Part shown: in pieces, positions 1 through 64,000 of the stretch
Layout of the letters: every line of letters starts with the position of its first letter
Numbering within the stretch: position 1 is the stretch's first letter
Source of the DNA: the human T2T-CHM13v2.0 reference genome, Homo sapiens
Strand: one strand, 5' to 3'
NCBI RefSeq assembly: GCF_009914755.1
Contig: NC_060947.1
DNA: 64,000 nucleotides
Program-made: the position numbers and the translations under genes
The notes under the pieces: generated by a model
Databases searched by the model: none
The model's input: the letters and a program-made list of their open reading frames with translations, nothing else
Told to the model about the DNA's origin: nothing

Positions 1-234
1 TTCTTTACTCATAAATTGAAGTAAAATTTTAGGTTTAGTACTACTACTTGTTCATATTTATGTTTTATTTTCTTACTAATACAGTAGAAATATATTAAAA
101 TGTTTAAATGAAAATGATTTACAAGCCAGTATAAACACCACAATGTTAATGGAATTATCTTTCCTATCTGGAAGCTTTAATGGCATTTTAACCACTTAAA
201 ATAATCTCTAATATTTGTTAAAATAAAGCCCTTC

Positions 235-500
235 AAATATACAGTTTGATAGAAGAAATAAGACCTAGTGTTTGATAGATCAGTAGGATGAGTATAGATT
301 ACAATAACCTACTGTATACATCAAATTAACTCGAAGAGAATAATTCAAATATTTCTAGAATAAAGAAAAGATAAATATTTAAGGGAATGTTTATCCCAAT
401 TATACTGATTTGATCTTTACAAATTATATGAATGTAGTCATCACATGTGCGTCCAAAATATGTGCATCTATTATGTATGAATTAAAAAATCAAAAAATTT
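235..500 (+). mobile_element. Old LINE-1 (L1MA-type) 3' end fragment
   Basis: 3'UTR-like text (agaagaaataagacctagtgtttgatag...tgatttgatctttacaaattatatgaatgta...) ending in an A-rich tail; subfamily approximate. Confidence 0.6.
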
Positions 501-697
501 TAAAAGAGAAAACACAAATAAAATAAAGCTCTTGTAGCATTACTGACAAGAAAGTTGAATTATTTTTCTTTTCTATGGGGTCCTACATTAATTTACACCA
601 GTACCATCCAGTATCCTTCACGTGGCATGGGTGAGGAATTAAACCAATGTCAGCCACTGTAAGACTGGCTTAGCCCAGAAGAAAGAGAAATATATAC

Positions 698-725
698 ATC
701 CATACATACATACATACATACATAC
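698..725. repeat. (CATA)n microsatellite
   Basis: Directly visible tandem repeat. Confidence 0.85.
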
Positions 726-1443
726 ACAGAAGACAACCAACAGAAGGTCAATGGCTGACACAGTTATGGTTTACCCAGCCCTATTTATTAATTATAATGT
801 TGATGTGGATTTTATTTGTTGACATAGAAATATATCTACTCCACAACATAGTATTGAGTGGAAAAAGTAGTTTATAGCAACATACATAACATGATGTCAT
901 TTCACTTTAGTTCCAGCAGTCATTCTTCAGTCTGTCTTAGTTTTCCAAATTTTTGTGAGCTCCCATTAGTTTGTTTTTCTATTAGCGTTTTAGTAGGAAC
1001 TGGGAGAGGTATCTTAAGTGATGCTTAGCCAGGTGCCGTTTTAAACTCAAAGTCTCCATAGCAATTATTAGAATCTTTCTTTTTCTGCAAGCCAGAGGAC
1101 AGAATAATTGTGGATATGTTAATAGAAAAGGAATATTATTACTTGTTTAAATTAAGCTGGGCGGGGAGGGCAAGGATGTGACAGCTGCAATTACATTGCC
1201 CTTTACCAAACCAGGAGGCATTTCCTATTATCACCTGCTTGTTACGCTCAAACAGCAGTTCTGTGCCTTAGGGTGGTAATCTCCTTTAGGAGAGAGAAAG
1301 GGCAAAGACAGTGCCCCTATCTCCATGGTCAGTCTTACCTAGGAGATTGGCCTCTTAAAAGTTTATCCCAAAATCAGGTTGATCTTTGTAGATCACTTAG
1401 CTAAACACCTAGGCACACATCATCTGACTCCAAGATACAGGAC

Positions 1444-3761
1444 TGATATGGTTTGGCTGTGCCCCCACCCAAATCTCATCTTGAATTGTAACTCCCACAA
1501 TTCCCACATGTCATGAAAGGGACCCACTGGGAGGTAATTGAAACATGGGGGCAGGTGTTTCTCATGCTGTTCTCGTGATAGTGAATACATCTCATGAGAT
1601 CTGATGGTTTTAAAAACGGGAGTTTCCCTGCACAAGCTCTCTCTCTTTGCCTGCTGCCATCCATGTAAGATGTGATTTGCTCATCCTTGCCTTCTACCAT
1701 GATTGTGAGGCCTCTGCAGCCATGTGGAACTGTAAGCCCATTAAACCTCTTTTGTTTGTAAATTGCCCAGTCTTGGGTACATCTGTATCAGCAGTGTGAA
1801 AACAGACTAATACAGTAAATTGGTACCAGTAGAATGGGGCATTGCTGAAAAGATACCCAAGAATGTGGAAGTGACTTTGGAACTGGGTAACAGGCAGAGG
1901 TTGGAACAGTTCGGAGGGCTCAGAAGAGGACAGGAGAATGTGGGAAAGCTTGGAACTCCCTAGAGACTTGTTGAGTGGCTTTGACTAAAATCCTGATAAT
2001 AATATGGATAATGAAATCCAGGCTGAGGTGGTCTCAGATCGAGATGAGGAACTTGTTGCGAACTGGAGCAAAGGTGACACTTTAGCAAAGAGAATGCCAG
2101 CATTTTGTCCCTGCCCTACAGATTTGTGGAACTTTGAACTTGAGGGAGATAATTTAATGTATCTGGCAGAAGAAATTTCTAAGCAGCAAAGCATTCAAGA
2201 TGTGACTTGGATGTTGTTAAAGGAATTCAGTTTTATAAGGGAAGCAGAGCATAAAAGTTTGGGAAACTTGCAGCCTGACAAAGCAATAAAAAGGAAAATC
2301 CCATTTTCTGAGGATAAATTCGAGCCCTTTGTCAGAGGCCTCCACGACAGCCACTCTCATGACAGGCCCAGAGCCCTAGGAAGAAAAAATGGTTTCATGA
2401 GCTGGGCCCAGGGTCCCCATGCTGTGTGCAGCCTAGGGATTTGGTGCCCTGCGTCCCAGCCACTCCAGCCATGACTAAAAGGGGCCAAGGTACAGCTCGC
2501 GCCATGACTTCAGAGGGTGTAAGCCTCAAGCCTTGGCAGCTTCCATGTGGTGTTAAGCCTGTGGGTGTACAGAAGTCAAGAATTGAGGTTTGGGAATCTC
2601 CACCTATATTTCAGAGGAAATATGTGTGGAAATGCCTGAATGTCCCGGCAGAAGTTTGCTGCTGGGGTGGTGCTCTCATGGAGAACCTCTGCTAGGGGAG
2701 TGCAGAAGGGAAATGTGGAGTCAGAGCCCCCACCCTACTGGGACGCTACCTAGATTAGCTGTGAGAAGAGGGATACTGTCCTCCAGACCCCAGAATGGTA
2801 GATGCACCTACAGCTTACACAGTCCACCTGGAAAAGCCACAGACACTCAGTGCTAGCCTGTGAAAGCAGCCAGGAGGGAGGCTGTACCCTGCAAAGCCAC
2901 ACGGGTGGAGCTGCCCAAGACAGTGGGAACCCAATGGGAACCCACCACTTGCATCAGCATGACCTGTATGTGAGATATGGAGTCAAAGGAGATCATTTTA
3001 GAGCTTAATTTAAGATTTGACTGCCCCACTGGATTTCGGACTTGCATGGGCCCTGTAGCCCATTTGTTTTCACCAATTTCTCCCATTTGGAGTGGCAGTA
3101 TTTACCCAATGCCTATATCCCTACTGTATCTAAGAAGTGGCCAATTTCTCCCATTTGGAATGGCTGTATTTAGCCAATGCCTATACCCCCATTGTAATTA
3201 AGAGGTAGCTAACTCACTCTTGATTTTACAGGCTTATAGGCAGAAAGGACTTGCTTTGTCTCACATGAGACATTGGACTTGGACTTTTGAGTTAATACTG
3301 GAATGAGTTAAGACTTTGGGGGACTGTTGTGAAGGCATGATTGGCTTAGAAATGTGAAGACATAAGATTTTGGAGGGCCTGGGGGTGGAATGATATGGTT
3401 TGGCTGTGTCCCCACCCAAACCTCATCTTGAATTGTAACTCCCACAATCCCCATGTATCATGCAAGGTACCCAGTGGGAGGTAACTGAATCATGAGAGTA
3501 AGTCTTTCTCATGCTGTTCTCTCAATAGTGAATAAGTCTCATGAGATCTGATGGTTTTAAAAGTGGGAGTTTCCCTGCACAAGCTCTCTCTCTTTGCCTG
3601 CTGCCATCCATGTAAGATGTGACTTGCTCCTTCTTGCCTTCCACCAGGATTGTGAGGCCTCCCCAGCCATGTGGAACTGTAATTCCATCAAACATCTTTC
3701 TTTTGTAAATTGCCCAGTCTTGGGTATGTCTTTATCAGCAGTGTGAAAATGGACTAATACA
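1444..3761 (+). mobile_element. Full-length THE1 (probably THE1C) MaLR LTR retrotransposon: 5'LTR 1444-1814, internal 1815-3390, 3'LTR 3391-3761
   Basis: Two 371-bp LTRs (tgatatggtttggctgtg...actaataca); THE1-int text between; 5-bp TSD aggac (1439-1443)/gggac (3762-3766). Confidence 0.95.
2004..2474 (+). pseudogene. Remnant of MaLR (THE1-int) internal ORF
   Basis: MDNEIQAEVVSDRDEELVANWSKG... lies in THE1-int; the homologous text in the MSTA internal region (~34240) is broken. Confidence 0.7.
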
Positions 3762-5085
3762 GGGACAACAATTAGACAAAAAAAGAAATACATGTTATTG
3801 TAGCCCTAGCTTAAAATGTTACAGCCAACCCATTCCCAGCCCTCCAACCTGACTAATTACAGCAGTCTAACATCTTGCACCTGAATATAATTAGGCCACA
3901 CTAAAATGAAATCAATCAGGGCAAGGAAAATGCTATCAAAAAACAGAAAAACAGGAAAAGATCATTCTAAAGAGATTGCTAATTTCAAATAAATGATGGA
4001 AGGGAGAGAAGATGTAAAAATTCCTTGGACTGGCAAATAATGTTGTCAGGGGAAAAGATTTCCTAAAATAATCTATAATATTAGCTCATCATATAGTTTA
4101 CTAATGAAACTTCAAAAACGCAGTAATTTTGTTTTTCCCTTAGTACTGAGGCCACATTAGTGTACTTTTCAAAGATATACGACACACAGCATTAATTCAC
4201 CAGTACAAAAGAGTCACATCACAAATATTAAAACGATCAGTTTTTACCATGTCCTCTACCCTGTATCCCTCAAGATGAATTTATTATGTCGTGTGCTGTT
4301 TGAGTGAGGAGAGGGGATACACTCTTTTGGCTTAACCAAAATAATTAATATAACTACTGTATTAAGTGTTATAGAAATTTTATAATAAGATTAAAGTATT
4401 ACACAAAACATGACTCAACTTTTTTAAACAACAACAATAACAAAAAAGGAATCAAATACAAAACTCAGGAAAACAGCCAAGACTTTGAAACACAATTACA
4501 GATATCATGACTATTTTATAGCAGAATGCCCCTCGGGACAGTAACCAAATTCTAAAGGATGCAATAATTTTTCCTGAAGGGAAGGGATGCTACAGAGAGC
4601 AATAATAGGGTACCAGGTGCCAACAGAGGAAAAGAAAAAAAAGAAATAGGCCTGGATCCAAGAATATCTAGATAAGATCCTTATCCAGGGCTTTTGTCAC
4701 AGTAGAAGCCTTGTGATCTGTTTAGTTTTTAAAAATAAATTTGATTTATATTTTCCAAAGATTCTCAGAACACATCTCTTCTAAGTGAAATTCAGAGAAA
4801 ATCTCACCTAACTTGTCGTTTAATGAAATAATTGGCAAAACCCCAGAGCCCCCAACCTACTGTGAATCACACACAAAAAAGTCAAAGTTGACTTGCCCTC
4901 ATTTGTGTAACGGAAGTTTGAGGAAAAAATTAATTTCAAAAGCTTCTCCTACTAATCTGCTAACAAGCTATTGAATTATCTGAGTTTATTTTAGCTCATC
5001 TGGATAAATATTAAAGGTAATCAAAATAACAAAAACGAATAATAAACTCTGATCCCATAAACCACATTTTAATACACTAGAGGAA

Positions 5086-5087
<2 letters not shown>

Positions 5088-5123
<36 letters not shown>
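5088..5123. repeat. (GT)n microsatellite
   Basis: Directly visible. Confidence 0.95.
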
Positions 5124-5127
<4 letters not shown>

Positions 5128-6364
5128 CACTTATATAAACAAAGAAAGTCTTCCAAGTAGACTCAAATGGTGATTTCTCAGCAAGGCAATGTGAGAGGCA
5201 GTAGACCAATATCCACTCATACATGCCCCTCAAAACTCCATGATACCAGGCCTGTACAATGAATACCAGATTTATTTGACTTCTACTTGTAAACTAAAAC
5301 TGCAAACTGGGATGCCAGAGTTGGAGGAATAATGAGCAAAGGCACTATTATCATACCTTCTTATAACTTTGACCCTAGTTATATTTGCAATTCACTACCC
5401 CCTTACATGCTCTTAGTGACTCAAAGCATATGAAGCAGCCTGTTCCTTTTAGCACTATCACCATTAAGCATAAAATGCAATAAACTTGTCCATGCAAAAT
5501 ACAGTTTTCCCACTAACAGTTTATACTTCATTAGCACATTCCCCCCATCAAGAAAGAAATTCATTCTGAGACTAATGTTATTTACTATTTAAATCTGTAA
5601 CTTGGGGGATAGAAAAAAATAAACACTTACTTGTACTTTCTGTCACCCAAATGTGTACATGTAAAAAATACTAATCTCTTTTGAACTATAGATTACCTCA
5701 AACATCTTGAGACTGATCAGAGACCTGAAAATAAAAGGCTCACAAGGGAAAAGTTCTCAGGGTGGCATACTAAAAGAGAAAAACTGAGTTGACCAAAATG
5801 ACCTTCTTCCCTTTCCCCTAATCATCCATTTCCCTCAGATTTTCCATTTCTGTTTGTTCGTCTACTTTCCCCATTTTCAATTTTATTGTAGATTTGTAAT
5901 GTTCGATACGCCATGTATTCAAGTTCTCTGTACAGTGCCTTAAGCTTTTAGGGAGGAAAACATTATATAAATCTAACAATAAATAAATAATAAATAAGAG
6001 AAATAACTGGCTATGTGTGAGTGGGTCTAAAAAAGATCTATGGGGTGTGGTGATGAATAGAGGCTGAAAATAAGTCCACAATGTAGTTTCATTGTTTGTA
6101 AAGCCAACCCAGTGCTGGGAGGCACAAATAAAAATGTAGTTGCAATGCAACAACCAAGTCCTAAAGGTACCTTGCAAATAAGTCTGTAGCTAAAAGGTGA
6201 CAGCTAATAGGGTGGTATCCACTGACTGAGCATCCTAACACCATTACTACATATTTTTGGTGACAAATAAATTGGGAAACTCCAATGTGAAGCTTAGGAA
6301 CAAACTAAGATTGAAATCACTGAGTTTGCAGTTAAGCAGAAAGGTGAGAAGCAAATTTAACATG

Positions 6365-6595
6365 CGTTGAACACCTGCTTTACTAGAACTTTTACATACA
6401 TTATTTCACATAATTTTTACAAGAATCTTATGAAGTATGTATTATCATCCCCATTGAATAAATGGGAAAATTGAGATTCTGGGAGGATAAATCACTTATT
6501 CAAGATTACATAACTAGTAAGCAAGTGAGCTGGGATTCGATCTACTGTGCATCTAATTGCAAAACCTATGAGTTTTTTACTCACCATGGCACCTT
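6365..6595 (-). mobile_element. MIR SINE
   Basis: Antisense MIR core (attatcatccccatt...gggaaaattgagattct...ttcaagattacataactagtaag...gctgggattcga). Confidence 0.75.
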
Positions 6596-6611
6596 AATAA
6601 AGTAATTTATT

Positions 6612-8040
6612 TGACTTCTAGGAACAGAACTTACTATTTCTGAAGAAACTCTTCTAAAGTAAAATCCCCTGAAAATCACAATTCTATAAAAGCATGAGAA
6701 CACCCGCAAAAGTTTTCAACTTTTTAAGAACAATGGAAATTATCAAACAGTTTGCAACAATTCTAGAAGTGTTTATTCAAGAAAAATGACTTAATGTTAG
6801 TAAGAACGGTGAGTTTTATGACATTTCAACTTGCTCTATTCCCATCTATCTCTCTCTAGTTCTCTACTAACCTGAAAACTAACAGCCTCACAACTGCTGT
6901 ATCTGTGCACACCAACAGCCCAGCAGACACTGGAGGTGTCAAAATGGGTTTGGAATTCCTTAAAAGCCTTATTCTAAAATAATTGTCACATTTTAATCTG
7001 TCAGGCAACCACCTAAACAGCTACATTCTTAAGACTTCTCTGTATTTGACCTGACTCAGAGCTCACTCTGTGCAAACAGCTCTATCCCTAGGGTGTTTGT
7101 CCAAAACAATCAGCAGCAATTGTTTAATATTGTAGCTGCCTGCAGTAGAAATTCCAGTTATGGGTAGTAACAAGATGACAAAAAAAAACTTAAAAGGGAA
7201 ACTGGAAAATAATATGTCATGGGGAGTTTTAAAAACCTCCAACGCATGCCTATGAATCTGGAAAGCCACATGCATATTTAGGGCTGTGTCCATTGCCAGA
7301 CATGAGAAGGCCCTAATTTATCCATCTGATTGATGTTGATTCTATCTGTAAGCAGGTAACATGCCCCCAAAAACATACAGAGCCTTTGCAAAGGTAGGGG
7401 GACATATTGTTTCAAGACACCTAAGGTAATCTCTAGCCAATCATTAGCTGACAACTAAGATAACTAAGTATAGATATCAGTGGTCACACGTGACAAAGAA
7501 TACTTGTTTTACAGATTTAATTCAGAAAAGTAAACTAACAAAGGGCAGTATCAACAAACAGAAACAACAAAAAAATTCAGGGGGTGAGGATTCAGTTAAT
7601 CCAGTTTCCAGAGTTACCACATTATATTTTCTAAATACTTAGTTTCCAACAAAAATCACAAAGAAACAGGAAAGTGTGATGCATACACAAGAATAGAAGC
7701 AGTCAATGGAACAATCCCTGAGAAAATCAAGACATGGGCTATACTTAATAATGACTTTAAATCATCTGCCTTTCATATACTGAAAGTTAAAGGAAACTAT
7801 GTGCAGAGAATTAAAGGAAACTAAGAAAACAATCTCTCACCAAATAAAGGATATTAATCAGAGATAAAAACTAAAAAGAAACACCAAATAGAAACTTTAG
7901 AAAAAAATATGCAATAATTAAAATAAAAAATACGCTACAGGATTCAACAGCAGATTTAAAGTCAATAGAACACTCTACCCAATAACAAAAGAACACACAT
8001 TCTTCTCAAGTGTATGTGTAACATTCTCTATGATAAACTA
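6612..8040 (+). mobile_element. Old L1 (L1M4/L1MB-type) 5' region with ORF1 and endonuclease scraps
   Basis: L1M 5'-end-like text; ends in atagaacactctacccaataacaaaagaacacacattcttctcaag (ORF2 EN 'RTLxP...TFFS'). Confidence 0.6.
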
Positions 8041-11822
<3,782 letters not shown>

Positions 11823-11825
11823 AAA

Positions 11826-12330
11826 ATCTTGTATGCAAATGTTCATAGCAGCCTTATTATAGCAGCCAAAATGTGGAAGCAAACCAAATGTCTATTAACT
11901 AATAAATGGATAAATAAAATATAGTATAGTCATACAATGGAATATTATTCAGTTATGAAAAGCAATTAAATACTTCTTTTTGTTACAACGTGATGAACCT
12001 TAAAAACATTAGGCTAAGTGAAAAATGCCAGACACAAAGGCCGCATACTTTGTGATTCCATTTATTTGAAATGTCCAGACAACAAATCTATAGAGATAGA
12101 AAGGAGATTGATGGTTGTCAGAGTTTGGCAGAAAGGGGGATTAGGGAGTAATTGCTAATGGGTAAGAGGTTTTTCAGGGGGCTAATGAAAATACTTTAAA
12201 ATTAGGTAGTGACGATGGTTGTACAACAACTCTGTGAATATGATTTTAAAAATCACTTAATTGTGCAATTTAAATGAGCGAATTTTATGGTATGTGAAGT
12301 ATATCTTAATACAGCTTTTATAAATTAAAA
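11826..12330 (+). mobile_element. L1MB-type 3' end
   Basis: atgttcatagcagcc...ctaagtgaaaaatgccagacacaaaggcc...aattttatggtatgtgaagtatatcttaata. Confidence 0.75.
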
Positions 12331-12880
12331 GAATTTACCCTTCCTGGTTTTAACCTTAATTATTTAGAGTCAAAAACATAAGTACCAAGTGTAGGAGTGA
12401 GGAGCCAGCACAAGGACAGTTGAGCTCATGCAGAGAACACAGAATATAAAATAGGTACTACAGTGCACTGGATGAAAGTCATCAGAAGCACATGTTCAAG
12501 ATGGAGTAAAGAGTCTGTACCCAAGTATGAATTCAGAATAACGCCATTTATTATATCTGAATAGCCACGCTGGAGTAAGGGTGTGATGCCAAGGTTTTCT
12601 TTGACCTTTTGTCAAGCTTTTTACTCAGAAGGTAAAAGAAGCAAAGAGAGGATTTGTTAGTCCAAATCCAATTCCACTAGAAAGGATCAGTGAAATGGAA
12701 ATGAATCTTGGGAAGGGGAAGTAAGTGATCCTATCATTTCAGGGTTTTGTGAAAGCCAAAGAAGTAATGGGTGGGTAGATTTCAATAACTGTGTATAATT
12801 CCATGATAGGAAATTCGAAGAGGGTCTTTGGCTCAAAGTTTGTGAGAAGTGAAATCAACAGTACAATCAAGAAATAACAA

Positions 12881-13046
12881 GGTCAAGGACGGTGTTTCAT
12901 GCCTGTAATCCCAACACTTTGGGAGGCTGAGTGGGGAGAATGGCTTCAGCCCAGGAGTTTGAGACCAGTCTGAGCAATATAGTAAGACTCCATATCTACA
13001 AAATGTGTGTGTGTGTATATATATATACACACACAAACATATATAT

Positions 13047-13136
<90 letters not shown>

Positions 13137-13304
13137 TTCTATCTATCTATCTGTCTGCTAGTCATAGTGGAGCGCAACTGCAGTACTAGCTACTTGGGAT
13201 GCTGAGGTGGGATGATACCTTGAGGCCAGGAGTTGGAGGCTGCAGTGAGCTATGTTTGTATCACTGTATTGCAGCCTGGTCAAAAGAGGAAGACTCTGTC
13301 AAAA
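12881..13304 (+). mobile_element. AluJ with linker expanded into a compound microsatellite
   Basis: Left arm 12881-13003 and right arm ~13156-13304 with J-type features (cccaggagtttgag; ggaggctgcagtgagctatg). Confidence 0.85.
13004..13155. repeat. Compound (TG)n/(TA)n/(GA)n/(TCTA)n microsatellite
   Basis: Directly visible. Confidence 0.95.
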
Positions 13305-13612
13305 GGGAGTGGAAGGGAAGAGGAGGGGAGGGGAGGGGAGGGGAGGGGAGGGGAAGGGAGGGGAAAGGAGGGGAAGGGAACAGGAACGGAAGGGAAGAGA
13401 AGGGAAGGAAGTAAAAAGGAAGGAAGGAGAAAGGAAAGGAAAGAGGGAAGGAAGAAAGGAAGGAAGGAATAAAGGAAGAGAGAGAGAAGAAAGAAAGAAA
13501 GTGAGAAAGAAAGAAAAGAAAGGAGAAAAGAAAGAGAAAAAAGAAAGAAGGAAGAAGGAGAGAGAGGGGAAGAAGAAAGAGAGGAAGGAAGGAAGGAGAC
13601 ACAAAAGGAAAG
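13301..13612. repeat. ~310-bp polypurine low-complexity tract ((GGGGA)n, (GGAA)n, (GAAA)n)
   Basis: Directly visible; replaces the Alu tail. Confidence 0.95.
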
Positions 13613-13788
13613 TATTAATTGCCTGAATAATATTGTGTAGCTTATTAGGTTTTAAATAACATAAAGAAGAGAAAGGAAGATGAAACAACTGAGAACAATT
13701 CCTTATGTGTGCATAGCATTTTATAAGACCAGTGCTCTAACCCTTGAACTATGGAGCCAAGTGCATAGTATTTTATAGTTGGTATTGT

Positions 13789-14200
13789 CATTCATTCATT
13801 CATTGATTTATTCATCTACTCAGCAAACATTGGTATGTATGAAGCACTAGACTGGAGTTACAAAAATGAATCAAATTTGTCTCAAGGAGTCAAAGCCCAG
13901 GCTGACGTTTAGAGTTTAGGGAGGGATGACAGGCATAGACATAAACAATTATAAAACAATGAATTAATGTTGTCAGTTATTAGTTTTTTTTAAAGCAGTC
14001 AAAATCTGTGTCAAGTAACAGGAGCACAGAGGAAAGCAAAAATATAACTGCTCCTTTAAGGAAGTTAGAGGATTAAATGCATGCAAATGTTTGGGGAAGT
14101 TTCAGAGAGATGGCACTTACTTGAATGATAATTAGGAATCAATGAGACTGACAAGAGGAAGCAGGTCAGCAAATCATTTCATGAAAAGAATACTGCATGT
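13789..14200 (-). mobile_element. L2 LINE 3' fragment
   Basis: Begins cattcattcattcatt (antisense (TGAA)n L2 tail) followed by L2-like text. Confidence 0.6.
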
Positions 14201-14204
14201 GTGC

Positions 14205-14350
14205 TAACACAACATTTACAAAGCTTTTACTTATCTATTATCTGATTTGATCGTCATAATATACCTGAAAAACAGGTAAGGAAATTTTTATGATCCACGT
14301 TTTACAGCCAAGGAAACTGAAGCTCAGATTAGGAGTGAAAGCAATTTCCT
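14205..14350 (-). mobile_element. MIR fragment
   Basis: ttttacagccaaggaaactgaagctcaga core. Confidence 0.65.
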
Positions 14351-14399
14351 TACAAATGGCACAATTAACGTCTCCATCCAGATTTTCTTTATACTTTTT

Positions 14400-14700
14400 C
14401 AATAGGAAAAAGGAAAAATGAAATGTTATCTGGACTCATAAGAGCAGTCAGAAAGGTAAAAGATGAGAGTGAATTTTGAATAAGAAAATGGATTTTTGGT
14501 TCCTTTTGTATTTTTCCCCATTTGGAACAAGATGAAGAATTGAAATAGACCCCTGCCTGGATTAGATTAGAAAGAACTTCCCCACTCCTGTTTCATCCAT
14601 CAAAGATAATGATTTCCCAGCAGAAACTGGTAGAATAAACCTCCTTAAGAGAAAATGTTTGAAGTCCTTAATAAGTAAAAACACCTGTAGCTCTAAAGGG

Positions 14701-14732
<32 letters not shown>

Positions 14733-15051
14733 CTCCTGGCCCAAGGAAGTTACACCTGAGGATCCTGAGTGACCATGTAACTTCCATATAATCACCAAAT
14801 ACTACTGTTAACTTCGAGAAATTATGAAAATCTCGATAGATACATTCTGGAAGTCTAGAATCAGGCAAGTATTCTAATTTTCAGTATGTACAAGAATACA
14901 TAAGTCAAATATAAAAAACAATCAGCTTGACGTTTATTCCTGGCAATATTCTAAAATGGAATATTAAATAGTTTGTGGGCACTTAGAAAAGGAAGTTGTG
15001 ATTTATTCAGAGCCAACATGGATTCACCAAGACCATGTCATGCCAAGTCTA
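14400..15051 (+). mobile_element. CR1/L3 LINE ORF2 (RT N-terminal part) relic
   Basis: Hand translation: KTPGPRKLHLRIL, TISLTFIPGNIL, SQHGFTKTMSCQ, matching CR1 RT KSPGPD.HPRVL / PVSLTS.PGK / SQHGF.K.KSC; 5' boundary approximate. Confidence 0.8.
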
Positions 15052-15059
15052 CATAAATC

Positions 15060-16085
15060 ACCCATAATTTGCCTCTAACTCCAACTGGTATATTTAGGAT
15101 CTTTTTAATTACCTATTATTTTTACATACTTGATATGTTATAAATTTGCAGTTTAATGTCTTTCTTTTTATTTAACATTATTTCTCTCAGTATTCATCCA
15201 ATAAATATGTATCTAATTTCTACTCTGTGCCAAACACTGTGTTGTGCTCTGAGCATAGAATGCTGAATTATAGGCCATTTCCCCACTTATTAAAATTTAT
15301 CCATATTCAAATTTAATATTTAAATATTTGAAATTTAATGTGAATGATAGCCTATTATGCATGTGTATCACTATTTAATTATCCTCCCAATTATGATTTT
15401 TTTAATTTTTTTGGCTATTATAAGCAATGTTATATTAAATATCCTGGCAACAAAGCTATTTTTGAGTTTTGAATTTTTCCTTGGGATGTATTTCTTAGAA
15501 ATGTGATTACAAAGTCAAGGGATATGAGCATTTTAATGCCCTTAATATATATTTCCAAATTGCTTCCTACAAAGGTATTACCAATTTCTAGTCCCATCAC
15601 TATAAGTGGATGTCCATTTCACTGAACACTTGCCAATACAGAGCATTTATTTCTCAGACAGATTGGTTAAAACAAATAATATGTTAATTTCAAAATTTGC
15701 AACTGTCTGAACAGCAGTGAGATTGTACTTCTTTTTTATATTTAACTATTACATTTAATCCCTCTTCTTTGATGTGTGTGATCATGTTTGTTGACAGTTT
15801 TTACTGGGCTTTAATGTTTTCTTAATGATTTGCATAAGCTCATATAATATATATGAAAATAACACTTTTCCAGTCATATTTTTTGTAAATGTTTCCCCAA
15901 TTTGTCTTTTTATGTTGCTTTTATATTTTTGGCATATGGAAGTTTTAAAAATCTATGGTCAAATCTATTGGTCTTCTCATTGATTTTTTTCCATTGCCTT
16001 TATACTTTAAAAGTCCTTTCCCATTCAAAGATTTAAAAAAAAACAAAAACTCTATTTATGTCTTTTTGTTATTTCATATTTTTAC
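15060..16085 (-). mobile_element. L1ME-type fragment (with small L2 piece ~15190-15290) inserted in CR1
   Basis: Antisense old-L1 text (ttttggctattataagcaatg...gtcaagggatatgagcatttt...ccaaattgct). Confidence 0.65.
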
Positions 16086-16190
16086 ACCTCATTTCCCTTT
16101 TAAATAGAGTAATTAGGCTGGAAGCTCATAGATGCACTTTAGACACAGTTTACCTGGATTTCCAGAAGACATTTGTGAAAATCTTCAATA
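16086..16190 (+). mobile_element. CR1/L3 RT continuation
   Basis: LISLLNRVIRLE...DTVYLDFQKTF resembles CR1 LISF.D.VT.LVD...D.VYLDFSKAFD; resumes where the 14400-15051 piece stops. Confidence 0.85.
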
Positions 16191-17068
16191 TCTGCCATCT
16201 CGCTGGCTATTTTCCTATGCTTACAATGATGTTCAATTTGTCCCTATTCTGAATGCAAAAATATTTTTTTAAAAAAAACTTTCTTAAAATGCTCTTCTTA
16301 CTTGACCTTCATGGCAAAATTGTCCTCTCTGGATTCTCCTGATTCCTCTTTTGACCATTCCTTCTGTTTTTGTTTTACCCCTTTTTTGGCACCTTAAAGG
16401 CTGGTGTTCCCTTAAATTCTGCCTTTAGTTAGCTACACAGTCTCTCTGGTGATTTCATCCACTATCATACCTTCAACTATCATCTACATGTGGATGTTCA
16501 CAGCTCAAATTTCTCCCATGAGTTCTACATCTTTATATACAAGTGTCCTCTGGACATACCCATCTGGTTGTCCTACTTGGGAACACGATGGATGATCTTT
16601 CACAAGCTGCCATCAACTTTTATTTACATAATTATCACCTTCAATTTGTCACTCAGTCCACCTTTTAGAATGTACGCACTTTACATTTCTCTCGTATTTA
16701 ATTATCAACATTTGCTAAATATGCCCAGCCTTGTTCTTCACACCGTACCTTTTGGATGCTGTTCTCCTTGCCTGAGACATCCTTTTTACAAACTCCTACT
16801 CATGTTTTCAAGACCCAGCGTAAATGCTAGTTCCTCAATTATGTCTTATTTATTTTTGTCATATGTGATTATTCCAGTTTCTGTATTCCCAAAATACTTT
16901 GTTTTTATTTCTTACCAAATTATATTTTAATTTATCCAATTAAATTTTGGTATTCTTTGACAGAATATGAGCTTCTAAAGAGTAGGGTACATGTTTGTAT
17001 CATTCTTATTGGCCCAGTATCTAGGATTTTACATATATAATTTGGCTCAATGAATGTCTATTGAACTA
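16190..17068 (+). mobile_element. L2 LINE fragment inserted in CR1
   Basis: Pyrimidine-rich L2 text ending ggctcaatgaatgtctattgaa. Confidence 0.7.
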
Positions 17069-17070
17069 AC

Positions 17071-17372
17071 GATATATTTGTGGACAAGATAGAGAAATGA
17101 GAGCTGGATAATATTATTCATTAAATAATTGGTTCTCAACCAATTGGATACTCAGAATCACCTATGGGATTTAAGAGACATACTTCAGTCCCATTATCCA
17201 AAGATTATTATTCAGTAAATTTAGCAAAGGGTCTCCAGGTATATGTATGTTTTAAAATGCCATATGTCATTTTGATGCACCACCAGTGTTAAGCACCTCT
17301 AAGATAGAGTCATGAATGTACGTGCTCTTTGATAATTGATGTCAACTGGGAGGAAATATCTTTTGGGATGTG
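17071..17372 (+). mobile_element. CR1/L3 RT continuation, interrupted by a MER5-type hAT MITE (~17128-17300)
   Basis: DIFVDKIEK*ELD before and atgtcaactgggaggaaatatcttttgggatg (S.W.EV.SG) after; MER5 ends ggttctcaacc...gttaagcacctct. Confidence 0.65.
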
Positions 17373-17919
17373 AAAACATGCATGTGTCCTGAAAAGGATG
17401 TATGCTGAACTGCTAACAGTGGTCTCCTGTGTGATATGGTTCTAGAAGTGAGGAAAAGAGAATGTTTTCAATTCATATACAATAAAAAAGAATAAAGGAT
17501 GAATTATAGGTGATTGTTAATTTCGTGTATGTGTTTCACATGTCATAGTTTCTTATATATTTCAAAATGTTTATACCATATAACCCAGCAATTTAGTTCC
17601 TCAGAACTGATCTTCAAAGGAAGAAAAAGCTGTATCACAAAGTTACCCATAATAGTGATATTTATAAAAGCAAAATTCTATAAACAACCTAAAAGCTTCA
17701 TAATAACGTAATAGGGAGATGAATTAGGGCACATCAACATAATGGAGTATTTTTTATAAATTTAAAATACCTATTAAGACCACAATGTAGCATCATAAAA
17801 ATTATTCACAAAACAATGTTTACTAAAAATATAAAAAATAAATTTCACATATATATCCTAATTAAGACTATATAGAACACAAACATGTGGATGAAACTTA
17901 GAAGGGATAAAGTATAATA

Positions 17920-18140
17920 TACTATATAAGAGTATGGGTTCTTGATTCACATTATTTAGGTTCAAAACCAAGCTTTGCCAGTTGTGTATCTTAGACAAGT
18001 CACTTAACTTCTTTGTGACTCAGCTTCCTAATCTATAAAACGAGGATTATACTAACCGAGTGCAATTGTTTAAGGATTTAACGAGAATATACATACAAAA
18101 GGACTTAGAGTAATGTCTGGCACATAACGATACTACTCAT
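17920..18140 (+). mobile_element. MIR SINE
   Basis: ggttcaaaacca...gacaagtcacttaacttctttgtgactcagcttcctaatctataaaa...gtctggcacata. Confidence 0.75.
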
Positions 18141-18415
18141 ACTGTGTCTATTGTTGGCTATGCATTTTCTATGGGTTTTATATATATTAACATGTTTATG
18201 CCTTAAAATAACTCTATGAGGTATTTAATGTGTTGAGTCAGTCCTGTTTAATCACTGTCTTCAACCCTCTGTTGTAACATTCCAGGGAACACTCCACAAT
18301 TATTTTACTCATTCTGAATTATTTTGCTTTGAACTCCCACATTTAAATCTACCATTCTATTGGAGTCTATCTAGTAGGAACCATGGGATCACTTTATTAT
18401 TTTAAAAAGTCATTC

Positions 18416-18900
18416 TGTCACAGAGACACATGCACACATATGTTCATTGCAGCCCTATTCACAATAGCAAAGACAAGAAATCAACCTAAATGCCCATCAA
18501 TGGTAGACTGAATAAGGAAAATGTATGTATATACCATGGAATACTATGCAGCCATGAAAACAATGCAGTCATGTCTCTTATAGAAACATAGATGGAGCTG
18601 AAGGCCATTAACTAATGCAGGAACAGAAAACCAAATACCATATTTTCTCATTTACAAATGAGAGCTAAATGATGAGAACACATAAACACACAGAGGGAAA
18701 GAACAGACACTGGGGCCTACCACAGGGTGGAGGGGGCGGTGGGAGGAGGGAGAGGATCAGGAAAAATAACTAATTGGTACTAGGCTTAATACCTGGGTGA
18801 TGAAATAATCTGTATGGCAAACCCCCATGACACAAGTTTACCTATATAACACATGTGCACATGTACCCCTGAACTTAAAATAAAACTTAAATTAAAAAAC
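18416..18900 (+). mobile_element. L1PA15/16-type 3' end
   Basis: gacacatgcacacatatgttcattgcagc...gaggatcaggaaaaataacta...cctgaacttaaaataaaa. Confidence 0.85.
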
Positions 18901-19299
18901 TACATTCCCCAAAGTGCTTCATCACCTATCAACACTACCAATTAAGAAAGAAAAAGAAGTCATCACAAAATCCTCTGCCAGGCAATACTACTTGAGTCAT
19001 GGTCTTCACATCTATGTACCAGGGTTTAATTTCTTCCTTTTTCCCTCCAACTTGAAAACCTGAGGCAACTGACTTTTACTTTTTTCGGTTTTTTTCTTTT
19101 TAAGCTAAGCAGCAATTTGTCTAAATATCTGCTGCTTGCATTCTGACCATCCAGTTCCTGGAGGGAACCTGCATTATTCTATACAACTACCATCTTGTCT
19201 CTACCCTTCCATACCTGACCCCCATCTTTCTCCCCACAAATCTAATCGCTTTTGGAGGCAAGTACAGTGACATTATGTGGGTTAGTAAGAATCCATTGT

Positions 19300-19612
19300 T
19301 CTTCCTTTACACCTCAACTCAGGTGTTTTTTTCTCAGGAAGGTTTTCCCCTCTCTCCCTGACAGGTCAGTTCTCATGTTCTCATGACACTTACACCTCTC
19401 CTTTATAGCATTTTTATTCTTGTGATTATACATGCACTTGTATGATTCTCTAATGTCTTCTTCTCCTATTAGACTGAAAGCTCCATAAGAGAAGGTCTAA
19501 TGTGTGTTTTTGTTTGCCATTGAATACCAGCACAGAACATAGAGCCTAGAACGTAGCACATGTTTAAAAAAATATTTTTTGAATAAATGGTGAATAAATC
19601 AGTGAATGAATG
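19300..19612 (+). mobile_element. L2 3' end
   Basis: tagactgaaagctccat...ends tgaataaat...tgaatgaatga. Confidence 0.7.
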
Positions 19613-20109
19613 ACCCTTTACTTCTGATATATAGATTCAGAGAAACAGAGTCCATACTCTCACATCTGTAGAATGCCAGGGGATCCCAGGAGCAGGCTTG
19701 CATCAAAATTTTCCAAGACTGGATTCAAACTCAAGCCATGAGGTGACCATACTGCTTAAGCCATCATAGGGATGCAGTGGGCACAGTGCCATACACATAG
19801 TTTGGAGTTTAATAAATTATTGTTCATTCACTGACTTAGCAGACAATGAAGAGTGATTTCACTATTGTGCTAAATGAGATAAATTAAGAAAATATGTAGA
19901 AGAAATCTTCTTTTCTAAAGGAGTATTAAAAACGGAAATGGAAAAAAATGGCCCATATCCACACTAGAAATTGAGGAGGACCAAAGCAAGTACTATTGGC
20001 AGAAACTGCCCTTTTCTCTGTATAATTAGATTTCAAAAGTTTGAGGTTCATCAAAGAGTAAAAGTCCTTTGGGGAATTGAGATTTTGAGATGTGATTCCT
20101 TTGTACCCA

Positions 20110-20620
20110 TATATTAATCTTAGGGTACTGTGTCCAGAGTTAGAATACACAATTTTTTAATGGCATAAAAAGCTTGAATAGTATCTGGAAAAGAGTGACA
20201 AATGTGACTAAAATATATTCAAATAAGGTCTAGGGAAAATTTGAAACTTCAGCCCAGAGAAGAGTAGGCTAAGAATGGTGGTTTCATAACTGTTTTCAGG
20301 GTTTTTGCTCTCTTTTTTCTTGTTTATCACAGAAAAGTAACAATTTTCCATATCTACTAAGGGTGGATCAAAAGAAGCTGCTCTTAACAGCAACTTAACA
20401 AGCTTGTTTAACATAAAGAAGAATGCCCCAAAAGTAAGAATTGCTAGTTACATAAATCAGTGACTGATGGGTGTCAGGAATCTCTTTTAAGAAGATCTTT
20501 AAGAAAACAGATCAATTCCTCCTAATTTTAAAGGCTTTCTGGTGCTACTTAAAGTCAGGGACAGGACTGGTGTGGCTGCTATAAGGACTATATGACCTTT
20601 TAAGTCCTTTCCAGCCCTGG
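20110..20620 (+). mobile_element. CR1/L3-type ORF2 C-terminus and 3' end
   Basis: GYCVQS*NTQF..IKSL..IWKRVT resembles EYCVQFW.P.F..DIDKLE.VQRRAT; ends gaccttttaagtcctttccagccct like CR1 3' termini. Confidence 0.6.
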
Positions 20621-21746
20621 ATAGGTATAAATGATGAAAAATGAACTAAAGTATATAGTGCATTAAAAGCTTTAACAAACATGGCCCTCCAGACAAAATC
20701 ATCGTGCTGATTATATGAAATGCCTAGATATTGCTTCCCAGCAGAAATCAGTAGAAGCAAATATTTATTGCATCCTGATAGGGGATAAAAGTCACACTTA
20801 ACTATAAATTGCTATGAAATGTAGAGGTATTGTACCCAAGCATTAAATAAATTGTATTGAACATAAGCTCAACAGGTCAAGCCTAAGAAATGTGAGCTGT
20901 TTCCACAATTCAGTCATGGGGAAAACATGAAAGATAATACGTGGTATTATTTCTGCCAAACACGTAACATGCATCAAGGTGAGATAATTGGATTAACACA
21001 CCTCAGAAGAGGTGTGTTAAATGGTCATAGGGCTGCTGTAGAACAATGAGGTTCAACAGAAACTCAATGGCTGCTTGTACAAACCATCATCAAAGAAAAG
21101 AAAAAAAGAAAACAAAATTCCAGATGCTTTCCCTCATACAGCATTTATAGTTTTTCATTCCACCCTTGATTGACATGCACAACTTGTGTCAGTATACACT
21201 GAGGTTTTTCCCATGTGGACTTAGACAGCATATAGTCCTTAATATTCATATTTTAATATAGTTGAAATGTCACATTATATTAACTACATTATATAAAAAC
21301 TTGCAAACGTTCTGAGTTAAATTACAAAAGCAAATTTATTATTATAGCACAGAAATGATAGAGGTGTGTATATATATGTATTTATATATACTCACAAAAA
21401 CAAAACAGATGCCTTAACTTTTTTCATAGTTTTACACACTGCAAGGTAACAATATGTGTAATCAGAGAAAATGATTGAATGAATCAATCTTAAGGTATTC
21501 ATGAAAGGTTGGCAAACTAAAAGCATCAGCTCCAGGGCACCCATACAGCTAATCAGCTTTAATTTTAGGGTATTTTCCCACTCACACTTTTATTTGAAGA
21601 CTCACATAAAAAATCTTTGTAATCCTGTGTTTGGAAACTTTCCATTTGCTTATCTTTGGTTATTTGACACCTCATCTTGATGAAGCCAAAGAAATCAGAC
21701 AGACTGGTGAGTGAAAAATGAAAAAAAGTTTTTAAAAGTTCTAAGT

Positions 21747-22160
21747 CTTTTTCTTTTTTACCTTTTATTTTAAGTTCAGGGGTACACATGCAGGTTTGCT
21801 ACATAGGTAAACATGTGTCATGTGGGTTTGTTATGCCGATTATTTCTTCACCCAGGTATTAAGCCTAGTACACGTTAGTTATTTTTCCTGATCCTCTCCC
21901 TTCTCTGACCCTCTACCCTCTGGTAGGGACAGTGTGTGTTGTCTCTGTCTATGTGTCCATGTGTTCTCATCATTTAGCTCCCACTTATAAGTGAGCACAT
22001 GCAGTATTTGTTTTTCTGTCTCTGAATTACTTTGCTTAGGATAACGGCCTCCAGCTCCATCCATGTCCCTGCAAAGGACATAATCTATTTCTTTTTTATG
22101 GCTGCACAGTATTCTATGGTGTATATGTACCAAATTTTCTTAATTCAGTCTGTCATTGAT
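21747..22160 (-). mobile_element. L1PA15/16-type 3' end
   Basis: ttttattttaagttcaggggtacacatgcagg...ttatttttcctgatcctctccc... Confidence 0.85.
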
Positions 22161-23164
22161 AGTATTATTTTAAACTCTGTTAGTATGCATTTATACTAAC
22201 TCCCTTCAAAAGACAGTATTCCTCAGAAACATGTAAGTGTATCTTATTGGCTCATGACTGTTAGATAACTAATTTCAAAAGAGAATTTTCAATGATGATG
22301 GTCTGTAATCATAATTATATGGGAAGTTTAGAGGTAAAGAGTAAATTTTATGGATTTTAGATTTGCTTTTTATCTGGCAAAAACAACCACTCCCATCTAC
22401 CCCTGACTTCTTAATCGGGTGATTTACCATTTAATAAGAATTTCCACAACTTCATTAAAAATTTATATTTGATGTCTCAACAACCTGGATCCCTCCAGAA
22501 GCTCACTCTGTAGCCAGTTAAGCCCAAGCCAAAGAGCCACTGAACCGTGGGAATGAACCACTGACCATCCCTCACCAGAATAACGCTAAGGCAGGCCTGT
22601 GGTGACCTAAAACTCTGGGGCCTTCCCCATGGATAAAAAGCAGCACTGTGAAGCTTTTTCCTTGGTGTATATAGTCTTCTGAAGACCCGAAAGCATTAGT
22701 ATTGTTTCCAACATCATTTATCCTCTACACATTGAGTAATTAATACACTAACAGAAACCACTAAAAATATAAAAGCAAGCAATGTAAACCTATACAACTG
22801 TCTCATCTATAGTTTTGGAGAGATTATTTTAAACAAAGAGAGACACAAAAGTTAGCTTAATTTAAATACTGTTGTTTTCAGTCTCTGCTATCCTTTGTTG
22901 GCAGCAGAGAAACCCACATCAAAACCAAGATTTCTTCCTCCTTATAAAAGAGACATATATACACGATTCTTGCAAAGAAAAATTTCTCTTATCATATATC
23001 ATATTTTGGAAATGGAGCTCAGTATATCAAAGACAAATTGCTCTAGTGAGCTAGTCTTATAGTTCAAAATATATGAAAGAGAGGGAAAAAGAGGGGAGGA
23101 TGTCAGGTTACTAAATTTATAAATGTATAACTCAATGAGATTTTCCCAATTCTCACTAGATGTT

Positions 23165-25150
23165 CTAAGTTAGTATTGAATAGACCTGGTGGCTCTCATT
23201 GCCTTTGCACAGATTGTGTTCCAGCTGTCTTCCGATATTTGAACACTCAGGTCTTGGTCCCACGCTGTGCAAACAGTCAGCCTCCCATGTATTCTGTATA
23301 CCAGGAGTAATTTATTAATCCATCTATAAAGGCAATCACAGTGCATGCAAGAAAGGGTTATATAAAGCTCTAAAATTGAAAGAATTAGCTCCAGTAAACT
23401 TGGTACCAGTTCCAAACATCACTATTATGTTTGAGCTGATTTATAAATCCTGTGGATCTTTGTCTGGTAATCCATCACTTTTGTGAAGTTGGAAGAGGGA
23501 ACAAAAGTCTGGATGACACAGTTTCTGCATAAATCTCAAGCTGTTGCAATTTCTTTACCTTGTTGCTTCGTATTCACTAAATAACCTTGCAATTTGGGAT
23601 CTAAGACAAGTGGGAAGGAAAGATGGGCACTGTGAAATTCAGCCAGTGCCAACCAGGTGAGCATAAGATGAAACCTTCAAAATGCTTTTGTAATTTGTTA
23701 TCAATTGTACATCTGACGGAATTTCTTCAAGAGTGGCCCTGAGGGCCCATTAAAATAAAAATGGTTGCAATTTTAAGAAGAAACATAAAAGACTACACAC
23801 TGGGCACAGTGTACACTGCTCAGGTGATGGGTGCACCAAAATATCAGAAAGCATCACTAAAGAACTTATTCTTCTAACCAAACACCACCTGCTCCTGAAA
23901 AACTTATTGAAATAAAAAAATAAATCAAAAGAAATTTTTTAAAGCGAAGAAACAAACCAAAAAGCAAAATCCCAACTAGTTGCATTAGAATTCTCTTTTT
24001 GAATATTAAAAAAGAAGAAACAGCCATGTAATGGCTCAGAATGTTCTTTGGAGATTGTGGCCAGGCTTTGTTTATCTGGGCCTTTTCTCACCTGGCTCCA
24101 TCTTCATACACCTGCCACCAATGACACATCAGCTCATTCCTCCCATCCATGATTCTTCTTTGACAAGGAAAGATTTCAACTTAAGTTCCTGCAGCTCTGT
24201 TTTTTTAGCCTCTCTTTGCATCTTTTTCTCACGTCTTCTCTCCCAGTTCCACTTGAAGCTCTTTCTACTATCACCACCAATTAGTCTCTCATTGTAGTAC
24301 TTCCTTCTTCCACTCATATTCTGAATACACAATGCACCCCACTAGTACTTAATTAAGCAAAGTGCCTGTGTTTGCTCTGATTATACAATTTACAAGACCA
24401 ATAATCTGTGAACTATTTCTACATACCATGATTGTCAATTATGATTATGATTTATGATTATGATTCCACCTACTCATGATTGGTGAAAATTGTCATCAAT
24501 TCAGACATGCTATCTCCAACTGCAGTACCTTGACTGGGAATTTGGCCTGAACAACCAAGGCCTCCATGAATGAGAAAAGAAGGCATAATGTTCTTTGCTA
24601 CTCAATTATCTTTTTCACAACAGAAAAAATATAACTCTTTATGGAAATAGTGTAACACAAAAAATATAAACTGTTTTGAAAAGTATTCCTTATAACATCA
24701 TAGACAATTCAGAGTAAGTTACTGAACTTACCAATTCATATTCTCAGTTACTGCATAATTGTCGAGAAATATCACACTGAATGTGTGAAATTGGAGTTAG
24801 CTCTACTCTGGGTTTAATCATGGTTCTGGTACTAGTCAATGAAGCATCGAAAGTTGAGGTACACTGCTCTCGTCTTTGATAACATTTGGATAAAACATTG
24901 TTGCAGCACACATTACTTTACTTCCCACTACGTTTGCTTGTTTGTGTGTTTGCTTGTTTGATGTTATTAGACTATTTTTGTACTTAAGTGTATTCTTTCT
25001 GGCAAAAGTAATCCAAATTGTTATCCTTAAATTTGGCTGTTTCCCAAATCTGAAAGCTGTTAAGCATGTTTGTTCTTGTCAATCATGCTACAACATGTAA
25101 ACTGTTGATTATTTTCTTAATTCCAATGCCCAGAGAAGAAATTTAGCACT
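23165..25150 (-). pseudogene. Highly degenerate ORF2 relic of an ancient non-mammalian-type L1/Tx1 LINE
   Basis: Colinear hand-translated motifs: SLHV.SMI (YADD-like, 25081-25103), LTL..VIRNTF..LYFL, FFCCEKDN*VAKNIMPSFLIHGGLG, W...PLVLDP, KEI...DL, FQL...GLP, QLKH, WDQDL.VQISEDSWNTIC..TRSIQY. Confidence 0.6.
23787..23935 (+). mobile_element. L1PB-type 3' end fragment
   Basis: aaaagactacacactgggcacagtgtacactgctcaggtgatgggtgcaccaaaat...aaacaccacctg...gaaataaaaaa. Confidence 0.8.
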
Positions 25151-26313
25151 CTCTATTCTCACTTATGCTTTTACTCCCTAATCCAAATGCTCTCTCAGTA
25201 CTTTTCTTCCAGTGTCATCTCAATCCCAAGTTTTCCTAATGTCACTGCTTCCACTGCCAAATAAAGCAAAGAGATCTATTTCAGAGATTTTCAACATAAT
25301 GTTCCAATAATTTTGTCTCTCCCTCTTAAATCACTACAGATCTAACTATGTCTCATTCTCCTCCAGACCTAGTAACTAGATGACAACATACACCTTGAGA
25401 TCATTCCAAAGATGTCAATCATTTCAAATTTGGTAAATATGGAATCACTTGCTTAAAAGTCTGATGCAGCAGACGAAGAAATTTTGCTTGATTGGCTTCC
25501 CATTGTAGCTTAATTAACCAATCGTATTTTTCTTTTTCTAGGGACCGATACCATTCACTCTTCCCCTTTCTCCTCCATTCAGTCTGGAAAGAAATGGAAG
25601 TGGCATCAGCTTTCTCCTATACCCCACCTGCATACGTACCTTCTAAATTTTTATTCCTTTTCTCCACATTTCCTCTCTTCACCAACTGGCCCCAACTTTA
25701 GCTACCTCTGTCTCCTATTTGATTACAAATTTATCACAATGCCAAAATTATTCATGTGGGGGCACTATTCTCATCTTCCCCCTGCTTCCCTTCCTCTTTG
25801 TCTCCAACAGATCCTATCCTTGAATTTGAACCTACAAATAGTCATCTAGTTATACAGAGCCTCATTCTACTTAAGACTCTTCTCACACCACATGCTACAA
25901 GTACTTGGAAATACACACCACCTTCTCAACAATTCTGACATCCATTATTTAGGAATTTCACCATTCTCTCTAGGAACTGGCCTGAGGACACTTGTAATAT
26001 GAGACTAATAAATCTCATAGACAAACAGAACAAGTAAGGTGTGACTAAAAGTGACAATTTGAACATGTGCACAGTTTACGTCCTGTGGTCTATTCATTTT
26101 GGAAAAGCTTACTACGGTTCAGTTTTTAAACAAACTTTTATATATGGAATAATTTTAAATTTAGAGAAAAATTACAAAGCCATTACAGAAAGTTCCAATT
26201 ACTCCTCACCTAGTCTCCCCTACTATTAGCATCTACATAACCAGGATGCATTTGTCACAACTAAGGAAACAACTTTGGTACATTACTACTAACCGAATTC
26301 AAGACTTTATTCA

Positions 26314-26614
26314 GGCCAGGTGCAATGGCTCATACCTGTAATCCTAACACTTTGAGAGGCCAAGGCAGGAGGATCATTTGAGGCCAGGAGTTTGAGATCA
26401 GCTTGGGAAACATAATCAAACCCTCATCTCTAAAAAAAAAAAATTTTAATTAAGTTGGGCCTGGTGGCACGTGATGGTAGTCCAGACTACTTGAGAGGTT
26501 GAGGCCAGAGGATTTCTTGAGCCCAGGAGCTCAATGCTGCAGTGAGCTGGGATAATGCCACTGCATTTCATTCTGGGAAACAGAGTATAACTCTGTCTCA
26601 AGGAAAAAAAAAAA
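26314..26614 (+). mobile_element. AluJ
   Basis: Two-arm Alu with ggaggatcatttgaggccaggag; TSD actttattca at 26304-26313 and 26617-26626. Confidence 0.9.
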
Positions 26615-26965
26615 CCACTTTATTCAATTTTGATTAGTTTTTCATTATTGTCTTTTATCTGTTTGAAGATCCCATATTTTACTTAGTAATCGTGTATGTC
26701 TCTTTAGCTTTCATTGACCTATGACAGTTTATCAGTCTGCTTGTTTTGCTTGATGAACCCCCCCGGTTTTTAGGAGAACTGTCTGGTATGGGTTTTGGGG
26801 AGAAAGAATACAGAGCTATAGTGCCATTTTCATCCCATCATATAAGAGGTACATGTCTTATCATTGATGCTGTTAGCCTTAATCACCTGATGTGTGTCAG
26901 CTTTCTCTTCTATGAAGTCACTTTTCCCTGCCTCTTTTCATACACAAGTATTCTTTGCTAATGAC

Positions 26966-28718
26966 TGTATTAGTCCATTCTGACATTGCTATAAACATCT
27001 GCCTGAGATTGGGTAATTTATAAAGAAAAGAGATTTAATTGGCTTATTGTTCCAGAACCTGTACAAAAAGCATGGCCGGGGAAGCCTCAGGAAACTTACA
27101 ATTATGGCAGAAGGCAAAGGAGAAGCAGGCACGTCCTACAAAGCTGGAGCAGAAGGAAAAGAGACTAAAAGGGGAAGTGCTATACACTTTTAAACAACCA
27201 GATCTCATAATAACTCACTCACTATCATGAAAAGAGCAAGTAAGAAATCCACCCCCATGTTCCAATCATCCCCAACCAGGTCTCTCCCCAAACACCGACA
27301 ATTACAATTTGACATGAGATTTGGTTGGGGGGGACATAGAGCCAAACCATGTCATTCCACCCAAGCTCTTCCTAAATCTCATGTCCTTCTCACATTTCAA
27401 AACACAATCATGCCTTCCCAACGGTACCCCAAAGTCTTAACTCATTCCAGCATTAACTCAAAAGTCCAAGTCCAAAGTCTCATTGAAGACAAAGCAAGCC
27501 CCTTCTGCCTATGAGCCTATAAAATCAAAAAACAAGTTAGTTTCTTCCAAGACACAATAAGGGGTACAGGCATTGGGTAAATGCTGCCATTCCAAAAGGG
27601 AGAATTCAGCCAAAACAACAGGGATACAGCAGGGCAGGCAGACATTAAATCATAAAGCTCCAAAATAATCTCCTTTGACTCCATGTCTCACATTCAGGCC
27701 ACATTGATGCAGTGAGTGGGCTTGCAAGGCCTTGGGCAGCTCTGTCTCTGTGGCTCCGCAGGACTCAGCTGCCCTGGTTGCTCTCAAGGGCTGGTGCTGA
27801 GTGCCTGCAGCTTTTCCAGGTGCATGGTGCAAGCTGTTGATGGACCTACCTCTGGGGTCTGGAGGATGGTGGCCTTTTTCTCACAGCTCCAATAGGCAGT
27901 GCCCCAGTTGGGCTCTTGGTCTGGCCCACAAAACCACTTTTCCACCCTAGGTTTCCAGACCTGTGATGGGACGGGCTGCCAAAAAGGTCTCTGAAATGCC
28001 TTGGAAGCACTTTCCCCATTGTCTTAACTATTAACATTGGGCTCCTCTTTACTTATGAAAATTTCTGCAGCAGGCTTGAATTCCTCCACAGAAAATGGTT
28101 TTCTCTTTTCTACCTCATAGTCAGGCTGCAAATTTTTTAAACTTTTATGCCCTGCTTCCCTTTTAAATATAAGTTCCAGTTTCAGGTCATTTCTTTTTTT
28201 TTTTTTTTTTTTTTTTCCTGATATGCATTTTATTTTATTTTATTTATTTATTTTTATATATACACCAGGTCATTTCTTAGTTTGTGCAAATGAGCATAGG
28301 CTTTTAGAAGTAACCAGGCCACATCTTGAACACTTTGTTGCTTAGAAATTTCTTCCATGAGATACACTAAATCATCTCTCTCAAGTTCAAAGCTCAACAG
28401 ATCCCAAGAACAGGGGCACAATGCTGCCAGTCTCTTTGCTAAAGCATAGCAAGAGTGACTTTTACTCTAGTTCTCAATAAGTTCCTCATGTCTATCTGAG
28501 ACCACCTTAGCCTAGACTTCACTGTTCACATCACTCTCAGCATTTTGGCCACAACCATTCAACAAGTATCCAGCAAATTCCAAACTTTGCTTCATCTTTT
28601 TTGTCTTCTTCTGAGCCTTCCAAATTTTTCCAGCCTCTGCCTGTTACCCAGTTCCAAAGTCACTTCCACATTTTCAGGTATCTTTATAGCAATGCTCCAC
28701 TTTTCTGGTACCAATTTT
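26966..28718 (-). mobile_element. MSTA-like MaLR: 3'LTR (26966-27354) plus internal region, 5'LTR absent
   Basis: tgtattagtcc...ccaaaccatgtca LTR; internal region is the reverse complement of 34053-35570 with deletions. Confidence 0.9.
28183..28278 (-). mobile_element. 70-bp poly(A)-tailed TPRT insertion with 13-bp TSD
   Basis: caggtcatttctt at 28183-28195 and 28266-28278; single copy at the homologous site of the other MSTA (34438-34450). Confidence 0.85.
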
Positions 28719-29603
28719 GCAAGTCACTAATTCAAGTCCCCACTCAAGAGGATAGAATTAATTCCACCTTTTGGAAAAGAAGTTATCTACATAAACTATT
28801 CATTAGAGACTTATCTGTACTCCTTTATTTATTTGTTCATGAACATATCTATTTATTCAATAATTTATTTTTATCCTTTTGGTCTGTGTCTATTTACTTA
28901 ATACTATGATTATAATTTAATACTGTTATTTATTGTATTGAACAAATTGTTTCAGCTTTGGCCATTGTGAGCCTTTTCAGATTGGCTCTTATGTCCTTTG
29001 ACATCCTCATCATTTTGTTTTTGAATACTTCCTTAATTTATGGCTCTATAAGATATGACAGGCTCATCTTACACATCCTGTGCCCCAGCCCTAGGATTCA
29101 CCATTTCTCCAAGAAGCCCTGTTTCTTTGATTACAGAATAGTATCAAAAATAACAAGCTTGTTCACCATTACTTTGCTCCTTCTTCAGATACCTCCTGGC
29201 GCAGAACTGTCCAACTCCGCATAAACCCAGAACTTAATGTTGCTTCTGCCTTAGCCCCATCTCCATTAACTTTGTTGGAAAGTATGCCACTCCCAGCTTT
29301 AGCCTAACATTCTTATAATCAGGTGGAGCATTCTTTTGCCTAACAGCAGTAACAAAAATCCCTGAAAAAAGTAAGAAAGTGGAAAGGTAAAATGCCTCTG
29401 TGCTAAAGCACAGTTTATAACCTAAGAAAAGGAATGGAAGTAAATTAAACAAACATTCTTTATGGAAGAGTTTTGATTGCTTCATGAAACGTCATCTCTC
29501 ACAAAACAAGTAAAACAGAAACAAGTTAAGCCTGAAGAGTGAACTAACACTGATTCATGTCAGATAAAGTATTCAAATAATATAGGTGTAAAAACTGATA
29601 AGC

Positions 29604-29974
<371 letters not shown>

Positions 29975-29976
29975 TT

Positions 29977-31038
<1,062 letters not shown>

Positions 31039-32940
31039 TTATTTTTGAGAGACCAGATGGCCAGTAATTTGTAATTTTAAAAAGGCATAAATTAGGTGTC
31101 ACTGCCATCAATACTGAGTCACATATTAATGGTTATGGTCAGCTACTTCAAGAGGTGTGTCTATTGAGCAAGCCTATCAAGAGATAACCACCAAGTATTT
31201 GATAGAAGAGAACCAAAAATTCATCAGAATCCTTCCTTAAAAGTTTCTCTCATATGCAAAGACTATTTTGACTGTGAAATTCACATCCCTTTATGGAAAA
31301 TTCAAGCTTTCCTTTTGCAATTCAACATCTTTGGCTTTGAAACAAAGGAAGACTCTTTGGGGGAGGAAAAAGATCTCCTTTGAAAGTAGTATACGTAGAC
31401 AATTGCTGTCTAGGTGTTAATGAATATTCACTAATTTATACCTTGTATGAAAGCTAAAATGAATTTTGATTTATGTCAAGTATCTCAATAAATCCTATAA
31501 ATTTATTTTTACTTATCTCAATCATAAAAAGTAAAAACATAAAGGAAGTCAGACCTCTTCTTAGCTCAGTCCAGATTGGCTCAATCATTATTTCTTGGTT
31601 AAAGAAACCATGAAGACATGTCTTATTTATTTAGAAAAAATAGACTTTTGTCTTCAATCTTCCTGTAGATGAAGCAGACTCCAATCAAAAAGAGATTTTT
31701 ACCTAAAAACTGTGTTCCAGGCCAATAAATAAAGCTGACAAGGTATCTACCTGCTCAAAACTAGAGAGGAAACTACAGACTTTTTAAGGATAAAAAAGGG
31801 AAGTTTTGAAAAATCTTAACTGTCTCTGTTATGCCCTTTTCTTAAACTAAATAAGGTTAGGTTAAAGATGAGTTTCTCATTTCTTCTTTGAAACTGCATG
31901 ATGAACAACAGATGCGTAAAACACGGCGTGTGTTTCAAATGCTATGCTGTAAACTAATCCAAGCTGGAAGAATTGAGACAAAAAGAATAATCATGCTTTC
32001 ACTGAAACCTTTCTGAAAGACTGACTAAAATCATGGAGAGTGTTTTCCTACTGTGGGAAAATCAATTTTCAGACATTGGTACTAATGGTAACTAACTGAA
32101 ATTGTAAAAGAAGGTGAAATATGTAGAAAACAGCCATGTTGGAGTGGGGGAAAAAACTGAACTGAAGTAAGAAATCAATCAATGAGGTAGGAACCAACTG
32201 AATTTCAGAAAGGGTATATCATCTGTCACCAGATGAAGAATGAACCCAAAGAAATGATAGCTTCAGGAATCAAGAAAAATGACAGTGAAAGAAAATTCCA
32301 ATTGCAATTGGGTGTATGCACAGCGGGAGATAAACTGGGAAGAAGACCCAAGAGATAATAACATTGTCTATATTTAATTTGGCAGTATGAGAACGAGGTA
32401 GACATCTTGTAAAGGCTGTTAAAACTGAAGAGAAAAACACTTGGCAGCTTTAAAGATAAAATTAATGTCTATACATAATGGCTTACACTATGCATGTTCT
32501 GATAAATACTCAGTAATTTATTACACATTATAAATTCCACAAGTATTAATAGTCCAGTTTCATACCTATTTTTTATTTTGGTGTCATTTAGAGTTCTTAA
32601 TATAGTACCCCAAGAAAGTTCTTTTTAAACTAAACCTTAGAGACAAAAAAATAAGTGTAGACAGAACATATCACATTTCCAGAATTAACATCCAAAAACA
32701 CATATTCTAAAGCCTCCCAATGAGAATGGAAAAACTATCAATTAAATAAGACATTATACTCATGAAGTGTCAGCATAGACAATGGTTATTTCAGGAATAC
32801 CACATAAATGTCTTAGTTTTATTCTATTGCCTTTTAAAATTTTCTCCCTTACAAATAACAGAAGTGTTTGAGAATTACTTCTTTGTACCATGAATCCAAG
32901 GTTTCTTTCTCTAAATGCTAATTTTGAAAGACAAAAATTA

Positions 32941-32947
32941 CACACAA

Positions 32948-32990
<43 letters not shown>
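32941..32990. repeat. (CA)n microsatellite
   Basis: Directly visible. Confidence 0.95.
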
Positions 32991-32991
<1 letters not shown>

Positions 32992-32995
32992 CTTT

Positions 32996-33097
32996 CATTA
33001 GCCAGGATTATCCAGAAACACAGAACTAATAGGAGGATGGATGGATACACACATAGGTAGATAGATAGGTAGGTAGGTAGATAGGTAGGTAGGTAGG

Positions 33098-33147
<50 letters not shown>

Positions 33148-33625
33148 CATAGATACATAGATTTTAAAGAAATGGATCACACAATCGTGGAGGCAGAGAA
33201 ATCCCCAATCTTCTACCTGCTAGCTGGAGGCCCAGGAAAGCTAGTTGTGTAGTTCCAGTCCAAGACCAAAGGCTGAGAACCAGGAGAACCAATTATGTAA
33301 GTACTAGCCCAGGTCTGAATGCCTAAGAACCAGTAGAGCCAGTGGTGTAAGTACTACTCCAAAGACAACAGACTGATGTTCCATCTCAAGCAGTCAGGTA
33401 AAGAGAGTAAATTCTACCTTCCTCTGTCTTTATGTTCTATTAAGGCCCTCAATGGATTGGATGATGCTCACCCACACTGGGGAGGGCCATCTGCCTTACT
33501 CAGTCTACAGATTCAAATGCTAATCTCATCCAGAATCACCCTCACAGACATACCCAGAAATAATGTTTAACCCAATATCTGGGCACTCCATGACTCAGTC
33601 AAGTTGACACATAAAATAATTTATA
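32996..33625 (-). mobile_element. MLT2-type (ERVL) solo LTR
   Basis: attagccaggattatccagaaacacagaactaatagg...caccctcacagacatacccagaaataatg...caagttgacacataaaat. Confidence 0.85.
33055..33162. repeat. (TAGG)n/(TAGA)n tetranucleotide STR inside MLT2
   Basis: Directly visible. Confidence 0.95.
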
Positions 33626-33668
33626 TTACATCCCATGTACAGATGTGTTCATTTTCAGACACATACAC

Positions 33669-35885
33669 TGATATGGTTTGGCTGGCTCTATGACCCCACC
33701 CAAATCTCATGTCAAATTGTAAACTTCAGTGTTGGAGAAGGGGCTTGATGAGAGGTGACTGAGTCATGGAGGCAGACTTCCCCTTTGCTGTTCTCATGAT
33801 AGAGTTCTCATAAGATCTGGTTGTTTAAAAGTGTGTAGCACTTCTCGCATCACTCTCTGTCTCTCATGCTGGCCATGTGAAGATTTGTTTGCTTCCCTTT
33901 CACCTTCTGCCATGATTGTAAATTTCCTGAGACATCCCCAGAGGCAGAATCCCATACAGCCCACAGAACTGTGAGTGGATTAAACCTCTTTTCTTTATAA
34001 ATTAACCAGTCTTAGGTATGTCTCTATAGCAGTGTGAGACCTGACTAATACTGAAAATTGGTACTGGGAGTGGAGCATTGCTATAAAGATACCTAAAAAT
34101 GTGGAAGGAGCTTTGAAACTGGGCAATAGACAGAGGATGGAACAGTTTGGAGGGGTCAAAAGAAGATAGGAAGATAAGGGAAAGTTTGGAACTTGCTAGA
34201 GACTTGTTAAATGGTTGTGACCAAAATGCTGATACAGATATAGACAATGAAGTGCATGCTGAGGTGGTCTCAGATGGAGATGAGGAACTTACTGAGAACT
34301 GTAGTAAAGTTGTTGGTATGCTTTAGCAAAGAGACTGGTGCCACTGTACCCTGATTTAGGGTATCTGATGAAAGAAATTTCTAAGCAGCAAAGTGTTCAA
34401 CGCTGCTTTGTAAAGCCTATGCTCATTTGCATAAACAAAGAAACGACCTGAAACTGGAACTTATATTTAAAAGGGAAGCAGAGCATAAAAGTTTGGGAAA
34501 TTTGCAGCCTATGTGGTGGAAAAGAAAAACTCATTTTCTGTAGAGGAATTCAAGCCTGCTGCAGAAATTTGCATAAGTAAAGAGGAGCCGAATGTTAATA
34601 GCCAAAACAATGGAGAAAGTGCCTCCAAGGCATTTCAGAGACGTTTGTGGCAGCCCCTCCCATCATAGGCCTGGAGACTTAGGAGAGAAAAGTGGTTTCG
34701 TGGGCCAGATGAGAGAAAAGTGATTTCGTGGGCCAGACCCAGGGCTCCACTGCTCTGTGCAGCCATGGGACATGGCACCCTGTGTCCCAGCCATGCCAGC
34801 TGCAGCCATGGCTAAAAGGGGCCAAGGTATAGCTCTGGCCATTGCTTCAGAAGGTGCAACCCCCAAGCCTTGGTGGCTTCCACATGGTGTTGAGCCTGCA
34901 GGTGAACAGAAGGCAGAAGGTGAGGCTTAGGAACCTCCACCTAGATTTCAGAGGATGTATGGAAACACCTGAATGTCCCTGCAGAAGTGTGCTGAGGGAG
35001 CAGAGCCCTCATGGAGAACCTCTACTAAGGAAGTGCAGAGGGGAAACATGGGGTAGGAGCCCCACTGGGGCACTGCCTATTGAAGATGTGAGAAGAGGGC
35101 TACCGTCCTCCAGACCCCAGAATGGTAGATCCATCAACAGCTTGCCCTATGCACCCCAAAACATTGCAGACACTCAACACCAGCCCTTGAGAGCAGTCAG
35201 GGCAGCTGAGCCCTGCAGATCCACAAGGGCAGAGCTGCCCAAGGCCTTGCGAGCCCACTCATTGCATCAGTGTGGCCTGGATGTGAGACATGGAGTCAAA
35301 GGAGATTATTTTGGAGCTTTATGATTTAATGTCTGCCCTCCTGGGTTTCAAACTTACATGAAGCCTGTAGTCTCTTTGTTTTGGCCAAATTCTCCCTTTT
35401 GGAAAGGGAGCATTTACCCAATGCCTGTACCCCCACTGTATCTTGGAAGTAACTAACTGGTTTTTTATTTTGCAGGCTCATAGGCAGAAGAGACTTGCCT
35501 TGTCTCAGATGAGACTTTGGACTTGAACTTTTGAGTTAATGCTGGAATGAATTAAGACTTTGGGATACTGTTTGGGGAAGGACCTGGTGGGAGGTGATTG
35601 AATCATGGGGGCAGACTTCCCCCTTGCTTTTCTGGTGATACAGTTTTCACGAAATCTGATTGTTTAAAAGTTTATAGAACCTCCCTTTTCACCCGCTCTC
35701 TTATGCTGGCAATGTAAAGATGTCCTTGCGTCCCCTTCACATTCTGCCATAATTGTAAGTTTCATGAGGTCCCCCTAGAAGCAGAAGCCTGTACAGACCA
35801 TAAAACTGTAAGCCAATTCAACCTCTTTTCTTTATAAATTACCCAGTCTTAGGTCTGTATAGCAGTGTGAGAATAGACTAATACA
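33669..35885 (+). mobile_element. MSTA-like MaLR: 5'LTR 33669-34052, internal region, partial 3'LTR ~35575-35885
   Basis: tgatatggtttgg...actaatac termini; TSD tacac (33664-33668)/cacac (35886-35890); 28-bp tandem duplication at 34683-34738. Confidence 0.92.
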
Positions 35886-36323
35886 CACACCCATCTGCAA
35901 ATAAATAAATCCAAACTAGATCCTTCCAATTATGTGGAATCACTTTTCTATATGAAAACAGGTTGAATTTTGTTAAACTATTTATTTTGACAAAATCTTT
36001 AAAAATGTTTATTTTAAATTGAGGGACAATTATTTGTAAATCAGAACTTCTCAAATTTTCAATAATATTTATAAGCTTATCTGTATAATGAATATATTTA
36101 AAGATGTAAGTATATTGCAGCTAATGCTCTACGACTGGTAAATGGCTAATGTTAGCAAAAAAAATGGTTAATGTTTAATATAATCTGAAACTCACAAAAT
36201 AATTCTTTCCCTTTGATGTAAAAATCAGTCCAATTTGTTGGATCAGTTATGAAAAGTACAACCATAAAAATACTTCATGGAGGTTTTTCTGTTGGTTCAG
36301 TTTCTGTTAAATGTAAGAGAGCT

Positions 36324-36646
<323 letters not shown>

Positions 36647-36814
36647 CTATTGTTGAAAATTAAACTCAGACAAATATTAGCCTTGGTATTTTCTGTATGA
36701 AATAGTGTATTTGTATGTGTATCTGCATATCTCTTGGTATACATACATGCATAGAGAGTAGGATGGTGTAATTTTAAAAGTCACTAAAATAAAAGAAAAA
36801 ATATTATTTCTCTG

Positions 36815-36960
36815 CTCAGATCTTACTCCATTACATCTATGAACTTAGATAAGTAATTTAACCTTTCTGAGACTCAGATTTTTTATGTGTAAAATGAAAA
36901 GGCTGGACTAGTTGATTTCGCTAAAGTTCCTTCTTGTTTTAATGTTTCTGTTATTCTCTG
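36815..36960 (+). mobile_element. MIR3-like fragment
   Basis: aagtaatttaacctttctgagactcag...gtaaaatgaaaaggctggactag...ctaaagttcctt. Confidence 0.65.
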
Positions 36961-37066
36961 ATTTTATATGCATATGTTATTATTAATAATTAACTTTATT
37001 AGGTGAGTTGTAAATCCAGGATGGACTTAGATGTAAATAAACAGCTCCAATTAATAAACTGATATA

Positions 37067-38091
37067 CGTGGAGTCAAGATGGCCGAATAGGAACAGCTCC
37101 AGTCTACAGCTCCCAGCTTGAGCAACGCAGAAGATGGGTGATTTCTGCATTTCCAGCTGAGGTACTGGGTTCATCTCACTGGGGAGTGCCAGACAGTGGA
37201 TGCAGGACAGTGGGTGCAGTGCACCATGCTCGAGCTGAAGCAGGGCGAGGCATCGCCCCACCCAGGCAGCACAAGGGGTCAGGGAATTCCCTTTCCTAGT
37301 CAAAGAAATGGGTGACAGACAGCACCTGGAAAATCAGGTCACTCCCACCCTAATACTGTGCTTTTCCAATGGGCTTAACAAATGGCACACCAGGAGATTA
37401 TATCCCACACCTGGCTCAGAGGGTCTTATGCCCACGGAGCCTCGCTCATTGCTAGCACAGCGGTCTGAGATCAAACTACAAGGCGGCATCGAGGCTGGGG
37501 GAGGGGCGCCCACCATTGCTCAGGCTTGAGTAGGTAAACAAAGTGGCCGGGAAGCTCAAACTGGGTGGAGTCCACCACAGCTCAAGAAGGACTGCCTGCA
37601 TCTGTAGGCTCCACCTCTGGGGGCAGGGCACAGACAAACAAAAGACAGCAATAACCTCTGCAGACTTAAATGTCCCTGTCTGACAGCTTTGAAGAGAGTA
37701 GTGGTTCTCCCAGCACGCAGCCTGAGATCTGAGAACGGGCAGACTGCCTCCTCAAGTGGGTCCCTGACCCCCGTGTAGCCTAACCGGCAGGCCCTCCCCA
37801 GTAGGGGTGGACTGACACCTCACACGGCCGGGCACTCCTCTGAGACAAAACTTCCAGAGGAACGATCAGGCAGAAGCATTTGCGGTTCACCAGTATCCAC
37901 TGTTCTGCAGCCACAGCTGCTGATACCCAGGCAAACAGGGTCTGGAGTGGACCTCCAGTAAACTCCAACAGACCTGCAGCTGAGGGTCCTGACTGTTAGA
38001 AGGAAAACTAACAAACAGAAAGGACATCCACACCAAAAACCCATCTGTACATCACAATCACCAAAGACCAAAAGTAGATAAAACCACAAAG
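37067..38091 (+). promoter_or_regulatory. L1 5'UTR internal sense promoter and antisense promoter region (YY1 motif aagatggcc near the 5' end)
   Basis: Complete primate L1 5'UTR sequence; activity at this locus is not demonstrable from sequence. Confidence 0.75.
37334..37516 (-). pseudogene. ORF0: L1 antisense ORF0, truncated at 60 aa by a premature stop
   Basis: MVGAPPPASMPPCSLISDRCASNERGSVGIRPSEPG...IRVGVT* matches primate L1 ORF0. Confidence 0.85.
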
Positions 38092-39106
38092 ATGGGGAAA
38101 AAACAGAGAAGAAAAACCGGAAACTAAAAATCAGAGCGCCTCTCCTCCTCCAAAGGAATGCAGCTCCTCACCAGCAACAGAACGAAGCTGGACGGAGAAT
38201 GACTTTGACGAGGTGAAAGAGGAAGGCTTCAGAAGATCAAACTACTCCGAGCTAAAGGAGGAAGTTCGAACCAATGGCAAAGAAATTAAAAACTTTGAAA
38301 AAAAATTAGATGAATGGATAACTAGAATAACCAATGCAGAGAAGTCCTTAAAGGACCTGATGGAGCTGAAAACCACGGCATGAGAACTACGTGACGAACG
38401 CACAAGCCTCAGTAACCGATGCGATCAACTGGAAGAAAGGGTATCAGCAATGGAACACGAAATGAATGAAATGAAGTGTGAAGAGAAGTTTAGAGAAAAA
38501 AGAATAAAAAGAAACGAACAAAGCCTCCAAGAAATATGGGACTATGTGAAAAGACCAAATCTACCTCTGATTGGTGTACCTGAAAGTGACGTGGAGAATT
38601 GAACCAAGTTGGAAAATACTCTGCAGGATATTATCCAGGAGAACTTCCCCAATCTAGCAAGGCAGGCCAACATTCAAATTCAGGAAATACAGAGAACACC
38701 ACAAAGATACTCCTCAAGAAGAGCAACTCCAACACACATAATTGTCAGATTCACCAAAGTTGAAATCAAGGAAAAAATGTTAAGGGCAGCCAGAGAGAAA
38801 GGTCGGGTTACCCACAAAGGGAAACCCATCAGAGTAACAGCTGATCTCTTGGCAGAAACCCTACAAGCCAGAAGAGAGTGGGGGCCAATATTCAACATTC
38901 TTAAAGAAAAGAATTTTCAACCCAGAATTTCATATCCAGCCAAACTAAGCTTCATAAGTGAAGGAGAAATAAAATCCTTTACAGACAAGTAAATGCTGAG
39001 AGATTTTGTCACCACCAGGCCTGCCCTAAAAGAGCTCCTGAAGGAAGCACTAAAAATGGAAAGGAACAACCGGTACCAGCCACTGCAAAATCATGCCAAA
39101 TTGTAA
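38092..39106 (+). pseudogene. L1 ORF1p remnant
   Basis: atggggaaaaaacag start; frameshift near 38123; stops at 38381, 38600 and 38990; ENTLQDIIQENFPNLARQ...REKG...YPAKLSF. Confidence 0.92.
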
Positions 39107-39169
39107 AGACCATCGAGGCTAGGAAGAAACTGCATCAACTAACGAGCAAAATAACCAGCTAACATCATA

Positions 39170-42994
<3,825 letters not shown>

Positions 42995-43989
42995 ACAATG
43001 AGAACACATGGACACAGGAAGGGGAACATCACACACCGGGGACTGTTTTGGGGTGGGAGGAGTGGGGAGGGATAGCATTAGGAGATATACCTAATGCTAA
43101 ATGACGAGTTAATGGGTGCAGCACAGCAACATGGCACATGTATACATATGTAACTAACCTGCACGTTGTGCACATGTACCCTAAAACTTAAAGTATAATA
43201 ATAATAATAAAATAAAATAACAATAAATAAATAAATAAATAAACTGATATAGGAATCTGTGAGATAGCAAGGGAAAAGTTAGCTTAGTTGCAGAAGTATC
43301 TCAATACAACATATCCAAAATGGATAAATAAGATGAAACAAGGAGTGAAGCCAAATGCACATTTTGAAGCAAGTTATACTTGCTAGAAGGAAACAAATTT
43401 AGTTTCTAAGGAAATAGCAGCAAATATCAAAAGGGAAACATGTCCGTCTATGCAATTTTTATTGTCCTTGAGATTATTTTAAGCCATTCAGAGAAAGTAT
43501 CACTTTTCCTGTTATCAAGAGAAGAATTCATCTATGGTTCCTCTTTATGATGCTGTGAAATGTAGTAAAGAACACTAAACAGCAACCTTCCATGAAATAC
43601 AACAACTACTTTCAAGGGGTAGTTCATTACAATATTCCTTATATAAGGACTTCAAGCCTGTACTTTTTTTTTTGTCCACCCTGCCCAAGCCTATACTTTC
43701 TGATGATTAGCTGAATAGAGCTATGGAGCTATTCTATCATGCTCATTTAAATGCAGAGGTACATGTTATATATTGTCCAAGGACACCCACCTTAATAGAA
43801 GAAAACCATAAGTCTGTCTGGGGGCATGCCAAGAAAGTATTACAGGCAAGTCAGAGGTTGTCTCATTTAAAAATTTGGCTACCCTGGGAAACAAATGGAA
43901 GATCAAAGCTACAATAATTTTAATCTGTAAAAAACAATATAAGTACATATGTGTAACCAAATACCCACCTAACTATAAAGCCAACCTTG

Positions 43990-44409
43990 TTATACAGCAG
44001 ATGTGTTTTAACAAATCTCATTTCCTGGGCATATGGCCCTCTTTCATTGGTAAACAAAAACCTCTCCCCAGCCCCCTTGAAGTTGGGCAAGGCAATCTAA
44101 TTGTCATTCATCGATGAAATGTGATTGGAAGTGATATGGGTCATTTATGGCTTGAGGCAATGAAAAGTCCCCAGATAACTCTCCAATCTTCCTCTTCTCT
44201 TGTTAGGATAATACTGGAGAACACCTCAGGTTGGGATCATAGAATAACAAGATCCTTAGATTGCCAAGTAACTTCCTGAAAGATCGACATCCCTGGGGAA
44301 TCACCCAGACATCCAGCAGACTTCAAAAAAAGTAAAAATAAACTTTTGTTACGTTAATCACTGAAGAATTGTTACTGTAGCATGAGTTTAGACTATCATA
44401 ACTAATACA
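43990..44409 (+). mobile_element. MLT1-type (old MaLR) solo LTR
   Basis: gaaatgtgattggaagtgatatgggtca...aaataaacttttgttacgttaatcactga...ttgttactgtagcat...actaataca. Confidence 0.7.
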
Positions 44410-44633
44410 GCATCCATATAAAGTATAGTTCTCTGATGAATACCCAGATAAACTGGTTGCAAAGCATACTTCTAAATAACTGAAGGAATGCACTCCATAG
44501 GCTCGCTATTCATGTCAAATAAATGTTGGGTAATAGCTACCAAATAAACAAACAAACAAAGTTGGTTTTGGGGAATTCTGTGAATTCCTTCTTTCTGGCA
44601 GTAATTAAATAAGCCAGTGTCCAGTAAAGCCAC

Positions 44634-45090
44634 TGTATCAGACAGGATCCTGGCAGTAAAGAGGCAGTATATTCAAATGGAATAATTGAGGACAATTTAA
44701 TGACGGGATACTTAAAAATTGTTGACAGGGTTAAAATAAAATAATATGGTAAGAAAAACCAAGTTCTCATTAATACTCTAGACTAGCAAAGGTATAGATA
44801 CATCATCACCCTAAAGCTAAAGGGATAATGAGAAAAAAATGGTTCCCAGTATCCAAATAAAGCTGAGACTCTAGCCTTTGGGAAAAAAAATGAACCCACA
44901 GTCAACTTGTAACCTGATCTCTCTTTTCTCCAGCCTTCTGATCTTCTGTGAGTGCATTGGCTATAAACAACGAGAAGTGAGAGCAGAGTGGAGACTGTTG
45001 GTACCGTCCAAAGAGGCCCACCGTCCAAGGCACAAAGGAGGGTGGAGAAGGCTGGAAGATGAATCTGCAGGGACAAATCCAAGATAGCCA
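44634..45090 (-). mobile_element. LTR33-like ERVL LTR
   Basis: tgtatcagacaggatcctggcag...ggagggtggagaaggctggaagatgaatctgcagggacaaa. Confidence 0.55.
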
Positions 45091-46384
45091 ACCAAAGCCA
45101 TGCTATCTGCATGGTGGATAATTTTTATCTTTCTGTTCTCAATAGAGGAAGAGTAAGACTATCACAATACCTCAGAAAAAAACATTCTGAGGTCCTAAGA
45201 AAGGATAGAAAGGAAGTGGAAAATAGGGACAGATAAGAGAGACATTCTGCAGGTTGAATAAATAGACTCATGGTAATTGATTGTGAAGAATGAAGGCATT
45301 AAAAAAGAAGGTAAGGAAATGCTTCTAATTTATTTGAGAGAATGAGTCAAGAAAACTAGTGGTTCTGGCTTGGCATCCTGTAGCCAATCTGAATAAGGCC
45401 AATGTTGGAGGACTCAGGTTATTCAGAACGACAAACAGACTTGCCAACTGCTGGAACATCAATGTAGTTGGATTAGGAAATAGAACCAAGCCCTCTTTTA
45501 CTACCTATCCCTCAACTTTCTCTTGACGAGGAATTTACCCTCTGATCAAAGTAAGATGTGTAATCTGCTCCTTACTTAGATTCATTTCATATGTGCTCCC
45601 ATGATCTATAGCAGAAAATGATAATTCAGGGTACATTCACAAACAAGAGACATAGCTGCTTTTGCCTGTAATTATTAATCATTTACACATGACATTATCT
45701 TTGCAAAGTATTTGGCAACCATTAATTAAATCTCATAACACTCCTGTAGGTAGCTTTCTAATAAAAAGAAACATTCACAGAAGCCCAGCCCTCATCAAAA
45801 CTGAGAAAAGGGCACATAATTTCTTCAATATACCCTTCCTCTTCCAGGCACCAAGGACCTACAAGCTACTCCCATATAGCCCATGTCTTCCTGCCACAAA
45901 GGTCCTCCTGGACCTAGAAGGTGGCCATCCTATGCTCTCAAATTCCCTTTTCCCAACTCCCAAAATCTAACCCCTCAGGGTAGTAGCATTCATTTACTGA
46001 AATAAACTTAATTTTGTCTAACTTGTTACCAGATACAACAGTATCTTAATCCCAAAGAGATGCAATAAATGGCAGATTTCATAAACTGTAACAGAAGAGG
46101 GTACCAATACATTTTTTCATAAGGGAAAAAAGTTTGCTTCATTTTTTTCCCAAGTCTACATTATTGAAGATTAGTCTTGGGTATACTTGCTTCAAATATA
46201 TAGCATGATTATGACAATCGAGAATACAAGTGCAGGGCTCTGGACAATATGGATAATGCTATCCAGATTGAACAATTTGGACAGAACTTCCTAACAGGAA
46301 GAGCTGGAGAATGGACTTACCTGGGCCTACCAACCGTGGCCATTCCAAATTACTCATCCTTTGAACAGGAAGGGAAAAGTCAAT

Positions 46385-46965
46385 GTCTTCCTTCCCCACA
46401 TCCTAAACCTACTACTTCATCTATAATTTGAATCTCACCTAATAGCTTCACCATTTACATAGTTTCCAAAACCAGAATCCTTGGATTTTTCCTCAACACC
46501 TTCTTCTTCATCATACTACATATACAAAACAATCACCAATCAAGTCCTGTTGATTCTATCTACAAAATTAAAAATGAAAATTGCCAACTCTCCTCCATTT
46601 TCCTCCTATTCCCTTACTTCACACTATTGTCATCTCTTTTCTGGAAGATTAAAAATTTTCTGGCCTTGGCCTCATCCAATTTCTTCTCTGATACCAGGGT
46701 AACTTTTAAAATATGAATCTGGAAAACACTATTTATAATAGTTCAGACTTCACTCCCTCTATGAAGTCTACCCCAATGCCTTAGGCATAGTCGTCTCCTT
46801 CTGTGTCCATCTCTCTATTGTAGCAATTAATATATCACACTGTTATGCATCTACTTTAATATCTATTTCTTCATTACATTTGGAGTATAGGGACTACATC
46901 TTCCTCATCTCTTTATATCCAGAATTGTGCCAAGACATATATTTTTTGCTACACATTTGTTAAAA
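46385..46965 (+). mobile_element. L2 fragments
   Basis: caatcaccaatcaagtcctgttgattcta; agggactacatcttcctcatctctttatatcc. Confidence 0.6.
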
Positions 46966-49049
46966 TATTTGCCATTATAATTGCTTCAAAAGGTTAACAC
47001 TTGGAAGGTCTTAATTGAGATGCAAATATTACCTAATGGGTAATTACCCACTCAGCTATTAATGCATTAGTTAGGCCATCCCAGTAACCCCATCACAGAG
47101 CAAGACCCCAAAAGGGTGGATACCAGGGTGTGTAGGTGATGAAAAGTGATCTGGAAAGGTCTGAAGCATTGAAATGATATAAGCTGAAGAAGATCAGCAC
47201 ACAGAGGTTTTACAGAGCCACAGTCTTTCCCAAGGATCGGTGTACATAAAAAAGAAAAAATATAAAAATTATGCATAAAAGTGGCCAAAGGTGAATTCAA
47301 GTCAAATGGTGCTACATTTTCTATCATGCTCAGGATTGGCCTTGAATACAGTTAGGTGCTACTTCACTTTTCCCAAAAAAGGATCTAATTAGTATGTATT
47401 ACTCATCTCCTTTAATGCTAAATGGACCCCACATTCTATATTATTCTATCATGCTAGAATTGGATGAAAGATTTGTCATCATCATTCATTCACTCATTTA
47501 TTCATCCATTTATTATTTCACTTCTAAGGTCATCTATTTCTAGAACAAAAGGCTAAGCAAACCCCCTCTGGACACTCAAGCAAGTAGAAGTAGGCTTGTG
47601 GGATTAGAGGAATTAGACCTTCTGGTTTGCATTATACCTTAAAGCTATCCCCTAACCTGTTCTTAAATTGCTCCAAGCTATGATTTGATAAAACACCAAG
47701 GGCACAATGTTGAATGGTTGGATTTATCCTATGGCATAGAAAATTCATAACAATATGAGGAAAATTAAGTGATAGACAGCTTTCATTTATATATACACAT
47801 ATCATAAACCTTAGTATGGGAGCCACAGATCTATTAGGCATGGCACTCCAATGTGGTAAGACCTAATTACATTTTTCTGATAAATAAGCCTTGGGATTTT
47901 TAACATCTTGAGGATATGTGAATGTGCAGGAAATGATCACTAGGACGGTATCAAATGTTGGTAGTTGGAATCCACTCCAAAAATTAAAAAATGCATCAAT
48001 TAGTTAATGAAGTGACTAACAATTACTGTTGGATCACCTGTTCCTTTTAAACTATGGATGACAAATTTGCTTCTTTGGTGGTGCTGATTCTTTATTGATG
48101 TGCTTTTGACCATGACTCTGGCAAAATGAGTGCATGGACTCATTTCTGATTTCCACGCACAACACCACAAGAGCTGTCCAGAGATGCAGCAACCTCTGTG
48201 ACATAGGAGGGAAGACCTTAGATTCATGGTGAATGATGCTTAAACTTGAACCTCAACTGTATACATAAAGTTATCGTTAAAATGACCATGGCCCATACAG
48301 CTTTTTTACAATTGTCACAACTTTTTGCAATTGTAACAACAAAGCAAATGATGCTATAAGAAGATGAAGAGATAGAGAAGGAAGCAGAGAAGCAGAAGCA
48401 GTGGTGGAACAGGCAAAAAATTCTGCCTGGATGCAATAGTCCCATATTTGCAATACTTACCAACTTTTCAGGTATGTAAACTTTCAGACAGAAATATAAA
48501 CAAGCAAAAATACCCAAGTATTCATTCTTTAAATATCTTGTTTAGGTCTTAGCACAGAAAATCATCCCATTGCATTAGGTTTGTTTCTAGCTCATGATAT
48601 GAATAAACAACACTGTGTTCCCTTGATGTTTCTCAAATATATGCCAAGAAAAACAATGTATTGATACTCTCATGTTAATGTACTATAATTTTTTACATTT
48701 CATATACCTAATTATATTTTCTCTTGATAGTGATGTAAGGCTTCAGTACTAAGGATTGAAAAGGCAGCTCTAGTATTTATATATTTAAATTATTTTAAAA
48801 AATACATTACACAGACAGTTTTCTGTTGTGGGCTTACCTTGTAAATGTGCTTTCCAAACAAATTCATTAATTCAAATTCTGCTTCCTATGCAAGATTTTC
48901 AAAAGTATGACTGATTGACACTTTTAAAATGAACATGAAGGTTATATTAACCAAAATAACATAGCCCAACTAATAAAAAGAGGTCATCTGTATTTATTAA
49001 CTTAAATGTCTGGCCATCACTGTGACCTACAAATTATATTGGACATTGG

Positions 49050-49500
49050 CACATTGAATGCTTATTTACTGAGCCCTACATTCAGGCACTGTGTACAGAA
49101 AGAAGGGAGTGAAAATTAGACAAAGTTCTTTCTTTCAAGAAGTTCACAGTGCAATACAGGAGATACATGCAAATATTTATCATACGGTAATATAATGAAG
49201 CTATGTAAATGATTCAGTGATATCACAAAGCATATAATTAACTCTGTCCAAGTGATCAGGAAGTGTTCAGCTAAAGCCTTCATCATCTTGAAGCACAAAC
49301 ATTTTCTAGGTAGACAAAGGAAAAGAGATCACTACATGGAATAATATGTGCAAAATCTCAGAGGCAATGAGAGCCTGAACTAAAGCAGTGACATTGAGGA
49401 TGGAGTGAAACGGAAGTGAACACAGTAAAAGAACATCAGGAGAAAGAGTGTCTAGCATCTTCCATCCTAGGGAGAATATGAAGAGATGAAATCAGCAGAA
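49050..49500 (-). mobile_element. L2 fragment
   Basis: tatttactgagccctacattcaggcactgtg...ttcaagaagttcacagt. Confidence 0.6.
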
Positions 49501-49526
49501 CTGACTTCACAGTGACTACTTTAGAG

Positions 49527-50050
49527 CAGGGGTCCTCAATCCCCAGGCCGTGGACCAGTACCAGTCTGTGGTCTGTTAGGAACCGGGCCACACAGCAGGA
49601 GGTGAGCAGTGAGCGAGCGAGTGAAGCTTCATTTGTATTTACAGCCACTCCCCATCATTTGCATTACCACCTGAGCTCTGCCTCTTGTCAGATCAGCAGT
49701 GGCATTAGATTCTTATAGAAGCCTAAACCCTATTGTGAACTGAGCATGCAAGGGATCCAGGTTATGCACTTCTTATGAGAATCTAATGCCTGAAGATCTG
49801 TCACTGTCTCCCATCAATCCTAGATGGGACTGTCTACTTGCAGGAAAACAAGCTCAGGGCTCCCACTGATTCTACACTATGATGAGTTGTATAATTATTT
49901 CATTATATATTGCAATGTAATAATAGAAATAAGGTGCACAATAAATGTAATGCACTTGAATCATCTTGAAACCATCCCCCACCTCTGGTCCGTGGAAAAA
50001 TGGTCTTCCACAAAACCAGTCCTTGATGCCAAAAAGGTTGGGGACCTCTG
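49527..50050 (+). mobile_element. MER1A hAT-Charlie MITE, complete
   Basis: Termini caggggtcctcaa / ttggggacctctg; perfect 8-bp TSD ctttagag at 49519-49526 and 50051-50058. Confidence 0.95.
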
Positions 50051-50084
50051 CTTTAGAGTAATAAAGTTTAAGATTGAAAGGTGA

Positions 50085-50270
50085 GATGTGACAGAATAAA
50101 CTTAGACTAGGAGTCCAAAAACCTGGCTTTCAGTCCCGTTTCTGCTGCTAACAAGCTCCATGACTTTGAAGGAGTCATTTCTCCCTCTGGATCCTAATTG
50201 CTCATCTGCAAAATATAATGAGTTGCTCTATGACCTGTGACATCCCTTCTATCTCTGTCATTCTATGGCT
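50085..50270 (+). mobile_element. MIR3-like SINE
   Basis: gactaggagtccaaaaacctggct...ctcatctgcaaaat...tcccttctatctctgtcattctatg. Confidence 0.65.
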
Positions 50271-50968
50271 ATAAATAATGGTTTTGAGACAAGAAGGCAG
50301 GCAGTTCTTAACTTATGTGACTCTGTAGTTCCCAAGGACAGAAAACCAAATTCCTGGAGTAGCAGGTGGGATGGAAGACACAAATGTCACTTGAGAAGAA
50401 TCGTACATAAACATGAGTGTAGTCACCTCTCATTTTCAAGGCACTGATTATTCATTTTCCAGATTATCCGTGACCTCCGCTTCTCCTCCTCCTGACTGCC
50501 TGGCTTTTAGGCATGTCTTTGTTCATTAAGATCTCCAATGTAGGATGAGAAGGGAAGGAGGAAAGCACAAGCACCACAGTGGGCTGCTTATTAGCAGATC
50601 TGTCTTTATTTAAAGTGGATTTAGGAGGAAGAAGATTGAAGACAGAAGCTGAAAACGAGTCTTTATGATTATCAATGGATTTCAATTATACAGGTTGGCC
50701 TTATTTCCACAGATAACTGACAGTTTAATATCATAAGTTACTTGCGAAGAATAAAAACAAATTGTAGAAAAGTGAACTTTAAAATTGTAGGAGACGGGAA
50801 GCAAAATAAGAGCTCATTTAAAGATCAATTTTACTTCTTGGTGTGAAAACAATGTTGCACCACTGTTCTCCCCAGGACCTTCTCCAGAGACTGGATTTGC
50901 TTAGCCTAAAATTATTTGGACAATAAAAGCCTTCATGACTTCTTTTGGAAAACTGTCCGGGCTCAAGC

Positions 50969-51099
50969 TGAGTCCTCTATCAGGATCCTGGAATAAGCAG
51001 ATGAAGTTTTTTATTTATTCTAGAGAAGAAAATCACAGGGTCTTGTAATTTATTGAAACACCGACATGGGCATCAAATCTACATTATGGAGATGAAAGG
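50969..51099 (+). repeat. 131-bp dispersed direct repeat, copy A
   Basis: Aligns ungapped to 53141-53271 with 10 mismatches by hand count. Confidence 0.92.
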
Positions 51100-51709
51100 G
51101 GTACATTGGAGCTATAATGCTCCAGTGGAAATGTTTAGCTCTCCGGGAGAGGAGCGGGTAGGTAGATGCAGTGAGAGGTTCTGTGCTCCTCAGGAAACTG
51201 AACACTTTCCCTGTGGAAAGCCCAAATGAAGATACTAAGACAAATAAACAAAAAAACAGAATGCCTATTTACCATTCACCCATACAATATATTCAATAAA
51301 TATAAATCAGAATCAGGCAGACTGGCCTGGCACTACAGGGAAAGCAAACAAAAGAAACTATGTAGTGAATCTGGACTTTGGAGGACTAAACTACCACGTA
51401 AGTATCTAAACATCTAGTTAAGAAAGCAGTTTTGTGACATGTGAGGCTTTAACATATACAAATACATTATATATTGCACTTTTGTTCATCAATATCATAT
51501 AGCAAAGTATTCTTATATCTTTCTTGATCTCTTACCTTTACCAATCATATGGAAATTGTTACCACCACTCAAGGGCAGATTGAGTAGTAGAGGAACACTC
51601 AAGTGTTTTAATAAACAAGAATTAAGCACCAAGGTGATTTAGATACTCCAGAGAGCATAAGATCAATGCAACAATTCTCCAGACTATAAAACATCAACTG
51701 TTTGAATAA

Positions 51710-52235
51710 TAAAAATTATATGTCACGTTTTACAGTTTGCAAGCATTTTCTTACACATTATCTCATTTAAACTTTATTATTATTATTATTATTGAGACAG
51801 TCTCACTCCATCACCCAGGCTGAAGTGCAGTGGCACAATCTTGGTTCACTGCAACTTTGGCCTCCCATGCCCAAGTGATTCTCATGTATCAGCCCCCCGA
51901 GTAGCTGGGATTACAGGCGCGTGCCACCACGTCCAGCTAATTTTTGTATTTTTAGTAGAGAGAGGGTTTCGCCATGTTGGCCAGGGTAGTCTCAAACTCC
52001 TGACTTCAAGTGATCCTCCTGCCTCAGCCTCCCAAAGTGCTGGGATTACAGGTGTGAGCCACCGCACCCAGCTTTATTTAACCATTATAGCAGCCTTGTA
52101 CCTTAAGTACTGTCATCCCTATTTTACAGATGAGAAAACTGAAACATTGAGAAATTGATTAACTAGGTCACATAGCTGATTAATATCAAAATTTGAATTT
52201 GAACTTCAGTCTTCAGATGCCAGGTCCAGTTTCTA
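51710..52235 (-). mobile_element. MIR interrupted by an AluS
   Basis: acattatctcatttaa...ccctattttacagatgagaaaactga...ggtcacatagct. Confidence 0.7.
51775..52073 (-). mobile_element. AluS (Sx/Sz-like) with (TAT)n tail
   Basis: Antisense Alu gagacagtctcactcc...ctcctgacttcaagtgatcc...gagccaccgcaccca. Confidence 0.92.
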
Positions 52236-52271
52236 TATTTCAGTTATTATGTTGATTTTAAGATTTTATTC

Positions 52272-52478
52272 AGAAGAAGGGAACAACAGACACCAGCACG
52301 TACTTGAGGCTGGAAGGTGGGAGGAGGATGAGTATCAAAAAACTGTTATGCTTATTACCTGGTACTATGCTTATTACCTGGGTGACGAAATCTGTACACC
52401 AAACCCCCATGACACACAATTCACCTATATAACAAACCTGAACATGTACTGGTGAACCTAAAATAAACATTAAAAATA
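52272..52478 (+). mobile_element. L1PA16-type 3' end fragment
   Basis: gggaacaacagacacc...tatgcttattacctgg (x2)...acaccaaacccccatgacac...aacctaaaataaa. Confidence 0.8.
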
Positions 52479-53140
52479 ACCTATAAAAGCACCAAAAATG
52501 GTAGTCTTGGACAAAAATAAAATTTTTTTCAGGAAGAATAAATATTCATCTAAGCTAACCTGGATTGGACCAGTGAGGCTTGTATTTAAGGAAGCTTGAT
52601 AAGCCAAAATGCTCAGGGAATAGGGCTTCTGGTTATTGAAATCATTTTTTGTTTCAATGTTTTTTTGTTGTCCATTATTATAATGTGCCTTCATTCATTT
52701 TTGTGACATAGGACATAAGGCATATAAAAGAATCCTTAGTGACTGGCGTAGTAAACTAAACAAATATATGTTGATTGATAAACTGCAGGGCCTCTTAAAC
52801 CAGCATTCTGGCCATTCATTATTATTATTTAGGGGTATAAGTAAACGTATAGAATTCCAAACCAAATTTATACTGACTTCAAGACACTCCAAGGAAGTTG
52901 TTAGAATAAATCATTGATGAAAGTTTATTGTCTTGTTTCTTTCTTCCTGCAGTCAAGGTCAAAAAAAAAATCTGTTAGTGATTTTGATGAATTTAATCTT
53001 TACTGCAATATATAAATATATTTCAGTGAAAGTTCATCTCCTTTTCAGCACATGGAGACACAAAGCCAAGAGTCACCATACTAAGCAAAATGTAAATGAA
53101 TTGAGAACCATGGGTCAAGTGAAAATCTCTTCCATTTTTT

Positions 53141-53271
53141 TGAGTCCTCTATCAGGATCCTGGAATAAGCAGGTGAAGCTTTTTATTTATTCTCGAGAAG
53201 AAAATCACAGGGTCTTGTTATTTATTGAAATACTGAAATGGGTATCAAATCTACATTATGGAGGGGAAAGG
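53141..53271 (+). repeat. 131-bp dispersed direct repeat, copy B
   Basis: See copy A at 50969-51099. Confidence 0.92.
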
Positions 53272-54664
53272 TGAACATACTAGAAGACAACACTAGAGCC
53301 ATCCTGGTGTGCTGAGGCATAAATCAAATGGCTGCTCTATGAAGTGGAATCAAGGTGCTTAGGGAACTCAAGATGGACGTACATTAAGTACATTACAATG
53401 CATTCACAATGACAACTTCAACAAACAGTACTGGAATCTGTATGCAGAAGGAAGTTTATTTGAATGTATTTTTTCCTCCAGTGAAGGAGATTTAGAATAC
53501 TGGAACTTTAACAATTTTGATTAACATCTTTCTAAGGTCTTTTTAGCACTCTCTTCATCAAAGGGTATGAAGAACAAATCTTCAAAGCCCTCCCTGCTGG
53601 GATTTTGCTTGAAACCAAAGATATTCTCAAACAATTATTTTCTCATTAACACAAGGGAGAAGCAGGACTGCCACCACCTCTTCTTTGCCTGTGGCCCCTA
53701 ATAACCCTAAACAATATTTCAGAAGCTACCTCCCTCATTATTTATTATTTTCCAGTGAAATATTTTATCTTACAAAGATCAAGTATGTCTTGCATTAATT
53801 CATATTATAAGCTAAATTTTGACATGCTCTGATCTATGTGTTTTATATATGATAGAGATCTGAATGCAATATACTAAAGCTTACAATTAATCTATGTGCA
53901 TTGCAATACTCAATAAAAAAGCTAACAAAATTTTTTCAATTAGCATAGGAATTAACCTTCATTTTTATCTAGTATGCTAAATCAACTGAAGAGTAATTAC
54001 TCTGAAGACTAGGCTAAATGATACCTACTTAGTTTCCCAATTTCTTCACGTAATATGAATTGATGAACTTTTGGACAGCCCCATGCTATACCTAAACTCA
54101 GTGATTCATTCTAAATTTCTTTCAATTATCTCCATAAAAACAAACTGTATTTTAGAAGATAGGTTAAACCCAAGTGATCTTCAATGAACAATAGTTATTT
54201 TTAAATATTTACCTCTCACAGAAACTAGAAAACATTTCAAACTGATTTATTTTAATTCTTCAACCAGCAAATTAAATCTGAGCAGTTAAATCTTAGCCCA
54301 TTTGATTTTGTATTTTATTATACACTTATAAAAGGATTTAATTAAGTTGTAATAATAGTCACATCCCAAGGACTACTGTTGTCCACACAGTTTGAAAGTA
54401 AAATTGACATTAATAAAACTTGGGTGGCTGGGAAACAGAAACCATCTATGAACAACCTAATTCTAGCCACAGAAGTAACACTGTAACTGGACATCCAGGG
54501 CCCATAAGAAGTCAGAATAAAAATTCAAGTTGCAAAATGATTAAGCATGTTCCACCTTCTTTCATAGCCCCTTATTAGGTATCTATGGACTTCTGAGCAG
54601 AGCTAGCATTTCTGTTGAGCAAAGGCAAAGGGATTAGGACTTTTGACCAAGTCTCCAGTACTAA

Positions 54665-55010
<346 letters not shown>

Positions 55011-55039
55011 TTTATATGATCTTAAAACTGGCAGTGTTA

Positions 55040-55290
55040 TAGATACAGAAATAACATACAAATTGGCACTGATAAACTGGTAAAATGGTCCTACAAAGGG
55101 GAATAATGCCAACAGGAGAAAACATAAAGCATTAGGAACAAGCTTGGACTTAAAGATCAAAAAAAGATAACCACAGATACAGGATGGAAGAGCCCCCATT
55201 AAAAATTAGTATAGCTTGAGAGACCTGGAATTTATAACTGACTATAAGCTAAGTATGAATCAGCATTGCAATACTATTGCAAAGATGCCC
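55040..55290 (+). mobile_element. CR1/L3 ORF2 fragment
   Basis: gataaactggtaaaatgg (DKL.KW), tacaggatg (YRM), gagagacctgg...gactataagctaagtatgaatcagcattgc (ERDL..D.KL.M.Q.C). Confidence 0.6.
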
Positions 55291-55319
55291 CAGGAATGTA
55301 CTGAAAAATAATACACTGA

Positions 55320-55535
55320 GCAAGTAGCTAACATTTATTGGGCTTTTTCTGAGTGCCATGCAGTTTATTAGATGTTTTGTACATACATCTCATTCAATCC
55401 TTCCAATATCTTATCACATAAAGTAATATATTTAGCATATATATAGCACCTATATAGGTTTTATATATTTATTTATGTACACAAATGTATTTATATATGT
55501 TTAGCAACATCTCACATGTGAGAAAACTGAAGTCC
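55320..55535 (-). mobile_element. MIR with AT-rich insert
   Basis: tagctaacatttattgggct...ctcattcaatcct...gagaaaactgaag. Confidence 0.6.
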
Positions 55536-57292
55536 CAGTCTTAACTCTTTCTTAGAATTCCTGTGGATATTGAGAAAATGTCTACTATAGTCTTGCAGAG
55601 TAAGGTGTTGTTAACACTGGAATCTAAATTAAGTCTTTTTCTTCTCCCTTGTATAATCTTTTCTTTCCGAATAAAAGTGCACAAATGGCTATATAGGACA
55701 AATGATTTTGCCTTGTGATCTACTTTGATTTATTAGTAAAACTACAATGATGAATCATATTTAATTATGATCATTAAGAGTGATAAATCAAAACATGCAA
55801 ATTGCCTGTTCATCACAGAGATCATGAAAAATGTGCATTTTTGAATTCTGATGCTGAGAGAAGTAACCAAGTTTTCTGTCTGATCCAAAACAGCTTGCAT
55901 TCCCTATTGAAACGTCAGAGAATGTCGAGAATCTGAGTGTTAGATGAACTTTAGAGGGTCCATCTTCCAGCCTTCAGGCAGCTGGATAGGAAACATTCCA
56001 GGACCAGTTATCAAGTCTCTTGAAGTCAATCAGCAAAATATTTTAGCTCTAATAATATCAATCTTTCACATGTTTTTCATTCTCTCCATGTTTACACAGT
56101 ACCTAAAACAGCTCTTAGATTATTTTGTGAATTGTACAGCCTTCTGTAGCCAGCTTTGAAGCAATTTTTTAAACCAGGAACAGGCTAATCAACAGTCTTT
56201 GGTTGCCCATAGTGAGTTTTCTACACCTTGATAACCATAAAGGTTTTCATTATTTTCAATAGAAATTTCTACTGCTTCTGTTTTAAGCACTTTTCCATTT
56301 TTAAATCTCTGAATAAAAAAGCTATTAAATATCTCTCCCCATAACAACCATTGAAGATGAGATTCCAATTACCTCTTGCCTTTAAAGTAAAATCCCTATC
56401 CCAGTAGCATGTTCTCATATGAAAAGAAAAACCCATTCTAATCTTGTTTACTACTCTTCTCTGAATTTTTCAGTTTTGCATCTCTATTTTAAAAGTATGG
56501 TGAAGTTGCCACATAGTAAGCACCAATATATGATAGCTATTATTACTATTATTATACCAGATGAAAAAGGAAGATACACTAGACCAATTATCAGAACATG
56601 ACTGTTGAGCATAGTTCAAACCAACAGTTTAAATCTGCGAACTGGGGTACTCAGGAAGAAAAAGCTGGAACTCAAGAGTCAATACAGAAGAACAGTTGTC
56701 AGCATTAGAATACTGTGTCACAGGTCCTGTAGGCCACTAGTCTGTATAGTACAGACAAATACAAAGTGACTTAAGAACACTATAGGAGCCCAGAGATCAG
56801 TGCTAGGCAATCGTGCCCTGAGTAGACCAGCAGGGAGAATAACAATCAAAAGCTTTAAAGGGGGATTGGTTTGGGAACTGAAACAAAGCTGAAACTACAG
56901 GGGGGTAATTCACTAGGCCACACTGGGGGAATCCCAGAAGGTAGAAGCAGAAAAAAATTGAGGTTTCTTTGGTAAGAACTAAGATAAAGGTGTGCTCTTT
57001 GATAAGAGAAAGTACTTTGCACATAGCAATAGACACGTACTATTCTGCTGTTTACTGTGAGTCAAGTACCATTATAGATACTTTATTTTGACAATAAGAA
57101 AACATTAGAATCCCAAGAGTCTTGTGTACCTTTATATAAGAAATTATCCAAGTTATACTCTCCAAGGGTGAAATTAAGGAATTAAACTGCCCAACAAACT
57201 ACATGTTTTTTATTATGCCAACAGAGAAATGCTGAAAAAACAATTATTGCTAACAACATGGAAATCTAATCCACTAGAGAGTTCTCCATGTT

Positions 57293-57570
57293 TTATAGAA
57301 CCTCAGAGCTAAAAGGAACCTGAAAGACCATCGAGGTCAATCTCCTATTAAATTCATGAAAGAACTCTACCACCACCCAGACCTCTGGTCATTTAGCATT
57401 TATTTAAACACTTCTATAGAACTGAGGCGCACATTAAATTTTCAAATTGTTTCAAGTTTTATATTTGAACCAAACTCTGCCCTCTGATACTTATTCATCT
57501 TTACGAGTTTGCATAGATGTGGATCCAAACAGCCACTAAAGAGAAATCTAAATCTAATCCTTCCCCCGTC
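57293..57570 (-). mobile_element. L3/CR1 3' end fragment
   Basis: atagaacctcagagctaaaaggaacctgaaagaccatcgaggtcaa...tggtcatttagcatt...ttgaaccaaactctgcc. Confidence 0.55.
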
Positions 57571-58205
57571 TGAAAATCCTTGTCAGTAAAGGGCACTGAC
57601 ATTGCCTTGCCAACTGGTAAAGACTTTAACCTCCTACATCAAAGCTTTTCTTGATCATTCATATATTGTATAAGTGGTAAATATGGTCAAGTCCACATGA
57701 AAACCAACTTCTGCTACTGAAGTGGCACAGTTATTAGATTTAGAACTCTCTTCAGTGAAATATTATGTCTAATTCATTACCGTGTCCTGAATATCACCAG
57801 ACCCTGGAACATATTAGATGATGAACACCTATTTTTGATTGAGGCAATGCAGTTTCAACAGAAGCAAAAATACATATATAATCAAAGGTCAAAACATGTT
57901 TTGACTACAGTACAAGGTAAACTAAGCTAAGATCCTAGAAGACAGGTTGTCCTATTATTTCCAAACTATTCCTGACTCATTAAGGGCAATATTTTAATTT
58001 ATAATATCAGGCTTATACATGCTTTTTACTTTCTGTGTATATTTACACATTGCCTAAAAATCATTACACTAAATTGTTTTACAGAATTGTACAAATGTGT
58101 AGACAAACAAAATAAGAAAAATAAACTTTTAAGCATTTTTTAAATCTAAAGGGAAATAATATGATTCTTTTACAAATCAAATGTGATGTTTACTACAAAA
58201 GAAAA

Positions 58206-58258
58206 ATGATGATGGTGGTGATGATGATGGTGATGATGATGATGATGATGATGATGAT
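58206..58258. repeat. (GAT)n/(GGT) trinucleotide repeat at a MIR end
   Basis: Directly visible. Confidence 0.9.
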
Positions 58259-58460
58259 AGCAGCTAACATTTATTGAGCATTTGCTACATGCCAGATACT
58301 GCACTCTTACATACATTATTTCATTTAAGCCTCATGAGTCATATAGTATCATCTCTGTTTTAAAGACAGAAGATAATACAGTGTAGAGTTTATGTGACTT
58401 ACCTAAAGTCACACAGCAAGTTTGGAGCTGGAATCAAACTCAGGTCTATCTACTCTTAAC
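58258..58460 (-). mobile_element. MIR
   Basis: gcagctaacatttattgagca...gtgacttacctaaagtcacacagc...gagctggaatcaaactcaggtc. Confidence 0.75.
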
Positions 58461-59147
58461 ATGTGTTAATTATATCTTTGAAAACAAACCATAGCAAGAA
58501 TCCTTAAGAACATGACTAGTGACTAGATCCACTTCCATCCTTGTTCTTATGTTCAATCCTTTAATGATTTCACCTTGTTTAAAGCTAGATTGTCTCCATG
58601 AATTTTTGTCTACTTAGGCCCTGTCAAAATTATATGCAGTAACCTTAGGAAGCCAAAAGAGGCACCACTTACCTAAAAATTGCTCCATTTAGGATAGGAA
58701 AGCAAATTACCTAATTACCAGGCTATATGCCACTTTCTAGAGTTGCTCTCCTTTCTCTTGCTGCAATAGAATGATAGATGGAAACTGGCCAAGAGAAAAA
58801 TCACTGGTGATGAATTGTGGTCACAAGCCACATGAAACACATTTAAAAGTGTCTAGAAATAAAGTTGAGTTTGTTCCAGGTAGAAACACAGACACACCCC
58901 AAAACATCTGCACCAAACAATTCTATCACAGAACTGCCTATCCCAGAGACTAAGTTCAGTCCAGAGGTTTTGAAAGCAGTGAAAATGTGATCCAAGGAAG
59001 CAAGGTCAACCCCACAAAACATGTCATCACATTTGCTCCTTCAATATGTACCTATGCTTTTTCCTTTGGAGAAAGGAAACAAATAGCCAGAGAAGTATTG
59101 CAGTATTATATTTTCCTGTTAATGTATCTAACCAATACAGAAGTAAC

Positions 59148-59323
59148 ATGATGAGTGGTGTCAGCACAGGATTTGGAATTGGACAGGCATGGATTAAACT
59201 TTCCAGTTCTGCAATGGCCACTTATTATAACTTATATGATGAGTGGTGTCAGCACACAATTTGGAATTGGACAGGCATGGATTAAACTTTCCAGTTCTGC
59301 AATGGCCACTTATTATAACTTAT
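59148..59323 (+). repeat. 88-bp tandem duplication (2 copies) within a MIR
   Basis: 59148-59235 vs 59236-59323, 2 mismatches; followed by MIR core cctcatctgtaaaatg. Confidence 0.93.
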
Positions 59324-59857
59324 ATGGTGAGTCAGCATTAGCTCTCTGATCCTCATCTGTAAAATGTATGTATTACATATAAATATTATATAATTATATG
59401 TGTATGTATATATACTTGTTATATTTATATACACACATACATGTATACACATCTTCATAGGTTATAAACATTAATAATATATAATAATAAAGTGCCTGCC
59501 ATATAGTAGGTTCTTGATAGCAAATTTAGTGGGTATAAATTTTTCTCCACACACTTGTGCATATTAGAAACATCAATTTTTGTTTAACCTTAACCAAATT
59601 TTACTCTGAGCCCTCATTCTACTGGACCTGCAGTAAATTAAATGGCCTTCATTACTGTACATCCCAACAGTCTCCCATAGAGCAGAACATTGGGGAAGGT
59701 TGCTGATTATAGGTTTACACCAGGCACCACTTATAAATTCTCATTGGACTTTTAAAATTGGACCACTCAATAGCTTCTGTACAATCCTGGACATAGGAAT
59801 TTTTGTGAAGAATAGGCCTCAGATTTAGCATCCTTAGGTATACCACACAGCCTTCTA

Positions 59858-59907
<50 letters not shown>
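59858..59907. repeat. (CA)n microsatellite
   Basis: Directly visible. Confidence 0.95.
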
Positions 59908-59908
<1 letters not shown>

Positions 59909-60415
59909 CTCAAGCACTTCAGTTTTCTTGATAACCCAATCCACAATCCCCTAACTAGTTTCAAAGTCTGTTCCTTCACTATCCTGCTGCTTCTTCCAAC
60001 CCACTTTCAAAGGCCTCGCTTCTGGACTTCTCCTTCCAGTTAAGCTCTCTGGAAAGTCTCTTGAGTTGAGGCTTTCCGAAAGCCAATCATCGTATTCATA
60101 AACTTGACAAGATAAACTACACGCCACCCCTAGGCAAAGCCACAGAATGTTCTATCTCCTAGAAATAAAAAAGAAAATACAACAAAAAATATATAACTAT
60201 TTTTTGTTTCTTCTAGAAAATAAGAAAAATAAATAACCCACACTATTTTCAATGATCCTGCCCCACTGTTGTCATAGTATATCATCACCAGACCAAATGG
60301 CAAAGTAGGAGAAACGGGTCCTTCATTCTGATGTCTTCTCTTCTTCTCCTTTAGAGTCCTTCACTCCTAGGCAGGCACCCAAAGCCCTTATAGGTCTTGG
60401 TGCCACATCCATGCC

Positions 60416-60521
60416 TATGGATACCAACTCATCTTGGTTTGCCCAGGACTGATAAAACTGAAAGTCCTGCATCCCAGGAAACCCCCCAGTCTTAGGCAAA
60501 ATGGGAAGATTAGTCACCCTA
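60416..60521 (+). mobile_element. MER81-like hAT-Blackjack MITE
   Basis: accaactcatcttggtttgcccaggactg...actgaaagtcc...cagtcttaggcaaaatgggaagattagtcacccta; degenerate long inverted repeats. Confidence 0.75.
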
Positions 60522-60837
60522 GGCATAACTTCCCTCCAGAGGTATCACTCCATCTAATGATCTTTGGTTCCACTGTTAAAATCCATGCTCTCTTTGCTAG
60601 CTAATCTGATAAATAAATTCAAAGTAAGGTATTAATGTATCACTTCTCCCAAAAAAATCAGCAATTTAGCTAGGATATACAAATCATAACATAGCTATAT
60701 TAGGTGGTATGGCAGGGCTGATGCCAGAAAAATACCAAGGGGCCAAACATATTTTCAGAACACTTGAAATCTCACCACTTGGGTGCCACCTATTTGACCT
60801 ATGGGTGGAGCTAACACATGAATCTAATTGAATTATT

Positions 60838-61250
60838 AGACTCTCAAACATCTTGCTTTAAAAAACAACCCAGGAACTTTTAAAAATAAAGTCAAATACC
60901 TCATGTTCTCACTTATAAGTGAGATCTCAAAAAGAATGTGCAATGATAAACATTGGAGAATTGGAAGGGGGAGGGTGGAAGGGAGGTAGATGATGAGAAA
61001 TTACTTAATGGGTACAATGTACCTTATTTGGGTGATGGATACACTAAAAGCCAAGACTTCACCACTACCCAATATATTCATGTAACAAAAATGCACTTGT
61101 ACCCCTTAAATTTGTTATTTACCTGGATCTCATCCCAGAGCCATCAAGTCAAAATTCCTGGGGTGGGGAGTGATCCAGGACTCAGGCACTGGATTTTGTT
61201 TTTAAAGTTCCCTAGGTGATTTTAATGTGCAGTCAAGGTTGAGAGCCACT
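60838..61250 (+). mobile_element. MER5A-like MITE interrupted by an L1PB4-type 3' fragment (~60888-61112)
   Basis: MER5 right part ttccctaggtgattttaatgtgcagtcaaggttgagagccact; L1 text gagaaattacttaatgggtacaatgta...cacttgtaccc. Confidence 0.7.
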
Positions 61251-63003
61251 ATCTTAGAGCCTTTGAGAGTTTAGGCAAGCAGACATCACCTCGTATACTC
61301 TTCCCAATGAGCAAAGTAAAAATGGGAAACTAAAGGCTGCCTTTATTAGATTTTTTGCAAAGACTGATCAATTCCTCCTTGCCAAATGCATTGTATCCCA
61401 CAATGAAAACACTGTAATAGATGCTCACTTATTGATTGAGAACAAGAGTCCTCTGGTGTTTTCACCTTTATCTTTTGGACACCATATTATAGCTTATTTA
61501 TAGACATCCAATCCTCAATCACACCTGCACTAGAGATGTTCATTCAGTATATGCTTCAGCATCCATCCCATGACCCTGGAACCTGGACTATAATAATTAG
61601 CAACCTGGTGACAAGGCAAGTTACAAGGCATTCCTGGCACCTGCTGAATCTGGAAATATCCATAATATTACCCATTTGAGCTGCTGGTTGTGCTGCCTTT
61701 GCTGGGTCTTGATGAGCTATGTTAAAAAGTCTCTGTTTGATACTTTCTTGCAAATTCAAACAGATGCTTCCCATCTTATGACTCAATGATGCATAATGCA
61801 AACCTAAAGCAGTAAAATTGAGGGCACTTAAGTTTTTAATCAAATTAGAAGTCCATGACTTGACTTCTGTGGCACTAGCACTAAAGGTGGCAAATAGAAC
61901 CTTGGCTCAGAGGATTTTAATCTCAGTCTTGACAGAGAGGAGCCTACCTATTTTCCTTGAGAAGCATTTTGCCTTCATTGCCTCTTTAATTCTTTTGAGA
62001 TCATAAATGTGATTGCTCACTGGTGATGTGTTGTGCTGATAGATGCACTTGCCCATTAAGTTTGACCCTAGACTATCATCAAATTTCCCATAGTGCATCT
62101 AGCAAGTTTCATTACTGACTTGGGTCAGATTGAAATTATCAGGCTAAAGCTAAAGTCCCTTGACCCAGTTCATTCCTCCTTGCTATCATTCTGTAAGGGA
62201 TTTCATTTTTTTCCTTACAGAATTTTGCTGCAGAATCTGAGAAGGTTAGGAAAACAGGATATTCAGATGAAAGGAAGATAATGATAATTGGATCTCTACC
62301 CCACCCCATCTCACCCCCAAACTAATCAATTTTTATATTGCCAACTGTGTCAATTCTTATATTTATAATAAATTTTCAGAAACACAAAATGGTTGCATGA
62401 TCTTCTGTGAAACTAGTACTAAGTGGGTGATACTTTCTTAACGGATGCATAAGCCTCTGACAGAATGATTCTGTGAGGATCACAGACAACAACCAGCACC
62501 CCTTCACTGCCAGCAGATGGCTCAAGTGAAAAAAGAGTTGCACCCAAAAGGCCATGTTGTGTGTGGTGCAACTAGCAAAGTCCCTAATCACCACCCATTA
62601 CGACTTAAGAAGTAAAAGTATTATATAACTGAGGATATCCAGTTAATAAATATTTCTTTATTACCTACTATGTACAACTCACGGAATATCCATGCAATCT
62701 ATGCCCGAGGTATATTAAAGTACAGGAAGAAATAACCTAGTCATTATTCAAATTTATCTACAAGTATAATTTCCCACAGTTTTCTTATTCTTTACCAAAA
62801 ACAAAATATAGAAAGAGTTTTGCTATAATCATCACTATCTGAGTCAGCCTTATCCCAGCATCTATGTGCTGTTGATAGTAACAGTCCACTGCCACATAGA
62901 TGCTGAAGATACCCACAAGGATTTGAATTCCATGTGAGGAATAAATAATGAAGAACCTAATGGAGCATACACTCATCTCTAATTAAATGATCTCTTTAGT
63001 CAT

Positions 63004-63882
63004 TATATTAGTCAGGGTTCTCCAGAGAAACAGAACCAATAGTATGTGTGTGTATGTGTATCTGTGTATATGTGTGTGTATATATGTATATATTAAATAT
63101 GTTATATCTGCGTATATGTGTATATAACATATATGTATATACACATATACACACATATGCAGATATAACATATTTAATATATGTATATATAACCATGAAT
63201 ATAATGATATAAAATATTTAATATATGTACACAAATATATTAATATAAAATATTTAATATATGCATATGTAAAATATACTTAAAATATTTAATATATGTA
63301 TATATATCCTTAAAGAAATTTATTACAAGGATCATCTCATAAAATTATGGAGGCCATAAAATATTATAGATATAAAATATTTAATAAATATTAAAACATT
63401 TATAAAATATCTAATATATAAAATATTTAATATATGTGTATATATATCCATAAAGAAATTTATTACAAGGATTGGATCATAAAATTATGGAAGCTGAGAA
63501 GACCCAAGATCTGCAGTTAGACCCAGGAGAGCCTATGGTGCACTTCTAGTCTGAAAGCTGCCAGGCTCAAGATCCAGGAAGAGCCAACATTTAAGTTCAA
63601 GTCTAAAGGCAGAAAAAGACCAGTGTTCCAGGTCAAAATCAGTCAGGCATAAGAAGCGCCTTCTTATTCGTGGGAGGTTCAGCCTTTTTGCTCTACTCAG
63701 ACCTTCAACTAATTGGATGATACCCACTCATACTAGGGAGGGCAATCTGCTTTACTCAGCCTACCAGTGCAAATGTTCATCTCATCTAAAAACACCCTCA
63801 CAAACACACCCAGAAGAACATTTGACCAACTATCTTGGCACTCTGTTCCAGGTCAAGTTGACACATAAAATTAACTATCACA
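63004..63882 (-). mobile_element. MLT2B-type solo LTR with a large AT-rich expansion
   Basis: attagtcagggttctccagagaaacagaaccaatag...caagttgacacataaaattaactatcaca. Confidence 0.88.
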
Positions 63883-64000
63883 CTAATGAAAGACTTTGGT
63901 CGAAAGTCTTTTTTGAGTCTATGACTCAAAGCTGGAAGTCTAGGTGTGGAAAAATCTAATAATTTTATATCAATTATTATAAAAGCTACATTAAATATTA

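What the first reader, a model, noticed from the sequence alone, without database searches (positions are those of the whole stretch)
23165..25150. Fossil ORF2 of a fish/amphibian-type L1/Tx1 LINE hidden in apparently unique DNA
Seen by hand translation of the minus strand, in order: GIGIK..SLHV.SMI (25081-25130; cf. GI.I..KISLYADDML); QFG (~25015); LTL..VIRNTFQNSLYFLCYTI (24650-24718; cf. LSL.GR..IK....LYLFQ.IP); FFCCEKDN*VAKNIMPSFLIHGGLG (24554-24628). That last motif has the spacing of FIW..K.PRI....L..PK..GGL, with TGA at the Arg position as expected from CpG decay. After an L1PB insert come LTW...FPLVLDPKL...KEIATA*DL, SLFQLHKSDGLPDKD, QLKH, LYRW and AWDQDLSVQISEDSWNTIC...TRSIQY*L (cf. 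WE.DL...IS...W..IC...S.N.R..LIQ). From my recollection of the families, this C-terminal architecture is typical of non-mammalian vertebrate L1/Tx1 and is absent from mammalian L1 ORF2 such as the copy at 39170-42994. Inference: a pre-eutherian LINE lineage still readable over ~2 kb, so possibly under constraint (exapted element or dead domesticated gene). It may partly match a catalogued ancient family such as MARE6 or an X-LINE, or be unannotated. It is frameshifted, so not an intact gene.
Basis: partly seen in the sequence, partly recalled or inferred. Interest (0 to 1): 0.8.

Follow-up and report, generated by a model that had tools for sequence, protein, structure and literature searches.

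The report
Claimed ancient LINE fossil, not substantiated

Summary
All quoted peptide strings exist on the minus strand at about the stated places. They are spread over all three frames, each with 54-58 stops per ~900 codons.

The insert is real: 23785-23940 is a 3'-UTR piece of an older L1, sense on the + strand.

No test linked the rest to a LINE:
- Pfam and PDB on all six frames, and phmmer of the C-terminal 226 codons against 1.84 billion proteins, gave no LINE hit.
- Two word-indexed searches, hhalign and tblastn with the window's own L1 ORF2 also gave none.
- Colinear chains and frameshift alignments scored no better than reversed, shuffled or neighbouring DNA.
- Positive controls worked.

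The only significant hits are short ORFs from unnamed metagenome contigs. They are orthologous DNA covering 22860-23415, read in different frames, so coding constraint is not shown. The locus is single-copy in the human genome at the sensitivity used.

The decisive comparison, against fish or frog L1/Tx1 ORF2, could not be run because no such reference was reachable. The identity claim is therefore neither proven nor refuted; I give it about 0.4.

Even if true, it would be one more of the L1 and L1-Tx1 protein fossils catalogued by Frith 2022. Low interest.

The parts
23165..23676 (-). Stretch holding the C-terminal-like strings (LTW..FPLVLDPKL, SLFQLHKSDGLPDKD, QLKH, LYRW, AWDQDLSVQISEDSWNTIC..SIQY-stop), spread over three frames. 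This is the only part where a LINE origin remains a live lead.
   Evidence: Strings read. No hit other than orthologous ORFs in phmmer against 1.84 billion proteins. No family or structure match. Single-copy in the assembly.
23170..23418 (-). 82-aa stop-to-stop ORF containing AWDQDLSVQISEDSWNTICAKAMRATRSIQY. It is the longest open stretch of the finding.
   Evidence: Own-genome protein search gives itself plus 5 matches at E 0.86-6.1; the best of these, L003, is unrelated GC-rich DNA. The human TAA after SIQY is K in P0006, P0008, P0010 and P0011, and Y in P0005.
22860..23415 (-). Extent over which short ORFs from unnamed metagenome contigs (P0005, P0006, P0008, P0009, P0010, P0011) match the window. 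They represent orthologous non-coding DNA of other species.
   Evidence: tblastn of the six proteins on the window gives 49-70% identity over the main pieces. P0009 needs three human frames in succession, and human stops lie inside most matches. In the human assembly the proteins hit only this locus significantly. Sources are 'lgn' and 'ena', on contigs of 584-4108 bp, with no names.
23785..23940 (+). Heavily 5'-truncated insertion of an older L1. It is a 3'-UTR fragment, sense on the + strand, lying inside NCBI's masked stretch 23744-23969.
   Evidence: 1647 candidates, and 39 scored non-self matches at 84-91% identity covering query bases about 46-200 of 23740-23975; in L041 and L042 the matching piece lies 82-88 bp 3' of the last ORF2 residues. 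It has no similarity to the window's L1PA copy at 38599-43250.
23970..25150 (-). Stretch holding the claimed RT-box and FIW/GGL strings. No evidence of LINE origin was found.
   Evidence: Pfam RVT_1 and all other families are absent in three frames at E<=10. PDB shows no ORF2p. tblastn with the L1 RT and C-terminal pieces gives only E 0.05-5 noise on both strands. It is unique in the assembly. The 70-aa ORF at 24129-24341 finds only itself.

Best explanation
The finding is ordinary, old, single-copy intergenic DNA of a gene-poor part of the X chromosome. It is interrupted by a small 5'-truncated L1 3'-end insertion at 23785-23940 on the + strand. The peptide-like strings are real letters. Their likeness to LINE ORF2 motifs is a motif-level resemblance picked across three frames, and it cannot be told apart from chance with any reference available here. 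The stretch is shared with other species as non-coding DNA that drifts by substitutions and indels. It encodes nothing and shows no sign of coding constraint. Shown: the strings, the insert, single-copy status, orthologous copies in shifting frames, and the absence of detectable LINE homology. Inferred: that the resemblance is coincidental rather than a relic too decayed to score.
For: 1. No protein family in any of six frames, although RVT_1 scores 1e-35 on the window's L1 RT.

2. No LINE or transposase chain in PDB for six frames or for the ortholog profile. An old L1 piece at 10709-11440 hits ORF2p at 2e-84.

3. phmmer of 22999-23676 against 1.84 billion proteins found 7 hits at E<=0.001. 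Two are identical to the query; five are orthologous short ORFs. None is LINE-like.

4. Word-indexed searches among longer proteins found none at E<=10, out of 204 and 3178 candidates.

5. Tests against the window's L1 ORF2:
- tblastn finds 13 HSPs at E<=1e-3 elsewhere in the window and none in 22800-25500.
- hhalign gives P=0.16.
- Smith-Waterman shuffle p ranges from 0.03 to 0.47.
- Loose chains: 28, 31 and 9 of 54 control tiles reach the target.
- Tight chains over 18 settings give z 0.14-1.78. The reversed, non-complemented target scores higher than the target in 11 of 18.

6. Minus-strand AT skew is 0.03 and 0.10, against 0.27-0.34 in L1 sense strands and -0.04 +/- 0.10 in background.

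7. No CX2-3CX6-10HX3-5C knuckle lies in 22300-25500. The pattern is found in both L1 controls.

8. Orthologous ORFs need different frames.
Against: The decisive reference set, fish, frog or turtle L1/Tx1 ORF2 or Dfam, was never compared, so a true relic at about 30-35% identity over 30-60 residues would have been missed by everything above.

The most permissive frameshift alignment (gap 5, shift 5) put the target above all 60 dinucleotide shuffles (z 2.5), above its reversed versions (392 against 353 and 347), and above 50 of 54 real tiles.

The target has 23 ungapped HSPs of score >=28 to L1 ORF2, against 13.6 +/- 3.8 in 42 L1-free tiles. Two of 42 tiles reach 23. The target has 9 HSPs of score >=32, and no tile reaches that. 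They lie on scattered diagonals, though.

In four of six orthologous ORFs the human stop after SIQY is a lysine, giving I(Q/K)YK. By my own recollection (no call) that is closer to the IQ[YF]K motif of non-mammalian L1 ORF2. Also by recollection only, W..DL...IS.ED.W and F.S.FQL.....LP resemble strings of fish and frog L1 ORF2 in the right order.

Pfam's negative is weak. It also missed a 59%-identical old L1 RT piece, and it has no model for the ORF2 C-terminal third.
Confidence: 0.5

Rival explanations
1. About 0.5 kb (roughly 23165-23700, minus strand) is a genuine, extremely decayed relic of the C-terminal part of an L1-clade ORF2 of the non-mammalian type. It was inserted before the eutherian radiation and has drifted neutrally since. 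The upstream RT and FIW readings are over-interpretation or too decayed to score.
For: The strings lie in a consistent order on one strand.

Ortholog ORFs restore a lysine at the human TAA (I(Q/K)YK in 4 of 6) and read INYSWY...TAWD in one frame where human is frameshifted.

The stretch is not a recognisable mammalian L1, which fits the claim.

Frith 2022 reports 137 L1 and 12 L1-Tx1 pre-amniote protein fossils in human, mostly missed by RepeatMasker and often in gene deserts (PMC9004415, sections 9 and 10 read). The prior is therefore not small.

The permissive alignment excess (z 2.5) and the HSP excess point weakly the same way.

Against: There is no significant hit in any search.

Beyond I(Q/K)YKL the expected continuation and the zinc knuckle are absent, also in the ortholog ORFs.

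I produced an equally 'striking' ten-motif colinear chain to mammalian L1. It proved to be at chance level once reversed and shuffled controls were run, which shows how easily such chains arise in three frames.

No paralogous fossil was found in the genome.
Confidence: 0.38
2. The stretch from about 24257 to about 23130 (minus strand) is a very old 5'-truncated copy of a mammalian-lineage L1 (an L1M-type family). It is too diverged for tblastn with an L1PA protein. That would make it an ordinary catalogued repeat and would refute the reader.
For: A tight colinear chain of ten weak HSPs runs from L1 FIWNQKR to [15 protein letters not shown] (ORF2 d+e residues 297-459). It crosses the excised insert without a break. 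[12 protein letters not shown] against WDQDLSVQISED lies on nearly the same diagonal. The permissive alignment gives z 2.5.
Against: The chain score is within controls: 3 of 40 shuffles and 14 of 54 tiles reach it. Over 18 settings z is 0.14-1.78, and the reversed sequence does as well.

There is no A-rich sense strand. The conserved ORF2 C-terminal blocks and knuckle are missing downstream. The fossil ORFs find no L1 copy among the genome's L1s.

The L1 ORF2 end at 21977-22159 is far better preserved (62% identity) and wrongly spaced, so it is a separate element.
Confidence: 0.08
3. The relic, or the DNA whatever its origin, is held by selection as an exapted regulatory element or a dead domesticated gene.
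For: Copies of the stretch exist in at least six other unnamed sources, with 49-70% identity in translation. Frith 2022 finds that very old fossils are often conserved and lie in gene deserts.
Against: The orthologous ORFs differ by frameshifts and their own stops.

By my hand count on the alignment of P0005, the 'motif' core is no better kept (20 of 33 residues) than the flank downstream (23 of 31).

Identity levels are those expected of alignable neutral DNA among related mammals, but the species are unknown, so depth cannot be judged.

No RefSeq functional element lies here (hub annotation).
Confidence: 0.03

Closest known systems
Pre-amniote L1 and L1-Tx1 protein fossils of the human genome (Frith 2022, Mol Biol Evol, PMC9004415)
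   Same: It is the same proposed kind of object: a short, frameshifted, stop-ridden relic of a non-mammalian-type LINE ORF2 in a gene-poor region, not annotated as a repeat. Table 5 of that paper lists 137 L1 fossils (22 already in RepeatMasker) and 12 L1-Tx1 fossils.
   Different: Those fossils passed a genome-wide E-value threshold in a frameshift-aware DNA-protein search and were dated by inter-genome alignment. This one passed no significance test here. The fossil list is on Zenodo and GitHub and could not be consulted. The held supplement has no chrX entry.
Mammalian L1 ORF2 (the window's L1PA copy at 39155-42994; human ORF2p structures 8UW3, 8SXT, 9K6G)
   Same: The claimed motif order (FIW..K, GG, W..D...S.ED, Q.K) also exists in the window's own L1 ORF2: [33 protein letters not shown].
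   Different: There is no significant similarity. tblastn, hhalign, Smith-Waterman, chains and frameshift alignment all stay within controls. No PDB ORF2p hit was found, while an old L1 piece scores 2e-84. The A-rich sense strand and the CCHC knuckle are absent.
Repbase ancient human LINE families MARE6 (Tx1 clade) and X9_LINE (L1 clade) (Kojima 2018, PMC5753468, passages read)
   Same: Their existence shows that Tx1-clade traces in human are already known.
   Different: The locus is single-copy at BLAST and HMMER sensitivity, which neither fits nor excludes a very old family.
5'-truncated L1 3'-end insertions
   Same: Window 23785-23940 matches the stretch just 3' of ORF2 in other L1 copies at 84-91% identity and is followed by an A-rich run on the + strand.
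   Different: Nothing unusual. The subfamily was not determined.

Membership tests
L1-clade ORF2 (any lineage) | Reverse-transcriptase domain (Pfam RVT_1) upstream of the C-terminal region | tested here: not met
   No family at E<=10 in three minus-strand frames of 22801-25500. RVT_1 scores 1e-35 on the window's L1 RT. It scores nothing on a 111-aa old L1 RT piece of 59% identity, so the test is weak for decayed pieces.
L1-clade ORF2 (any lineage) | Significant colinear translated similarity to an L1 ORF2 protein | tested here: not met
   Tested against the window's L1PA ORF2 only. There is no tblastn HSP at E<=1e-3 in the region, against 13 elsewhere. Chains give z 0.14-1.78 and the reversed control does as well. 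Frameshift alignment gives z 0.68-2.49 over four settings.
L1-clade ORF2 (any lineage) | C-terminal CCHC zinc knuckle | tested here: not met
   The regex C.{2,3}C.{6,10}H.{3,5}C has no match in three minus frames of 22300-25500. It finds [18 protein letters not shown] in both L1 controls. Loss is expected in an old fossil, so this is weak evidence.
Mammalian L1 | A-rich sense strand | tested here: not met
   Sense-strand AT skew is 0.03 (23165-23743) and 0.10 (23970-25150). L1PA has 0.34, an old L1 0.27 and the L1 at 30196-31005 0.29. Background is -0.04 +/- 0.10.
   No such protein could be fetched. Protein libraries returned only orthologous ORFs. Collection scans found none. The held FASTA supplement of PMC5381506 is cut at 400 characters per sequence.
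Interspersed repeat family (Dfam/Repbase, e.g. MARE6, X9_LINE, L1M) | Other copies in the same genome | tested here: not met
   DNA queries 23165-23740 and 23970-25200 hit only themselves. Protein queries (the 82-aa, 70-aa and 46-aa ORFs, P0005, P0010) hit only this locus below E 0.1. Copies of a family diverged by more than about 30% each would escape these searches.
Exapted or domesticated TE sequence | Reading frame kept open across species | tested here: not met
   P0009 matches the human stretch in frames -1, -2 and -3 in turn. P0005, P0008 and P0011 leave the human frame within the stretch. Human stops lie inside most matches.
Exapted or domesticated TE sequence | Conservation above the neutral level, or presence outside eutherians | not testable with these tools
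   The orthologous ORFs come from unnamed short metagenome contigs. No vertebrate genome other than the window's own is searchable.

The most novel reading that the evidence does not exclude
Window 23165-23700 is a relic of the C-terminal part of a fish- or amphibian-type L1-clade ORF2. It would have entered the lineage before the eutherian radiation, still be legible as W..DL...IS.ED.W..IC...I(Q/K)YK after ancestral correction, and be absent from repeat annotation. It would add one locus to the evidence that non-mammalian L1 lineages lived in mammalian ancestors.
Probability: 0.38. Interest if true: 0.3.

Novelty: not a real feature. Interest (0 to 1): 0.12.

Why it matters
If the relic were real, it would be one more witness to the diverse LINE lineages of early vertebrates that died out in mammals. 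It would also be a small test case for how far back protein fossils stay readable. That question was already opened genome-wide by Frith 2022, with 137 L1 and 12 L1-Tx1 pre-amniote fossils in human, so a single further neutral fragment changes little.

The practical lesson is methodological. Hand-read motif chains over three frames reach impressive-looking colinearity by chance. I reproduced this effect against mammalian L1 and saw it vanish under reversed-sequence controls. Such findings need a scored, frameshift-aware search before they are believed.

Tried and rejected
1. Pfam on six frames and on the ortholog ORFs: nothing.

2. PDB by phmmer on six frames and by hmmsearch with the ortholog profile: only unrelated hits at E 0.2-3.

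3. ESM Atlas with the 82-aa ORF and with P0005: no usable hit, with recognition 1250 and 1218, well below known families.

4. Attempts to obtain a fish or frog L1/Tx1 ORF2 reference all failed:
- Word-indexed protein searches.
- IMG/VR with the ortholog profile: 48 pattern matches, none confirmed.
- IMG/VR with the L1 RT piece and with a back-translated RT motif: only one contig, carrying a mammalian-type L1 at 66% identity.
- The one GTDB scan, with a recalled motif: 9 matches, about the chance expectation, none with LINE similarity.
- IMG/VR with a second recalled motif: 0 matches.
- Paper full-text searches for recalled peptide words: 0 papers each.
- The FASTA supplement of PMC5381506: cut at 400 characters.
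- The supplement list of PMC5203782 was seen but not opened.

5. The PF00078 search of the own genome, to see whether the control genomes include vertebrates: they are prokaryotes.

6. Paralog hunt in the human assembly: only weak hits, and the best (L003) is unrelated GC-rich DNA.

7. I first took a ten-HSP colinear chain to mammalian L1 as a sign of an old L1M. I rejected it after the 18-setting grid with 150 shuffles and a reversed control.

8. I first read weak minus-strand tblastn hits inside the insert as an L1 ORF2 piece. I rejected that: the insert is 3'-UTR sequence on the + strand.

10. Structure prediction and complex prediction were not tried. A 70-residue helical fragment with six near-identical rows would not discriminate.
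Full report
**What is there.** The window is human T2T chrX:98456001-98520000 (hub note). I read 22800-25500 on the minus strand and translated all three frames.
- The strings sit in all three frames, so the proposed protein needs repeated frame changes.
- Each frame carries 54-58 stops per ~900 codons.
- The longest open stretch is an 82-aa stop-to-stop ORF at 23170-23418, which holds AWDQDLSVQISEDSWNTIC...SIQY.

**The insert.**
- Window 23785-23940 matches a high-copy repeat: 1647 first-look candidates, 40 scored, and the 39 non-self matches are 84-91% identical.
- In two other copies the matching piece lies directly 3' of the last residues of an L1 ORF2.
- It has no similarity to the window's L1PA copy.
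- It is therefore a 3'-UTR fragment of an older L1, sense on the + strand and followed there by an A-rich run. The subfamily name could not be checked.

**Searches for any protein relative.**
- Pfam finds no family at E<=10 in six frames or in the ortholog ORFs.
- PDB, which holds human ORF2p and many transposases and reverse transcriptases, gives only unrelated hits at E 0.2-3 for six frames and for an ortholog profile.
- Controls worked. RVT_1 scores 1e-35 on the window's L1 RT, and an old L1 piece at 10709-11440 hits ORF2p at 2e-84.
- Pfam also missed a 59%-identical old L1 RT fragment, and it has no model for the C-terminal third of ORF2. Its silence is therefore weak evidence.
- phmmer of the read-through 22999-23676 against 1.84 billion proteins returned 7 hits at E<=0.001. 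Two are identical to the query, and five are short ORFs of 52-71% identity.
- Two word-indexed searches among longer proteins scored nothing at E<=10 out of 204 and 3178 candidates.
- The ESM Atlas gave nothing.

**What the hits are.**
- The short ORFs (P0005, P0006, P0008-P0011) come from unnamed metagenome contigs of 584-4108 bp.
- Mapped back, they cover window 22860-23415, beyond the claimed element.
- P0009 needs three human frames in turn, and others leave the human frame within the stretch.
- In the human assembly they hit only this locus significantly.
- They are orthologous non-coding DNA of other species, called as genes by metagenome pipelines.
- They show that the stretch is shared among several species. 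They do not show that a frame is maintained.
The human TAA after SIQY is a lysine in four of the six ORFs, giving I(Q/K)YK.

**Single-copy status.** DNA queries for 23165-23740 and 23970-25200 find only themselves in the 3.1-Gb assembly. The 82-, 70- and 46-aa ORFs find only themselves plus noise, and the best such hit is unrelated GC-rich DNA. Members of a very old family would escape these searches.

**Comparison with the only LINE reference I could obtain, the window's own L1PA ORF2.**
- tblastn finds 13 HSPs at E<=1e-3 in other parts of the window (8422-11984 +, 18407-18562 +, 21977-22159 -, 30196-31005 -) and none in 22800-25500.
- hhalign of the ortholog profile against the ORF2 C-terminal piece gives P=0.16.
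- Smith-Waterman with shuffles gives p 0.03-0.47.
- A tight chaining of weak ungapped HSPs produced a ten-motif colinear series that looked striking. It ran FIWNQKR/FKWNWER ... [20 protein letters not shown] ... and crossed the excised insert.
- The chain does not survive controls. 3 of 40 shuffles and 14 of 54 neighbouring tiles reach its score.
- Over 18 parameter settings with 150 dinucleotide shuffles, z is 0.14-1.78. The reversed, non-complemented target, which cannot be homologous, scores higher than the target in 11 of 18 settings.
- A frameshift-aware dynamic-programming alignment gives z 0.68, 0.79, 1.34 and 2.49 at four settings.
- At the most permissive setting the target (392) exceeds its reversed versions (353, 347) and 50 of 54 real tiles. 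One tile without detectable L1 scores 421.
- The target has more HSPs of score >=28 than L1-free tiles: 23 against 13.6 +/- 3.8, with 2 of 42 tiles reaching 23. These lie on scattered diagonals, and the counts correlate with strand A-richness.
- Sense-strand AT skew is 0.03 and 0.10, against 0.27-0.34 in L1s.
- No CCHC knuckle is present.

I conclude that the stretch is not a recognisable mammalian-type L1, and that weak colinear motif chains arise here by chance.

**What could not be done.** I could not obtain any such sequence.
- By my own recollection, which is a lead and not evidence, W..DL...IS.ED.W, IQ[YF]K and F.SF.QL.....LP do resemble strings of non-mammalian L1 ORF2 and occur here in the right order.
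- That is why I keep the rival at 0.38.
- After I(Q/K)YKL the expected continuation is missing, also in the orthologs.

**Literature.**
- Kojima 2018 (PMC5753468, passages) lists MARE6 as the Tx1-clade family and X9_LINE as an L1-clade family among human repeats.
- Frith 2022 (PMC9004415; outline and sections 5, 6, 9, 10 and 25 read) found 137 L1 and 12 L1-Tx1 pre-amniote protein fossils in human with a frameshift-aware search. They are mostly new relative to RepeatMasker and often lie in gene deserts.
The held supplement has no chrX entry.
- The proposed kind of object is therefore already described. Whether this interval is in that catalogue is open.

**Verdict.** For the interpretation I cannot tell. 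There is no support from any runnable test, the constraint claim is unsupported, and the RT part is over-read, yet the decisive reference comparison is missing. Interest is low either way.

Noticed in passing
window 8422-11984 (+): An older L1 running from the endonuclease region to the ORF2 end, with 37-64% aa identity to the window's L1PA in 10 tblastn HSPs. Only three short pieces of it appear in the hub's list of masked stretches, so that list is not a repeat annotation, and 'unmasked' does not mean unique.
   Followed up: partly
window 21977-22159 (-): The last 61 residues of an L1 ORF2 (62% identity, E 4e-18) lie on the same strand just downstream of the finding. Preservation and spacing show that it is a separate, younger 5'-truncated L1, not the 3' end of the proposed fossil.
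   Followed up: partly
window 30196-31005 (-) and 18407-18562 (+): Two further L1 ORF2 C-terminal fragments, at 95% and 72% aa identity to the L1PA copy.
   Followed up: no
window 15001-16875 (-): This tile has no tblastn-detectable L1. It still scores above the finding in the permissive frameshift alignment to L1 ORF2 (421 against 392) and in the tight chain (121 against 64). It may hold a very old L1 fragment, or it may show the spread of the noise.
   Followed up: no
proteins P0004-P0011: Public metagenome protein libraries hold 'proteins' that are ORFs of mammalian non-coding DNA. Two are letter-identical to this human stretch. This is host DNA in metagenomes called as genes. It is useful as an accidental source of orthologous sequence, but it is a trap for homology counts.
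   Followed up: partly
P0010 residues about 57-140: After ...SIKYKLRK this ortholog ORF carries about 80 residues of different composition with no match in the human locus. It probably reflects a lineage-specific insertion.
   Followed up: no
window 24129-24341 (-): A 70-aa lysine- and glutamate-rich open stretch (..RRREKKMQREAKKTELQELKLKS..). It produces several off-diagonal HSPs to L1 ORF2 and inflates motif-style matches. It has no relative in the genome search.
   Followed up: partly
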